Assembly (NCBI GenBank): GCA_963706715.1
Contig: CAVPNI010000004.1
Span: 256,001-320,000 of the forward strand
Reading direction: 5' to 3'
Length of the DNA: 64,000 bases
Origin: an uncultured Verrucomicrobiae bacterium
Lineage (GTDB): Bacteria; Verrucomicrobiota; Verrucomicrobiia; Chthoniobacterales; Xiphinematobacteraceae
The notes beneath the pieces were generated by a model. It did no database searches. It was not told where the DNA came from and saw only the letters and a list, made by a program, of their open reading frames with translations. Position 1 is the stretch's first letter. Each line of letters opens with the position of its first letter. Of the stretch, positions 1 through 64,000 are shown in pieces. Made by a program: the position numbers and the translations under genes.

Positions 1-86
1 TAGAAAATTTCCTGCGTTTGTCGCCACCTGTTGCAAACAATAACAACTTGAGTGTCAATTTAAGATAACACTTGCCGAGTGTTATT

Positions 87-301
87 TAGAGCTTGTCCTG
101 AAAACGGCAAAATTGCCCGGAAAAGTCTTTTTACTCTGTTGAATCCCTCTATTTTTATCCATTGATTCGGTTGTTTTTCAGTAATGCCAAAATTATAAAT
201 GCCTGATTTTGGGGAAAATGGCGTTTTTCTGTCTTTTTCTCAAAATTTTTTGCCTCTGGATCGGCTTCATTGCTGCTTCTACGGTTTCAGGACAAGCTCT
301 A
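87..301. mobile_element. MITE with 17-bp terminal inverted repeats (IS5-like ends)
   Basis: TAGAGCTTGTCCTGAAA (87-103) and its exact reverse complement TTTCAGGACAAGCTCTA (285-301); TA at both outer ends; no credible ORF inside. Family assignment is inference. Confidence 0.75.
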
Positions 302-476
302 TTTAATCTCTCCAAGCAATGCTTCCCTTACGATTCCAGATGCATGATCCCTGCAGAAGCATCCGCGCGGGCAAATTGTCATATCCAGATGGATCAATTA
401 AATGTAATCGACTGTGATTTCGATTGCTTTGAAAATTTTTGATTTTCCCTTACCGTCAGATATGGAATTACCGATT

Positions 477-812
477 CCTCGTCAATTGGAGTGGGTGAAT
501 GAGTAGAGAATGCACCCGACTATTGATCCACAACTCAATCCCCCAACCTCCCCTTTGGAGTGAGGATTGGTTGTGGGAAAATGGGCGCCTTTCCTTGATC
601 CAACAATGTCTTCAGTCAAACAGTAGAGCCTCTGCCCATGAACAGTCCAGTTTATGGGATGAATCTACGAACTACCCAGGAACTGGGTTGATTTTGGAAG
701 CCGCTTAGTCCCTGCTTGCAGTTCTTGGGACCGCAATTCGAGACTTCCGCGGTCTTGAGCTACGAACCACCAACTATGCTATTGTTTGGACGCGGGTCCA
801 CTTTCCTGAGCC
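477..812 (-). other. Hairpin-rich non-coding element, possibly an IS110-type non-coding end or bridge-RNA-like remnant
   Basis: Hairpins at 528-576, 674-688, 729-754 and 787-800; 477-524 recurs inverted at 55105-55152 (44/48 identical). Confidence 0.4.
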
Positions 813-833
813 ACTCGTTATGTCGAGGAGCCC

Positions 834-2372
834 TTATTTTTGTTGGCGAAGAAGGTTTTTGCCTGTCATCTCATTCGGTTGCCTCAACCCAAGGAGGAAA
901 AGGAGAGTCGGCGCCACATCGGCCAAGATGCCATTATCTACTTTAAAGTGACTGGCGTCTTTAGAGACAAAAACAAAATGAACTAGGTTGCTAGTGTGTG
1001 CTGTATTAGGCGAACCGTCCGGATTTCGCATCTGCTCACAATTGCCATGATCCGCAGTGACAAGGACGCTTCCTCCCAATGCAAGCGTTGCTTCAACGAC
1101 CTTTTGCACCGCTTGATCGGTGGTTTCAACAGCCCGAATTCCCGCTTCGAGAACCCCGGTATGGCCAACCATGTCCGGATTCGCAAAATTTAAGATTACC
1201 AGATCGTAATTGGGAAGCGCTTCCACTACTGCTTGAGTCACTTCAGATGCGCTCATCTCTGGTTTCAAGTCGTATGTGGCAACATCTTTAGGACTCGGTA
1301 TGATGGTCCGTTCTTCACCCGGAAATTGCTTTTCTAAGCCCCCATTAAAAAAATACGTCACATGAGGATATTTTTCCGTCTCCGCAATGCGCAATTGCCG
1401 GAGTCCTGCCTCACTCACCACTTGGCCTAGGATCTTGTCCAGGGACTGTGGCGGGAAGACAACGGGACAGTCATAAGTACGGTCGTACTCCGTAAGAGTC
1501 ACATAGTGGATCGCAGGAACCATTTCACGGTCAAATCCAGTGAAATCCTTTTGTAGAAATGCAATGCTTAATTGGCGTGCCCGGTCGGCACGAAAATTAA
1601 AGAAAATTACGACGTCGCCATCGCGAATACGCTGCTCATTTGCGTGCGAAAAAATAATGGGTTTAAGAAATTCGTCAGTTTCTCCTTCTTGGTAACGTTT
1701 GGATATGGCGACGGAGGGAGTGTCCTTCGATTTTTCTCCACGTCCTAAAACTATGGCATCCCAAGCTAATTTATTTCTCTCCCAGCGCTTATCACGATCC
1801 ATAGCAAAATAGCGACCAACGACTGTCGCAATTTTTGCGCCACTAGGCGCTAAGCCATGTGTCAGAGCTGCCAAGTAGTGAGCCCCACCGGTAGGAGAAG
1901 TATCTCGCCCATCGGTAATCGCGTGAACTAGAATATCCGTCACACCGGCTGCATGGGCAGCATTTGCCAGCTCCACCAGATGAGCCTGATGGCTATGAAC
2001 TCCTCCATCAGAAACAAGACCCAAAAAGTGCAGTCTGTGTCCACGAGCTTTGGCAAAGGCTTCTTGCAAGACTGGATTTGTCATTAATTCGCCTTGCTGA
2101 ATGGCCTTATTAATTCGGGTCAAATCTTGGTATACAATGCGGCCCGCTCCGAGATTGAGATGACCGACCTCACTATTTCCCATCTGGCCTTTTGGCAAGC
2201 CGACATTCTCTCCACTGGCATTGAGTGTTCCCCATGGGTAGGTACTATATAGAGAATCGTGAAATGAAGTCCTGGCTAATAAAGTAGCGTCTCCATTTTC
2301 CTCGGCTTTGGAAGGCCCTCCTGGATTAATGCCCCAACCATCCCGGATGATGAGCACGACGGGTTTATGCAT
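834..2372 (-). CDS. gpmI: 2,3-bisphosphoglycerate-independent phosphoglycerate mutase
   Basis: Motifs LIIRDGWG, GQMGNSEVGHLNLGAGR, SDGGVHSH, DGRDT, AETEKYPHVTYFFNGG, NPDMVGHTG, TADHGN. Confidence 0.97.
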   Translation of the reverse strand: MHKPVVLIIRDGWGINPGGPSKAEENGDATLLARTSFHDSLYSTYPWGTLNASGENVGLPKGQMGNSEVGHLNLGAGRIVYQDLTRINKAIQQGELMTNPVLQEAFAKARGHRLHFLGLVSDGGVHSHQAHLVELANAAHAAGVTDILVHAITDGRDTSPTGGAHYLAALTHGLAPSGAKIATVVGRYFAMDRDKRWERNKLAWDAIVLGRGEKSKDTPSVAISKRYQEGETDEFLKPIIFSHANEQRIRDGDVVIFFNFRADRARQLSIAFLQKDFTGFDREMVPAIHYVTLTEYDRTYDCPVVFPPQSLDKILGQVVSEAGLRQLRIAETEKYPHVTYFFNGGLEKQFPGEERTIIPSPKDVATYDLKPEMSASEVTQAVVEALPNYDLVILNFANPDMVGHTGVLEAGIRAVETTDQAVQKVVEATLALGGSVLVTADHGNCEQMRNPDGSPNTAHTSNLVHFVFVSKDASHFKVDNGILADVAPTLLFLLGLRQPNEMTGKNLLRQQK

Positions 2373-2397
2373 ATAGGGTCTTGCTTGTCAGTCGGAA

Positions 2398-2584
2398 GTT
2401 GTAACTGACGTTACGTTCTTTTAGAAGCTCTGGGAGCAAAAAAAGGCCATTCTCACCAACAAATGACTCTTTTTTGCGTAACATCACGTTGTAACTGACG
2501 TCACGTTCTTTTAGAAGCTCTGAGAGCAAAAAAAGGCCATTCTCACCAACAAATGACTCTTTTTTGCATAACATCACGTTGTAA
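2398..2584 (+). repeat. Two tandem family-A elements (90-bp period)
   Basis: CTGACGTTACG...CGTAACATCAC units separated and flanked by GTTGTAA at 2398, 2488 and 2578. Confidence 0.9.
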
Positions 2585-2647
2585 GTCAGAAGTTCACGGG
2601 TTTTTGTGTCTCTCCGATTCTGTTATCTCTCATGAACGCGGCTATCC

Positions 2648-3925
2648 CTATGAATCACAGCCGATTTTGGAACCACGAAAACCGTAGTAGACAATATAAA
2701 GATAACAGAGGGCTGGCACAAAGAAAGAGTGATGGATGGAAAAACGATCCGCCGCATATCCCATGATAACCGGGACAATAGCTCCACCAACAATTGCCAT
2801 AATCAAAAGGCTGGATCCTCGGCTCGTCAAATGCCCCAGCTCGCGAATGCCTAAGGTAAAGATGTTGGGAAACATGATTGAATTGAACAGTCCGATTGCC
2901 AAGGCTGCCCATACTGCAAACCAGCCTTGTGCAATGTACGCAAATACACAAAGCACCACAGCGACGACAGCATTAAAACCGAGAAGCCATCCTGCATTTA
3001 TTTTCTGCAACAAGGCAGAACCAATAAAGCGACCCACCATCGCACCACCCCAATAGTAACAGACGTACGTGGCTGCATTCTGATGACTAATTCCCACTGT
3101 TGTGGACATAAAATTAATCAGATAGCTCCCGATGGATACCTCGGCTCCCACGTAAAGAAAGATCCCAATACAACCGAGTGACAGATGGGGAACTCGCAAC
3201 GCATCCATTAAAGTTCCATGATGCTCCCGGTCCTCTTCCACTGCGCTCAATGTAGGAAGTTTAAAATTACCAATGATGATGGCCAGAATCAGAAGTGCTG
3301 CTGTCAGAATTAAATAAGGTATTTTAACAGCGGCTGCTTCCGCCATTTTGTCCATCACAACTGCTGTCCCAGCGCTGGCTCCCGCCAAGATCAACCAACC
3401 ACCAAACTGGGGCGCAATAGTGGTGCCCAGAGAGTTAAAGGCCTGAGCCAAATTTAACCGACTAGAGGCCGTTTCCGGCTTTCCAAGTGCGGCAACAAAG
3501 GGATTTGCAGCGACTTGAAGAATTGTAATGCCTGAAGCGAGGACAAAAAGAGCCCCAAGAAAATAAGGATAAGAAATCAAGGATGCCGCCGGATAAAAAA
3601 GCAGCGTCCCGACCGCCGCAGTAACAAGCCCCGCCACCATTCCCCTTTGATAGCCTAGCCAAGCCACAATCTTGCCGGCGGGAAGCGACATCACAAAGTA
3701 AGCGCCAAAAAAAACAAATTGAATGAGTGATGCTTCCACATAATTCAAACTGAAAACCACCTTCAAGTGGGGAACCAGGATGTCATTCAAACAAGTCAGA
3801 AAACCCCACATGAAAAATAGCCCGGTCACTACGACCAGCGCTTTTCGTAATGTTCGTTGTGACGCTGGAAGAGAATCTGTTTGGAAACCGTTATCTACGC
3901 TTTGATCTGAGGACAATGGGGTCAT
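2648..3925 (-). CDS. gluP: Glucose/galactose (FucP/GluP family) MFS transporter
   Basis: FFMWGFLTCLNDILVPHLK, LQVAANPFV, RLNLAQAFNSLG, FLYVGAEVSIGS, NSIMFP; hydrophobic multi-pass pattern. Confidence 0.9.
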   Translation of the reverse strand: MTPLSSDQSVDNGFQTDSLPASQRTLRKALVVVTGLFFMWGFLTCLNDILVPHLKVVFSLNYVEASLIQFVFFGAYFVMSLPAGKIVAWLGYQRGMVAGLVTAAVGTLLFYPAASLISYPYFLGALFVLASGITILQVAANPFVAALGKPETASSRLNLAQAFNSLGTTIAPQFGGWLILAGASAGTAVVMDKMAEAAAVKIPYLILTAALLILAIIIGNFKLPTLSAVEEDREHHGTLMDALRVPHLSLGCIGIFLYVGAEVSIGSYLINFMSTTVGISHQNAATYVCYYWGGAMVGRFIGSALLQKINAGWLLGFNAVVAVVLCVFAYIAQGWFAVWAALAIGLFNSIMFPNIFTLGIRELGHLTSRGSSLLIMAIVGGAIVPVIMGYAADRFSIHHSFFVPALCYLYIVYYGFRGSKIGCDS

Positions 3926-4186
3926 GGGAAGAAGTATTTGTTTGTGTGAAAAAAACGCCGAAATGGGTAAGATGTTACACCTTCCGGCAGTTATTGTTTT
4001 TATAACTCCCTGGGAGCCTATGTTTGGCCCAAGAGCGTTATGGAGGAAGTCCTTACTCTAAAATATGTTGCAGCGCTATTCAATTTTTACAAATAGTTCA
4101 TAACTATTTGAAAAACATTATATTACGGCATAAAATTTTCCAGGAAGGTCTCTGTGCTTTGCTTGGAAGCAAAGGTCATCTGCGCT

Positions 4187-4312
4187 GCTGATTTCGTCAG
4201 TTTCCTTTAGAATCCCTGAATTGCAAACGACATCTGTTCCATCTACAAGCTTGTAGATCAAAAAAGACTTTATTTGCAATTCAGGGCTCCTAAAGGAAAC
4301 CAGCGAAGCTGG
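4187..4312. repeat. Family-D palindromic repeat (REP/REPIN-like)
   Basis: Inverted arms TTTCCTTTAG..CCCTGAATTGCAAA around the central palindrome TCTACAAGCTTGTAGA; terminal hairpin CCAGC-GAA-GCTGG. Confidence 0.85.
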
Positions 4313-4343
4313 GAGCGGAGTCCACCAACACAGCGCAGCATCC

Positions 4344-5807
4344 ATGGAATCCGACCGTTCTTCTCTGCTACTCAACGATCTCTATGAGCTCACCATGGCC
4401 TATGGATATTGGAAAAATCAAATGCATGAGCAGGAGGCACTCTTCAATCTTGTCTTTCGTAAAAATCCTTTCCAGGGCAGTTACAGCATAGCTTGTGGAT
4501 TAGGGGACACCATCGATTACCTCCAACATCTGCAACTCAGCAACCAGGAATGCGACTACCTGGCGGGCCTTACCGGTCGAGACAAACGCCCCTTATTTGA
4601 AGAGAAATTTTTGACCTATCTGCAACAAATGCGCTTTTCCTGCGATGTCGACGCAATCCCGGAGGGCACCATTGTCTTCCCTCACGAGCCAATCATCCGG
4701 GTCCGAGGTCCCATCCTGCAAGCCCAGCTAGTGGAACCAGTACTTTTGAATCTCATCGATTTTCAAACATTGATCGCTACAAAGGCCAGCCGTATCTGTA
4801 CCGCCGCGGACGGCGATCCTGTCATTGAATTTGGTCTCCGTCGAGCCCAAGGCATCGATGGCGCTATAAGTGCAAGCCGTGCTGCCTATATCGGTGGTTG
4901 TACCGGTACCTCCAATGTACTCGCTGCCATGCGTTATGGCATTCCGGTCTTCGGAACGCATGCACATAGCTGGATCATGGCGTTTGATGACGAAAAAAAG
5001 TCTTTCGAAGCCTATGCTCGCGCGCAACCTAATAACTCCATCTTTTTGGTTGATACCTATGATACGCTCACGGGGGTTCGCAATGCTGTCGAGGTCGCCA
5101 AAAAATTGCGGCAGCGGGGGCATCAGGCACTTGGGATTCGATTAGACTCGGGTGACTTGGCCTACCTCAGTGTCGAGGCACGCAAAATTCTTGATGAAGC
5201 CGGATTCCCGGAAATGGCTATCGTTGCCACCAACGAATTGGATGAACATATTATCACAAGTCTAAAAAATCAGGGCGCTCGGGTGAATGTGTGGGGTATT
5301 GGTACAAAGCTTGTCACTGCTTATGATCAGCCCGTATTAGGCGGCGTTTATAAATTATCCGCCCTAAAACAGAAAGATGGGCACTGGAGCCCTCGCCTCA
5401 AACTCTCGGAGCAATTGTTCAAAATATCCACTCCGGGCATCTTGCAAGTCCGGCGTTTTCAGCTAGAGGGACAGTTTATCGGAGACATGATTTACGATGA
5501 GCTGTCTCCTCGGAGAGACGACAGCGTCCTCCGCCATCCAACGGATGTTACACGGAGCAAGCGGATTCCAGCCGCCGCAATCGCCGAAAATCTGCTAGTT
5601 CCCGTATTTCAAAGAGGCAAAAAAATTTATCCCGATATCAGTCTTCAAGAGATTCGACAACGCGTGGCAACTCAACTGCAACAATTGCACCCTAGTATTA
5701 GACGACTCCTTAACCCGCACGAGTATCCAGTCGGAATGGAATCCAGCCTTCATCAGATGAAGACTGATTTGATACTCAAATTGAGGAAATCGTTAGCATC
5801 CGCCTGA
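4344..5807 (+). CDS. pncB: Nicotinate phosphoribosyltransferase
   Basis: DLYELTM, EFGLRRAQG, GTHAHSW, LVDTYDT, GIRLDSGDL, LGGVYKL. Confidence 0.96.
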   Translation: MESDRSSLLLNDLYELTMAYGYWKNQMHEQEALFNLVFRKNPFQGSYSIACGLGDTIDYLQHLQLSNQECDYLAGLTGRDKRPLFEEKFLTYLQQMRFSCDVDAIPEGTIVFPHEPIIRVRGPILQAQLVEPVLLNLIDFQTLIATKASRICTAADGDPVIEFGLRRAQGIDGAISASRAAYIGGCTGTSNVLAAMRYGIPVFGTHAHSWIMAFDDEKKSFEAYARAQPNNSIFLVDTYDTLTGVRNAVEVAKKLRQRGHQALGIRLDSGDLAYLSVEARKILDEAGFPEMAIVATNELDEHIITSLKNQGARVNVWGIGTKLVTAYDQPVLGGVYKLSALKQKDGHWSPRLKLSEQLFKISTPGILQVRRFQLEGQFIGDMIYDELSPRRDDSVLRHPTDVTRSKRIPAAAIAENLLVPVFQRGKKIYPDISLQEIRQRVATQLQQLHPSIRRLLNPHEYPVGMESSLHQMKTDLILKLRKSLASA

Positions 5808-5842
5808 GAAATTAAAATCCATGTTTTATCCCACATTCCTAG

Positions 5843-6183
5843 CTAGAGCATTTTATATTTAAGTATAGCAAGGCCCGTATAAAATGATCATGGATTTGAC
5901 TGAAATTTTGGCTCCAGGCAAGACGCAAAAAAGAGGCCATATCTGTAGATACGGACTATTTTTTGCAACAAAGCTTGGAGGCAACACCTGGCCATGGGAA
6001 CGGCCGGGGTAGACTTGCCGAAGGCAAGCCCCGAAGGGGCGAGACTCAGCGGGGCTGAGCGAGTCAAAAGGGCGGCAAAGGCGTAATCATTTTATACGGG
6101 CTTTGCTATAGTTACAGTATTTCCATATCCTGCTTGCAGCATGCCCAGTTTAATTGTGTCTATTTAAATGTAAAATTCTCTAG
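5843..6183. mobile_element. Small IS630-like MITE interrupted by a family-B MITE
   Basis: Left end CTAGAGCATTTTATATTTAAGTA matches reverse complement of right end CTAGAGAATTTTACATTTAAATA. Confidence 0.65.
5864..6110 (+). mobile_element. Family-B MITE, long form (247 bp including TA flanks)
   Basis: Ends TATAGCAAGGCCCGTATAAAATGA / TCATTTTATACGGGCTTTGCTATA; near-identical copies at 48953-49199 and 59312-59558. Confidence 0.92.
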
Positions 6184-6263
6184 AACTTCCTTTTTAATGT
6201 GTCCAATCCACAGGGTCAGGCCACAGCAAAGGCACGCTCATTTTATATCTTATTCTGCTATAC

Positions 6264-9113
6264 TCAGAAATTATAATTCATCCCCACCAGGATGGCATGG
6301 GAAGTGATTTGCCCGCCGCCAAATTGCGGATTGTAGTAGAAATATCCACCGATATTTTTTCTGAGCTGAACGGCAATTCCGGCCGTTCCAAAAGCTTGGT
6401 TCCGTGCTCCGGTGACATTGGGAACAATAAAGCTGGGCCCCGCACCGTCAAGGAATGCTCCGACAGCATTCCTTTCATAGTTGAGAAATTCATGTTGCCA
6501 GGAAAGGCCTACGGTAGGGATGATCCTGCAATTTGGAAATGCCTCCCAAATATAAGAAACGCTGCCTCCCAATGTATACATGAGGGAATTGGCATATTGA
6601 CGATCCATTCTCACCCCCGGCCGATTCTCCGGGCCTCCGTGGCTGGTAAAGGCAGAGATCCCCAGGTAGGTATATTGGATGGAATTGTTGGCTCCAAATC
6701 TCCAGTTGCCGAGGTTAAATTCATATCCGCCTCCCAATAAGGAGTCGAGTTCCCAGACATTGGGGTTACCACGGAAGGTTTGGTGCATGTTCACGATGTT
6801 GATAGTGCTAGCCAGATTGAAACCGGAATAGCCTCCGCCTACCAGGGCGTTGAGATAAAATCCATTCCACTGCCCGGTCCCATAAAAACCAAATTTTACT
6901 CCATTGCTGCGTAACCAGGAATTATTGCTGAGCGTGGCTCGGATCCCCTGATAGCCCACATAGGTTCCCGCGTTCATGTACCGATTGATTTGGCAATCGG
7001 CTCCGGTACTAAAGTAACCCGTGGTGGATCTGATATTTGGGAGATCCGATACGTTGGTAATTTTGGAAAAGACTCCTGCGGCTGAGGCAAAGATGTTCCA
7101 TGGGGAGGGTTCCGGATTCTGGTAAGCCACTACATTTCCTTTCCTGTCGCGCAAGGTGGCTTCATGTTTGCTCATTTGTTGTTGCATGGGTTCCACGCTC
7201 AGCCCTTGGAGGGTGATCCCGCTAGCGCCTGCACGCAGAGCTGCTAGCCGATCGGTCATCTGTCCGTATTGCGCATTGGTCACATTGAAGAGGATGTCTT
7301 TGATGCTGACGGCTATTACCGGCGCGAGTTGGTCCAGCTCGGCGGCTATTTCATCAGCGGGAAGCGAGAGCAGTGCCAGGATGATTTCCAGAAGTTCGGG
7401 GCTCAGTTCCCCTTCGGCAATCAGCTCGTTGAGTGCCTCGGCAATGGATTCTTCCAGTGGCGTGGTTCCCGTGAACAATTGTGCCAATATCACATCATTG
7501 GGAGTATAAATAACGTTCAAGCCAAGATCCTCATTTATGATTACATCACTAAAAGTTCCGTTCACTCCTCCGGCGGCTGTCAGGATGGTAAATTCCGCGT
7601 CTGGGTCAGGAGTAAAATCAGGCTGAGTAACCACCTCTAAGACGCCATCCAGAAAGGCAGGCCCTCCCACAATGACTTGGTCAAAAGAAGTGTCGCTATC
7701 CAGCTCCATGAGTAATGTTCCATCGGAGAGCTGTGTGTAACTGCCGTTAATTGTAATAGTGCCAGAGGAAGTTCCCGGGCTGAGCACGCCGGAGTTCAGG
7801 ACATTACCAGCAAGGGTTCCTGTGCCTCTTAATATTCCATTAGAATTAATTATTACGTTTGCGCTGGCAAGTCGTCCGGTTACAGTCAATTGGCCTGCGT
7901 CGATCCTAGTAGCGCCAGTATAGGTGTTGTTCCCAGTCAGCACCTGTGTTCCATTCCCCACTTTGTTCATAAACAGTTGGCCTGATCCATCCTCGAGAAC
8001 TCCACTAAACGTTCCATTGGCGCTAGTATTCCCTATGCTAAGAGTCGCGGCACCCCCATTGTTGGTGACGATAGCTCCGGAGGGTCCTGAAAGCGCGCCT
8101 ATGGTCCCATTAAATCCTCTCAGGTCCAAAGTTGCTCCACTTGCCATTGAAACATTTGAATTTGGGCTGAAGGCGTTTGTTGTTCCTTGCCCCAAAATGC
8201 CTGAGTTTAAGAAGGTGCTTCCCGAATAGGTGTTTTGTCCTCCTAGTATTGTAATCCCAGTCGTATTATTCTGAACAGTACCCACTCCGGAAATCACTCC
8301 GGGGATAGCCCTTGGAGTGTTGACAAAAATCAAGTTGGAATTATTTACAATATTTCCCGCTATGAATCCATCATTGCTTGCATTCCCAATCTGAAGATTT
8401 CCACCCTGAATAAATGTGGTTCCCGTATAGGTATTATCTCCAATTATTGCAAGGGAGCCGGAGCTTCCCTGAAACGTCAAATTGCCATTACCCCCAATCC
8501 TAACACCCATTGTAAGATTCGTAAATGATCCCATATTAATGGTTCCCCCATTGGAACCTAAAGTGGTGCCACCAGGACCAATACAACATATTATTTGATT
8601 GCCACTTGCGCTAGCAGCAAGGGTCCCTCCATTGAATAAAAAAAATGCTGAATTAGAGCCAACAACTGATTGCGTAGTAAGTATGCCTCCAAACAAGTTA
8701 ACAGAAGCATTGCCACTGAGCAGCACAATCATTCCGCCTATGTTTGCGGAGCCCCCATTGATCGTCAAAGTTTGAGTGGTATCTATGTTTACATTACCAC
8801 TATTGTTCCAGGAGCCTCCCGAATTAACAGTAACCGTCGCGGAATTTCCGGGACCTATATTTGTCGTATTTGAGACTGCTCCGCCCGTACTAGCATCTAT
8901 AATTGGATTGATTACGCCTGGTAGACCAGTGAGGCGAATGTTTGCTGTGCCTGAAGCCTGCGGAACACCGTTGGTCCAGTTTGAGGCCTGGCCCCAATTG
9001 CCAGTCAATTGCAACCAGACTGTCGATTGAGCATAAACAGGCTTACAAAAACCTAAAAATATTACCACCGCCAGGATAATGGGGTTGATGAAATATTTCA
9101 TTATGGGGGGCAT
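6264..9113 (-). CDS. Autotransporter (type Va) with passenger-associated beta-strand repeats
   Basis: Signal peptide; G/N/T-rich passenger with repeats GDNTYTGTTFIQGGNL, GQNTYSGSTFLNSGIL, KVGNGTQVLTGNNTYTGATRIDAGQL; C-terminal beta-barrel ending NYNF. Confidence 0.92.
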   Translation of the reverse strand: MPPIMKYFINPIILAVVIFLGFCKPVYAQSTVWLQLTGNWGQASNWTNGVPQASGTANIRLTGLPGVINPIIDASTGGAVSNTTNIGPGNSATVTVNSGGSWNNSGNVNIDTTQTLTINGGSANIGGMIVLLSGNASVNLFGGILTTQSVVGSNSAFFLFNGGTLAASASGNQIICCIGPGGTTLGSNGGTINMGSFTNLTMGVRIGGNGNLTFQGSSGSLAIIGDNTYTGTTFIQGGNLQIGNASNDGFIAGNIVNNSNLIFVNTPRAIPGVISGVGTVQNNTTGITILGGQNTYSGSTFLNSGILGQGTTNAFSPNSNVSMASGATLDLRGFNGTIGALSGPSGAIVTNNGGAATLSIGNTSANGTFSGVLEDGSGQLFMNKVGNGTQVLTGNNTYTGATRIDAGQLTVTGRLASANVIINSNGILRGTGTLAGNVLNSGVLSPGTSSGTITINGSYTQLSDGTLLMELDSDTSFDQVIVGGPAFLDGVLEVVTQPDFTPDPDAEFTILTAAGGVNGTFSDVIINEDLGLNVIYTPNDVILAQLFTGTTPLEESIAEALNELIAEGELSPELLEIILALLSLPADEIAAELDQLAPVIAVSIKDILFNVTNAQYGQMTDRLAALRAGASGITLQGLSVEPMQQQMSKHEATLRDRKGNVVAYQNPEPSPWNIFASAAGVFSKITNVSDLPNIRSTTGYFSTGADCQINRYMNAGTYVGYQGIRATLSNNSWLRSNGVKFGFYGTGQWNGFYLNALVGGGYSGFNLASTINIVNMHQTFRGNPNVWELDSLLGGGYEFNLGNWRFGANNSIQYTYLGISAFTSHGGPENRPGVRMDRQYANSLMYTLGGSVSYIWEAFPNCRIIPTVGLSWQHEFLNYERNAVGAFLDGAGPSFIVPNVTGARNQAFGTAGIAVQLRKNIGGYFYYNPQFGGGQITSHAILVGMNYNF

Positions 9114-9345
9114 TTTTAGTAAAAATGCGTAACAAGCTCAAAACGAATATGATATACATAAAATGTCAAATAAAATTTTGCTTTTTATTACTGTATTCAA
9201 AAATTGGACATCGGAAATTCCGCAAAAGAAGAAAAACGAACTTCCCCCGAAATGTTGGAAAGCGCCCTGCGCTTATCGTAACTTTGAGCGTAATTGCCAG
9301 GCAGTATTTGCTCGCTCCATCGCCTCTGTCAGGCTACTACAATTA

Positions 9346-10134
9346 ATGCATTCGTCCCATATGCCGACAGAGCAGGCTCTTTCTAAATTCTTGCAACCCA
9401 TTCTTATCGAGGTTGAAACACATCCTGTTTTTGCAAAAATACAAACTGTGAAGCAGTTGCACGTCTTCATGGAACACCATGTGTTTGCGGTCTGGGATTT
9501 TATGTCCCTCTTAAAATTTTTGCAAAATACCCTCGCTCCTTCCACGTGGCCCTGGCTTCCACCACTCCACGGAAATCTGGTTCGTTTAATTAATGAGATT
9601 GTTTTAGCAGAAGAGTGCGACCAGTTGCCTCAAACGAAAAGCTCATCAAATGCCTCCTATGCCAGCCATTTTAACCTTTATTTACAAGCAATGGAGGAGG
9701 TAGGAGCGAACACCCATCCCATTTTGGCTTTTATTGAACGGCTTAAAGTGGAGGGTCTGGTCTCCGCGCTTTCCAATCCCATCGTGCCGGAAGCTTCTCG
9801 TATGTTTATGAAGGACACCTTTGCGTTATTAGAATGTCGGGAACCGCACAAGATTGCCGCAGCCTTTGCCTTCGGACGCGAGAATGTCATTCCCGGAATG
9901 TTTCATTCTCTATTGGAAAAATTTGGAATTAGCCCGGATCGGGCGCCTATTTTCCATTATTATCTTCAACGCCATACGGAACTGGATGGAGAGGAACATG
10001 GACCGGCAGCTCTTCGTCTTGTGACTACGTTGTGCAAAGACAGTCCGGAAAAAATAGAGGAGGCAACGGCGTCCGCACAAAAAGCTTTGCTCAGCCGAAA
10101 GCAGCTTTTGGATAGTGTGAATCTCTTAATATAG
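9346..10134 (+). CDS. DUF3050 family heme-oxygenase-like (putative diiron) protein
   Basis: FMEHHVFAVWDFMSLLK, RLINEIVLAEE, SHFNLYL, FAFGRE, YYLQRHTELDGEEHGP; start chosen at ATG 9346 (9361 also possible). Confidence 0.85.
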   Translation: MHSSHMPTEQALSKFLQPILIEVETHPVFAKIQTVKQLHVFMEHHVFAVWDFMSLLKFLQNTLAPSTWPWLPPLHGNLVRLINEIVLAEECDQLPQTKSSSNASYASHFNLYLQAMEEVGANTHPILAFIERLKVEGLVSALSNPIVPEASRMFMKDTFALLECREPHKIAAAFAFGRENVIPGMFHSLLEKFGISPDRAPIFHYYLQRHTELDGEEHGPAALRLVTTLCKDSPEKIEEATASAQKALLSRKQLLDSVNLLI

Positions 10135-10176
10135 GAGCCTTAAGGTGTGCTGAAGAACAGCAGATTCGTCCAGCAA

Positions 10177-10262
10177 TATAGCAAGGCCCGTATAAAATGA
10201 TCATGGATTTGATGCGCTTGGCTCCCGCCAAGTCGCACCCTTGCGGGCTGCTTTCACCGTTC
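10177..10262 (+). repeat. Chimeric MITE remnant (family-B left end plus family-C internal segment)
   Basis: TATAGCAAGGCCCGTATAAAATGATCATGGATTTGA followed by GCTTGGCTCCCGCCAAGTC as in family C (near 48604). Confidence 0.75.
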
Positions 10263-10281
10263 CCAATTTTGGGAACGGTGA
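10254..10281. terminator. Perfect hairpin between convergent DUF3050 gene and metE
   Basis: TCACCGTTCCCA...TGGGAACGGTGA stem; preceded by a short T run. Confidence 0.55.
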
Positions 10282-10297
10282 GGAGGCTCAAGGAGAT

Positions 10298-12589
10298 TTA
10301 AGCTACGAGCGTTTCTTTTAGGAGGCCGTTGCGTACGTGCTGAGCTGCACGAACGAGATTTTGTAAGGCAGGTGTTACTTCTTCCCAGCGCCTGGTTTTC
10401 AGACCGCAGTCGGGATTTACCCAAATTTTATCGGCTGACAATCCATTGACTGCTTTTCGCAAAAGTTTTTCCATAAATTCCACGGTTGGGATAGCTGGAG
10501 TGTGCACATCATAAATTCCGAGACCTATGTCATTTGCATAGTCAGAAAAGAATTCCATTAATTCCATCTCGGAACGCGAAGCCTCAATGGAGATCACATC
10601 AGCATCCATCGCTTTAATTGCATCGATAATATCCGGGAATTCCGAATAACACATATGCGTGTGAATTTGGGTCTCATCGGCAACACCGGTGAAACATGCT
10701 TGGAAAGAGCGAACAGCCCATTCTAAGTACTTCGGTGCATCAGCGTGTCTGAGTGGTAATCCTTCGCGAAGTGCCGGCTCGTCAATTTGGATGATCCCGA
10801 TCCCGTTTTTTTCAAGCTCAAGGACCTCTTCGCACAAGGCATGCGCAATCTGCATAGCTGTTTCGCTGTGTGGCTGATCATCTCGAACAAAGCTCCACTG
10901 AATCATAGTAATCGGCCCGGTAAGCATTCCCTTCACTGGGAACTTCGTCAGTGATTGTGCATAGGTGATCCAACGGATGGTCATAGGATGGGGCCGCCAT
11001 ACATCGCCAAAGATAATAGGCGGCTTCACACAACGAGTCCCATAGCTTTGAACCCACCCATTGGTTGTAAAAGCAAATCCTTCCAACTGTTCGCCAAAAT
11101 ACTCAACCATATCATTGCGCTCGAATTCACCGTGGACAAATACATCGAGTCCCACCCGCTCCTGGAGAGCAATCGCCGTGGCAATTTCTTGTTCGATATA
11201 ACGGTCATACACTACAGAATTGATTTGGCCCTTTTTATAGCCAGCGCGTATGCTGCGCAGCTCGGGGGTTTGAGGAAAGGAACCGATTGTCGTGAGGGGC
11301 AGAAGAGCCAAACCTAGTTTTTCTCGCTGAAGGCGTTTACGGATTTCAAACGGGGATTGACGTCCCGGAGGCAATTTTTGCCACTTCGCAATTTTTCGCC
11401 GCAGTTCTTCTTTTCGGCTTCGAGCACTCACCTTCCGAGATTGCAAAGCAATTTCGTTCCGGTGCAATGCGCTCAAATCTCCTTTGCCCACGGCAAGGCG
11501 GGCAAGGGTCTGGATTTCATCCAGTTTCTCTTCCGCAAACGCTAACCAAGCGTAAAGATCTCTTGCGAGCTTCGCTTCTTGTCGCAATGAGATGGGAACA
11601 TGCAATAATGAACAAGAAGGGGCAAGGAGTAGCCGTTCGGCACCAATTGCCCGCAGGGTGTATTCGATACGGTCCAATGCGGAGGCGAAATCTGTTTTCC
11701 AAATATTCCGTCCATTGACAACCCCCAGCGAAAGGCTCATGGACTGAGGCAAAGCCTCAATCCACGCAGGGAGTTCGGCTCCTCCGCGGACGCAATCCAA
11801 ATGCACAGCCTGCACAGGTAAAGAGGTCACAATGGGCAGATTTTCTTTGACCTTGCCAAAGTACGTGGCAAGAAGGAATTTCAAACCGGGGGCCGCTTCG
11901 GTAAGCCTCCGATAGGCAGGCAAAAACAGATTCCTAACGTTTTCAGGAATGTCCTGAACCAGAATGGGCTCATCGAGTTGCACCCATTCGGCTCCCTTTT
12001 GAGCCAATTGAGAAAGGATCTCCTCATAAATCGGCAATATGGAATTCAGATGATCAAAACGGTCGAAACGGTCTTTGGATTTTCCTAAAGCCAAGTATGT
12101 CAAGGGCCCAATCAATACCGGCTTGGTGCGGATTCCCGCTTCCAACGCCTCCTCAAATTCCTGCACAGGCTTGGAATCCGACAAACAGAACGTACTGTCG
12201 CGAGAAAACTCCGGAACAATGTAATGGTAGTTGGTATCAAACCATTTCTTCATTTCGCAGGGCACCATAGCGCTCTGCTGTCCACCACGTGCTAACTGAA
12301 ACCGCTGATCTAAGCTGACGCTGCCGGGTGCCCACTGAAACCTTTCCGGCAAATTGCCCAAGATACACGTCATATCCAGAACCTGATCGTAAAGGCTGAA
12401 GTCGTTTGAAGGAATGAGATCAATACCCAATGCCGCTTGAGAACGCCAATTCTCAATTCTCAGTTGACGGGCTGTTTTTAACAGTTCGGATGCCTCCAAC
12501 CGGCCAGCCCAATATCCCTCTACAGCCCTTTTCAATTCACGGTTAGCCCCAATTCGGGGAAATCCAAGGTTATGAGTCAAAATTTTCAT
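10298..12589 (-). CDS. metE: Cobalamin-independent methionine synthase
   Basis: LGFPRIGANRELK, KWFDTNYHYIVPE, TTIGSFPQT, HGEFERNDMVEYF, HTHMCYSEF, WVNPDCGLKTR. Confidence 0.98.
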   Translation of the reverse strand: MKILTHNLGFPRIGANRELKRAVEGYWAGRLEASELLKTARQLRIENWRSQAALGIDLIPSNDFSLYDQVLDMTCILGNLPERFQWAPGSVSLDQRFQLARGGQQSAMVPCEMKKWFDTNYHYIVPEFSRDSTFCLSDSKPVQEFEEALEAGIRTKPVLIGPLTYLALGKSKDRFDRFDHLNSILPIYEEILSQLAQKGAEWVQLDEPILVQDIPENVRNLFLPAYRRLTEAAPGLKFLLATYFGKVKENLPIVTSLPVQAVHLDCVRGGAELPAWIEALPQSMSLSLGVVNGRNIWKTDFASALDRIEYTLRAIGAERLLLAPSCSLLHVPISLRQEAKLARDLYAWLAFAEEKLDEIQTLARLAVGKGDLSALHRNEIALQSRKVSARSRKEELRRKIAKWQKLPPGRQSPFEIRKRLQREKLGLALLPLTTIGSFPQTPELRSIRAGYKKGQINSVVYDRYIEQEIATAIALQERVGLDVFVHGEFERNDMVEYFGEQLEGFAFTTNGWVQSYGTRCVKPPIIFGDVWRPHPMTIRWITYAQSLTKFPVKGMLTGPITMIQWSFVRDDQPHSETAMQIAHALCEEVLELEKNGIGIIQIDEPALREGLPLRHADAPKYLEWAVRSFQACFTGVADETQIHTHMCYSEFPDIIDAIKAMDADVISIEASRSEMELMEFFSDYANDIGLGIYDVHTPAIPTVEFMEKLLRKAVNGLSADKIWVNPDCGLKTRRWEEVTPALQNLVRAAQHVRNGLLKETLVA

Positions 12590-12652
12590 ATAAAGTTATA
12601 CGCATATCTTAATGTATGATTGCAACAGAAATATCGTTTAAAATCTCACGAA

Positions 12653-12863
12653 GCCAACTTCGTTGGTTCTTTTTAGAAGCCGATAATTACAAAGTGAGGT
12701 TACGCAAAAAAGAGTCATTTGTTGGTGAGAATGGCCTTTTTTTGCTCCCAGAGCTTCTAAAAGAACGTAACGTTAGTTACAAACAACATTTTATTGAGCT
12801 ACAAATAAATGGAAAATGACCTTTTTTCTGCCAGAGCTCCTAAAAGTGCGTAACGTCAGTTAC
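12653..12863 (-). repeat. Nested repeat: family A inside family D next to a family-A end
   Basis: Family-A copy 12694-12776 flanked by TTACAAA direct repeats (12687-12693, 12777-12783) within a D arm; further A end at 12816-12863. Confidence 0.85.
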
Positions 12864-12870
12864 GAGGGCT

Positions 12871-13296
12871 TTAATCCTTTTTCGGATTCGGGCTTTTCGG
12901 TTCCTTGTTATAAATCTGGTTGGCGTCAAAGAGCGGCTTCTCTTGAAGTGGAAGCGGTTCTCCCTTCATATCCAACTCCGAAAAAAAGCAGCTCTCAAAA
13001 CCAGTGTGGCAGGCACCTCCCACCTGATCCACATAAAAGAGAAGGGTGTCGCGATCACAGTCCACGAACCAACGGACAATTTTCTGGATATGGCCGCTGG
13101 TTTCCCCTTTGCACCAAAGACGCTTTCTAGAGCGGCTCCAATAGTGCATAATCCCTTTATTTAAAGTAGTTTCAATCGACTTTCGGTTCATCCAAGCCAT
13201 CATGAGAACCCGGCTACGAGGATTCTCCGGCATCGGCACCTGCTGAATGATCGCCGGTATTAATCCTTCTGCATTAAAATTGAAATTAAAATTCAT
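12871..13296 (-). CDS. hisI: Phosphoribosyl-AMP cyclohydrolase
   Basis: GLIPAIIQ, VLMMAWMN, YWSRSR, WCKGETSGH, DCDRDTLL, GACHTGFESCF; ATG at 13296. Confidence 0.95.
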   Translation of the reverse strand: MNFNFNFNAEGLIPAIIQQVPMPENPRSRVLMMAWMNRKSIETTLNKGIMHYWSRSRKRLWCKGETSGHIQKIVRWFVDCDRDTLLFYVDQVGGACHTGFESCFFSELDMKGEPLPLQEKPLFDANQIYNKEPKSPNPKKD

Positions 13297-13380
13297 GCGT
13301 GATTGAGTGAGACTAGTATCAAATTTGGAGTCTGGATGAGTCAATCTCAAGAGTTTTGCCGGTCTTTTTCACCTCAGCCA

Positions 13381-14727
13381 ATGCAGGCATACCGGTATGT
13401 CACTAAAACCCCACGAAATCTACGACTCTCATTAAATGAGTTGCTTACATATGTTCCTCCAGCCTGGATTCGAGCGGGGTATTCCAATCAGTCGGCCACA
13501 GTGGAGCTTCTTTGTACGGATATCCTACAGTCCCATATCCCGCGAATCTCGGTCGATCAGTTGAAAAAAGTCATACCGCACGTGCTAAGAATCCCAGCAG
13601 ACGTTCATCCGGCAACGAAGGTCCTTCTCCCAACCACTCGAGTGGCACTTGCCTACCAATTAGTCACGGAGTCCTCGCCGGACGGGCAGCATCCGCCGGA
13701 TGGGCCGCTCCCGCCGGACGGCGCGCAGCTATCCTCTCCGGAACTGGAAGAATCTCCTGCAGCAGGCCCGCAGACAGCCAAAGCATCCAGTCCTCCAGCC
13801 ACTCAGCGAATGAAACTGCCCGTCCGGCGAGGACTTCGTGTTTTGCTATGGATGCAAAAAAAAATCGGTTGGGGCCGTACTGACCAAGCGAAAAAAGATT
13901 CGCCCTCGGACTTTTCCTCTTCCTTTCCGGAAGAATCTCAAGAATCCGGTCACACCTCAGACGATCAAAACAGCGAAGATCCAGTTTTTCCAAAGGAGGG
14001 AGCCGCAAAACCCGAATTTTTTGCCTCCCTCCCCTTACTGATTCCAAGACCCATCCCACCTCCTTCACAATCCGTCCCCGTTACAGCAATCACAACTCCT
14101 GCTCCTCCCCCTAAGGAAAATCCGAAGAGCGTGGATTTATCATATCCCACTTGCAGTTTTCCACCCTTCACAAACTCTGACACAACGGATCAGCAGACTG
14201 CGGTATTGGACAAAAAGCATCTGATTACTCCCCTCTCTCAGCCGTTGGAGTTCCTTTCCAACGAAAGTCACTTGCAGACATTGCTGCATACTGACGAGCG
14301 CCTCTCGATTCACCGGGTACTAGATCTTTGCAGCCAGCTCCCTGGCATACGGGATTGTATCTTGGCACAGAGTTGGGAAGTGGTAGCACGTTCGCAACAA
14401 CTGGGCAGCTTAGACCCAATGAGGGCGGGAAGCCAAGCATCCGGTTTAATCGACAATATTCGCGAGGCTTCCACAAAAATGGGTCTTGGCACCGTTAAAG
14501 CCATCACACTCTACTCATCCGAGGGGCCCATCAGCTTCCTTCGTGATCAGGATCTGTGTTTTATGATCCGGCATAGTGATCAAGAACGTGGATTTGTTCC
14601 TGGTGTGAGAGAAAAATTGCAATTGATTCTTTCCGAATTGAATAAATCCAAAATCCTTGTTCCTCCCCAGGCTTTGCCACCCAAGACAGAATCGATTGCG
14701 GGAACTACAGGGCACGATAAATTTTGA
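13381..14727 (+). CDS. Hypothetical protein with Pro/Ser-rich linker and C-terminal roadblock/LC7-like domain
   Basis: Long ORF with low-complexity middle; C-terminal QLPGIRDCILA...AITLYSSEGPISFLRDQDLCFMIRH resembles roadblock/MglB (inference); stop overlaps the exbB ORF. Confidence 0.65.
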   Translation: MQAYRYVTKTPRNLRLSLNELLTYVPPAWIRAGYSNQSATVELLCTDILQSHIPRISVDQLKKVIPHVLRIPADVHPATKVLLPTTRVALAYQLVTESSPDGQHPPDGPLPPDGAQLSSPELEESPAAGPQTAKASSPPATQRMKLPVRRGLRVLLWMQKKIGWGRTDQAKKDSPSDFSSSFPEESQESGHTSDDQNSEDPVFPKEGAAKPEFFASLPLLIPRPIPPPSQSVPVTAITTPAPPPKENPKSVDLSYPTCSFPPFTNSDTTDQQTAVLDKKHLITPLSQPLEFLSNESHLQTLLHTDERLSIHRVLDLCSQLPGIRDCILAQSWEVVARSQQLGSLDPMRAGSQASGLIDNIREASTKMGLGTVKAITLYSSEGPISFLRDQDLCFMIRHSDQERGFVPGVREKLQLILSELNKSKILVPPQALPPKTESIAGTTGHDKF

Positions 14728-15356
14728 ATACGATGATTGAGTTATTTCAAAAGGGAGGTCCTTTAATGTGGGTCATTCTAGTCTGCAGCATCATTGCATT
14801 GGCCGTGTTCCTTGAGCGTCTGTTTTTCCTTCATCGCGCTAACATCCACGTCAGCGATTTTTTAAGAGGACTTTCAGTATTGATCGAAAAAAGAAATTTT
14901 GCCGAAGCCATTCAGGAGTCCGCATGCACACCCGGACCTGTCGCTCGTGTTGTGCATTCCGTCCTCCTTCGGCATGACGCTAATAGGGAGGAGCTGCGAG
15001 AAATTGCGCAATCCGCTGGCCAGCTCGAAGTCCCTCGCTTGGAAAAAAATCTTCCTTTACTCAGTGTAGTTGCCTATGGGGCGCCATTAGTGGGCCTTTT
15101 GGGGACCATTTTAGGATTGTTACAAGCGTTTCAAACCATGACCATCCACGGAGGTTATACTACGACGACCGAACTTGCGGCGGGAGTATATCAAAGTCTT
15201 CTCTGCGCGGCTGCGGGCATTGCTGTCTGCATTCCTGCCTTTGTAGCTTATATATTTCTTTCATCTCGCGTGAATACGCTCATACACGATATGGAGCGAG
15301 CCGGGATTGAAGTGATCCAATTGTTGCCGACTTCGTCGGGTTCTCTTAGGAGCTAA
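14724..15356 (+). CDS. exbB: MotA/TolQ/ExbB proton channel protein
   Basis: KGGPLMWVIL, APLVGLLGTILGLLQAF, LAAGVYQSL, GIAVCIPAF. Confidence 0.9.
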   Translation: MNTMIELFQKGGPLMWVILVCSIIALAVFLERLFFLHRANIHVSDFLRGLSVLIEKRNFAEAIQESACTPGPVARVVHSVLLRHDANREELREIAQSAGQLEVPRLEKNLPLLSVVAYGAPLVGLLGTILGLLQAFQTMTIHGGYTTTTELAAGVYQSLLCAAAGIAVCIPAFVAYIFLSSRVNTLIHDMERAGIEVIQLLPTSSGSLRS

Positions 15357-15638
15357 AAATTGCAAATAAGGTCTTTTTTTAACTACAAGTCATCCAATTG
15401 TTGCAAGCTCCTCACCCGTCAACTTCGTCGGGTTCTTTTAGGAGCTAAAAATTGCAAATGAGGTCTTTTTTTCACTACAAGTCATCCAATTGTTGCAAGC
15501 TCCTCACCCGTCGACTTCGTCGGGTTCTCTTAGGAGCTAAAAATTGCAAATGAGGTCTTTTTTTCACTACAAGTCATCCAATTGTTGCAAGCTCCTCACC
15601 CGTCGACTTCGTCGGGTTCTTTTAGGAACTCGAATTGC
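15326..15638 (+). repeat. Tandem array of ~3.4 copies of a 92-bp unit containing a family-D arm
   Basis: Unit starts at 15326, 15418, 15510, 15602: GACTTCGTCGGGTTCT(C/T)TTAGGAGCTAAAAATTGCAAAT...CTACAAGTCATCCAATTGTTGCAAGCTCCTCACCC. Confidence 0.93.
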
Positions 15639-15695
15639 TAAAAGATTTGCAAGACCAACGGTTCAGCAGAATTGTGGTACAAAATTGCCTCTGTT

Positions 15696-16130
15696 ATGAA
15701 AACCAGTCTCTCAGGAAACCAACGAAGTTGGCGGACCTTTGATTTTAATCCCATTGGGCTCCTGTTAGCTCCCTTAGCTACCGTCAGCCTGCTTTTGATG
15801 TTTTTTTTACTCCTGTGTACTTCATTGGTATTGCAACCTGGCATAGCGGTCCAAGTGCCGTCCTCCTCTTTTTTACTTCCACCACAACACGAACCGCTGG
15901 TGGTAAGTGTTACCGGTCCCCCTCTGCCAAGTATTTTTTTTGAAAACCAACGAGGTGATGTTGAGAAATTGGGAGTCTGGTTGGATAGCCAACAAAACCG
16001 CACACGCACTGTAATTATCAAATCAGATCAATATGCCCCGGCAGGCATAGTCACAGAAGTCCTAAACCAGGCTCTGCGCCACGGGTACTCCACAATTTTG
16101 GCAACCCAAGAAAAATCTGTGTCTAAGTAA
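15696..16130 (+). CDS. exbD: ExbD/TolR family biopolymer transporter protein
   Basis: One TM helix (PLATVSLLLMFFLL), GIAVQVP, VIIKSDQYAPAGIVTEVL; follows exbB. Confidence 0.8.
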   Translation: MKTSLSGNQRSWRTFDFNPIGLLLAPLATVSLLLMFFLLLCTSLVLQPGIAVQVPSSSFLLPPQHEPLVVSVTGPPLPSIFFENQRGDVEKLGVWLDSQQNRTRTVIIKSDQYAPAGIVTEVLNQALRHGYSTILATQEKSVSK

Positions 16131-16277
16131 CTAACGTTACGCACCTTTAGAAGCCCTGGGAGCAAAAAAAGACTATTCTAACCAACAATGTTTCCTTTAT
16201 TTGTAGCTCAATAAAACGTTGTTTGTAATTATCGGCTTCTAAAAGAAACCAACGAAGTTGGTTTTACGTAACATCAC
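16131..16277 (+). repeat. Family-A element containing a family-D segment
   Basis: CTAACGTTACG...CGTAACATCAC flanked by TAAGTAA/TAAATAA; D arm (~16199-16261) inside. Confidence 0.8.
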
Positions 16278-16335
16278 TAAATAAAAAGGAAGCTGGCCGA
16301 TAAAATTCCAACCACGATGTTCTTCCTGATCGACC

Positions 16336-17079
16336 GTGAGTAGAGATCTTATATCACACCCACCATTGTTTTTCACTTGGCTTAAAAAGCCTCGGCTCGT
16401 TTTGCTTGGCATGCTAGTAGTCGCAACCCTCATTCATGTCTTAGCCATCTCCTTTTTTCGGCCCGTATTTCCCGAATTCCGTCGAAAGCCCATCGCCTCA
16501 GCAACCATCTACTTGCCGTATCAAGATTCTCCGAAGGCTTCTTCATTTAACCGGTGGTTGGAGGCAGAGGACCCTTCTCTTTTTGTACGAACTCGTGTGG
16601 CAGCCACACTCACCTTCCCGAAGATTCGATATATTCCAAGTTATACAACCGAGCACCTCGTTCTTGCGGCCCCTCCAAATCCAGTATCATCGATCGCCCT
16701 CCCATTAGGACCAGCCCCTGCACCTGTCAGTTTACACGCGCCAGTAATCCCCAAAAATTTCATTTTGCCGGCTCAAACGGTCGGCACTCGGCTTGAACTC
16801 ACAGGGGAGCTTGCGGGACGGCGCCTCCAAAAATTGCCGCCTCAAGGAATCTTGGTCTCCCCTTCGAACCCCAGCCTCCCTTGTTCCTTTTTAGTGGCAG
16901 TGAGTCCGACAGGGGACCTTCGCAATATTTTCTTACTGCGCAGTTCGGGAAGCTCCGAACTGGATCAATTCGCTATGGACAACCTTCGACAAGTGCGGTT
17001 AGAACCTCTCGATCCCAAGAAGGTCACTTGGGGAACAATCACCTATCTTTGGGGGGCGACTAAAGGGTATAAACCATGA
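16336..17079 (+). CDS. TonB-like protein
   Basis: N-terminal TM with His (TLIHVL), Pro-rich middle, C-terminal VAVSPTGDLRNIFLLRSSGSSELDQFAM. Confidence 0.7.
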   Translation: MSRDLISHPPLFFTWLKKPRLVLLGMLVVATLIHVLAISFFRPVFPEFRRKPIASATIYLPYQDSPKASSFNRWLEAEDPSLFVRTRVAATLTFPKIRYIPSYTTEHLVLAAPPNPVSSIALPLGPAPAPVSLHAPVIPKNFILPAQTVGTRLELTGELAGRRLQKLPPQGILVSPSNPSLPCSFLVAVSPTGDLRNIFLLRSSGSSELDQFAMDNLRQVRLEPLDPKKVTWGTITYLWGATKGYKP

Positions 17080-17094
17080 AGTGAAAGGCTGCTG

Positions 17095-17337
17095 ATGATA
17101 ACAATCGATATCGCCGAACTGCTTGAAATTTATGTTGCAGTTTTTCTTGCAGCAATTTTTGTCCTTTGGATAGTCTACAAAATGGTTGGGAAACAGAGCA
17201 AAACTCGGCGCCACTGCCTCCAGTGCTCACTGTGTGGCATGGCATTCGAAGATCATTCCCCGGCCTTACTTCCCCGTTGCCCGCGATGTGGCAGTCTCAA
17301 CGAAAGAAACAATTCTCTCGCAACACGATATTATTAA
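17095..17337 (+). CDS. Small membrane-anchored zinc-ribbon protein
   Basis: TM segment followed by CSLC...CPRC; tightly packed before the IMPDH gene. Confidence 0.7.
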   Translation: MITIDIAELLEIYVAVFLAAIFVLWIVYKMVGKQSKTRRHCLQCSLCGMAFEDHSPALLPRCPRCGSLNERNNSLATRYY

Positions 17338-17344
17338 ATAATTT

Positions 17345-18523
17345 ATGTCAACGTGGATAGGAAGAAATCGAAAGGCCCGCGTCACTTATGGATTTGACGA
17401 CATTGCCTTGGTCCCTGGTGCGGTCACTATAAATCCCCAAGAAGTGGACATCACTTTTTCGATTCCAAAAAAAGACGGTGGGCGAATTCAACTGGATATT
17501 CCGATTTTGGCGAGCGCGATGGATGGCGTAGTCAATGTTCGCTTTGCGAAGGAAATGGGTCGGCTGGGCGGCTTGGCGGTGCTCAACCTGGAGGGTATCC
17601 AGACGCGCTACGAGAATTCTGAAGAAATTCTTGATGAAATACTTAAATCGAACAAAGAGCAAGTAACCGCTCTCCTCCAGAAGCTCTATCAGAAGCCCGT
17701 TCAGGAAAAACTGATTGCCCAGCGGATCCATGAAATTAAAGAAGGCGGCGCAATAGCTGCGGTAAGTTCCATTCCGCAAAAATCGGAACTTTATGGCCGG
17801 ATTGCCGCGGAAGCAGGTGTCGATGTTTTTGTCATCCAGAGCACTGTTTCCACAGTCCGTCATATCTCCAATGAGTATAAGTCTCTGGATTTAAAGAAAT
17901 TCTGTTCCGAAATGCCTTCTCCGGTCATCGTCGGCAACACCGTGAGTTATGAAGTCACACTCGAAATTATGGAGTGTGGTGTCGCCGGCGTTTTGATTGG
18001 TGTAGGTCCGGGTGCTGCCTGTACCTCTCGAGGAGTCCTAGGGCTTGGTGTACCTCAGGTAACCGCTACGGTAGACAGCGCGGCCGCACGGAACGCTTAT
18101 TATAAAAAAAGCGGCCGTTACATCCCAATCATTACCGATGGTGGGATGAGCAAAGGAGGGGATGTCTGCAAAGCACTTGCATGTGGCGCAGATGCTGTTA
18201 TGGTAGGGAGTGCCTTCGCAAGGGCTATGGAAGCCCCCGGACGCGGTGACCACTGGGGAATGGCAACCCCTCACGCCAATCTTCCTCGTGGAACGCGGAT
18301 CCATGTAGGTACCACTGGTAGTTTGGAACAGATTCTTTTTGGTCCCGCTGAAGTAGACGACGGTAGCCAAAATTTAGTGGGAGCTATTACCACCTGTATG
18401 GGTAATGTGGGAGCCGCCAATATTCGTGAATTTCAAGAAATTGAGATCATCATCGCACCTTCCATCAAAACGGAGGGTAAACTCTTCCAAACCATCCAAA
18501 GTGTTGGTATGGGTTCAAAATAA
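17345..18523 (+). CDS. guaB: IMP dehydrogenase family protein (GuaB3-type, no CBS domains)
   Basis: YGFDDIALVPG, ASAMDGVV, GVGPGAACTSR (catalytic Cys), PIITDGG, HWGMAT. Confidence 0.9.
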   Translation: MSTWIGRNRKARVTYGFDDIALVPGAVTINPQEVDITFSIPKKDGGRIQLDIPILASAMDGVVNVRFAKEMGRLGGLAVLNLEGIQTRYENSEEILDEILKSNKEQVTALLQKLYQKPVQEKLIAQRIHEIKEGGAIAAVSSIPQKSELYGRIAAEAGVDVFVIQSTVSTVRHISNEYKSLDLKKFCSEMPSPVIVGNTVSYEVTLEIMECGVAGVLIGVGPGAACTSRGVLGLGVPQVTATVDSAAARNAYYKKSGRYIPIITDGGMSKGGDVCKALACGADAVMVGSAFARAMEAPGRGDHWGMATPHANLPRGTRIHVGTTGSLEQILFGPAEVDDGSQNLVGAITTCMGNVGAANIREFQEIEIIIAPSIKTEGKLFQTIQSVGMGSK

Positions 18524-18605
18524 AATTTATAGTTGCCAAATAAGGAAAATTTCAGCTCTTTTGAGCATTTCGTGTTGTGCCAAGAACAGTTGATGCATTG
18601 ATGAG

Positions 18606-19910
18606 ATGAATGATCGTAGAGTCGTCGTAACCGGTTTGGGGGTTATAACCCCCATTGGGAATGACGTAAAAACATTCTGGGAAAACATTACCGAAGGCCG
18701 TAGTGGCATTCGCCGCTATCAAGCATTCGATTCGGAAATCTATCCCTGCAAAATCGCCGGAGAGGTCAAAGATTTTGATCCGGTTGATGTCTTCAAGAAA
18801 ACCAGCAAGATCAAATATCCTTCCCTTGGCAAAGATTTTTATAACTCCAGGGCTATCAAAGAAATCCGGCGTACTGACCGCTTCACCCAACTTGCAGTAG
18901 CCGCATCCTACAAGGCTCTGGAGGATTCCGGTTTGGATTTAAACACCGTCGATCGAGATCGTTTCGGAGTCATCATCGGCAGCGGCATTGGTGGTTTACA
19001 GAGTATGGAAAATGAGACCAAACGCCTTTATGAGCGAGGTCCGTCTCGTGTCTCCCCGTTTACCATCGCCACAATGATTAGCAATATAGCAAGTGGCATT
19101 GTCTCCATGGAGTTTTCGCTTTACGGTCCGAATATTTCCATTGTAACGGCCTGCGCGACGGCTAACCACTCGATTGGAGAGGCCTGGCGCATTATCAAGT
19201 TCGGCGATGCGGATATGTTCCTAGCCGGTGGCTCGGAGGCAACAATTACTCCTCTGGGAATATCGGGATTTTCAGCAATGAAGGCATTGAGTCTTCGTAA
19301 TGATGAGCCGGAACGTGCATCACGTCCTTTTGACCGTGATCGCAATGGGTTTGTCATGGGCGAAGGCGCGGGTGTTCTTTTAATAGAAGAATTGGAACAC
19401 GCAAAACGCCGGGGCGCCCATATCTACTGCGAGCTCTCGGGATATGGTTTGACCAGCGACGCTTACCACATGACACAGCCTTTGCCAGAAGGCCAGGGAG
19501 CAGCACGGTGCATGCAAATGGCCATGAAACATGCAAAAATTAATCCCGCCGACATTGATTATATCAATGCTCACGGGACTTCAACACCGCTAGGCGATAT
19601 CTGTGAAACTAAAGCGATTAAGCGCGCTTTGGGTGAGAGTGCAGCCAAAAAGACTTTGGTAAGCTCCACCAAATCCATGACCGGCCACCTCTTAGGAGCA
19701 GCCGGCGGAGTCGAAATGGCCGTCTGCGTATTGGCTATTAGAGACGGCATTGTTCCTCCGACCATTAACTTGGAAAACCAAGATCCCGAATGCGATTTGG
19801 ATTACGTAGCTAATGTAAGCCGCAAACACAAGGTGCGGGTCGCCCTCAATAACTCCTTCGGGTTTGGAGGCCATAACGCAACGCTGCTGGTAAGCGAATT
19901 CACGGGTTAA
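18606..19910 (+). CDS. fabF: 3-oxoacyl-ACP synthase II
   Basis: RRVVVTGLG, TACATANH, YINAHGTST, KSMTGHLLGAAG, NSFGFGGHN. Confidence 0.97.
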   Translation: MNDRRVVVTGLGVITPIGNDVKTFWENITEGRSGIRRYQAFDSEIYPCKIAGEVKDFDPVDVFKKTSKIKYPSLGKDFYNSRAIKEIRRTDRFTQLAVAASYKALEDSGLDLNTVDRDRFGVIIGSGIGGLQSMENETKRLYERGPSRVSPFTIATMISNIASGIVSMEFSLYGPNISIVTACATANHSIGEAWRIIKFGDADMFLAGGSEATITPLGISGFSAMKALSLRNDEPERASRPFDRDRNGFVMGEGAGVLLIEELEHAKRRGAHIYCELSGYGLTSDAYHMTQPLPEGQGAARCMQMAMKHAKINPADIDYINAHGTSTPLGDICETKAIKRALGESAAKKTLVSSTKSMTGHLLGAAGGVEMAVCVLAIRDGIVPPTINLENQDPECDLDYVANVSRKHKVRVALNNSFGFGGHNATLLVSEFTG

Positions 19911-19913
19911 AAA

Positions 19914-20000
19914 GTGATGTTACGCAAAAAAGGAAAACTTGTTGGTTAAAATGATCTTTTTTTGCCTCCGGAGCTTCTAAAAGTGCGTAACGTCAGTTAC
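19914..20000 (-). repeat. Family-A element between convergent fabF and DUF2087-like gene
   Basis: GTGATGTTACGCAAAA...GTGCGTAACGTCAGTTAC. Confidence 0.88.
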
Positions 20001-20314
20001 AAGCATCCGCAATCGCGGCGGATTAGCTGATTGGACTTCCTGCTGATCACTACAGAATTTAATTTATTTGGCTTCCTCCAATAAATTCCTTTTTCCGGAT
20101 TACGTTCCAAAAAGCCACGTTCAAACAATTCACGCCGTAGAAGAGCCCAATCACCAAAGGAATGATGCGCTTGTAGTATTTTGTTCACTTCCTTTTCAGT
20201 GAAATGAATGTTCGGGGCGAAAAAACTCACCAGATGTGCCATCACAGCTTGACGATCCTTTTCCTTACGCGGCCAGCGTAGGACAGTTCCGTTTGCATCG
20301 ATACAACGTATCAT
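19997..20314 (-). CDS. DUF2087-like small protein
   Basis: RWPRKEKDR, FTEKEVNKIL, DWALLRRELFERGFLER, YWR; start uncertain. Confidence 0.7.
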   Translation of the reverse strand: MIRCIDANGTVLRWPRKEKDRQAVMAHLVSFFAPNIHFTEKEVNKILQAHHSFGDWALLRRELFERGFLERNPEKGIYWRKPNKLNSVVISRKSNQLIRRDCGCL

Positions 20315-20321
20315 CTGTTCG

Positions 20322-21500
20322 TTAGGTATACATTTTTTCCGATGGCGTTGAAGCCTCAATTTGATCGGTAGTCCCAGATATCTTGTGAAATTTATTAATA
20401 AAGGCAACTAGCGCTACGATGGCATACAATCCGACTGAAATAAGTATGGCTAAACTGACACCAAAATGCTGTCCAATCCATCCAACAAAGGGCGCCAGTC
20501 CCATAACCAACAAAGAATCCATCAGCGATATGATGGAACTAGCTGTTGCCCGTATAGTATTTTCAATACTGGAGTGAAAAAGCCCTGTGATCAGGATTGT
20601 TTGCACAGTCTGTAGTGTAACATGCATAAAGAAACTCAGCTCCATCAGCCAACGTTCTTGCAAATAGGCAAACAAGGTAGTTGCCACAATGTTAGCCAGG
20701 GCTACCCATCCAACATGATGGACCTTTAATTGAAGCCGTGTTAACAGAAAGGGCGCTAGAATGCCTGAAAAATTTATCAGACAAAACCCAATTAATAAGA
20801 AAATCAGTGAAACGGAGTTAAATTTAACCTGCCAAAACATAAAGGGAGCGATTGCTGTGGCATGGGTTAAAATCAAAAGCCCAGCACTTGGGATATATAT
20901 GATCTTAGAGCACTGCTGAAAAAAATCCTTCCAGGTGAAATCGGGTTTGCTCCTGGATTTGTCTTTAATGAGAGCCAGAGCTACCGCTGCCATTACAAAG
21001 CATACCAGAGCGATTAACCAGATGGCTTCAGGAAAGGAGCGAAATGCCATTACCCCAGCAACCCCGCCTACGAGGGATGCTCCTGCAACCAGATAGCATA
21101 TTCGCCCGAGTGCGGCCGACATGCCATCTGGAGTACGATTTCTGATTCCGTTGATAATCAGTGCCTGCGATGTCCCACTTGCCGCGGCAACTCCAATACC
21201 GGCTAAAACTGACGCGATAAAGAGGCTCGTCGTATTCAGATGAAAAAAGAAGAGGACAAAGGCGCTCATACGGATCAGGTTGCCTATCTGAAGCGCGATT
21301 TTGTTTGAATATCGATCAAAAAGAATTGCAAATGGAAGCTCCGCGACGCTCACTGACAGATTGAATGCTGCTGCCATAACACCAACAAAGGTCAATGAAT
21401 AACCGATTGCTTGAAAATAGAGGACATCAACCACCATAAAGCTGGCTACGCCCGCTGCGGAGAATGCGATAAAGAGATAGACCAGATACGTTGTTCTCAC
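20322..21500 (-). CDS. MFS transporter
   Basis: Many hydrophobic segments; ELPFAILFDRYSNK, SGTSQALI, RATASS. Confidence 0.85.
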   Translation of the reverse strand: MRTTYLVYLFIAFSAAGVASFMVVDVLYFQAIGYSLTFVGVMAAAFNLSVSVAELPFAILFDRYSNKIALQIGNLIRMSAFVLFFFHLNTTSLFIASVLAGIGVAAASGTSQALIINGIRNRTPDGMSAALGRICYLVAGASLVGGVAGVMAFRSFPEAIWLIALVCFVMAAVALALIKDKSRSKPDFTWKDFFQQCSKIIYIPSAGLLILTHATAIAPFMFWQVKFNSVSLIFLLIGFCLINFSGILAPFLLTRLQLKVHHVGWVALANIVATTLFAYLQERWLMELSFFMHVTLQTVQTILITGLFHSSIENTIRATASSIISLMDSLLVMGLAPFVGWIGQHFGVSLAILISVGLYAIVALVAFINKFHKISGTTDQIEASTPSEKMYT

Positions 21501-22120
21501 ATAAATAATGAGCCGTTATACATGATCGTAGGCTCCGGATGATGTCCCATCAGTTTTGCAAATTGAAAGAAGCGGTCGTTTCCAGTGAAACCGTGGGCAT
21601 CCGTGACAGAAATTTTGGTCATGAAAGCCTTCACAACAGCAAAGTCAGAAGCCTCCACTAGAACATGTCGATAGACACGTAATCCTTGCTCGGCTGCAGA
21701 TTTCAAGATATTCGTGGTTAAGGTAGTTCCGTCTGATGCAAATTTAGTAAGCGATATCAAATCGATATAGCATGACCCCTATAAAATGACACATGAGTTG
21801 TCCGGGATTTTTTCTTCAGAGTTTGTTTTAACAAGCTGGCCATATCTGTAGATACGGACGGATTGTTGAAACAAAGTCTGGGGGAACACCGAGCCGTGGG
21901 AACGGCTGGGGTAGCCTGTCCGGCTTTGCCGGACAGCCCCCCCTCACAGGGGCGAGACTTGGCGGGAGCCAAGCGAGGCAAAAAGAACGACAAGGCATGG
22001 TCATTTTATAGGGGTCATGCTATAGATGGAAAACAAAAAATTGTGGGAAAATCGCCTTTGCTTCGCCTAGATACCAAAGACTCCGCATATCGTTTGTATT
22101 TGGCTCCACAGCCTGGCCGC
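21497..22120 (-). pseudogene. Gene remnant upstream of the MFS gene, split by a family-C MITE
   Basis: Removing the MITE and one TA joins ...GDFPTIFCFPS-IDLISLTKF... in frame; its TGA overlaps the MFS GTG start. Confidence 0.55.
21766..22024 (+). mobile_element. Family-C MITE (259 bp including TA flanks)
   Basis: Ends TATAGCATGACCCCTATAAAATGAC / GTCATTTTATAGGGGTCATGCTATA; inverted copy at 48555-48811. Confidence 0.92.
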
Positions 22121-22141
22121 TAGAGAGAGAATAATACATTT

Positions 22142-23410
22142 GGGTTCATCCGCAAAAAGTGTGTTTACAAGTATTTTTCAGAGAATAAAGGAAAGAAATG
22201 GAAGCGACATTTTTAAAACGTGCATTTGGAATTGGAAAAGGGTGGGAATACGAAAGCACGAAATATGTGGGAAGAGAGATAGAATTGCATATAAGCGCCA
22301 AGCGAGAAGAAATTCGATGCCCGAAATGCCAAGGGGGACATATAGCATTGCGAGGGACACGAGAGCGGCGTATTCGCAGTGTACCCATTGGATTGAAACC
22401 AGTGCAAATTGTAGTCCAGGTGCCACGATGCCAATGTCGAAAATGTGGGGAGTTCTTCGACTCCTCCGCCCTTTTGCACCCCAAGGAAGATCCTACACCC
22501 TTGGGCTTGCTCGCCTTGTAGTCGAACTCTCCAGGGCCATGAGTTTAAAAGACGTATGTGCCTATAGCGGATTAGGATGGGACAGCGTTAAGCGCATTGT
22601 GAAAACTGATATGGCCAAGGAGGCGGCAAATGTAAACCTCCAAGAAGTAAAGTGTCTGGCTATTGATGAAGTCTACCTGGGGCGCTTGCATAAATTCATA
22701 ACCCTGGTTATCGATTGGCAGAGTGGAAGAGTGCTTTGTATTGCCAAGGGACGGGGAGAAAATGCCTTGCGGCCTTTTTTCCGCCAACTGCGAAGAGCCA
22801 AAGCTGATATCCAAGCCGTAGCCACCGATTTGGGTGCCGCCTATGCGGCCGCTGTCGTTAAAAACCTGCCTGGAGCGGTGCACATTGCCGATCGCTTTCA
22901 TATCATCAAACTGATGAACGAAAAAATCGATGAACTCCGGCGCGCCCTTCAACGCGAGGCAGACATTATGGGACGCAAAGCCATCAAAGGAACTCGTTAT
23001 CTTTTACTTCGGGGACGTGAAAACCTTCATCCCAATCAACTCCCAAAGCTTGAAGAAGCCCTTAAACTCAATGAACCACTTTCTCTAGCCTATTACCTCA
23101 AAGAGGCGCTGCGCCAACTCTGGTGTTTTAATGATATCAGAAAAATGACGGCTTTTTTTGATGACTGGTGTTGCCGTGTTGCTGAAATTGGTATCCCCTT
23201 ACTCGTCTCCCTTGCCAAAACCTTTCGTCGTTTTCGTTCCTCCATTATTAATGCTTGGACTTACCCTATTTCCAATGGAAAAATCGAAGGTATTAATAAT
23301 AAAATTGGTGCCATGCAACGCTTGCACTATGGCCTTCGTGACTTTAATTTCTTATCCCTTCGTATTCTAACTCTTCACCGCGCTAAACACACTTTTTTGC
23401 GGATGAACCC
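22142..23410 (+). mobile_element. ISL3-family insertion sequence
   Basis: IRs GGGTTCATCCGCAAAAAGTGTGTTTA / TAAACACACTTTTTTGCGGATGAACCC; ISL3 transposase inside; no target duplication visible. Confidence 0.9.
22198..23406 (+). pseudogene. ISL3 transposase, frameshifted
   Basis: Zn ribbon (CPKC...CRKC) in frame 22198; DDE core (LAIDE, ATDL, DRFHIIK, SNGKIEGINNKI) in frame 22140; natural stop lost. Confidence 0.85.
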
Positions 23411-23502
23411 CTTTTTCTCTTTAGGTTCCAACCCAAACACAACCTTTCGGACAGGCTCCTTGTCTCCTGCCCACTCTACTTATCAACAGTTGCAAATAAG
23501 GT

Positions 23503-23718
23503 TCACAATTTCTCGGAAGTCCTCATCACCGAGCTCTCAACAGCTTGCTTCGCTTGATTTCTCCGCCAATGCAGAACCAACACAAAGACTAATGCAAACA
23601 AAAACAAACATTGAAAACTTTGTGATATGAGACTCATTGGCATTTGACTAAAGCGATACCGATTCACATCCATCATGTGAACGGTCGAAATCGTCAAACA
23701 GTTGAAAAAGTTAAAACT
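23503..23718 (-). CDS. 3' exon of intron-split membrane protein
   Basis: Reads SFNFFNCLTISTVHMMDVNRY...SEKL*, aligning with SFNFFTSLTISLVHMMDVARY of the paralogue at 27207-28892. Confidence 0.9.
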   Translation of the reverse strand, partial: SFNFFNCLTISTVHMMDVNRYRFSQMPMSLISQSFQCLFLFALVFVLVLHWRRNQAKQAVESSVMRTSEKL

Positions 23719-25738
23719 GTAGAGTCGAGGACAGGCGCGGTAACTGGTAGGGTTGAGGGAGTAGCTGTTTCCGGCGGCTTTCGCAGATGCCGGTGCCTCA
23801 GGCTCATCCATGGTTTCGTTTCCTGTCCCCGCTCATCAAACCGGACGTGCTGATTTCCAGCATCCGGCTTTCGGACCAAGGTATGTTCATGCTTTCGCCC
23901 ATGGAAAGTTGCGGGTTGTCCGGGTTAGTCGGATCAGTCCGAGTTTCTCATAAAGATACTTGTCGGGGTAGGTTCTGGTTCCGACTCCCCTGATTTTGTG
24001 TTTGTTTCGCAACCACTGGCGCAGCCGATAGGAGGTGTGGGCGTCCACCGCACGATAGGCTTTCGAAACGGGTCCGAGGCTAAAATAATTGCCCCATCCC
24101 CGCAGCAGTGCATTGAGCTCGCTGACCTTCCTGGCAGTTTCTTCTTTGAGTGTAAAACGGGCTGTTTTCTGACTAATACGTTCTATGATCCCTGCGATTT
24201 TCTTCTTGCTGGGCCACGTTGCTATGTAGGCTTTTCCAGTCTTGGTTGAATGGAATCGTCCAAGTGTGTATCCCAAGAAATCAAATGTTTCTTCGGGCAC
24301 CCGACATACTCGTGTCTTTTCGCGGTTAATTTCCAGCTTTAGTTTGCTCATCAGTCTCTGCATTGCTTGGCAGGCTTCCTGTCCCGCTTTTGCGCTCAGG
24401 ATCACGAAATCATCAGCAAAGTTGACGATTTGTGCTTTCAGCCCTTTCTCATATCCGAGTTGTTTCCAGCCCAGGATGAAGCGTCGCATGTAAAGGTTTG
24501 AGAGTAAGGGCGAGATCGGAGCTCCTTGTGGAGTTCCTTTCTTGTGGCGTCGCGCCGGATTGCTCCGCCGCTTGCCTCCTCGCCCATCGCTTTCTTCTAT
24601 CGGCATTTGCAGCCATTGTTTGAGCAGGGCCAGCATCGCTCCGTCGCTGATGCGTCGCGCTAGGCTTTTCATCAGTTCTGGGTGTGGGATGGTATCGAAG
24701 TAGCCGCTTAGATCGGCGTCTACTACTTCGCGTAGTCCTTTATTAAGCCATCCGTGGATTTCCAGAATTGCATCGTGTGCGTTCCGGTTTGCTCGGTAGG
24801 CATATTGCTCGGGCTGTAGGTCGGCTTCGAAGATTGGTTCTATTATTAGTACCACCGCCATTTGTACTACTCGGTCTTTAATGGTCGGTATTCCCAACGG
24901 TCTTTGTTTGCCGTTGGGTTTTGGGATCATTACCCGCTTTACTGCTCCAGGTTTGTAGCTCTTTTCTTTCAGTTCTTGCGCCAGTCGCCCGATCCATTGG
25001 CTCACTCCCTTGGCTTCGATATCCTCGAAGCGGACTCCATCCACTCCTGGTGCACCTGCATTGGCACGGCATTTACGCCATGCTTCTGCTAATATGTCCA
25101 GTCGGTAGATTTTGTCGTATAGGGCATAGAACCGATATTTCGGGTTTCTCTTCGCTTTGGCATGCAACGTTTCTTGCAGTTCCCAGAGTTTTGTTGGAGG
25201 TGGTAGGTTTTCGCCAATCTCCGCTCTGTCTTTACTTGTCACGTTGCCTTGGAACCAAGGCCCCTTCGCTCCGCGGTCATTACTCGCTTCTTTGCTCGTA
25301 TGGGCCTCTCCGACTTCCGCCACCACCGGTTCTCTCTCTCGCGAGATTCCCGTTGGAGTATTTCTATCCCATGGTTGCGGATCTCCCGTGTTCCTACGGT
25401 TATCCTTTGCACACATGCCTTCATCAATACTCCGGCGGACTCCCTGTAGGCTTCTATTGCTCTGTTTGTCCTCGGGGATTTGCCTCAGTGATGCCAGCCT
25501 TCGCCCTTCTGCGACGGGCTCGGCGTCCGCATTGCGTTTTTCGAAGCTTGCTCGATGTTCACTCATTTGAATTAAGGCCTATGTGCTCCCTGGACTACCT
25601 TATGCAGCCCTTTTTCCCTGGTGTGCTTGAACGGTTTCGTTACCTCTGCCGCCCCTCCAGGTGGTTCCGGGCGGAGCAATTAGTTCCCGGACGGGATATC
25701 TTCCTCCCGCTGGATCACCGCGGCTTTTCACGGCGCAC
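23719..25738 (-). mobile_element. Group II intron (2020 nt; probably bacterial class E-like)
   Basis: 5' end GTGCGCCG at 25738; domain V AAGCCGGATGCTGGAAATCAGCACGTCCGGTT (~23838-23870); long domain VI; 3' end CGACTCTAC at 23719; RT ORF inside. Confidence 0.95.
23887..25566 (-). CDS. ltrA: Group II intron reverse transcriptase/maturase without endonuclease domain
   Basis: RPLGIPTIKDRVVQ, DADLSGYFDTIPH, GTPQGAPISPLLSN, NFADD, FDFLGY, LRGWGNYF; the real start is probably near 25220. Confidence 0.95.
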   Translation of the reverse strand: MSEHRASFEKRNADAEPVAEGRRLASLRQIPEDKQSNRSLQGVRRSIDEGMCAKDNRRNTGDPQPWDRNTPTGISREREPVVAEVGEAHTSKEASNDRGAKGPWFQGNVTSKDRAEIGENLPPPTKLWELQETLHAKAKRNPKYRFYALYDKIYRLDILAEAWRKCRANAGAPGVDGVRFEDIEAKGVSQWIGRLAQELKEKSYKPGAVKRVMIPKPNGKQRPLGIPTIKDRVVQMAVVLIIEPIFEADLQPEQYAYRANRNAHDAILEIHGWLNKGLREVVDADLSGYFDTIPHPELMKSLARRISDGAMLALLKQWLQMPIEESDGRGGKRRSNPARRHKKGTPQGAPISPLLSNLYMRRFILGWKQLGYEKGLKAQIVNFADDFVILSAKAGQEACQAMQRLMSKLKLEINREKTRVCRVPEETFDFLGYTLGRFHSTKTGKAYIATWPSKKKIAGIIERISQKTARFTLKEETARKVSELNALLRGWGNYFSLGPVSKAYRAVDAHTSYRLRQWLRNKHKIRGVGTRTYPDKYLYEKLGLIRLTRTTRNFPWAKA

Positions 25739-27169
25739 CGCAAAATAAATCACTAAAGCAGTTGCTGATTGCAGTCCTTGCAAAGAAAAATACCACGTTG
25801 CAATCGCTCCAGCAATGGAAAGCATTAATAGTGGAAAAAACGTGTAGTTCAGGTATCTTGACACGTATTTTATAGCCCTTGGCAACAAAAACATTTCCTC
25901 GGGAACGTCAATTTCTTTCAATATCTTATAATAACGATCTGTTAAGAGAGGACATGAAGGATACTGGAAATCGAGCAAACTTTCCAACGATTCTTGATAG
26001 TACCGCTTCAAATAGAATACATATCCTTCGTCATAGATACTTTTTATCCGCGGCAAATAAAAAAATCCCATTTGTCCACATACTTTAGTCGCCATTGCAA
26101 CCGGACGCTCTAGCCAAGCACGAATATAATAATTAAAACAAAAATTGGAGAAATCCTTCAAGCTGGGAAATTGCGTTCTCAGCTTTCTGAGGGGACCACC
26201 ATAAAAAATGTCGTCGGGGTTAATCTGAAAACCGTGACGATGCACAGTAGGGTTTTGCTTTGCGAATTGGATATCCCTTGTAAATTCCAAAAGATAGTTC
26301 CGTTCTTTCGAATGAAAAGGCAGATGCAGAGCATCCTTTTCAAAAATATCATGCAGAATTTCCGCGTGTGCGGAGAGCAATGTACCTGATAAAAAGAAAT
26401 TGGGACCGTATTGCTTTTTCCAGAGTTGGCCCGGAAAAATTATCATACCAAATGTGAACAAAATGGCGATTAATGAAGTTCCGAATTTCCACAACCATCT
26501 GTCAGGAATCAGTAGGCAGGTAAGAATCAACGGAAGCAAAGCAGCCCCAGCAGCAAATCCCCAAGCGGGTTTCAAATACAAATTCCCAACAGAGAAAACC
26601 ATCAGGATCACTGCCCATATTGTGCTCCACCAGCCGGTACATTTTTCCAAGTATACCAGACGAATAAACTCCACACCTGACAGGATCGTGATAGCGCAGA
26701 ATAGAGGAAACACCCCTTCAGGCCGAATGCTATGTTCTAAGACAATTGTGTTGCGCGAAAATAAAAAGACACTCGCCGCCAACATCGCAACTAATCGCGT
26801 TCCCCAATCCAGAACTCGTCCCTGAGGTAGAAAATTTCTGGAACGAAGAATGACCGCCACTATCAAGGCGGCTGTAGCCAACCCCAGAACGTGTTGAATA
26901 ATTGTAATGGCATGGAGGTGCGGAACTAATTTCAGAACGGCTATCAGAAAAAATGGATAAAGAAAGCTTCTGAACGTAGGTGTATAACTACCCGTCACTG
27001 TCACTTCTATAGCTGGCTTCAGATAACTTCCAGTATCCGGATCCATCATGGGTGCTAGCGGCAAAACAAATCTCACCACCCCACCTAATACAAATATGGC
27101 GACCAGTCCCGCCCAGTAACTCCAATGCCAATTATTCCGAAGCCATATCAATTTCAAATATCTCATCAC
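25739..27169 (-). CDS. 5' exon of intron-split multi-pass membrane protein (GT-C glycosyltransferase-like)
   Basis: 477 codons ending ALVIYFA at the intron boundary; DPDTGSYL, EHSIRPEG, LYLKPAWG and GTLLSAHA are shared with the paralogue. Confidence 0.88.
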
Positions 27170-27206
27170 TCACTTGCATATCGATTGCATATCGACTGCC
27201 CTAAAA

Positions 27207-28892
27207 TTAACTTTCTGCGGGAGGCAATTTTTCAATGGAAGTCACTCTAGGGGCTGACCAACCCGCCCCTATGATGTCCCTCGCCTTCTTCTCTTTCCAC
27301 TCCAAAACAAAATTGCGTATCAACGCAAATAGAAACAAAAACTGAAATCCCTGTGATACTAAACTCATAGTAATTTGTCCGAAATAATAGCGTGCGACGT
27401 CCATCATATGGACCAAAGATATCGTCAGGCTAGTGAAGAAATTAAAACTGGCAAGATAAAGGACCAAGATGGCTGTGCCATATAATGACGCAAATTTATT
27501 TCCGGATAATAAGACTACTGCCGCGCCGGCTACCGAAAGGAGCGCCATTGGCAAAAAGAGATAATTTAACCAGACGACAGTTGATGCGAGAACGGCACGC
27601 AAAATGCTCGTCTGCTCTGGCAAGTCAAGTTTCTGAAGAGACTCGAAATAATCCTCCAATGGAGGCCACGGAATATTTGACTGTACCCTCCGTAAATCCT
27701 GTAGGTCTTCATTATAAACAAATTTCAGGCTATCACCGTGCCGGCTACTATATACATTATTCTCCTTCGGAGAGTAAAAGAACTCCATCTGTTTGATGAC
27801 CTTGCTCAACATGGCAAGTGGATACTCCACCCATCCTCGAAAGTAATAAGAGTAACACATCTTGGAAAACTCCTCCGGTCTCTCAAACTGATCAAATAAT
27901 CTATCAATGGGACCACCCCAGAGGAGATTATCGGGGTCGATTTTCAAGCCATAGCGACGTGTTGTAGGATTTTTCTGAGCGTTGCGAATCTCTTCCAAAA
28001 AAGCTGTCAAATAAGTTCTTTCTTTCGACTCAACAGGAAGCCGCAGGACATCCTTCTCGATCACATTGTAGAGAACCTCGGCATGCGCTGAAAGCAATGT
28101 ACCAGGTAGAAACCAAGCGCTCATTGCGGCCAATCTGTTTTTATGGAAAGTACTCGGAAGAATGAAGGCGCAAACTACCAAAAACAATGCTCCTAAACCC
28201 GCCCCCACTTTCCTCAACCATCTTCCAGGAATAAAGACCCAGGCATAAACCAGAGGAAGTAGTGATGTTGCAGCGGCGAGTCCCCAAGCCGGCTTCAAAT
28301 AAACATTCCCAAACGAAAATACGACCAGAACAACAGACCAAAGTATTGCTCTCCCATCGTACTTTTTTAGTAACACTCGGCGCGAGAGCTCAACGCCCGC
28401 CAACATTGTCACGGCACATGTCATCGGAAACAAACCCTCAGGCCGAATACTGTGCTCCATTAAAATGGTAAACTGAGAAAAAAGAAGCCCGCTAGCTGCC
28501 AACAGAGCGACAGCCCTCGTACTCCAGTCAAAAGCGCTGCTGGAAGGGAAAAAAATCCGAAGCCGAAAGATTATTGTCACCACTAACGCCGCAGCCACTA
28601 CGCCAGAAAAATGTTGGATCAAAACAATTGCATATAAGCTCTCAGTTGATGTGAGTACAGCCGTCAGAAAATACGGATAAAGAAAATCACGATATGTTGG
28701 AGTGTAATGACCCGTGTATACCATCCCTACAGCCGGACTTAAATATTCACCAGTATCCGCATCACAAATTGGCAATTGTGGCAGCGACAGCCTGAGATAC
28801 AATCCTAATGAAAATATTATGAACAATATTATCCAATATGATCTACTTAGTATAGCATCTCGGATTCCTGAAAATATGGAATAATGAGACAT
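27207..28892 (-). CDS. Multi-pass membrane protein, GT-C glycosyltransferase-like, intron-free paralogue
   Basis: TM1 followed by DADTGEYL loop; many TM helices; GT-C function is inference. Confidence 0.8.
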   Translation of the reverse strand: MSHYSIFSGIRDAILSRSYWIILFIIFSLGLYLRLSLPQLPICDADTGEYLSPAVGMVYTGHYTPTYRDFLYPYFLTAVLTSTESLYAIVLIQHFSGVVAAALVVTIIFRLRIFFPSSSAFDWSTRAVALLAASGLLFSQFTILMEHSIRPEGLFPMTCAVTMLAGVELSRRVLLKKYDGRAILWSVVLVVFSFGNVYLKPAWGLAAATSLLPLVYAWVFIPGRWLRKVGAGLGALFLVVCAFILPSTFHKNRLAAMSAWFLPGTLLSAHAEVLYNVIEKDVLRLPVESKERTYLTAFLEEIRNAQKNPTTRRYGLKIDPDNLLWGGPIDRLFDQFERPEEFSKMCYSYYFRGWVEYPLAMLSKVIKQMEFFYSPKENNVYSSRHGDSLKFVYNEDLQDLRRVQSNIPWPPLEDYFESLQKLDLPEQTSILRAVLASTVVWLNYLFLPMALLSVAGAAVVLLSGNKFASLYGTAILVLYLASFNFFTSLTISLVHMMDVARYYFGQITMSLVSQGFQFLFLFALIRNFVLEWKEKKARDIIGAGWSAPRVTSIEKLPPAES

Positions 28893-28914
28893 AGCTCCCT
28901 AGAAGCCATAGCTC

Positions 28915-30363
28915 TTAAATCAAAGCAAGAAGAAATTGCGGACAGATTCCGAAAAAAACAATGCTAGTCGAAAGGGCCACTAAAACAATCGCTGTATCAA
29001 TGGATATTTTTATCGCACCGGCATCGGGTGGGGAGGCTTGCCAATACATCACTCCAATGACTTTAATGTAATAGTAGAATCCGCAGCAAACTCCCAATGC
29101 ACCTAGTCCGACAAGAACCCATTGATGCGCTTGGATGGCTACCATGAAGATAAAAAACTTTCCGAAGAAGCCGACTGTCAAAGGAATTCCGGCTAGGGAA
29201 AGCATGGCAAAAACCATGCTCATCGCAAGCAATGGCGAGCGTTTTCCGAGTCCCCTAAAGTTCGACATTTCCTCTCCGCCTGTTTCGCGAGCAACCATCA
29301 CAACCGCAAAAAACGCCAGCAGTGTCATGAGAAGATAAGCACCTAGGTAAAACGAGACCGCTTTCGAGGCGAACGGGACGGTTAAACTCGAAACGCCCAT
29401 TAATAGAAAACCCGCATGTGCAATGCTTGAATAAGCCAGCAAGCGCTTCATATTTGCCTGCAACAACGCCGCCAAATTTCCAAAAAGTACTGTGAGTCCG
29501 GCCAGAATACTCAGGATTCCAAGTATTTTTGCCTGTAGGACAGGAGAGAAGACTTCTGCCATTCGAAGCAGCACTACAAATCCGGCTGCCTTTGACGCTA
29601 CGGAGAGATATGCGGTGACCGGCGTTGGCGCTCCTTGATAGACATCCGGCACCCAGAATTGAAATGGAAAAGCTCCAATTTTAAATCCGAAGCCAACCAA
29701 AACTAATCCTAAACCGAACAAAAGAGCAGGATGCGCACTAGTGGGAAGAACTTTCAGTGCAAGCGAAATTTCCTCAAAATTTGTTTGCCCGGTCACTCCA
29801 AAAATCCAACTGATTCCATAGACCAGAAAGCCAGTCGAGAACGCCCCCAGAACAAAGTATTTCACACCGGCTTCCAGACAAAGCGCATGGTACCGCATGT
29901 ACGCTACTAACACATAGAATACCACAGTAACTAATTCTAATGTGACAAATAAAAATATCAGATCGGAAGCCGAAACCAGCCACATCATTCCAGCACAGGC
30001 AAATAATGGAAGAATAAAGAATTCCCCCGTTCCGAGCCTCATTTGTCCGTCGGGTGTTGCAGCAGCAGGTGTTGCACCCGCCACAATACGGGAGTAGGGC
30101 AGAGACATCAAAAGAACAATGATAGTAGCGACCAGGATCAATTGTTTATAAAACAACGCGAGTCGATCTGAGGTATAAAAAGGCGAGGCACTGGCGGCTT
30201 GAGGGCCATAAATAAAAAGCGACAATAAGACGAGCACTAATCCTCCCACTCCGATCCAAGCTATCGGAGTTTGATTCTTTTCCTTCCGAATCGACTCTAG
30301 CAAGATCAACGCAATACCCAGACAGACAACAAAAATTTCAAGATAAATCGGATTTAAGGCCAT
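28915..30363 (-). CDS. nuoN: NADH-quinone oxidoreductase subunit N
   Basis: EAGVKYF, FKIGAFPFQFWVPDVYQGAP, KRLLAYSSIAHAG; ATG 30363. Confidence 0.95.
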   Translation of the reverse strand: MALNPIYLEIFVVCLGIALILLESIRKEKNQTPIAWIGVGGLVLVLLSLFIYGPQAASASPFYTSDRLALFYKQLILVATIIVLLMSLPYSRIVAGATPAAATPDGQMRLGTGEFFILPLFACAGMMWLVSASDLIFLFVTLELVTVVFYVLVAYMRYHALCLEAGVKYFVLGAFSTGFLVYGISWIFGVTGQTNFEEISLALKVLPTSAHPALLFGLGLVLVGFGFKIGAFPFQFWVPDVYQGAPTPVTAYLSVASKAAGFVVLLRMAEVFSPVLQAKILGILSILAGLTVLFGNLAALLQANMKRLLAYSSIAHAGFLLMGVSSLTVPFASKAVSFYLGAYLLMTLLAFFAVVMVARETGGEEMSNFRGLGKRSPLLAMSMVFAMLSLAGIPLTVGFFGKFFIFMVAIQAHQWVLVGLGALGVCCGFYYYIKVIGVMYWQASPPDAGAIKISIDTAIVLVALSTSIVFFGICPQFLLALI

Positions 30364-31817
30364 GTGAGTGATGGAAGAATCATTTCCAAGAATGGTTGAG
30401 GATAGAAACCGACTGATAATAACGCCACTAGTAAAAGAATGACAGCGAGCTGAGTAGCTGGGCGAAGGTCCTGAATATCCCTCCATTTCTGAGAAAAAGG
30501 ACCGAAAAATATCTTCCGATAAGCACGAAGAAAATAAACCGCCGAAAGAACTACGCCCCAAATTATTAAAATGTCAATAATCTGAAAGCGTCCCAAGTTC
30601 GAAAGTGTGACCTCTTGTTTAAAAGCGCCAAAAAAAACCATCAGCTCACCAACGAAATTGGCGAATCCGGGCACGCCGATAGAGGCCAACCCCGCCAGAC
30701 CAAACAAGATCCCCAGATGAGGCATCTTTTGGGCTAGGCCGCCCAAAGCGTTGAATTCAACAGTGCCTGTTCGTTCTCTTAATTCTCCACACAATGCAAA
30801 AAGCGCAGCGATAGAGAGGCCGTGTGCGAAAATAAGGGTTGTTGCTCCTGCTAGCGCCAGCACATTACCCGCAGCAAGACCGAGAAAAATATATCCCATG
30901 TGCATCACGCTGGAGTAACCGAGCATCCAATCCAAACGCTTCTGAGCTAAAGTAGCCATCCCAATAAACAAAAGATTTCCCGCCGCCAAAATCAAAAGAA
31001 GTGTGATCCATTGCTGGCTCGCCAGGGGAAATAACGGCACGACTATGCGCAAAAATCCATAAAGGCCGAATTTTTTAAGCACCCCTGCATGTAACATAGC
31101 TACAGGCGTTGGTGCACAGGCATAAGCAGGGGGTGCCCAGGAATGTAGCGGAAAAAGGGAAACCAGTGTTCCAAATCCGATTACCAAAAGGAGATAAACC
31201 CAGCTCTCTTGACGAATCAACCCAGCGGCACTTAAGTGCTGGAGCTCGCGCATGTCAAATGTGCGGGACCCGGCGGGACACGCAAAGTATAAGCCGATAA
31301 TTCCTAAAAGGAGAATAAAACTTCCAATTGCCAGATAAATAGTAGTCTTCCATGCAATTGCCTGTTTATCTCCGCGGCCCCAAATACCGATTAGAAGAAA
31401 GGTGGGAATCAATGCTAATTCATGAAATGAATAAAAGAAAAACACATCCAAGGAGGCAAAGGCACCAATCGCTCCAGCGGAAATAAGAAGGAGGCAGATA
31501 TAAAACCACCCTTCATTTTGGTCCACCTTCCGGCTAATCAAAATTGCCGCGAAGGAGACCAAGGTACTGAGCAGGAGAAGCATTAGGGTGAGGCCATCCG
31601 CCCCCAGTGTAAAATTGAGCCCCGCGGAAGGGAGAATTGAGAGGGACCAGACTAATTGGTATCCCGCTTGATCAAAGCGATAATTGATAAAAACGTAGGC
31701 ACAGAAAATCAGATTTATTCCGGTTCCTATTAAGCTGGCACGGCGTGCATTGAATCCCGCGGCGATTGCCGCGACCGTTGCTAATGGAACAAGGATGAGG
31801 GCAAGCAGCGGCGACAT
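30354..31817 (-). CDS. nuoM: NADH-quinone oxidoreductase subunit M
   Basis: FPLHSWAP, YSSVMHMG, GVPGFANFVGE; TGATG coupling with nuoL. Confidence 0.95.
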   Translation of the reverse strand: MSPLLALILVPLATVAAIAAGFNARRASLIGTGINLIFCAYVFINYRFDQAGYQLVWSLSILPSAGLNFTLGADGLTLMLLLLSTLVSFAAILISRKVDQNEGWFYICLLLISAGAIGAFASLDVFFFYSFHELALIPTFLLIGIWGRGDKQAIAWKTTIYLAIGSFILLLGIIGLYFACPAGSRTFDMRELQHLSAAGLIRQESWVYLLLVIGFGTLVSLFPLHSWAPPAYACAPTPVAMLHAGVLKKFGLYGFLRIVVPLFPLASQQWITLLLILAAGNLLFIGMATLAQKRLDWMLGYSSVMHMGYIFLGLAAGNVLALAGATTLIFAHGLSIAALFALCGELRERTGTVEFNALGGLAQKMPHLGILFGLAGLASIGVPGFANFVGELMVFFGAFKQEVTLSNLGRFQIIDILIIWGVVLSAVYFLRAYRKIFFGPFSQKWRDIQDLRPATQLAVILLLVALLSVGFYPQPFLEMILPSLTWP

Positions 31818-33631
31818 CACGTAAATAGCAGAAAAACAAGAAAGAGGACCACACCAATCCCAAAAAAGCACGTGTACGTCTGTAAATTGCCCAATTGGAG
31901 ATACCGGAGGAAAAATCCCAAAATCCAAACCATCCGTGCTACGCCTTGGACGCAAATAGAATTGATGACCCATCGATCCATCCATGAGATCCCTGATGCC
32001 AGGGCATCTTGGCACTTACGAACGCCCCAGTCGTACATCGTGTCGATATAGAGCCGGTTTGCAAAAAGTGGAATTCGTAATGGATCCTGAGCAGGGCCTC
32101 TCCAATACAAAGCAGCGGCAGCTACTAATCCTGTGAAAAAGAAACAGACGGGAATGAGTGGCTCAATTTCAGGATGCGGAGACTCCACTCCGGGAACGAA
32201 AAATCCACACACAATGGGATACCCGGAGAAAATCGCTGGCACCGCAAGGATGAGCATTGGGATGATCATGACAGCCGGGGATTCCTGCGCATGTTCACTC
32301 GACTGTGAACGCGCATGACCTAAAAAAGTTACAAGAAAAAGCCTGGTTGTATAAAAGGCTGTTAATCCCACTGTAAAAGCAGCGATCCAAAATAAGATTC
32401 GGTTTGAAGATGCCGCCCAAGCCAATATGAGATCTTTGCTAAAAGAACCGCTGAAAAAAGGCATCCCTGCCAGTGCAAGCCCACCTACTAACATCAGCAG
32501 GCAGGTGGTTGGCATTCGAGATCTCAGCCCTCCCATCTTCCAAATATTCTGTTCATGATGGAGTGCCACAATCACAGAGCCCGCCGCCAAGAAAAGAAGG
32601 CACTTAAAGAAAGCGTGGGTAAAAAGGTGAAAGATTGGCACTTCGGCGGATGCAGCAACTCCAATTCCTAAGACCATGTATCCTAACTGTGATATCGTCG
32701 AATAGGCTAAAATCCGTTTGATGTCATCCTGTTGGAGTGCCATTAGAGCCGCGACAATACAAGTCAAACACCCAACCCAAGCGATCACGTCGCGTGCTAT
32801 CGGAGCTGCAACAAGAAGAGGAAAAACACGCGCTAGCATGTAGACACCAGCAGCTACCATTGTAGCCGCATGTAAAAGGGATGAGACCGGCGTCGGACCC
32901 TCCATGGAATTTGGCAGCCATACATGGAGAGGCAACTGGGCAGACTTTCCAACCGCACCACAAAAAATAAGAATACAGCCAGAATTGATCCAAAAATTGT
33001 GCGGTAACAGAACCTCGATATTACGAAAAATATCTGTGAAAACCACAGATCCCGTTCCCACCCAGATCATCAAAATCCCGATCAGAAATCCAAAGTCACC
33101 AACGCGATTGACGATAAATGCTTGTTTACATGCTTCCGCCGCTGCCTCCCGCTCGTAATAGTGCCCGATCAGAATATAAGAACTCACTCCGACAAGTTCC
33201 CAAAATAGAAACATCATGATAAAGTTGTTCGAAAGCACGATTCCGAGCATCGAAAACAAAAAAAGGCAAAGGCCAGCAAAGTAGCGCGAATAGCCCGCTT
33301 CTCTTGCCATGTAACCTACGGAATAAATAAAAACGAGCGTTGAAATGGTAGTCACCAAGACGATCATCATTTTGCTCAACGGGTCCTGGAACGGAGCAAA
33401 AGGAACATGAAGAGACAGTGCCGAGTCTTTGACGTGGATCCAGTCGAAGCCATTGGGAACAAAGGTACTGGAAGAAAAAAACACGCCCCAACTCAGGATG
33501 CAGCAGATGAGAGCCGAGGCGATCGCCGTCAAGGCTGAGAAACTTTTGTGGTTCTTACCCCGGAAAAAGACGAGGATTGCGGCAACTAGAGGTGCAAAAA
33601 GAATCACCCAAAGAAAGGAGGAACAATTCAT
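31817..33631 (-). CDS. nuoL: NADH-quinone oxidoreductase subunit L
   Basis: WELVGVSSY, GKSAQLPLHVWLP, MEGPTPVS, HLFTHAFFK. Confidence 0.96.
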   Translation of the reverse strand: MNCSSFLWVILFAPLVAAILVFFRGKNHKSFSALTAIASALICCILSWGVFFSSSTFVPNGFDWIHVKDSALSLHVPFAPFQDPLSKMMIVLVTTISTLVFIYSVGYMAREAGYSRYFAGLCLFLFSMLGIVLSNNFIMMFLFWELVGVSSYILIGHYYEREAAAEACKQAFIVNRVGDFGFLIGILMIWVGTGSVVFTDIFRNIEVLLPHNFWINSGCILIFCGAVGKSAQLPLHVWLPNSMEGPTPVSSLLHAATMVAAGVYMLARVFPLLVAAPIARDVIAWVGCLTCIVAALMALQQDDIKRILAYSTISQLGYMVLGIGVAASAEVPIFHLFTHAFFKCLLFLAAGSVIVALHHEQNIWKMGGLRSRMPTTCLLMLVGGLALAGMPFFSGSFSKDLILAWAASSNRILFWIAAFTVGLTAFYTTRLFLVTFLGHARSQSSEHAQESPAVMIIPMLILAVPAIFSGYPIVCGFFVPGVESPHPEIEPLIPVCFFFTGLVAAAALYWRGPAQDPLRIPLFANRLYIDTMYDWGVRKCQDALASGISWMDRWVINSICVQGVARMVWILGFFLRYLQLGNLQTYTCFFGIGVVLFLVFLLFT

Positions 33632-33640
33632 TGCGTGTTC

Positions 33641-33961
33641 TTATAGTTTCATTTGGTCGAGATCCTCGACATGGACTGTTTGCTTGACCTTAAACAAGGC
33701 CACGAGGATAGCCAAACCCACCGCCACTTCCGCCGCAGCTACGGTAATAATGAAGAAAACCAGTATCTGACCATGATAGTTCGGTATTTCCGGGCCATTG
33801 ACGTCGAATCTGGAAAACGCAACTAAAGAAAGATTAGCTGCACTCAGCATCAGCTCCAGGCACATGAAAACGATGAGGAGATTGCGCCGAAGCAATACCC
33901 CTATAAGTCCCACCGCGAAGAGTATACCGCTGACAAACAAATAATGAGCGAGAGTTGGCAT
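33641..33961 (-). CDS. nuoK: NADH-quinone oxidoreductase subunit K
   Basis: [19 protein letters not shown]. Confidence 0.95.
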
Positions 33962-34462
33962 TTATTCAGGGTCCTTGCTAAGTAAAATGATACCTAGGGT
34001 TGCAACTAATAAAAGTACCCCCATTACTTGGAATGGTAAGTTGTAGCGGAGAAAAAGAAGCAAGCCAACAGAGGTCACATCATCTGTCGCTGAGGGTAAA
34101 AGTGTAGGAATGACGATATCTCTGTTGGGCACGGTGCGAACGGCGGCTGTCAGTACCAGACAAAATCCCAGCATGGTCATAATACCGGTCGCAAGCATTG
34201 TCTTATTAATAGAGCGCTGTCCCTCATTTTTGATGAATAATAGCATCACTATAAACAAGAATAAGACCATCACTGCACCGGCATAAATCAGGATCTGTGC
34301 AATCCCGATAAAAAACGCGTCCAGCGTAAAGAAAAGGCAGGCAAGAAACATAAAGGACACCACCAAATTCATGGCGCTAATTACCGTATTGCGCGAAGTG
34401 ACAATCCCAAATGCAAAAGCCAACATGAGAATGGAAAACAACCAGAAAAGGAGTAAACGCAT
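33962..34462 (-). CDS. nuoJ: NADH-quinone oxidoreductase subunit J
   Basis: QILIYAGAVMVLFLFIVML. Confidence 0.94.
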   Translation of the reverse strand: MRLLLFWLFSILMLAFAFGIVTSRNTVISAMNLVVSFMFLACLFFTLDAFFIGIAQILIYAGAVMVLFLFIVMLLFIKNEGQRSINKTMLATGIMTMLGFCLVLTAAVRTVPNRDIVIPTLLPSATDDVTSVGLLLFLRYNLPFQVMGVLLLVATLGIILLSKDPE

Positions 34463-34479
34463 AAATGAATCGCTTCAGC

Positions 34480-35010
34480 TTATTTTTTTTTGTTCCATTT
34501 GAAGATCAGTCCTTTCATGACTCCACCAAGTTCATAAAGTTTTTTCTTGTCGTGGATCATTGCGCCGCGCGAATAGCCGGTGAAGGAATAATCTTTCCTC
34601 AAGAAGATAGCCTCTTCCGGACAGACTTCTTCGCACAGACCGCAGTAAATGCAACGAATCATATCAATGTTAAATTCCTTGGGACGCTTTTCCACCTTAG
34701 CCCAAGGATCTCCAGCAGGAATTTCTTCGGGTTGAATGGAGATAGCCTGAGGAGGACAAATGAACTCGCACAATTGGCAAGCTACACACCTGTCTTTTCC
34801 CCACTCGTCTGTAACCAGAGTGGGAGCCCCTCGATAATACGAGGGTAGCTGAGAGTCCCACCGCTGCTCGGGGTACTCCATGGTGACTCGAGTCTTTCTA
34901 AAAAGCGAATTTTTAAAGTGTTTCCAAGTAATCATCAGTCCCGTCAAAATGGCGGGCAAAAACAATTTTTCGGAGAAAGTCAATTGCGGACGGCGGACAG
35001 TGATAGCCAT
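34480..35010 (-). CDS. nuoI: NADH-quinone oxidoreductase subunit I
   Basis: Two CxxCxxCxxxCP 4Fe-4S motifs. Confidence 0.96.
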   Translation of the reverse strand: MAITVRRPQLTFSEKLFLPAILTGLMITWKHFKNSLFRKTRVTMEYPEQRWDSQLPSYYRGAPTLVTDEWGKDRCVACQLCEFICPPQAISIQPEEIPAGDPWAKVEKRPKEFNIDMIRCIYCGLCEEVCPEEAIFLRKDYSFTGYSRGAMIHDKKKLYELGGVMKGLIFKWNKKK

Positions 35011-35024
35011 ATGAAGGTGTCAAA

Positions 35025-36191
35025 TTAATGCTGTTTCCAGTATGCCAATATAAACGCAGTGAGAAAAATATTCACCAACGCGATTTCGAAGAGATAGTAC
35101 CACCCCAATTTCATCAACTGATCGTATCGAAAACGGGGTAATGTCCATCTGATCCAGATAAAGAAAAAGAGGACCACTGCTACTTTGGCAAAAAAAGTCA
35201 GTATATTCACAATGCCCCAAATCGTCCCCTGGCTACCATCCGGTATGAAGGGGAGACTCCATCCGCCCAGGAAAAGAGTCACAATCACTCCAGCTCCGGC
35301 AATCATTGCAGCGTACTCGCCGAGAAAAAATAGTGCGAAACCCATTGAGGAATACTCCGTGTGATAGCCGCCAACGAGTTCCTGTTCGGCCTCGGGCATA
35401 TCAAAGGGAAGACGGTTTGTTTCGGCTAACATCGCCACGGTAAAAATGAAAAAGGATACTAACATCAGGAGTGCAAGCACCACTTTTCTCAGTGAAAATC
35501 CGGCAACAAAAGAATCCCACACAGCGTAAAAATTTCCTTGCAGCAATTGATGCATTGAAAAGCCTGCCGGCCACCAGGGTGCGATCGTCCAGCCGTATTT
35601 CACTTGATATTCCACGATTTGTGGCAGATCCAATGAACCCATCATCAAAAAAATGGGGATTACAGAAAGTCCCAATGCCAGTTCATAGGAAATCATTTGT
35701 GCGCTGGACCGAATTCCTCCCAAAAAAGGATATTTGGAATTGGAAGCCCATCCTGCCAAGACAATCCCATAAACGCTTAAGGAAGAGACGGCGAAAACAT
35801 AGAGAATGCCGATGTTAATGTCCGCTATTACCATTTTTTGCCCGAAAAGGGTGCTGCCAAACGGAAGCACAGCAAGAACCAAGATCGGTGGAATCATCGT
35901 GAGTTTGGGGGCTATATAATAGAAAAATTTGTTTACTGTCGCAGGAATGAAATTCTCTTTTAAGAGCAATTTCGCTGCATCAGCAATCGGCTGCCCCAGC
36001 CCCCAAAGAGGCAGATCAGTAAATGGAAGTCCGACACGATTCGGCCCAATTCGATCTTGAATAAAAGCGCTGACTTTCCGTTCAGCGTATACTGTATAGG
36101 AAACGAGAAAGAGGATGATCCCGAGGAAAATCACTGACTTGAGTAGAGAAGTCCAAATCAAAAAAGGCCCCGGTTGAAATAAAAAATTCAT
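35025..36191 (-). CDS. nuoH: NADH-quinone oxidoreductase subunit H
   Basis: ERKVSAFIQDRIGPNR, AQMISYE, ETNRLPFDMPEAEQELVGGYHTEYS. Confidence 0.96.
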   Translation of the reverse strand: MNFLFQPGPFLIWTSLLKSVIFLGIILFLVSYTVYAERKVSAFIQDRIGPNRVGLPFTDLPLWGLGQPIADAAKLLLKENFIPATVNKFFYYIAPKLTMIPPILVLAVLPFGSTLFGQKMVIADINIGILYVFAVSSLSVYGIVLAGWASNSKYPFLGGIRSSAQMISYELALGLSVIPIFLMMGSLDLPQIVEYQVKYGWTIAPWWPAGFSMHQLLQGNFYAVWDSFVAGFSLRKVVLALLMLVSFFIFTVAMLAETNRLPFDMPEAEQELVGGYHTEYSSMGFALFFLGEYAAMIAGAGVIVTLFLGGWSLPFIPDGSQGTIWGIVNILTFFAKVAVVLFFFIWIRWTLPRFRYDQLMKLGWYYLFEIALVNIFLTAFILAYWKQH

Positions 36192-37840
36192 GTCTCAAGC
36201 TGAAAATTCTTTGAAAGGTCCACACCCAAATCACCAACAGCCGCTAGAGTGAGGCCTGCAAGTGCTGCGGTCTCCCGTGCCATTTGGCGAAAAATTCCTT
36301 CGATAGTTTGCGGCCACTCGGAATGAGTAACAGCAGCGAGGAGGTCACGGAGTACCATCCAATCGGGACGCGCCTCTCCCGGAGGCTGAATCGCGGCGTT
36401 CAAACGCTGGATTCGGCCTTTCACGTTGATCATAGTTCCCCGCTTTTCGGCAAAAGAAACAACAGGAAGAAGTACGGAAGCCAAAGCCGTCGTGGCATTG
36501 GATAGGAAATCCAGGACGATCAGGGAATGGAGCTTGTTTAGAGTAGTTGTAGGAAGCCCGGATGCAGTGACATCTTCTCCAACCACTAGCAACCCACGGA
36601 TTTTTCCTGCCTCGATGGCCTCAAGGATTCCTTTCAGTTTCGATCCCGGCGAGGATGTCGTCAACCCAAAGAGGCGTGCCCCTCGGGTATTCGGGTTGCC
36701 ATCATCTGAAATCAGGAACCCATCGCCTTTCTGGAAGCGCGGCACGACATCCATGAAAGTGATTTCGAGAGCCCGGGCTAAATGAGAAAGAAGATAAAGT
36801 TCTTCGTTTGTTGAGCGAGCGCTTGCAAGAAGGGCCGCCGCACCGCGCGTGGAGTTTAATTCGAGGACTGCTTGCCGAATTGCTTCTTCCCAGCCGACAT
36901 TTTCATCCGGTTTTTCTTTCAAGGTAATTTTCCGGAGTCGAGAGGGAGAATTGATGTACCGGTAATTCAAGCGGTGGGAATCCGGTAGCCAACAGGAATT
37001 GACGTGATCATTTTCTCGCGGAGTGATGCGAAAGATTTGATTCTCACGACTGCTGATTAAGATGTTGGAACCGGTGCCACAATTCACGTCGATACTCTTG
37101 GTCTCCTTAAGGAACCAAACACGCATCTTAAAACGAAATTCTTTGGAAGTCAGTGCCCCGACTGGACAAATGTCCACAGTGTTCAAAGAGTAATTGTTAT
37201 CCAGTCGTTTTCCAGGATAGAGGCTAAGAGTAGTGTAACCACCACGGTTGATAAATCCGAGCACATCCTCATGTGCGATCTCCTGCATGAAACGAACGCA
37301 CCGTGAACACATGATGCACCGCTCGTCATCCAGCACAATGTGCTTACCGATATCCACTCTCTTCGGTTTTTTGACTTTTTCTTCTTTAAAGCGAGACTTC
37401 CCCTCACCGTATTGAACACTGAATTCTTGAAGGCGGCACTCCCCTGCTTGATCACAAATTGGACAGTCTAAAGGATGGTTAATCAAAAGGAATTCCATGA
37501 CTCCGTGGCGACATTCCTGAACTAAAGCGGAATCCGTTCGAACGGCCATTCCCTCCGACACCTCCTGAGCGCAGGAAATAGCAGGGCGCGGACTCCAGTT
37601 GATTAGAGGACGACTATCAGGTCCCATTTCCGGCTTACGATCCGCTGTCATACGCGGCATGCCCACTTCCACCAAACACATGCGGCAATTACCCGGACTG
37701 CTGAGTTTCGGATGATAGCAATAATGGGGAATGAACTTGCCGCTTTGAAGACAAGCCTCAATCAGGCGGGTTCCCTTTGGAAATTGTTTCCATTCAGCAT
37801 CTACTTGGACATTTAGCATGGTAACCTGCGAAACACTCAT
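36188..37840 (-). CDS. nuoG: NADH-quinone oxidoreductase subunit G (short form)
   Basis: IPHYCYHP, GNCRMCLVE, NHPLDCPICDQAGECRLQ, RCIMCSRC, ICPVGAL. Confidence 0.93.
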   Translation of the reverse strand: MSVSQVTMLNVQVDAEWKQFPKGTRLIEACLQSGKFIPHYCYHPKLSSPGNCRMCLVEVGMPRMTADRKPEMGPDSRPLINWSPRPAISCAQEVSEGMAVRTDSALVQECRHGVMEFLLINHPLDCPICDQAGECRLQEFSVQYGEGKSRFKEEKVKKPKRVDIGKHIVLDDERCIMCSRCVRFMQEIAHEDVLGFINRGGYTTLSLYPGKRLDNNYSLNTVDICPVGALTSKEFRFKMRVWFLKETKSIDVNCGTGSNILISSRENQIFRITPRENDHVNSCWLPDSHRLNYRYINSPSRLRKITLKEKPDENVGWEEAIRQAVLELNSTRGAAALLASARSTNEELYLLSHLARALEITFMDVVPRFQKGDGFLISDDGNPNTRGARLFGLTTSSPGSKLKGILEAIEAGKIRGLLVVGEDVTASGLPTTTLNKLHSLIVLDFLSNATTALASVLLPVVSFAEKRGTMINVKGRIQRLNAAIQPPGEARPDWMVLRDLLAAVTHSEWPQTIEGIFRQMARETAALAGLTLAAVGDLGVDLSKNFQLET

Positions 37841-37990
37841 GGGAATCCACAGGTTTATCTAGAGATCCAATACTTTGTCTATGAACAAATTGTAACTTTT
37901 AAAAGGTCAATTATGTATAGCGAAAGTCGTGTAAAATGATCACGCATTTGGCACGGCGTCTATTATAAAAGAATCTGGAGAAGCCAGCAA

Positions 37991-39271
37991 TCAGACCAAG
38001 TTTTTGACTAGGATACGGGAGTGCCGTGCGCTGGCTTCGTATTTTTGCCGACGTTCGGTGGGGAGGTCCTCGGGCTGTGCTACGGTGTAACCTCCTTTTT
38101 GTTGAAGATAATTAAATGCTTGGGTCGAGAGCGCAACGAGGCGCTTAAGACCTTTACTTCGAGCGAGGCTTTCAATGTATGCCATCAATTTGCGGCCATA
38201 GCCCTGGTTTTCGTAGCTGCTGGATACATAGAGGCAAGCCATCTCGCCGGTTGCTTCGTTGGGATAAATATGCAAAGCAACGCATGCCACTATGGTGCGG
38301 TCGTTCTCCAAAACCCAGTAATCCCCAATATGGGCCAAAATCTCAGCGCGTGTCCGGCGTACCAATTCCTCGTTTTTGACGGACTGCCGGATCAGCGTCA
38401 TGATATTCCGAATATCCTTTTTGTAGATGTGCCGAATTTGTTGATATTCGTCGGAATAGACCATGGTTCCGAATCCTTCGTTACTGAAAATTTCCGTAAG
38501 CAGTGCCTCATTGACATTTCCATCCAAAATGTGGACCCGCGAAACTCCCTGCCGACAAGCGTGAGCAGCACGGCTTAATTTGGAGATGAGACTCTTTGGC
38601 CAGCCATTGCGGCGGCGAGTTGCAAGCTCTTCGGATTCAAAAATGGAAATTTGCCGCGGGAGACGAATTGCTGGCTCAAATGCCGAAGGCGGAGCGAGGA
38701 AGATGACTTTTGCGGCCTTCATTTCTTCGGCTACTTCAACCGCAATGACATCGGAATTCACCCGATAAGTACGACCTTCGCCATCAAATCCGAGAGGCGG
38801 AAGCACCGGCAGGATGCCTTCATTTAAAAGCAGATGTAATGCCTTGGAATCCACCCGCTCCACACGACCCGTAAACTGATAGTCCTCCCCCCCTAAAATA
38901 CCTGCCGGGTGAGCAACAATGGCATTAATGTAGGCTGCACGCAAATCCACACTCGAAAGCCCCTCCATGATTTTATTGGTCAAACGAATTGCCGCATCGA
39001 TGCTAATTTGCAACGATATTTCATCGGTCACCCCAGTACCGTCGGAATTGGAGAGCGCGATTCCGCGTTCGCGTCCCAGTTGCTCAATTTGAAAGCCGGC
39101 CCCATGAACGAGAATCACCTGAATGCTCAGCGAACGCAACACCGCCAGGTCCAGTAGAATATTGGAAAAATTTTCTGACCCGACAATAGCGCCGTCGATT
39201 GAAACAACAAAGATACGCTCTCGAAACCGAGGTACGTATTGTAAAATTTCGCGGAGATCAGAAACGTTCAT
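37991..39271 (-). CDS. argA: Amino-acid N-acetyltransferase (N-acetylglutamate synthase)
   Basis: AAK domain (LVHGAG, VHILDG, EIFSNEGFGT) plus GNAT domain (EMACLYV, QGYGRKLM). Confidence 0.92.
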   Translation of the reverse strand: MNVSDLREILQYVPRFRERIFVVSIDGAIVGSENFSNILLDLAVLRSLSIQVILVHGAGFQIEQLGRERGIALSNSDGTGVTDEISLQISIDAAIRLTNKIMEGLSSVDLRAAYINAIVAHPAGILGGEDYQFTGRVERVDSKALHLLLNEGILPVLPPLGFDGEGRTYRVNSDVIAVEVAEEMKAAKVIFLAPPSAFEPAIRLPRQISIFESEELATRRRNGWPKSLISKLSRAAHACRQGVSRVHILDGNVNEALLTEIFSNEGFGTMVYSDEYQQIRHIYKKDIRNIMTLIRQSVKNEELVRRTRAEILAHIGDYWVLENDRTIVACVALHIYPNEATGEMACLYVSSSYENQGYGRKLMAYIESLARSKGLKRLVALSTQAFNYLQQKGGYTVAQPEDLPTERRQKYEASARHSRILVKNLV

Positions 39272-39329
39272 GGGGACATCACAAAATTCGAAAAATTCCT
39301 AGCAACGACATGTCTATATCTCAATTAAA

Positions 39330-40451
39330 CAGGACTTACGCAAAAAGGCCTAAAAACAGTGTGGGAAGAATTACTACAAAATAGAGGTAGCGTCCAGCTT
39401 GAGAAAGGATTGTAGAGAAGAAGGTATGAGAAGCTGCCCAAGCCTGCTTGATTATTGCCAGTACCTGTTGGTGAGCCCAATCAACTACACGCTGACAAAT
39501 TTTGCCGAGCATACGGAAAACATGAGCCACGATGCAATCAACAGATTTCTCAGTAAGGAGAAGATAACGCCGCGTCTGATATGGGAGAACGTGCGCGGAG
39601 AGATTATCCCTGATGAAGAGTGCTGCGTGGTGTTCGATGACACGGTGATCGACAAGAATTTTTCGCATAAGATTGAACTGGTTCGCCGCCAGTATAGCGG
39701 TAACGCACACGGACTGATCAAAGGCATTGGAGTGGTGAACTGCGTGTACGTCAATCCGCGGACCAACGCATACTGGCTGATCGACTATCGAATTTACGAT
39801 CCTGCTGGCGACGGAAAAACTAAACATGATCATGTACGGGACATGCTCAGCAACCTTGTACATCACAAAAAGCTGCTCTTTCGGCATGTCTTGGTGGATA
39901 CCTGGTATGCTAAGCGTGATCTGATGCTCTTCATTGAATCGCTGGGAAAAACCTATTATTGTCCCTTAAGTGACAACCGTTTGGTGGATGATTCCGCAGC
40001 TCAACGGCCCTATCAGCGAGTGGACTCCTTAGAGTGGAATCAATCAGAACTCGCACATGGCAAGACAATCAAAATCAAGGGATTCCCCAAAGAACACAAA
40101 GTGAAACTGTTCCGGGTTGAGGTGTCAGAACACCGCACGGACTACGTGGTTACTAACGACCGAACTCAAGATTCTTCCAAGCTCACACTTGAGATGTGCG
40201 GCTTGCGCTGGAAGATTGAGCAGTTTCATCGTGAGGCTAAGCAGTTAACAGGAATTGAACGCTGCCAATGCAGAAAGGCTCGTATTCAGCGTAACCACAT
40301 CGCTTCTGCTATCTTGGTCTGGGGCCGTTTAGCTCATATTGCCAGAGATAGCGCAAAAACTCTTTACCGCGTCAAACAAGGAATCCTCGATGATTTCCTT
40401 TTTCATCAACTCAAATTTCCTTCCCTTACCATGGCTTTTGCGTAAGTCCTG
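39330..40451 (+). mobile_element. IS701-family insertion sequence, apparently intact (1122 bp)
   Basis: 16-bp perfect IR CAGGACTTACGCAAAA; TTAAA direct repeats at 39325-39329 and 40452-40456. Confidence 0.92.
39426..40445 (+). CDS. IS701-family DDE transposase
   Basis: SHDAINRFL, FDDTVIDK, VLVDTWYA, RWKIEQFHREAKQLTG. Confidence 0.92.
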   Translation: MRSCPSLLDYCQYLLVSPINYTLTNFAEHTENMSHDAINRFLSKEKITPRLIWENVRGEIIPDEECCVVFDDTVIDKNFSHKIELVRRQYSGNAHGLIKGIGVVNCVYVNPRTNAYWLIDYRIYDPAGDGKTKHDHVRDMLSNLVHHKKLLFRHVLVDTWYAKRDLMLFIESLGKTYYCPLSDNRLVDDSAAQRPYQRVDSLEWNQSELAHGKTIKIKGFPKEHKVKLFRVEVSEHRTDYVVTNDRTQDSSKLTLEMCGLRWKIEQFHREAKQLTGIERCQCRKARIQRNHIASAILVWGRLAHIARDSAKTLYRVKQGILDDFLFHQLKFPSLTMAFA

Positions 40452-40469
40452 TTAAAGATGCTCTAATGC

Positions 40470-41462
40470 TTAAGTAACTTGATGGAGCTCCCCAACCAAT
40501 GTTTCTTCTATTAATTTTTTAAATCCTTCGGGATCTTCCAAGGGAGCCAGTATACCCTTGTAAGGAACCACCTGTAAATTTCCCCGCGGTAATAATTTGA
40601 CTATTTTTTCTCCGTGTTCAAATGGAAATAATAGGGATTCTTCTGGCCAGAGTATGGTTACGGGGTGCGGAATGCTAGGCAATCGCTGGAGCAAAGGAAA
40701 AGAAAGCTTTCCGTTGAAAAGTCCAAAAATAGCATGGTGTGCTCCATATTGCTGTGCACAGGTAGTGATCACGCTGAGCATTTCTTCGGTTAAATGTTCC
40801 GGATGAGACAGCCCAAACCGGCAAATCCAACTTTTCAAAAAAGGCTCGCTTGCCAGGTAATTTCGGTAGACGAATTCCCGAAATAGCGGAACCCGTCCCA
40901 TCAACCCGACACCACTCGGACGACGCCGAGCCCCTGATGCCATAAGATTCTGAGGCTGATAAAGAATCAACCGCGCAATACTTTCCGGATGTTTGGAGGC
41001 GGTTAATAATGCCAGCGCTGCACTAATATCGCTTGCAACAACGATGGCTGGACGTCCACCGGAAGTTTCAAAAAAAAATTCGCGTAGTACGCACGCATGC
41101 AGGTCGGCGTCCAAGGCAACCGAAGGGCGTTGGGATTCTCCAAATCCAATGAGATCAGGCGCCAGTACTTGCCAATGAGAGGCAAAATATGGGTACACCT
41201 TGGACCACTCATAGGAGGAAGCGCCTAAATAAATACCGTGCAAAAAGACTAACGGTTCTCCCGTGCCCGCGGTATGATAAACCATCTCGCCATATGTGGT
41301 TTGAGAAACGCGGGTGGCGAAAACGGCGGGAGAAATACTATCAGGAATCAATCTCGACGCCGCTTTCTTAGCTGCATATCGTAAGGCAAGAGCCAGGCCC
41401 CCAACTAATCCCACTCCCAGGCTCAGGCCTAGCGCCGGATTTTTTTTCCATTTGCCGAACAT
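40470..41462 (-). CDS. Alpha/beta hydrolase fold protein
   Basis: PLVFLHG, APDLIGFGES; nucleophile elbow degenerate (VASDISA). Confidence 0.8.
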   Translation of the reverse strand: MFGKWKKNPALGLSLGVGLVGGLALALRYAAKKAASRLIPDSISPAVFATRVSQTTYGEMVYHTAGTGEPLVFLHGIYLGASSYEWSKVYPYFASHWQVLAPDLIGFGESQRPSVALDADLHACVLREFFFETSGGRPAIVVASDISAALALLTASKHPESIARLILYQPQNLMASGARRRPSGVGLMGRVPLFREFVYRNYLASEPFLKSWICRFGLSHPEHLTEEMLSVITTCAQQYGAHHAIFGLFNGKLSFPLLQRLPSIPHPVTILWPEESLLFPFEHGEKIVKLLPRGNLQVVPYKGILAPLEDPEGFKKLIEETLVGELHQVT

Positions 41463-41486
41463 GTGTGTGTTAAGGCGAGCAGCTCT

Positions 41487-41681
41487 TTAGTAATTGACGT
41501 TACGCACTTTTAGGAGCTCTGGGAGCAAAAAAACCATTTTGACCAACAAGGTTCTCTTTTTTGCGTAATATCATACCATCTATTTAAGATAACCAGACTG
41601 ATGTTCTTCGCTCCTACTTCTTAAAAACAAGCCAATTATCCATAAGAGATGGTATCACTTGGTATAGCATGACCCCTATAA
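41487..41681 (+). repeat. Family-A element with an 81-bp inverted-repeat insert and a family-C end
   Basis: A from 41494; TACCATCT...AGATGGTA (41574-41654) with TCA duplication; TATAGCATGACCCCTATAA at 41663. Confidence 0.75.
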
Positions 41682-41747
41682 GATGTATCTATACCGTTTG
41701 AAAATGCTTTCAGTGAATATCTTTAGTGCCAGACTGGTTCCTTTATT

Positions 41748-42776
41748 TCAATGGAGAAAGGTGACCTTTTTTCGACCGGACACGATTTTCCCAATGATTC
41801 GTGCACGCGTGGCATGAACCACAGCCGGGGCATTTTTCTCAGACACGATTAACGCCATACCAATTCCCATGTTAAACACCTGATACATTTCCCGGGCATC
41901 CACTTTTCCACCTCGTTGGATGAGTTGGAAAATAGCGGGCGCTTTCCAAGAAGTCGTATCAATGTTAGCATCACAGTCTACCGGCAAGACTCGAGGGAGA
42001 TTATCCTGGAGACCTCCGCCTGTGATATGCGCTGCCGCGTGAAGGACGCCTTCAGGCAGGGCAGCTAAGACCGGTTGATAGTTTTGGTGCACACGCAGTA
42101 GCTCCTCCCCTAATGTTTTTTTCCCCTTTCCAAGCCGAGAATCCGGCTTGAGATGAAGTTTTTTGAAGAGCACTTTTCGGGCGAGTGAGTAGCCATTAGT
42201 ATGAAGGCCGTTGGAAGGGAGCCCTAAAATAAGGTTTCCGGGGCGAACTGCGGAGCCGTCCAGCAATCGTTTGCGGTCAACGACTCCCACAATGCACCCT
42301 GCAACGTCGTATTCACCTTTTTTATAGATCCCTGGCATTTGAGCTGTTTCCCCACCGATCAGTGCACATCCTCCGGCTTTGCAAGCTTTGGAAAAACCAG
42401 AGAGAAGTTGTTTAAAAACGGTGGGATTCAGAGACTCTGCCGCAATATAGTCCAGGAAAAACAAGGGTCTGGCACCAATGACCGCAATATCGTTGATGCA
42501 GTGATTTACTAGGTCTTGTCCCACCGTATCGTGCCGATCCATGGCAAAGGCTACCTTCAGCTTGGTCCCTACACCATCCACACTGGAAACCAGGACTGGA
42601 TCAGACAAGCCACGAAAATCCGGACGGAACAGCCCCCCAAAGCCTCCAATGCTTCCTATCACTTCCGGGCCATGGGTTGCACGAACCAGACGCTGAATCC
42701 CCGATTTGACTTTATTGCCTAAATCCACGTTCACGCCTGCGAGGGTATAGGCTTTACTCGGCGACCTAAAATTCAT
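41748..42776 (-). CDS. purM: Phosphoribosylformylglycinamidine cyclo-ligase
   Basis: GGFGGLF, DGVGTKL, GGETAQMP, SNGLHTNGYSL, HITGGG, FNMGIG. Confidence 0.97.
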   Translation of the reverse strand: MNFRSPSKAYTLAGVNVDLGNKVKSGIQRLVRATHGPEVIGSIGGFGGLFRPDFRGLSDPVLVSSVDGVGTKLKVAFAMDRHDTVGQDLVNHCINDIAVIGARPLFFLDYIAAESLNPTVFKQLLSGFSKACKAGGCALIGGETAQMPGIYKKGEYDVAGCIVGVVDRKRLLDGSAVRPGNLILGLPSNGLHTNGYSLARKVLFKKLHLKPDSRLGKGKKTLGEELLRVHQNYQPVLAALPEGVLHAAAHITGGGLQDNLPRVLPVDCDANIDTTSWKAPAIFQLIQRGGKVDAREMYQVFNMGIGMALIVSEKNAPAVVHATRARIIGKIVSGRKKVTFLH

Positions 42777-44236
42777 GAAAGATGGGGAAAGAGAACCGGC
42801 TGTTTTTGTTCTGTTTCGGCTATTAAGTGCGTTTGTGAGCGTCTGCGTTCCATCACATGCTTATCTAATTCTTTATCAAAAGGTACCGGGTAATTGCCTG
42901 TAAAACAGGCCAGGCAAAATTGGTTTTCCGACTGTTTTGTGGCACGAACCATACCGTCCACATCCAAATAGCCAATACTATCCGCCTCCAGGTAGCGCCG
43001 GATTTCATCCAATGTACATTGGTTTGCCAAGAGTTTGTCCGGATCCGGAAAATCGATGCCATAGTGGCATGGAAAACGATGAGGGGGGCAGCTAACCCGG
43101 ATATGTACTTCCCGGGCGCCGGCCTCACGGAGATTGACCACTCGCGCCCGGGCGGTAGTTCCTCGAACAATGGAATCATCCACTACGACGACCCGCTTTC
43201 CGCGCACCACATCGCCAATGAGATTCAATTTGACTCGGACATTAAAATCGCGAATGAGCTGAGAGGGCTGCATAAAGGTGCGGCCAATGTAGTGATTCCG
43301 AACAAATGCCAGATCAAACGGGATTCCTAGTTCTTCGGAAAATCCCAATGCCGCATAAGTTCCGGAATCAGGCACCGGCACTACGACATCCGCTTCCACA
43401 GGATGAAGGCGTGCCAATTCTTGCCCCATCCGAACTCGAACCGCCTTTACGTTGGCATTTCGAATGATGCTATCCGGACGGGCGAAGTAAACGTATTCAA
43501 ACATGCAGAAAGCGGAGCGGCCATCAGGAAAAGGCCATTCGGAGCGGACGCCTTCCTCACTGATGATGACTACTTCGCCCGGCTCAATCTCCCGAACAAA
43601 CTCCGCATGAATCAAATCCAACGCACAGGTTTCCGAGGAGAGGATGTAGGCGTCGTTGAGCTTGCCTAAACACAGCGGCCGAAAACCATAGGGATCTCGA
43701 ATCCCAATGATTTCATTTTCGCTCATGAGAACCATGGAAAAGGCACCCTCTAATCGGCGTAAAGCTGACATTGCCGTGCCGGTTTGCTGAGGTTGAGCCA
43801 GCAAATGCAAAACAATTTCGCTATCGACCGTGGTCTGAAAAATGGACCCCCGGCTTTCCAGTTCCTCCCGCAAAACGGCCGCATTCACAAGATTCCCATT
43901 GTGCCCCACCGCAAGCTGCCCGCGAGCTGTATTCGCAGCAAACGGTTGAGCGTTCTTAATATTGCTGGAGCCAGTAGTGGAGTACCGAACATGTCCAATG
44001 GCGCGATTTCCCGTTAACCGATGTAGCTGCTCGGGAGAAAAGACTTGGGAAACAAGCCCCATGTCCTTGTGCAGCAAAAAGGGGCTGCCCTTTCCGTCAC
44101 TGGTTGCTATTCCCGCGCTTTCCTGTCCTCGGTGCTGAAGAGCAAACAATCCGTAATAAGTCAGAATTGCGGCATCAGGATGCCCGAATACCGCAAAGAC
44201 TCCACATTCATGACTGGGCTTAAAAGAAGAGCGCAA
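42773..44236 (-). CDS. purF: Amidophosphoribosyltransferase
   Basis: ECGVFA, LQHRGQESAG, GHVRYSTTG, FEYVYFARPDS, VDDSIVRGTT. Confidence 0.97.
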   Translation of the reverse strand: MRSSFKPSHECGVFAVFGHPDAAILTYYGLFALQHRGQESAGIATSDGKGSPFLLHKDMGLVSQVFSPEQLHRLTGNRAIGHVRYSTTGSSNIKNAQPFAANTARGQLAVGHNGNLVNAAVLREELESRGSIFQTTVDSEIVLHLLAQPQQTGTAMSALRRLEGAFSMVLMSENEIIGIRDPYGFRPLCLGKLNDAYILSSETCALDLIHAEFVREIEPGEVVIISEEGVRSEWPFPDGRSAFCMFEYVYFARPDSIIRNANVKAVRVRMGQELARLHPVEADVVVPVPDSGTYAALGFSEELGIPFDLAFVRNHYIGRTFMQPSQLIRDFNVRVKLNLIGDVVRGKRVVVVDDSIVRGTTARARVVNLREAGAREVHIRVSCPPHRFPCHYGIDFPDPDKLLANQCTLDEIRRYLEADSIGYLDVDGMVRATKQSENQFCLACFTGNYPVPFDKELDKHVMERRRSQTHLIAETEQKQPVLFPHLS

Positions 44237-44314
44237 GGCTTAAAATAAAAAGTGCTTTTTACAATATAATACTAGCACAAACTGTCCAATCCCGTAATAG
44301 GAAAAAGTCTGATT

Positions 44315-47300
44315 CTAATCTTCTCTGGCCAGGAGTTCCACGCCATATTGAGCTGGAGGGTTAAGTTCCTTATTGTAAATAACTAAGGAATCCGGCATGT
44401 GATCCAAGCGCTTGCCGTTCGCGTCCAAGGGCACCAGCCGGAATGTAAATTTCGCTCTCCGAGTGGCCAAAGTTTGGAGCTTCCCCCTGAGCCGGACCGC
44501 TTGGCCGACGCAATAGACTGAAAAAACACGCCCGCGCGTCGTGATCGCCTCCAAAAGATAACGCACGATTTCCTCCCGGACACTGTCGTTCCTATTTTTC
44601 AGACCAAATCGAGTCCGGTTTGCAAGGGTGACCGGAAAGGCCTCTTCCGACTGAAAGAGGTCGATTTCAGAAATTTCTCCTCGCTCAAAAAAAGCGCACC
44701 CTCGATTTTCATACGGCGGCTTACGCCGCAGTCTTCTTTGAAAATGATCGACCATCAGCTGAATGTCCTCGTCTTCCAACGGAGATCCCCCCAATTCTCC
44801 CGCGCCCGCTCGGCTCCATTGAAAGTCGTGTAAGAGCGCTTTCAGGAGGACTCCTTCTTGGCGCAGAACCCCGTTGATATTCACAGCGCCCGGTAATACT
44901 AACCGGTTGCTAACAGAAAAAATATCACAGAGTCGCCAAGCGGTCCATTCTCGATTCGGAGAAAGAGGGTCGCGATCCCAGATGCCGGGCTGTTGAGCCG
45001 TTTTTGAATAAAATTCCGGCTGACCAATCCGAAGGCTTCTCCCGCCGCCGCGGTCGCGGTCAACGTTTAATATGGCGCCTCTGGCCGGATCGAAAACATG
45101 TCCGAGTTCCGCTATGGTTTTTAGGGGAACTTCAGGAAAGATCGCTGGGGTGAGGCTTCCGTCTTCGGAATAAACCGGATCGCCCCACTTGCGAAAATCA
45201 ATGTAGGAAGATCGTATGGTCCCCAAAAGCGAACTCTTGCTAGGAAATTTGCCCGGTCTTGCATTCTCCAAAAATCGTGTGTGGGGAAGAGCATCGTCCA
45301 ACAGGCTGCGGGCATTATCCATTGCTGCATTTTTGCCTGGGGTCATATTTTTTTCCCCCAAGAGAAGTTGTTCGTTGAGAGTGCGCGGGTCACCAATTTG
45401 ATCCGAGCCGCGCTCATCGCCTTGCAATCCGGAGCTTCGCAGATGCCAGCCAGCTCCTCCCTCGTGCTGTCCACTCTTTGAACGCATTACGATGTTAGTA
45501 ATAATAGGGACATGGCTAAAACCATCAATCCAACCGTTGTCATTGAGAAGAAGGTATTCGGTCTCATAGTCGGCATTGCCTTGACTTCTCAGCTTGCCGC
45601 GCACTGCATAATATAATGGTCCCATTAATAATCCCGTTTGCTTGTCCTTTTCCCGGTAAGTCCGGTAGGTGGTTCCGGAGAAAGTCCGCTTCTTTGGATC
45701 GAGGTCTGAAGCGGTAAAAAATTGTGTCCCAAGAGAAAACAGGTTCAGGGGAGGCAAGCCGGGGAAAGTAGTCAGGACTGTTGCCTCGCCTGGCCGAAAA
45801 ACAAGCGGTTGCTTGTTTTGAATTGATTTAAAATGTGCTAGCGGAATCTCAAGATTGCGTTGACTGGGAGGTGGAATCCCGAATCCCTTCTTGCCTCCGC
45901 CGTCAAGATCCCATGGCGGCTGATTTCTGAGAATCAAGCGCGCGTTGGGCCCGAGGTCCTCGACTCGGATGGGCTTGTCACTCAAATTCCAGAATTCTAA
46001 AAAATGATCGATAGTAATTTCAAAGTTTGCTCCACTGAGAGGATCTGTCGGGGTTTTGGTGGGAGGCTCGATCTTAATGAGTCGCGCTGCCAGGGCATAT
46101 TCCTGTAAATAGGGAATTCTTTTTTTACCTACGGCAACAAGAGGGTTTGGACCAAGACCGTTTGGAGACAGCACTGGGCTGAGATCGCCGGGAGCCAAAA
46201 TAGGATAATCCTTTTGATTGAGCACCCGAGTAGGGTTTGGCCCGGGCAACAAAATATCGCGAATATTAGCTGCTAATTTATTGAGATAAATCTCCTCGCG
46301 TTCTTTCGGAGCGGTGCCGATTTGATTGAAAGACGCCGCTTGTGGACGGTAAAAGCGCTGGCCAAAGTGTGGGCTTTCTCGCCGAAGGGTTGAGATAAAG
46401 TGATCTAATTGTTGCCGAATTTCACCGAGGGATGTGGTGGGAAAAAAGAGGTTGTTAATATTAGTTCGAGGCAATCCATGGCGTGTGTAATTCAGAGCCT
46501 CCGAAAAGATGGTACAAAGAGATTTCCAGCGGTTCCACTCGAACGCATCCAAATGCATGACCAGATTGGATTGCCCCAGATCCTTGAAACCGCCTAACTT
46601 TTCTCTCAGAGCAAATAATTCCTGTGCCCATTTTCCCTGTATTTCCTCAGAAATGTTTGGCAATTGTGCGAAGATCGCTTGCAGGGAGAGGTCTCTCGGG
46701 TTCCGCAAAACAGTGGAAGGCTGTTGAGGGGATGCTGTTTGAATGTTGAGCTTGAAACTTTCATCTTCCAGAACAAAGGCATATCGTGCAAGCACAGGTG
46801 CTTCTTTCTCCGGAATCAAAAGAATCCAAGGCGCGGAAATGGGCGCCGTTTTGCCTTCCCGATCCACTTCACAGATCCACTGATCCATTTGATTGAAATT
46901 GCAAAGTTCCGGGAGCGGATCAAAGGGATTTTGACCAATGGGCAGCGGTTGTTGGACCCCAGAAATCAAGGGAAGCACTAAAATGCGAGCTGGCTGGTGA
47001 GAAGGGCCTCTTTCAAAGATATGGAGTGCTGTCCCAGGTGTTTTCAGGCCCGGCAAATGTTCTTCCCAAACAGTGGCGGAGTCCGGATACCGGGTGATTG
47101 CCTTGCAGAGCATCGATTGAGCATGAGCTAATGCTGCTTGGACCGCAGCCTCGGCTCTTAAGAGCTCTCGCTCGTGCAAAATTAGTTTTCGATCATATAA
47201 AAGCGTACTCAAAGTTGCTGTCAAGAGCCCTCCGACTAAACTCATGCAAACAAGCACCCAGACGAGCGCCGAGCCTTTACAGGTTGTCGAAAGAAGGGCT

Positions 47301-47341
47301 CTCATTTCGATGTCCCATTCTTGGGAGAGGAATCCTTGCAT
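44315..47341 (-). CDS. Large pilin-N-terminal protein, Verru_Chthon cassette protein A-like
   Basis: KG-SALVWVLV N-terminal helix; ARYAFVLEDESFKLNI; VNING; ITTRGRVFSVYCVGQ. The true start may be downstream of 47341. Confidence 0.7.
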   Translation of the reverse strand: MQGFLSQEWDIEMRALLSTTCKGSALVWVLVCMSLVGGLLTATLSTLLYDRKLILHERELLRAEAAVQAALAHAQSMLCKAITRYPDSATVWEEHLPGLKTPGTALHIFERGPSHQPARILVLPLISGVQQPLPIGQNPFDPLPELCNFNQMDQWICEVDREGKTAPISAPWILLIPEKEAPVLARYAFVLEDESFKLNIQTASPQQPSTVLRNPRDLSLQAIFAQLPNISEEIQGKWAQELFALREKLGGFKDLGQSNLVMHLDAFEWNRWKSLCTIFSEALNYTRHGLPRTNINNLFFPTTSLGEIRQQLDHFISTLRRESPHFGQRFYRPQAASFNQIGTAPKEREEIYLNKLAANIRDILLPGPNPTRVLNQKDYPILAPGDLSPVLSPNGLGPNPLVAVGKKRIPYLQEYALAARLIKIEPPTKTPTDPLSGANFEITIDHFLEFWNLSDKPIRVEDLGPNARLILRNQPPWDLDGGGKKGFGIPPPSQRNLEIPLAHFKSIQNKQPLVFRPGEATVLTTFPGLPPLNLFSLGTQFFTASDLDPKKRTFSGTTYRTYREKDKQTGLLMGPLYYAVRGKLRSQGNADYETEYLLLNDNGWIDGFSHVPIITNIVMRSKSGQHEGGAGWHLRSSGLQGDERGSDQIGDPRTLNEQLLLGEKNMTPGKNAAMDNARSLLDDALPHTRFLENARPGKFPSKSSLLGTIRSSYIDFRKWGDPVYSEDGSLTPAIFPEVPLKTIAELGHVFDPARGAILNVDRDRGGGRSLRIGQPEFYSKTAQQPGIWDRDPLSPNREWTAWRLCDIFSVSNRLVLPGAVNINGVLRQEGVLLKALLHDFQWSRAGAGELGGSPLEDEDIQLMVDHFQRRLRRKPPYENRGCAFFERGEISEIDLFQSEEAFPVTLANRTRFGLKNRNDSVREEIVRYLLEAITTRGRVFSVYCVGQAVRLRGKLQTLATRRAKFTFRLVPLDANGKRLDHMPDSLVIYNKELNPPAQYGVELLARED

Positions 47342-48023
47342 GAAACGTGGTTGGCAACTGTCGATGCCGGGAGCGGAAGATCACCAAGCACTCCAGTCCT
47401 ACATTGACGCCTGGTAACCAGCGCTCTTGCCTTCGACCTAAAACATCGATAGGATACAATTGAAATTGGTATACATTGCTCAACAGGTTCTGACTGAGTA
47501 TGGCTGTGTACTGAGAAAGAGTCTCAAGCCGACGAGGTGAACCGGTAAAACTTGCGAGGCTTTCTTGGGTATCCCACAAATGGCGCGAGATGACGCCAGC
47601 ACGAAACCGGTATTGTATGGCGCATAGGACAGCGTTGTCTGCCCCTTGAGCGGCAAAGGAGTGTTCCCAACCCGTTGCAAGCCGTTTGAAGAGTGTCAAA
47701 TAAAGCTCCTTGTTTTCTTGAGAGGGAAACTGAAACTCCAAAGTTTGTCGCTTCCGATCGAAAACCAACTGTTCGCAATCGGCCGTTAGAATTTTACAAA
47801 ATGCCCGAAATTCCCGGCAATGGCGTGCGGTTTCTGAAGCAAATCCGATAAATGTCGCAATCTGGTGCATGCAGACCGTGAGCGCACTCGCAAAAATGCC
47901 CATCAGCGCGAGGCAAAGCGTCATTTCCAGCAATGTAAATGCATTCTTTCTGCGATCCGCAGAGGCTCTAGCAAGAGTGAAAGGAAGGCAACGTACCTTT
48001 GTAATAGAATGAGAAAAAGGCAT
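47277..48023 (-). CDS. Prepilin-type N-terminal protein (Verru_Chthon C / PilW-like)
   Basis: RKNA-FTLLEM type IV prepilin cleavage motif followed by a hydrophobic helix; start uncertain. Confidence 0.7.
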   Translation of the reverse strand: MPFSHSITKVRCLPFTLARASADRRKNAFTLLEMTLCLALMGIFASALTVCMHQIATFIGFASETARHCREFRAFCKILTADCEQLVFDRKRQTLEFQFPSQENKELYLTLFKRLATGWEHSFAAQGADNAVLCAIQYRFRAGVISRHLWDTQESLASFTGSPRRLETLSQYTAILSQNLLSNVYQFQLYPIDVLGRRQERWLPGVNVGLECLVIFRSRHRQLPTTFHARIPLPRMGHRNESPSFDNL

Positions 48024-48027
48024 ATCT

Positions 48028-48474
48028 TTAGCGGATCCCGAAATTCTCAAAAATGGCGGTGTGCACTTCATAAACCCGCCTCTTTATTCGCGGTAAAAGA
48101 CCTGGACTTTCAAATCGCAGTCGGACAGAGACAGGGTTCGCATTTCCGCCTGAGCATCTTAAATGAACAAGGGTGGTATCCGCCATCCCGCCGGAATCAA
48201 ATTGTTGCCGGGAAATTTCCAAAAGCCCATGGGAGCTGATCATGAAAAAAAATTCCTCTGAAAGAGTCTGGGCCTCTCTCTTAGCGCGGAGAATTTCCGG
48301 ACACTCCACTTCCAGAAAATATCGGGCTCGCAACAGATCATGCGTTGCTGTTAAGTTGTGAGAGTGAATTTTTCGGATTGAAGAAATCCCCTTCGCCGCC
48401 AACGTGAACAAGGCTGCCGCCAAGCCAAGGGCAATCAGTAGCTCGCAAAGAGAAAACGCAGAGGATTTTGACAC
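48028..48474 (-). CDS. Prepilin-type N-terminal protein (Verru_Chthon B / PilV-like)
   Basis: SA-FSLCELLIALGL motif. Confidence 0.65.
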   Translation of the reverse strand: MSKSSAFSLCELLIALGLAAALFTLAAKGISSIRKIHSHNLTATHDLLRARYFLEVECPEILRAKREAQTLSEEFFFMISSHGLLEISRQQFDSGGMADTTLVHLRCSGGNANPVSVRLRFESPGLLPRIKRRVYEVHTAIFENFGIR

Positions 48475-48554
48475 ACAATAATCTACGCGCTTCCCGCCAG
48501 CTTCGCTGGTTTCTTTTAGAAACAGTTGATTGAAAATTACGCTTTTTTTTGCAC

Positions 48555-48811
48555 TATAGCATGACCCCTATAAAATGACCATGCCTTGTCGTTCTTTTTG
48601 CCTCGCTTGGCTCCCGCCAAGTCTCGCCCCTGTGAGGGGGCTGTCCGGCAAAGCCGGACAGGCTACCCCAGCCGTTCCCACGGCTCGGTGTTCCCCCAGA
48701 CTTTGTTTCAACAATCCGTCCGTATCTACAGATATGACCAGCTTGTTAAAACAAACTCTGAAGAAAAAATCCCGGACAACTCATGTGTCATTTTATAGGG
48801 GTCATGCTATA
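48555..48811 (-). mobile_element. Family-C MITE
   Basis: Inverted near-identical copy of 21766-22024 with TA flanks. Confidence 0.92.
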
Positions 48812-48846
48812 CAACTCCTAAGACTTGTAGATCAAAAGCGACTTTA

Positions 48847-48942
48847 TTTGTAACTGACGTTACGCACTTTTAGAAGCTCTGGCAGAAAAAAAGCTCATTT
48901 TAACCAACAAGGTTCCCTTTTTTGCGTAACATCACTTTGTAA
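48847..48942 (+). mobile_element. Family-A element with TTTGTAA duplication
   Basis: TTTGTAA at 48847-48853 and 48936-48942. Confidence 0.9.
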
Positions 48943-48952
48943 TTGTGGCTTC

Positions 48953-49199
48953 TATAGCAAGGCCCGTATAAAATGATCATGAATTTGACTGAAATTTTGG
49001 CTCCAGGCAAGACGCAAAAAAGAGGCCATATCTGTAGATACGGACTATTTTTTGCAACAAAGCTTGGAGGCAACACCTGGCCATGGGAACGGCCGGGGTA
49101 GACTTGCCGAAGGCAAGCCCCGAAGGGGCGAGACTCAGCGGGGCTGAGCGAGTCAAAAGGGCGGCAAAGGCGTAATCATTTTATACGGGCTTTGCTATA
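48953..49199 (+). mobile_element. Family-B MITE, long form
   Basis: Near-identical to 5864-6110. Confidence 0.93.
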
Positions 49200-49222
49200 A
49201 AGGAAAGGGACGAAGTCCCCGG

Positions 49223-50332
49223 CTACACTGAAACGCGCATTGGCATGAGAACGTAAAGGAAATTCGAGCCGGTCGGCGTCCGAATCACGCCCGGACTCAT
49301 TTCGTCAATCAGAGCCAGATCAATTTGCTCATCCGGAACGTTGCGTAATGGGTCCAATAAAAATTCGGGATTAAAAGCGATCGAAAAAGGCACACCCTGA
49401 TACGAGATCGGTAAGGATTCTTTTGCCTCTCCAATTTCGGGTGAGATGGCAAGCACCTCCATATTGTTTTTGGAAAAATGGAGCTTCACAGAGCTGCTTT
49501 TGTCAACGCTGAGTAAGGAAACCCGGCGGACGATATTCAGAAGCATCTCTCGCTCCAGTTTGATCTTCTCGCGCGCTTCCCCGGGGATCACTTGACGGTA
49601 ATTCGGATAGTTTCCTTCAACAAGTTTGGAAATGAGCAGGATATTGTCCAAATGAAACGCAACAATATTTTGCGTCACCGAAATGCGTACTTCGCCATCC
49701 CCGTTCAGAAGCCGCTGGAGTTCGATAATCGTCTTGGTTGGTACGATGAATTCCCTCTCTTGGCTGCGAGGCAGCTCAAGTTCGCTCTCGTAAAGAGCGA
49801 GGCGGCGCCCATCGGTAGCGACCAAAGTCAGCTTGTTGTCTTTGAAAGAGAACAAGATTCCGTTGAGCACATATCGTGTTTCATCCATCGAAATGGCGTA
49901 AGATGTGCGTTTGAGGCCGTCACGAAGCTCCGCCTGCTTCACAACAATTTCGCTGGCATCCTTCAATTCAGGCAATTTAGGGAATTCTTCCCTAGGGAGG
50001 CCAAAGATTTTGAAGATACTATTGGAGCAACGAATCGTAGAGACGTCGTTTTTAGGATCTGTTTCGATGGTGACCTCGCTTCCACACAGTTCGCGCGCGA
50101 TAGCAGCAAAACGTCTCACCGGTAAGGTCGTTGAACCCGCCCGTTCTATTTTTAGCGCGGGGATTTGGCATTCAACAGTCGTATCGAAGTCCGTCGTTGT
50201 CAGTCTCAGCCCTCCTTCAACAGTTTCCAGAAGGACGTTGGAAAGAACAGCCAACGTGGGCCGGGAACCGACAACATTTTGTGTGCGTTGCAGCCCTTCC
50301 AAAAGCGCTTCTTTTGTTACAACTAGCTTCAT
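49223..50332 (-). CDS. dnaN: DNA polymerase III beta clamp
   Basis: DETRYVLNG, VATDGRRL, EGNYPNY, YVLMPMR. Confidence 0.97.
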   Translation of the reverse strand: MKLVVTKEALLEGLQRTQNVVGSRPTLAVLSNVLLETVEGGLRLTTTDFDTTVECQIPALKIERAGSTTLPVRRFAAIARELCGSEVTIETDPKNDVSTIRCSNSIFKIFGLPREEFPKLPELKDASEIVVKQAELRDGLKRTSYAISMDETRYVLNGILFSFKDNKLTLVATDGRRLALYESELELPRSQEREFIVPTKTIIELQRLLNGDGEVRISVTQNIVAFHLDNILLISKLVEGNYPNYRQVIPGEAREKIKLEREMLLNIVRRVSLLSVDKSSSVKLHFSKNNMEVLAISPEIGEAKESLPISYQGVPFSIAFNPEFLLDPLRNVPDEQIDLALIDEMSPGVIRTPTGSNFLYVLMPMRVSV

Positions 50333-50451
50333 GGGGAAATAATAGCCTAAGGATCAATCGACATGCCTATGACCCGGAAGTGCTTCTTGTCAAAATTAAA
50401 CTGTCAGATACTTGGGAAAATCTGCTTTTAATACACTTCGAAGGCGCTTTT

Positions 50452-50548
50452 TTACTAAGTGATGTTACGCAAAAAAGAGTCATTTGTTGGTGAGAATGGC
50501 CTTTTTTTGCTCCCAGAGCTTCTAAAAGAACGTAACGTCAGTTACTAA
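50452..50548 (-). mobile_element. Family-A element with TTACTAA duplication between dnaA and dnaN
   Basis: TTACTAA at 50452-50458 and 50542-50548. Confidence 0.9.
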
Positions 50549-50556
50549 AATAGAAG

Positions 50557-51957
50557 CTATCTTTGGAGCTGACTATCAAGGGAGAGGACGATGTGGCGGG
50601 TCTTGTCATCAGTTTCCATCCGTTTTTTTACTAGTTTGATGGCATGAATGACGGTACCATGATCCTTTCCGCCAAACGCATCGCCAATTTCGTTGAGAGA
50701 ACAACTTGTTAATTCTCGGGCAAGATACATGGCTACTTGTCTTGGAAAAGCGATTGCTGCCGGACGCCGTTTGCTGGTCATGTCTGCAATGCGAACATCA
50801 AAATGCTCGGCCACTTTTCGTTGAATTTGATCGATGGTAATTACACGACGAGCCTGTTCTTGAAGAATGTCTCGCAGAAGATTCTCCACAATCTCAACGT
50901 TCATTGGACGCTCACTGAGAGATTTATATCCGGCAACTCGAACTAAGGCTCCTTTCAGACGACGGATGTTATTTCTAATCTTGTCGGCTAAAAATTCAAT
51001 CAACCATGGTTCCAGGATGATGTGCATGAAACTTGCAATGCTTTGGAGAATTGCGACCCGTGTTTCCATGTCAGGCGGCTGCAATTCAGCAGTCATTCCC
51101 CATTCAAAACGTGAGACAAGACGCTGCTCCAATTTTTCAATCTCACTGGCCGGGCGGTCACTCGAAAGCACAACTTGCTTATGGCCATCATGCAAAGTAT
51201 TGAATGTATGGAAAAATTCTTCCTGTGAGCGCTCTTTACCAGCAAGAAAATGGATATCATCAATCATGAGAACATCCGCTTGCCGATACCGCTTGCGGAA
51301 TTTAAAAAGCGTCCCATGCTGAATGGCATCAATAAATTCGTTAGTGAACTGTTCACTCGAAAGATACACCACCTTCGCATTCTTTTTTGTTGTCAGTACC
51401 TGATATCCGATTGCTTGCAGAAGATGAGTTTTCCCAAGTCCGCTGTCTCCGTAAACGAAAAGTGGATTGTAGGTCTTTGCAGGCGACTGTGCCACAGCAA
51501 GTGCGGCTGCATAAGCAAACTGATTGTTTGAACCGACAACAAAGGACTCAAACGTGTAACCGGAATGCATTCCAGTGCCAATGCCGACGCTGATATTTTT
51601 ATCTTTCGCAGCAGGCTTCGAGCATTCCTCAGAAAGTGATGGCGTCTGCGCCGATGGTGGGAACTCGACATTTTCCTCATGATCTTGAAGAGTAAACTGA
51701 ATTTCACGTCCGCCGGGTATAATTTCCTCCACAGCAGTTTTCAGTAAGTTCATGTAGTTGCTTTCAATGAAGAACTGGTGGATGGAGTTGGGAACTCTCA
51801 GACGCAGAATTTTCCCGTCTTCAGAAATCATCCGAATACCGGAGAACCACCGTTCGAAACCGTCAGCACTTACACGGTCCTGAATAAGGGCTAAAATCGC
51901 CCTCCAAATGGATATGGGATCTGAATTCATGTCAGGATGGACAAGAGAGTGATGCAT
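50557..51957 (-). CDS. dnaA: Chromosomal replication initiator
   Basis: YTFESFVVG, NPLFVYGDSGLGKTHLL, QEEFFHTFN, RLVSRFEWG, GKDHGTVIHA. Confidence 0.98.
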   Translation of the reverse strand: MHHSLVHPDMNSDPISIWRAILALIQDRVSADGFERWFSGIRMISEDGKILRLRVPNSIHQFFIESNYMNLLKTAVEEIIPGGREIQFTLQDHEENVEFPPSAQTPSLSEECSKPAAKDKNISVGIGTGMHSGYTFESFVVGSNNQFAYAAALAVAQSPAKTYNPLFVYGDSGLGKTHLLQAIGYQVLTTKKNAKVVYLSSEQFTNEFIDAIQHGTLFKFRKRYRQADVLMIDDIHFLAGKERSQEEFFHTFNTLHDGHKQVVLSSDRPASEIEKLEQRLVSRFEWGMTAELQPPDMETRVAILQSIASFMHIILEPWLIEFLADKIRNNIRRLKGALVRVAGYKSLSERPMNVEIVENLLRDILQEQARRVITIDQIQRKVAEHFDVRIADMTSKRRPAAIAFPRQVAMYLARELTSCSLNEIGDAFGGKDHGTVIHAIKLVKKRMETDDKTRHIVLSLDSQLQR

Positions 51958-52219
51958 GTTGTCCTTCTCTCGTTACTCTCCTATAAGGTTTCGCCTTTCC
52001 GGCGTTTTTTCAAGGGATACTGTTGCGCAGCCTAGATAAGAAACAACTGGATTCGCAATCTTCATAAAAAAGAAAAATAACATTGGTCCGGATCCTCAAT
52101 AAACCCCTAAAAATCGGTATTTGCCCTGAGCTGGGCGATCCGCCTTTCAGAGATTCATTTTGAGGAATATAAAACCAGTCGAGAGATTCATGAATAAAAC
52201 ACGTTGGGGGGGTTACAGT

Positions 52220-52239
52220 TTCTTCACAAGTTATTTACA
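52220..52239 (+). promoter_or_regulatory. Tandem DnaA-box-like pair upstream of dnaA (candidate oriC or autoregulation site)
   Basis: TTCTTCACA (52220-52228) and TTATTTACA (52231-52239), each one mismatch from TTATNCACA. Confidence 0.45.
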
Positions 52240-52395
52240 GCCAGGTATTACCCTGCTGTCGCAAGCAGGCGCTCAGACTAAAATTGAGAGCAATTCTTCT
52301 CAAGGAAAAAATCATGTCAGTATGAAAATAAAAATCTGGCAAAATGACTCAATTTTCTTGACCTAATTTTTTGAGTTTCTCTCGAAGGCAATTGC

Positions 52396-54051
52396 TTATG
52401 TTTCGGTCGTTTTATGTTGTTCCCGAATTTGTTGTGCGGGGGTACGGAACAAAATGGCAACCGCTAACGTAAAAAGACATCCCACAAATACGTAGTATGG
52501 AGACGCAATTTGCGGCCACCAGGCAGGAAGCATCTCGCCGAAATTCCAGGATTGAGCTACCCAACGGCCGTGCAAGAGATCCGGTATGCTGAATGCCGGG
52601 ATATGAATTTTGCACAGGACCAACACCGCACAGATGCCGATCAACATTGCAAAAAAATTTGCGCGATCCCTTCCGCGGTTTTTAGTAATCATTCCCAGCA
52701 GGAACACAGCAAGGAGCGAGCCGTAGGTGTAGCCAAGAATTCCTAAGACAAGTTGAATAATCGTGATATGGGTTTGCAAAACTACATAAGCAGTGAAAGT
52801 AGCCACACCAATCATGAGCAAGCCGAAAACCGCCGTGGCAATCCGCGCAGCGAAGACTTCTTGCTGCGGAGAATCATTGGTCCGAAAATAGGGATTGTAA
52901 AAATCTTTGATAAAAGAAGTGGCAAGTGCATTCAGAGCTGTCGATGTGGAGCCCATCATGGTAGCAAAGACACCCGCAACGATGAGTCCGCGAATTCCGA
53001 CCGGCATATGATTCACAATGTAGTAGGCAAAAACTTCGTTACTCTCCTGCGGCAGGTTGGGATCGGGAAGCACAGTATACCGTACCCAAAGAAAAATACC
53101 GGCGCTTAAAAAGCAAAGCACAATGGGAATGTCCGCAAAGCCACTCATAATGAGTGACAGCCGCGATTTGGTGGAATTTTCCGCAGTCAACATTCGCTGT
53201 ACCATATCCTGATCGGTTCCATGAGTCGCCATAGTCAGAAAAGTGGAGCCCAGGATGGCTGCAAAAATGGTGTAAGGCTGCTCGAGCATTTGAGCAAGTG
53301 CGCTCCCAAAGGGCTTCGTCGCGTCCCATCCCGTGTGAAACATTCCGATCGCCTTCAAACCTTCGGTTTGGTGATGAATAGTTGCCCAGCCACCGGGAAT
53401 ATCTCGTACAAGAGTAAAAAGAGCAAAAATCATTGCGCTCACCATGAGCGACGCCTGAATCAGGTCCGTCCAGACAACCGCTTTAATCCCACCTATTGCA
53501 GTATACAGGGTCGTCAGAAGAGTGATGGCAAGAATACCCCAAAAATACGAAACCCATGTTATCGGTATCTCCGACCAAAGGTAACGCAAAATCACGACAA
53601 AAATCACACCGCCGAGATAAAGCCGGACTCCCATGCCCAACACTCGGGTGATCAAAAAAATAAAACTTGCCGTATTGCGGGTCCAGGGGCCGAACCGGAT
53701 GTCCAGGAATTCATAAATACTTTGGACACGGTAGCGGTAGTAGGGAGCTATAAAGAGAAAAGCTACTATGAACCGTGCAAGGATGGTGCCAATTGCAAGT
53801 TGGGCATAGGCATAGCTGCGAGTTGCGAAGCCTTCTCCCGGTGCTCCCAGAAAAGTAGCCGCACTGACTTCGGCCGCCACGATAGATGCCAATACCGCCC
53901 ACCAAGGAATCGAACGCCCCCCCAAGGCAAAATCTCGAAGCGTCTTGTTATCCCTTCCTGCATAAAGACCGATGCCGATAATAACAACAAAATAGAGCAA
54001 AACGATCAGCGTATCAATTCCCAGACCAGCCCAATGGTTGGAGTCATTCAT
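52396..54051 (-). CDS. Sodium:solute symporter family protein
   Basis: SIVAAEVSAATFLGAPG, GGIKAVVWTDLIQ, DQDMVQRML, TALNALAT. Confidence 0.92.
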   Translation of the reverse strand: MNDSNHWAGLGIDTLIVLLYFVVIIGIGLYAGRDNKTLRDFALGGRSIPWWAVLASIVAAEVSAATFLGAPGEGFATRSYAYAQLAIGTILARFIVAFLFIAPYYRYRVQSIYEFLDIRFGPWTRNTASFIFLITRVLGMGVRLYLGGVIFVVILRYLWSEIPITWVSYFWGILAITLLTTLYTAIGGIKAVVWTDLIQASLMVSAMIFALFTLVRDIPGGWATIHHQTEGLKAIGMFHTGWDATKPFGSALAQMLEQPYTIFAAILGSTFLTMATHGTDQDMVQRMLTAENSTKSRLSLIMSGFADIPIVLCFLSAGIFLWVRYTVLPDPNLPQESNEVFAYYIVNHMPVGIRGLIVAGVFATMMGSTSTALNALATSFIKDFYNPYFRTNDSPQQEVFAARIATAVFGLLMIGVATFTAYVVLQTHITIIQLVLGILGYTYGSLLAVFLLGMITKNRGRDRANFFAMLIGICAVLVLCKIHIPAFSIPDLLHGRWVAQSWNFGEMLPAWWPQIASPYYVFVGCLFTLAVAILFRTPAQQIREQHKTTET

Positions 54052-54207
54052 GTGCAGTGTTTGGTTGCATATAATTGCACATCTGTACAGCGGACAGACG
54101 TTTGCGGAGTGTCATCAAAGTAGCCAAACGTATGCAGAAGCACTATGATTCTTCCTGTCAAGAAGGTGTTACGCTTAAACAAACTCAATGCTGCTTGAAT
54201 CATCGTA

Positions 54208-54371
54208 TATAGCAAAGCCCGTATAAAATGATTACGCCTTTGCCGCCCTTTTGCCTCCAAGCTTTGTTGCAAAAAATAGTCCGTATCTACAGATATGGCC
54301 TCTTTTTTGCGTCTTGCCTGGAGCCAAAATTTCAGTCAAATCCATGATCATTTTATACGGGCCTTGCTATA
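54208..54371 (-). mobile_element. Family-B MITE, short form (164 bp)
   Basis: Same ends as the long form but lacks the 83-bp GC-rich hairpin block. Confidence 0.9.
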
Positions 54372-54502
54372 GATGCATTTCCTCTGCGGTCGGCGCTTCA
54401 AATATTTCAGACCATCTCTCATGCTGCAACTGTATGTAGGCTAAACCGAAGTTCCAGAGTCTTACAGTTTCCGGACAGGCTCTATCTTACCATGCCCCGA
54501 CT

Positions 54503-55077
54503 CTATAAACCTGTCTTGTTCCACGCTTCACGCGACAGGCAGTACAAGACATGCTTCGATAACGGGTGTGTACGCAATAGTAACGGGTGATGAAAGTCCT
54601 TTTTTCCAAACGTTGCATCCCCAGGCAACGCATGATGCGTTGCGAACGATTGTTTCCGACTGCCGTGAACGACACGATTTCATCGAGCCGCAGTTCGTCG
54701 AATCCAAAAATCAATGCCGCCTGCGCAGCCTCGGTCGCATAGCCTTGTCCCCAATATTCATAGGCGAGACGCCAAGCGATCTCAACGCAGGGGGAAAAAG
54801 GTGCGTTCCATTGGGGAATTGCCAAGCCTGTAAAGCCGATGAAGGTTGACGTTGCATGCAGCTCGACTGCCCAGAGGCAAAAACCATGAGTTTCCTGATG
54901 TGCGCTGATGCGATCAGCTAAAGCATCGCTTTCGATATCGTTCAGCGGGGCAGGGAAGTATTCCATCACACGCTGGTCCGCGTTCATTTTCCGAAATGGC
55001 GCTTTGTCCGATTGCTTCCAGAGACGCAGCCGCAAACGCGGTGTCGGATCCGGTACAGGATTGCTCGCGCGCATCAA
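54503..55077 (-). pseudogene. RimJ/RimL-type GNAT acetyltransferase with a frameshift near the C-terminus
   Basis: PRLRLR, VEIAWRL, WGQGYATEAA, NNRSQRIM; tail DFHHPLLLRTHPLSKHVLYCLSR lies in the -1 frame after an A6 run (54600-54605). Confidence 0.75.
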
Positions 55078-55261
55078 AGTTTGTAAGATAGCCCCACTGA
55101 CTATAATGGTCGGGTATATTCTCTACTCATTCCCCCACTCCAATTGACGAGGGACCTACAAAAACCGGATCTTTATATTTACAAATACTTAGCAAGTCTT
55201 CCATAAGGATATTATATACTAATATTAGTTGATCGAATGAAAATCTTTGTACAATGCTTAA

Positions 55262-55900
55262 TTAAGAAACTTCATTTGTCTTCCTAATCAGATTTCGATA
55301 AGTAACGCCTTCGCGATTCCATCCTCCACTTTGCATCGAAGCTTGAGCCGCGGCATCCTTACTAGCTCGGATTGCAACAAGGTCGCCAGGCATAACGGCG
55401 AGTATTCTCTTGTAAATTTCTACTGCTCTTTGCGGTTGTTCTTGTTGAATATAATATTCGGATAACTTATGCATTGCCGGAACGTCTTTCGGATGGCCTT
55501 CCAGCAGAATTTCCAAAGCAAAGGCGGCAGTCTCCGGAAAGTTGCAAGCTGATGCTATCTGATAAAGCAACCAATTGGCATGTCGATTGTAAGGATCATA
55601 CTCCAACAAATTTTCGATTTCCTCGAAAGCCAGAGAGGTTTTTTTCCTACCTTTAATCCAGGCTTTAGTTAAACTTAATAAATAATGGATTTTTTGAAAA
55701 ACATTTGGTCCTCGACATGGCATGGAAATTGCAGCTTGTCGCAAAAGCTGGCGACCCTGAAGAAAATCCGGATGCTCCTTCAATAGTGTTCGCATGAGTT
55801 GGATCGTGTATCCGAGATTGCCCAACTGCAAAGCGCTGACTGCTTTCAACCAAATAGCGCGGTGAAGCGAGGGAAGGTCTTGTTCCTGTTTGATCGCCAT
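55262..55900 (-). CDS. Tetratricopeptide-repeat protein, possibly truncated
   Basis: Helical TPR-like segments (AMHKLSEYYIQQEQPQRAVEIYKRILAVMPGD). Confidence 0.65.
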   Translation of the reverse strand: MAIKQEQDLPSLHRAIWLKAVSALQLGNLGYTIQLMRTLLKEHPDFLQGRQLLRQAAISMPCRGPNVFQKIHYLLSLTKAWIKGRKKTSLAFEEIENLLEYDPYNRHANWLLYQIASACNFPETAAFALEILLEGHPKDVPAMHKLSEYYIQQEQPQRAVEIYKRILAVMPGDLVAIRASKDAAAQASMQSGGWNREGVTYRNLIRKTNEVS

Positions 55901-55920
55901 CTGACAAGTTACACCCAATT

Positions 55921-56059
55921 GCGGACTTCGTCCGCCGACTTCGTTGGTTTTTTTAGAAGCTGCCGATTAAAAAATAGGTCTTTTCGATCTACAAGTTTGT
56001 AGTTCAAGAAAGGCGTCATTTGTAATTACCGGCCTCTAAAAGAAACTGATAAAGTCAGC
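55921..56059. repeat. Family-D palindrome
   Basis: GCGGAC-TTC-GTCCGC and CCGACTTCGTTGG hairpins; centre CTACAAGTTTGTAG; right arm CTAAAAGAAACTGATAAAGTCAG. Confidence 0.82.
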
Positions 56060-56983
56060 GAGGCTGGGACTCAAACTAAATGTACGTATCAAAGTGCCGC
56101 TGGGCTCCAGGGTTTGGATACCGAGTTTTTGATCAAAGGGTACCGGCGGATCAGAATCCGGCAGCCCCCAACAAGGCTCGATAGCGATAAAATCGGAAAG
56201 ATCGCTCCACAAAGTAAAAAAGGGAACTTCCGTGAAGTTCAGATCCAGTCGACGACCGGACTCTCGATCCTCTAAAATAATATGTCGATCGGGTACGCCT
56301 TCCAAGGCCATCAAAAATGAGCCGGGCAATTCCTGCTTGGAAAACGGCATGGCTCCCCCTTCAAAGTCGAACTCTTGAATTTTTCCATTTAAAAAGTTGT
56401 TTGGCGCCATATAGCGACGGTAGTGCCCCGGCGGGAGCAGAACCTCCATCGTATCAATTCGTGAGACAGCAAAGCCGGGATGTAAGCCGAAACTCACATG
56501 CGCCTTCCGGTGCGGTTCCTTATTCTCGAATTGAAAAGTGATACAAAGCTCACCTGGTTTTAAGCGATATTCCAACTGCATCGCAACACGTCGAGGATAT
56601 TGGTCCGGAGGAATCCGATCCGCAGGCACTTCATAGGTGAGAGATCCTAATTTCAGATCTACACGAGGAACCGTAAATAAGAAATTCCGAATAAATCCAT
56701 GGTTCCCTCCACGGACGATTTGATCGCCATATTGAGATTGTTGATTCCAAAGGCGATGGAGATAATAACCCATCACTGTCGCATGGCTCGCCCAACCGGT
56801 GGGAGGCGGTGCCACGAGACCGTCGCGCCAAAGAAAACCCACCCACTGGCCAGCCGATCCACGCCGCGCGATGCTGATCAATTCAGCCCCTAATCGCGAC
56901 ACCACAATCCGTAGCCCGGAGTCGAAATCCTCTAAAATATCCATCTCCCGGCCTTCCTGGACATCTGTTCGATATTGCATCAT
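56036..56983 (-). CDS. Aldose 1-epimerase family protein
   Basis: GAELIS, HGFIR, FGLHPGF, FIAIEP. Confidence 0.82.
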   Translation of the reverse strand: MMQYRTDVQEGREMDILEDFDSGLRIVVSRLGAELISIARRGSAGQWVGFLWRDGLVAPPPTGWASHATVMGYYLHRLWNQQSQYGDQIVRGGNHGFIRNFLFTVPRVDLKLGSLTYEVPADRIPPDQYPRRVAMQLEYRLKPGELCITFQFENKEPHRKAHVSFGLHPGFAVSRIDTMEVLLPPGHYRRYMAPNNFLNGKIQEFDFEGGAMPFSKQELPGSFLMALEGVPDRHIILEDRESGRRLDLNFTEVPFFTLWSDLSDFIAIEPCWGLPDSDPPVPFDQKLGIQTLEPSGTLIRTFSLSPSLADFISFF

Positions 56984-56998
56984 AATTGCTTATATTTT

Positions 56999-57379
56999 GT
57001 GGACCCCATCCAAGATCTGCTGGCAGCCAATAGCCTGCACCGTCAAGACTTCGAAGAAAAAATCGCCCGTGCTTCCGGACCGGGAGGACAACACGTTAAC
57101 AAAGTCTCCGTTGCCGTACGCCTCCGCCACCTTCCCACCGGCCTGACTGTCATTGGCCGCGAATCCCGCTCCCAGCACATGAATCGACTGTACGCCTACA
57201 GGGAACTTATCGCACGAATTAGAGCTCTCCATCAGCAAAACATCCAAAAACAACGGGCACTTGTCTCCAAAAAACGTCGTCAGATGGCTCGCCGGTCGTT
57301 TAAAACTAGGAAAATCATGCGCGAGGCTAAACGCAAGCGTTCTGAAATTAAACGTCACCGCGACAAAATAGTCTTTTAG
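56999..57379 (+). CDS. arfB: Ribosome-rescue peptidyl-tRNA hydrolase (GGQ, RF-1 domain)
   Basis: RASGPGGQHVNK, RSQHMNR, basic C-terminal tail. Confidence 0.85.
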   Translation: MDPIQDLLAANSLHRQDFEEKIARASGPGGQHVNKVSVAVRLRHLPTGLTVIGRESRSQHMNRLYAYRELIARIRALHQQNIQKQRALVSKKRRQMARRSFKTRKIMREAKRKRSEIKRHRDKIVF

Positions 57380-57413
57380 AGAATTTTTGCCCTTTCTACA
57401 TTCCCCCACCACA

Positions 57414-58298
57414 ATGGACATGCTCACCTGTGAACTGCCCGGCATCCACAAAATTGCGAGCGGAAAAGTTCGGGAAATTTTTGATGTGGATAGCGAAACT
57501 CTCCTACTGGTTGCAACCGATCGGATTTCCGCTTTCGACTGTGTTCTCCCCAATCCCATCCCTAACAAGGGAAAAATTCTAACGCAAATCTCCTCGTTTT
57601 GGTTTCAAAAACTAGACTTTGTGCCAAATCACTTTCTGACCTGCTCAGCCCAAAGCTATCCCGAAACTTTGCGTCCTTATGAGAAAATACTGTCAGGCCG
57701 ATCGATGTTGATTAAAAAGGCGGTACCACTTCCTGTGGAATGTATTGCGCGTGGCTATCTTGCTGGTTCCGCTTGGAAAGAATACCAGACTTCCGGAACA
57801 GTTTGCGGACAAAGCGTTCCACCAGATCTGCGACAGTCTGATCGCTTTCCTTCCACGCTTTTTACCCCTACCACAAAAGCGACTTCCGGACATGACCAAA
57901 ATATGAGTTGGAAAGAATGCCGTGCTCTTTTGGGAGAAGAAATTGCCCGTCAAGTACGCGACTGGACCATTGAGCTTTATGAATATGGCCGTGCCTATGC
58001 CGCTACACGAGGAATTCTGATTGCAGATACCAAGTTCGAGTTTGGCCTCATCGATGATCAACTGATTTTAATCGACGAGTGTCTCACTCCGGATTCCTCT
58101 CGTTTTTGGCCCGCTGCCTCTTACCAACCGGGAATCTCGCCTCCAAGCTTTGACAAGCAATTTGTACGGAACTATCTGGAAAGCGTTCCTTGGAATAAAA
58201 TACCGCCAGCTCCTTCGCTTCCGGAGGCCATCGTTGCTAAAACCGCTGAAAAGTACCAGGAGGCTTATACGCGACTGACCTCGCCAGCTTGCTGCTGA
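57414..58298 (+). CDS. purC: SAICAR synthetase
   Basis: GKVREIF, TDRISAFD, ADTKFEFG, DECLTPDSSRFW, SFDKQFVR. Confidence 0.97.
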   Translation: MDMLTCELPGIHKIASGKVREIFDVDSETLLLVATDRISAFDCVLPNPIPNKGKILTQISSFWFQKLDFVPNHFLTCSAQSYPETLRPYEKILSGRSMLIKKAVPLPVECIARGYLAGSAWKEYQTSGTVCGQSVPPDLRQSDRFPSTLFTPTTKATSGHDQNMSWKECRALLGEEIARQVRDWTIELYEYGRAYAATRGILIADTKFEFGLIDDQLILIDECLTPDSSRFWPAASYQPGISPPSFDKQFVRNYLESVPWNKIPPAPSLPEAIVAKTAEKYQEAYTRLTSPACC

Positions 58299-58377
58299 CT
58301 TCTCTATTGAAGCTCAGAATTGCAAATGAAATCTCTTTTGACCTACAAGTTTCTAAAAGAAAGGGAGGAAGTCCCCC
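58283..58377. repeat. Degenerate, internally deleted family-D element between purC and xerD
   Basis: GCCAGCTTGCTG, GAATTGCAAAT, CTACAAG, CTAAAAGAAAGGGAGGAAGTCCC. Confidence 0.65.
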
Positions 58378-58378
58378 C

Positions 58379-59269
58379 ATGAAGAATGGAATTGAATTGC
58401 TTCTTCTGCACCTTGCTACCGAGCGAGGCCTCTCTACGAATTATCAACTTTCCACACGACACTCGCTGGAATCCTTTTCTGCCTGGCTCAAGAAATCGTG
58501 TGGTACTGAGGTGGCTTCGGGGGTTTGCCCTGAACAGCTCACACAATACCTGGCCGACCGCAAATCCCAAGGATTAGCTGCGGCGTCTCTCAAGCTGGAA
58601 GCCGTAGCGCTTCGGATCTTTTTCCGCTTTCTTGCAGCCCGTTCTTACATTTCGGAAGACCCAGCACAATTCCTGGTAACCCCCAAAATCGAACAATATT
58701 TGCCCGAAACACTTAATTTGTCCGCTATGGAGCGGCTTCTGGAAAGCGTGGACGGGACGTCGCCTTTGGAATTACGCGATCGAGCGATGTTAGAGTTCCT
58801 CTATGCCTGCGGCCTGCGAGCCTCCGAACTTTGTTCCCTTCGCTTGGAAAATTTGGACCTCGAAGCACAATTTGTCCGAGTGACCGGAAAGGGTGAGAAG
58901 ACCCGCCTCGTTCCCGTCGGCTCTAAAGCCAAGGAGGCACTCACACGCTACCTCCATTTCGGTCGACCACAACTCGTGACACCTAAAACAAAAGCCGAGG
59001 TTTTCCTTTCCGTCCGCGGCAAGAAACTCACCCCGCAGCGTCTTTGGCAACTTATCAAACAATACGCGGCTCGATTAGGGATGGATGCCAATATCTATCC
59101 GCATCTTTTTCGACACTCATTTGCTACTCACCTTCTCAGTAATGGAGCGGATTTGCGCATTATTCAGGAATTGCTTGGCCATACGGATATTTCAACCACG
59201 CAGATCTATACCCATGTCGATCAGAATGCCCTCCATGCAGTGCACCGCAAATTTCACCCCAGAGCCTAA
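58379..59269 (+). CDS. xerD: Tyrosine recombinase XerD
   Basis: RDRAMLEFLYACGLRASEL, GKGEKTRLVP, PHLFRHSFATHLL, LGHTDISTTQIYTHV, HPRA. Confidence 0.9.
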   Translation: MKNGIELLLLHLATERGLSTNYQLSTRHSLESFSAWLKKSCGTEVASGVCPEQLTQYLADRKSQGLAAASLKLEAVALRIFFRFLAARSYISEDPAQFLVTPKIEQYLPETLNLSAMERLLESVDGTSPLELRDRAMLEFLYACGLRASELCSLRLENLDLEAQFVRVTGKGEKTRLVPVGSKAKEALTRYLHFGRPQLVTPKTKAEVFLSVRGKKLTPQRLWQLIKQYAARLGMDANIYPHLFRHSFATHLLSNGADLRIIQELLGHTDISTTQIYTHVDQNALHAVHRKFHPRA

Positions 59270-59311
59270 TTCATGAGTTCTCGGTTTGCAGAAGTTCACA
59301 ATCATCCTGAA

Positions 59312-59558
59312 TATAGCAAAGCCTGTATAAAATGATTACGCCTTTGCCGCCCTTTTGACTCACTCAGCCCCGCTGAGTCTCGCCCCTTCGGGGCTTGCCT
59401 TCGGCAAGTCTACCCCGGCCGTTCCCACGGCCAGGTGTTGCCTCCAAGCTTTGTTGCAAAAAATAGTCCGTATCTACAGATATGGCCTCTTTTTTGCGTC
59501 TTGCCTGGAGCCAAAATTTCAGTCAAATCCATGATCATTTTATACGGGCCTTGCTATA
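59312..59558 (-). mobile_element. Family-B MITE, long form
   Basis: Inverted near-identical copy of 5864-6110. Confidence 0.93.
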
Positions 59559-59743
59559 TAAGCAAGGGGATAAAGAAATTTCCTTGTTCTTTAAAAAATG
59601 ATGCCATGGCGTTCACTACCTTTGACAAAAATCTGGTAAACTACCCTCATTTTGTTGTGCATCCAAAGGATTCAAGTATTTAACAATCTGCATGTGACGA
59701 GCTTCCCATAGAGGACACTCAGGGGGCATCAGCCCATTTTCTA

Positions 59744-59765
59744 TAATTAGAATAATTCTTGATTA
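59744..59765. promoter_or_regulatory. Fur/PerR-box-like palindrome
   Basis: TAATTAGAATAATTCTTGATTA with AGAAT-A-ATTCT core just upstream of a Fur-family gene. Confidence 0.5.
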
Positions 59766-59791
59766 AAATAGTCACTGGGATATAGTTATGG

Positions 59792-60301
59792 TTGCGTGTG
59801 CAACATAGAAATGACATGAAACCACACCGGCAAAAATTTAAAAGGGATGCGGTAAAATCGCCGGGCCAATTTTCCTCCAATTCTTATGAAAAGGCTATTA
59901 GCTACAGTGGATTACGTCTGACCCCCCAACGACGTCACGTTTATGATGTTCTGATGGGGCGGAGGGATCATCCCAGTGCAACAGAGGTATTTTTGCGTGT
60001 CAAAAAGAACGCTCCGTCTATTTCACTTGCCACTGTTTATAATTGCCTGGAAACTCTGGTTATCTGTGGACTGGCCCGAGCAGTTCATGTGGACCGTGAG
60101 CCCACTCGATATTGTGCCAACCTTCGGGAGCATGGTCATTTTGTCTGTAATGAATGCGGAAAAGTCCACGATGTGGATTGGTCGGAGCCGCCGCAGAGTT
60201 CTCTCCCAGCAGATTATATTATCCATTCACAAGAAATGACGTTGCGGGGTCTCTGCAATAAATGTGCACCGTCTTCTCAACTTATAGCGGAGAACGTATA
60301 A
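59792..60301 (+). CDS. Fur/PerR family transcriptional regulator
   Basis: RLTPQRR, HPSATEV, SLATVYNCL, HGHFVCNECG, GLCNKC; start may be ATG 59816. Confidence 0.9.
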   Translation: MRVQHRNDMKPHRQKFKRDAVKSPGQFSSNSYEKAISYSGLRLTPQRRHVYDVLMGRRDHPSATEVFLRVKKNAPSISLATVYNCLETLVICGLARAVHVDREPTRYCANLREHGHFVCNECGKVHDVDWSEPPQSSLPADYIIHSQEMTLRGLCNKCAPSSQLIAENV

Positions 60302-60447
60302 AATGATAATACCTTTGACGTCCTTTTTGCCCCAAGGCTTTGTTACAAAAACGAATCCATATCTACGGATATGGCCTCATTTTTGCGCCGCGCCTGAAGC
60401 AAAAAAAACAGCCAAATGCGCAACCATCTTATACCTTCTTCGCTATA
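60283..60447 (-). mobile_element. Diverged short-form family-B MITE overlapping the fur-family stop codon
   Basis: TATAGC..GTATAAAATGA, internal TATCTAC.GATATGGCCTC, ends GCTATA; 165 bp. Confidence 0.75.
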
Positions 60448-60460
60448 TTATCCGTTCATT

Positions 60461-61213
60461 ATGAGTTCATTAACCATTCAAAACCTCCACGCCAATATTG
60501 GCGACAAGGAAATCCTTAAAGGCATTCAGCTTGAAATTCCGAAAGGGGAAGTACACGCCATTATGGGCAAAAATGGTTCCGGTAAAAGTACACTTGCCAA
60601 AATTATGGCAGGCCATCCTGGCTACACAGTAACCGCCGGCGATATTTTGCTGGATGCTGAGAGTCTCTTAAGTAAAGAACCCGAAGAACGCGCGCGCCTC
60701 GGCCTCTTCCTCGCATTTCAATATCCTTTGGAAGTTCCTGGCGTGACCATTGCAAACTTCATCCGTGCCGCCCTCCAAGCTCGCCTTCCCGAAGGAGAGG
60801 AACTGGAGGCTACCGATTACTACGCCGCACTTTATAGACAGATGGACGCCTTACAAATTCCACGGGTATTTACTTCCCGCTCTGTAAATGAAGGGTTTTC
60901 CGGAGGGGAAAAGAAACGCTGCGAAATCCTCCAAATGGCCATGCTGCGGCCCAACTATGCCGTATTGGATGAAACCGACAGCGGCCTGGATATCGACGCA
61001 TTGAAAATTGTTTCCGAAGGGGTGAATGCACTCCGCGGCCCTAACATTGGCATGCTGGTCATTACCCACTACCAAAGACTTTTGAATTACATTGTACCGG
61101 ACCGCATTCACGTAATGGCGGACGGCCAAATCGCTTGCAGCGGCGATAAGGAGCTCGCACTGAAACTTGAAGCCGAGGGCTATGATTGGGTAACCGCCTC
61201 CGCCCTCACTTAA
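60461..61213 (+). CDS. sufC: Fe-S cluster assembly ATPase
   Basis: [44 protein letters not shown]. Confidence 0.97.
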
Positions 61214-61232
61214 CCTTCATCAAAACAAAACC

Positions 61233-62645
61233 ATGAGTACCGAAAACAAACCTCAAATCGATATTGATCGCTCGCACGGTGATTTCAGTTATAACGTGGA
61301 TTATGCCTACGATGCTGGCGTTGGTCTGAACGAAAAAACGATCAACTATATCTCCGGCGTCAAAGAAGAGCCGGATTGGATCCGTCAATTCCGCCATGAT
61401 GCTTATCGTAAATTCTTAGAGAAACCCCTTCCCACCCACTGGGCTAGTAAGGATCTTGAAAACATTCTCTTCGAAAATATTCGTTACTACCTCTCCCAAG
61501 GCCAACAGCCAAAGCGTTCCTGGGAAGAAGTACCCGAAGAAGTAAAACGCACCTTCGAACGACTGGGAATTCCTGAACAAGAACGCAAATTCCTAGCTGG
61601 TGTGGAAGCCCAATTCGATAGCGAATCCGCTTACACCAATATTAAGCAAGCTGTCGGAGAACAAGGAGTCATCTTTGTGGGCAGTACGGAAGGCTTAAAA
61701 AAACATCCGGAAATTTTCCGGAAATGGTTTGGAAAAGTCATCCCAACCGGGGACAATAAATTCAGTGCGCTGAACAGTGCTGTTTTTAGTGGAGGGAGCT
61801 TTATTTACGTGCCTCCTGGCGTTAAAGTAAAGCATCCCTTGCAGGCCTATTTCCGCATCAATGCGGAGAACTTTGGTCAATTTGAACGCACCCTGATCAT
61901 CGCGGATGAAGGCAGCGAAGTCATGTACATGGAAGGTTGTACGGCTCCAAAATTCGAAACAGCCACCCTTCATAGCGCCGTTGTGGAATTAGTTGCCCTT
62001 CCAGGTGCTAAAATTCAGTACATCACTGTACAGAATTGGAGCCCCAATGTCTTTAACTTAGTTACCAAACGTGGCCTCGCCCACGAAGAAGCCGAAATTA
62101 AATGGATCGACTGTAACATCGGATCGCGCCTCACCATGAAATACCCCGGCGTGGTCATGAAAGGACGCAAAGCCCGCGGAGAAGTGATCAGCATTGCCTT
62201 AGCAGGTGACGGCCAACATCAGGACACCGGTGCTAAAATGATCCACGCCGCTGATGAAACCACTAGCAATATCGTCTCCAAATCCATTAGCCTGGGAAAA
62301 GGGCGCGCTACCTACCGCGGTCTGGTCCATATACCTCGGCATCTCAAGGGCTGTAAGAATAACACCGAATGTGACGCTCTTTTGATCAACACAGACAGCC
62401 GCACGGATACCTACCCTACAATCACAGTGCGGGGACAAGGAAACGCCTGCCAACACGAAGCCAGCGTGAGTCAAATCAGCGCTGAACAAATTTTTTACAT
62501 GCAACAACGTGGCCTCAGTGAAGCGGAAGCTATGAGTCTTTCCGTCAATGGATTTGTCAACGACCTCGTTCGTCAATTTCCCATGGAGTATTCGGTTGAA
62601 CTCAAACGGCTCATCGAACTCGAAATGGAAGGCTCTGTTGGCTAG
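61233..62645 (+). CDS. sufB: Fe-S cluster assembly scaffold
   Basis: [45 protein letters not shown]. Confidence 0.97.
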
Positions 62646-62650
62646 CACTC

Positions 62651-62738
62651 AGTTAGTAATTCGTGGTTGATAGTTTGTTTTTCCACCAACTAACAGCCGC
62701 CAACTTCTCTATGAACTACCAACCGCGAACTAACAACT
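62651..62738. repeat. Inverted 7-nt-periodic repeat between sufB and sufD
   Basis: AGTTAGT AATTCGT GGTTGAT AGTT versus AACTACC AACCGCG AACTAAC AACT. Confidence 0.6.
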
Positions 62739-62742
62739 AAAC

Positions 62743-64000
62743 ATGACCTTATCGCTTGCAGAGCCCCGCTCTATGGCATCTACTTCCAATCCACAATTTC
62801 AAGAAGACCCCGCCTGGCCGACCTGGTTTAGGGAATTACAATCTCAAGCGTGGACGGAATTTCTTTCCAGCCCCACACCGACCCGCGCTCAAGAAGCTTG
62901 GCGGTTTTCCAACCTGCAAGCCTTGGACCTTTCCGGTCTCCAATACGAAGCACCGGTAACCGTAACCACCCCCGCTCTTATTCAAAATAGTGTTGGCCTC
63001 ACCCGGAATGCGGCAGCGCGAATTATCTTTGCGAACCAGACCGTAATATCGGAAGAGACCACAAATCTCCCCCCCGGGGTCATAGTAGCCCCCTTAAAGA
63101 CTGCCATACGTTCTTCTGGTGAAGAACTCATTCGTCAGTATTTCATGAGGCAGCCAGTAGAACTTGGGTCACACAAATATGCACTTTGGCACAAAGCATC
63201 GCTGCGCAATGGTGTCCTAGTTTATGTACCACCCAACACAAGCGTTGAAGTACCCGTGGAAATATTTACCTGGCTAGAGGGAGACAACACAGCCTTGTTT
63301 CCTCATACGCTCATTATCTGCGGAAAAAATAGCCGTGTTACAGTATTAGATCACTTTCGTTCGACGTCCAATCATACAGGAGGATTTGTTTGTGGTATTA
63401 ATGATCTTCACCTCGCCGCTGGTGCGGAAGTCACATACGCCACAATTCAAGATTGGAATCTTACTACTCGCGCTTTGCATCTGAACTCCACTCTCGTTGC
63501 CGAAAATGCCAAGGCCACTGTCCTCCAAGCTAATTTTGGGGCTCGTTTTCTGCGGTCGGAAAGTTTGAGCCGCATGACGGGTCCCGGTGCACGAAGCCTC
63601 ATGTTATCACTGACTCCCGCCTTTGGAAATCGTGAAGTGGATCAACGGACTTTACAAGATCATGCTGCGCCAAATACTTCCAGCGACCTTCTTTATCACA
63701 ACACATTGGACGACTCGGCCCGCACGATTTTTGCCGGTCTCATCCGCGTGGAGCCCCATGCGCACCAAACCGATGCTTATCAAAAAGTTCGCAATCTGAT
63801 TTTAAGCGACAGTGCTGAGGCGAATTCCATGCCGGGATTGGAAATCCTGGCGGACAATGTCCGTTGCACCCACGGCGCCACATCCGCTCAAATCAACGAA
63901 GAGGAACTCTTCTATATGCAAACTCGCGGCATTTCTCTCACTCAAGGCCGCCGCCTCATCGCCAATGGCTTCCTCGCTTCAGTGCTGGAACGCGTGGAAA
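62743..64000 (+). CDS. sufD: Fe-S cluster assembly protein SufD (runs off the window)
   Basis: Not in the ORF track because no stop lies in the window; ATG 62743; EAWRFSN; QTDAYQKVRNLILS...ANSMPGLEILADNVRCTHGAT. Confidence 0.93.
   Translation, partial: MTLSLAEPRSMASTSNPQFQEDPAWPTWFRELQSQAWTEFLSSPTPTRAQEAWRFSNLQALDLSGLQYEAPVTVTTPALIQNSVGLTRNAAARIIFANQTVISEETTNLPPGVIVAPLKTAIRSSGEELIRQYFMRQPVELGSHKYALWHKASLRNGVLVYVPPNTSVEVPVEIFTWLEGDNTALFPHTLIICGKNSRVTVLDHFRSTSNHTGGFVCGINDLHLAAGAEVTYATIQDWNLTTRALHLNSTLVAENAKATVLQANFGARFLRSESLSRMTGPGARSLMLSLTPAFGNREVDQRTLQDHAAPNTSSDLLYHNTLDDSARTIFAGLIRVEPHAHQTDAYQKVRNLILSDSAEANSMPGLEILADNVRCTHGATSAQINEEELFYMQTRGISLTQGRRLIANGFLASVLERVE

Follow-up and report, generated by a model that had tools for sequence, protein, structure and literature searches.

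The window (the whole 64-kb stretch of DNA analysed here) contains a membrane-protein gene interrupted by a group II intron on the sense strand, which raises the question of whether the gene still yields a working product and whether the intron controls it. The first-pass annotation had proposed that splicing restores a full-length protein, with the unspliced RNA supplying a shorter form as part of a surface-modification switch. We favor a different reading, at a probability of about three in four: the intron is a real, probably spliceable and recent selfish insertion that acts as a constitutive knock-down of its host gene and not as a regulated switch. Positions of the features are collected in Table 1.

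Table 1. Features of the interrupted gene and its surroundings (window positions).
Feature	Position	Strand	Remarks
Exon 1	27169-25739	minus	1431 nt, 477 codons; GTG start, ATG is the next codon
Exon 2	23718-23503	minus	216 nt, 71 codons + stop
Complete group II intron	25738-23719	minus	2020 nt, GTGCG...CTCTAC; both boundaries backed by the twin with different flanks
IBS1, TTTTGCG	25739..25745	minus	6 Watson-Crick pairs + 1 G.U at -5
EBS1, CGCAGAA	25513-25507	minus	Intron nt 226-232; covariation across 36 related introns
EBS2, probable	25534..25537	minus	Intron nt 202-205; weaker covariation
EBS3, U	25427	minus	Intron nt 312; pairs with first exon 2 base (A)
RT/maturase frame	23887..25566	minus	559 aa from first ATG; FADD; no endonuclease domain
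Domain V + domain VI	23719..23872	minus	Domain V: AGC triad, 2-nt bulge, 5-nt GAAAU loop; domain VI long
In-frame stop within intron	25715..25717	minus	Unspliced RNA would give 484 aa ending VRREKPR
Upstream paralogue, intact	27207..28892	minus	561 aa; directly behind nuoN
ISL3-family IS	22141..23409	plus	Ends ~94 bp past host stop codon; exon 2 unclipped

The boundaries, lengths and frames given in the first-pass annotation hold. The intron lies between codons 477 and 478, and the two open exons (477 + 71 codons) join into a frame of 548 codons without an internal stop. An intron twin (G000:C3:518056-516037) shows 0 differences in 2020 nt and has different flanks, which fixes both ends; the termini, identical in the two copies, agree with the 5' GUGYG and 3' AY boundary criteria. 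Rfam models match at the intron ends [RF02003 at 59.2 bits (cut-off 49); RF00029 at 42.8 bits (cut-off 40), ending at 23719], and the RF00029 match is the only one in the window, pointing to a single domain V/VI and a single 3' exon. The bulged A of domain VI sits seven bases from the intron 3' end. GC content is higher in the intron (52.7%) than in the two exons (42.4% and 39.8%).

The gap-free alignment of the joined product with the upstream paralogue, claimed earlier, was recovered across the junction (47% over 527 residues, E 2e-167). The frame alone is no evidence of function, because exact excision always restores it; only the undecayed state of the exons is informative. Misplacement of a repeated intron copy into the host gene by the assembly is extremely improbable: although the intron is repeated perfectly over its 2 kb, and several copies of a second intron family are flanked by sequences that do not belong together, the flanks here rejoin into an exact gap-free frame at a junction that fits EBS1 and EBS3, unlike a misjoin.

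The intron protein matches RVT_1, GIIM and TIGR04416 (351 bits, cut-off 300), and its reverse transcriptase (RT) frame is intact. Its matches comprise RT and maturase families, with no D/En domain, and the C-terminus follows shortly after the maturase domain. Judging from relatives, the true RT start is probably near 25224, and the first 114 codons of the 559-aa frame, which starts inside domain I, are taken as putatively incidental. The protein is 46% identical to Ni.ha.I1, 49% to an A. caldus g3 fragment and 29% to the g1 intron Sr.me.I2, and a FastTree tree whose only class references were two of g3 and one of g1 grouped it with the g3 pair (support 0.95). We regard the intron as class-F-like (sensu lato, g2-g4 plus basal F) and endonuclease-less. 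A 5-nt domain V loop and a long domain VI are described as IIE/IIF features (PMC3753933). FADD is the g2 signature; a g2 assignment from FADD alone was dropped because YADD is present in 53 of the 54 relatives whose motif could be read. The class F introns Ni.ha.I1, D.a.I1, Pe.th.I2 and Ge.ur.I1, as described in PMC3552965 and PMC3753933, are alike in their RT-X protein without En, length (~2.0 kb), 5-nt domain V loop and long domain VI, and the 3' terminal bases are those of Ni.ha.I1. This intron differs in having FADD for YADD and a genus-level Y-shaped hairpin as preferred target. It also occupies a protein gene of the chromosome, while the locus listed for named class F introns, where one is given, is mostly non-coding DNA or a transposase gene.

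Splicing at the host junction is plausible from the sequence, since EBS1 and EBS3 both pair there; the EBS1-IBS1 pairing that had been suggested as a check was found (six Watson-Crick pairs and one G.U). Among 36 related introns, a set that is not independent, many members coming from the same genomes, intron nt 226-229 show complementarity to exon positions -1 to -4 in 86-94% of cases; position -5, the site of the wobble, carries no covariation signal across the same set. For EBS3, complementarity to the exon base is seen in 92% of 24 introns, where 58% would be expected. The IBS1 duplex is 2.6 kcal/mol weaker at the host site than at the usual target (-6.2 versus -8.8 kcal/mol), and the host-site IBS2 pairs with EBS2 at 1 of 4 positions. 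The homologous site in the upstream paralogue matches EBS1 more poorly (score 4.5 of 7). Pairing by EBS1 and EBS3 and not by EBS2 makes the host site look off-target.

The wobble, the weaker duplex and the want of IBS2 pairing are also what would be expected of a simple insertional knockout, in which splicing is too poor and the gene has only lately become a pseudogene, its exons still undecayed. We consider this unlikely, given that EBS1 and EBS3 pair at the junction, that the wobble falls at a position without covariation signal, that domains V, VI and the RT are intact, and that EBS2-IBS2 is described as dispensable for in vitro splicing of IIE/IIF introns (PMC3753933). The same source reports that three of six group IIE introns tested did not splice in vitro and that in vitro splicing of a IIF intron proceeded from alternative 5' sites, and introns at poorly matched sites are expected to splice badly (PMC2882425). 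Competing sites are present in exon 1, where cryptic IBS1-like sequences at 26695 (perfect 7/7), 26844 and 26352 (both 6+3) outscore the true junction; their use would delete 956, 1105 or 613 nt, by computation a frameshift in every case. A knockout would further accord with the state of one paralogue (C1:367984), which a frameshift and a MITE (166-nt repeat) have already disrupted, and with searches of congeners G001, G003 and G004, where this query gave no orthologue-level match.

The preferred reading of a selfish insertion draws on the distribution of related copies. Ordinarily the intron inserts into a Y-shaped DNA hairpin with the sequence TTCTGCG/AG (slash, insertion point), located mostly at IS3 right ends and also free-standing in the genus, versus TTTTGCG/AG at the host site. 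The three other subfamily copies that have a 5' end sit at TTCTGCG in such a hairpin: the twin (C3:518056), a stub (C3:577217) and a truncated relative (C1:671351). Eight sites in the genome combine IBS2 with perfect IBS1 and IBS3, seven of them empty IS3-end hairpins, and 448 sites match as well as the host site. The rarity of such a location, asserted earlier, is borne out, at most one of 19 related insertions examined in the intron lineage being a sense insertion in a long ORF; survival there may reflect selection or mere recency. A second intron family has nine full-length copies in the genome, and for none of these do the flanks join to give a sense frame that is long and open on either side of the insertion (best, 39 and 163 codons); both counts stand against the preferred reading. 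With 13.8% of the genome in repeats and many IS copies present, the locus looks like an ordinary insertion in a mobile-DNA-rich genome rather than an evolved switch.

No Rfam family matched the target hairpin at E up to 5. By the spacing geometry of attC sites, an attC identity was provisionally dropped: the R boxes sit directly on the stem without attC spacing, and most copies are in IS3 ends. The idea had been prompted by PMC7923331.

The insertion looks recent, the identical twin being the real evidence for this. The syntenic orthologue in G002 is an uninterrupted ORF of 553 aa, free of the intron and without its target; as the sole true orthologue found among 40 relatives, and a distant one (dS about 1.5), it dates the insertion only loosely. 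A search of proteins with exon 1 found nothing beyond this orthologue and the product encoded in the window itself. None of 132 candidate stretches was confirmed in a metagenome scan with exon 1 for closer alleles, and a second scan (alignment A2) confirmed one of 58, a 50% match on a contig that ends before the junction. Gene conversion could also keep intron copies identical. The seven perfect targets are still empty, which is odd for high current mobility.

The surface-modifying role once suggested for the host protein is plausible from its predicted fold. A model of the intact G002 orthologue (pLDDT 93.3) matches Pmt4 (Z 20.9, rmsd 4.0, 347 residues aligned), Pmt2 (Z 20.6) and ArnT (Z 20.2, rmsd 3.4, 304 aligned); GT-C enzymes or GPI-transamidase subunits fill the best 20 VIA rows (Z from 20.9 to 10.4), the next row falling to Z 6.0, and the top Foldseek matches are ArnT and AglB. 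Residue D53 follows the first membrane helix and lies in the first external loop; it is invariant in all 115 aligned homologues and may, by analogy, be the catalytic acidic residue. Neither the host protein nor its orthologue matched a Pfam or NCBIfam family, no Pfam GT-C family was found in the 30 proteins scanned, and a PDB sequence search with alignment A1 gave two chance-level matches only; among Atlas neighbors of the family, PMT/PMT_2 on 17-81% of members offers a lead only. The family resembles GT-C enzymes (Pmt, ArnT, AglB/PglB, ALG9/12, AftB) in predicted fold and in this invariant Asp. We regard the host as a predicted membrane glycosyltransferase of GT-C fold, plausibly surface-modifying, which would give a probable function to a family of ~400 cluster representatives without a Pfam match.

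That the full-length protein needs splicing, as had been claimed, is supported; in unspliced RNA the in-frame intron stop would end translation at 484 residues. Exon 1 carries the invariant Asp of external loop 1; exon 2 encodes the second half of the penultimate membrane helix, the conserved His..Arg-Tyr loop and the last membrane helix. R505/Y506 (the RY motif, exon 2) is conserved in 98% of 115 homologues. Cut off halfway through one membrane helix and thus deprived of the H/RY loop and of the helix that ends the protein, the unspliced product is probably dead rather than an alternative isoform; the earlier expectation that it loses the last membrane segments stands, whereas its standing as an alternative form is improbable.

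An adapted regulatory intron, whose condition-tuned splicing turns a surface-glycosylating enzyme on or off, or shifts it from a long to a short form and back, is on these grounds highly improbable. The short form lacks R505/Y506, and the three best cryptic 5' sites all shift the frame. The GT-C fold, the two open exons and the strong conservation of exon 2 against the G002 orthologue (pN 0.055; amino acid identity 87% across 53 codons, compared with 66% in exon 1) would suit a switch, and C.te.I1, B.a.I2, Avi.groEL and Trichodesmium dnaN are precedents for intron-modulated host genes, but the exon conservation mostly predates the insertion, the orthologue is empty and there is one domain V/VI with one 3' exon. 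Nor is there any sign of domestication: the identical mobile twin, the intact RT, the canonical 5' junction and the degenerate target all speak against the proposed switch, which would be rare and notable if true; no finding points there. It is very unlikely that a newly arrived intron, specialised on the IS3-end hairpin and in early domestication, gates a surface glycosyltransferase in host-associated Verrucomicrobiota; if it did, splicing efficiency or intron gain and loss among cells would tune one surface sugar modification.

In the knock-down we favor, an active endonuclease-less class-F-like intron that normally homes into the Y-shaped hairpin would recently have reverse-spliced, in sense orientation, into a look-alike site within one member of a set of five paralogous GT-C genes. 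The invaded gene, the last behind the nuo operon, may be co-transcribed with nuo. A promoter scan was uninformative, giving four sites versus 7.3 in shuffles. Maturase-assisted splicing would restore some full-length mRNA, probably at a lowered level, and unspliced RNA would yield the inactive 484-aa protein; partial splicing, paralogue redundancy and weak selection may make the insertion tolerable. Host mRNA is reported to be lowered by group II introns even when they are spliced (PMC6003770), and sense-strand insertion between ligated-exon sequences to keep the frame (PMC12584367). The existing annotation (P0006) covers the truncated exon-1 protein only, and the exon structure corrects it. 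If spliced in vivo, the gene would offer a clean natural experiment on bacterial tolerance of a newly inserted group II intron in a chromosomal gene, and the twin at its cognate site allows direct comparison with an off-target site without IBS2 pairing.

The literature matches include no evident case of a group II intron interrupting a bacterial glycosyltransferase gene, and those listed for group II introns in Verrucomicrobia contain nothing specific. C.te.I1 (Clostridium tetani surface-layer gene, PMC3919590) and B.a.I2 resemble this case in a cell-surface-related host and in spliced and unspliced RNAs that code for different lengths. C.te.I1 is ORF-less, with a shifted 5' site, four 3' sites and five isoforms, whereas here there is one 3' site, a canonical 5' site, an intact RT and a recent twin; repeated domain V/VI and 3' exons, loss of RT or mobility and retention of the site (judged from one orthologue) are all absent. 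Other parallels are Geobacillus kaustophilus recA, Avi.groEL/EcKTE56.groEL, TeI4h (T. elongatus tRNA-Ile) and c-Ku.st.I1 (DNA methylase gene), which share an intact mobile intron on the sense strand and splicing-dependent expression; in contrast to those, the gene invaded here is a redundant, probably non-essential GT-C paralogue, entered at an off-target and not a conserved homing site.

The boundaries, lengths and open joined frame that the first-pass annotation gave for the split membrane-protein gene are correct: exons 1 and 2 join to 548 residues without a stop, and the joined product aligns with the upstream paralogue at 47% identity over 527 residues, gap-free at the junction. Unspliced RNA is predicted to yield a 484-aa product. 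Restoration of the frame is what any sense insertion should give, because group II introns invade ligated-exon sequences (excerpt of PMC12584367). nuoN, the paralogue and the host gene follow one another with gaps of 22 and 37 nt, and since no other gene follows the host gene on its strand ahead of an ISL3 element, polar effects of the insertion are not expected. The block between fabF and the host gene (window 19907–23500), with repeats, DUF2087, an MFS transporter, a ~270-nt repeat (21766–22037) and ISL3, is absent from the congener genome G002, where fabF follows directly.

Features of the split gene, its intron and the usual intron target (window coordinates unless a contig is named; C1 and C3, contigs of the source genome G000)
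Feature	Position	Strand	Remark
Exon 1	27169–25739	minus	477 codons
Group II intron	25738–23719	minus	2020 nt
Exon 2	23718–23503	minus	71 codons + stop
In-frame stop within intron	25717–25715	minus	ends product of unspliced RNA
EBS1 CGCAGAA	25513–25507	minus	covariation
EBS3 U	25427	minus	covariation
Probable EBS2	25537–25534	minus	weaker covariation support
Y-shaped element copies	C3:165381–165460 (L105) and six further IS3 ends		
Y-shaped element copies	C1:15531–15608 (L106); C3:518056 flanks		
Y-shaped element in congeners	loci L110, L111, L112		

The host protein has no Pfam or NCBIfam family match, and a scan of 30 homologues gave no GT-C family match; 401 homologues were found at E up to 0.001 among 1.84 billion representatives. 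A structure model of the intact orthologue, built from 115 sequences (pLDDT 93.3), drew its top 20 structural matches (Z 20.9–10.4) from GT-C enzymes and GPI-transamidase subunits; the next row stands at Z 6.0. In Foldseek, ArnT and AglB head the list, and just 2 matches fall within E 0.001. D53 is invariant among the aligned homologues, R505 and Y506 are conserved at 98% and H499 at 85%; a similar H..R-aromatic motif presumably occurs in ALG9/ALG12-type enzymes. With the intron in the middle of helix 472–498, exon 2 encodes the remaining half, the loop carrying H..RY and the final helix; its identity to the orthologue is 87%, versus 66% for exon 1. Because these elements, including the conserved loop, come from exon 2, the 484-aa product is probably inactive. 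Some homologues (P0023, P0056, P0017) are fused to GT2 glycosyltransferase, methyltransferase or surface-protein domains, as would fit a function in modifying surface glycans.

Rfam group II models exceed their cut-offs at both intron ends, and the intron encodes an RT/maturase (RVT_1 and GIIM domains, TIGR04416 above cut-off) with a FADD motif and no endonuclease. Domain V has an AGC triad, a 2-nt bulge and a 5-nt loop; domain VI is long, with a bulged A seven bases from the intron end (z −2.04; 6 of 200 shuffles fold equally well). Upstream of the likely RT start, a non-ATG codon, the frame stays open for another ~114 codons, back into domain I (25566–25224); the best RT relative elsewhere (locus L025) likewise has a long open extension (602-aa frame). 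In a tree with sequences from Table S2 of PMC3552965, the RT clusters with the two published g3 references, apart from the g1 intron Sr.me.I2 (support 0.95). Its identity is 46% to Ni.ha.I1, 49% to an A. caldus fragment and 29% to Sr.me.I2. We label the intron only class-F-like, because classes D, E, g2, g4 and basal F were not represented in the tree.

The host family occurs in 8 of 40 relatives; the congeners G003 and G004 showed no match to it, and in G001 this query brought up nothing at orthologue level. The one clear orthologue, in G002, shares 65–67% identity and has the same upstream paralogue; it is an uninterrupted ORF of 553 aa, and its junction lacks the target sequence. Given the distance of this orthologue (exon 1 dS about 1.5), a second full intron copy in the source genome (3.04 Mb, 4 contigs), at C3:518056–516037, is the better clock for the insertion. 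The intron is recent, and its mobility probably persists; the two copies are identical across all 2020 nt. Both lie on the G-rich minus strand, the would-be lagging-strand template (C3 and C4, n=2), a placement that fits the strand bias reportedly shown by the En-minus intron RmInt1. At a cut-off of E 1e-100, a single genome among 400 others searched in the phylum contained the RT, and the best relative of the RT elsewhere is 75% identical, which suggests horizontal arrival.

The genome also carries a 58-nt stub (C3:577217), a truncated relative (94.9%, C1:671351) and pieces of a sibling family (C4:393282–393702, C3:947185–947353, C3:654770, C3:255534) that differs in EBS1 and in target, the latter a repeat of which 7 copies are empty; only deleted or truncated sibling copies are left, including an internally deleted form retaining both ends. 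A second intron family, probably class C, has 9 full-length copies. It also abuts the Y-shaped IS3-end hairpin, on the opposite strand (C3:129745, C2:355235), and several copies have mismatched flanks, which suggests recombination between copies. Repeats (at least 500 bp, at least 95% identity) make up 13.8% of the genome, and transposase matches at ≥90% identity fall to families that we take to be IS701-like (18), IS630-like (8) and IS3 (7). Two of its five host-family members are disrupted, the window gene and C1:367984 (166-nt repeat insertion and frameshift).

Target recognition was defined by covariation. Of 62 related loci, 56 satisfied a 45% identity threshold, and in 34 the 5' end was clear; adding two further source-genome copies gives 36 introns, window copy excluded. 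Complementarity between exon positions −1 to −4 and intron nt 226–229 holds in 86, 94, 94 and 86% of these (0.52–0.56 over expectation), the introns being related and not independent of each other. Position −6 can pair with nt 231 in 72%, and +1 can pair with nt 312 in 92% of 24 introns (58% expected); −5 gave no signal with nt 230 across the 36. EBS1 and EBS3 are assigned on this basis. The EBS1 pairing sought by the first-pass annotation is present at the window junction (6 Watson-Crick pairs and one G.U at −5), and the +1 base is right for EBS3; EBS2 pairs at 1 of 4 positions. The other three subfamily copies sit at a perfect TTCTGCG within a Y-shaped palindromic element, two hairpins on a closing stem, whose seven empty copies in IS3 right ends make up all but one of the 8 genome sites that combine IBS2, perfect IBS1 and IBS3. 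Because the window site is degenerate and 448 genome sites match equally well, the window copy is best read as an off-target insertion. An intron-rich genome shows a like mix of well and poorly matched sites (excerpt of PMC2882425).

The Y-shaped element is empty in G001 (2 matches) and G002 (1), where stem changes, judged by eye, keep pairing. It has no Rfam match, was not found in the other 38 relatives searched, and is possibly a REP-like repeat or bidirectional terminator. Thirteen exon 1 bases (26365–26353, 613 nt upstream of the junction) are identical to the C3 target flank; the string occurs 3 times in the genome, and the match is probably chance, from conserved codons. Both ends were available for 22 related introns, 19 of them with sufficient flanking sequence. 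Rejoining the flanks gave a frame open for at least 60 codons on each side in 2 of the 19, one antisense and one sense but spurious-looking; sense insertion in a long ORF is uncommon among these introns.

Splicing at the window site is plausible, since EBS1 pairs there and EBS2 is dispensable, and EBS1 essential, for splicing of IIE/IIF introns in vitro (excerpt of PMC3753933). Against efficient splicing, the EBS1–IBS1 duplex is predicted to be 2.6 kcal/mol weaker than the usual one, and exon 1 holds three sites with higher scores than the genuine junction, among them a perfect 7/7 at 26695. Splicing from these would delete 956, 1105 or 613 nt and put the product out of frame. An effective knockout of the host gene ranks second, and we think it unlikely. 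Most likely, at roughly three chances in four, the intron reverse-spliced at an IBS1/IBS3 look-alike on the host sense strand and would now be removed by partial, maturase-assisted splicing, leaving less full-length enzyme; group II introns reduce host mRNA even when splicing is efficient (excerpt of PMC6003770). The regulated splicing switch proposed from the two predicted products is not borne out and is very improbable, as the intron lacks every mark of the adapted introns described so far: C.te.I1 contains no ORF, uses a shifted 5' site and has four 3' sites (excerpts of PMC3919590 and PMC4424553), marks absent here. The insertion is real and well defined, another case of a known kind of element, and its splicing is predicted.
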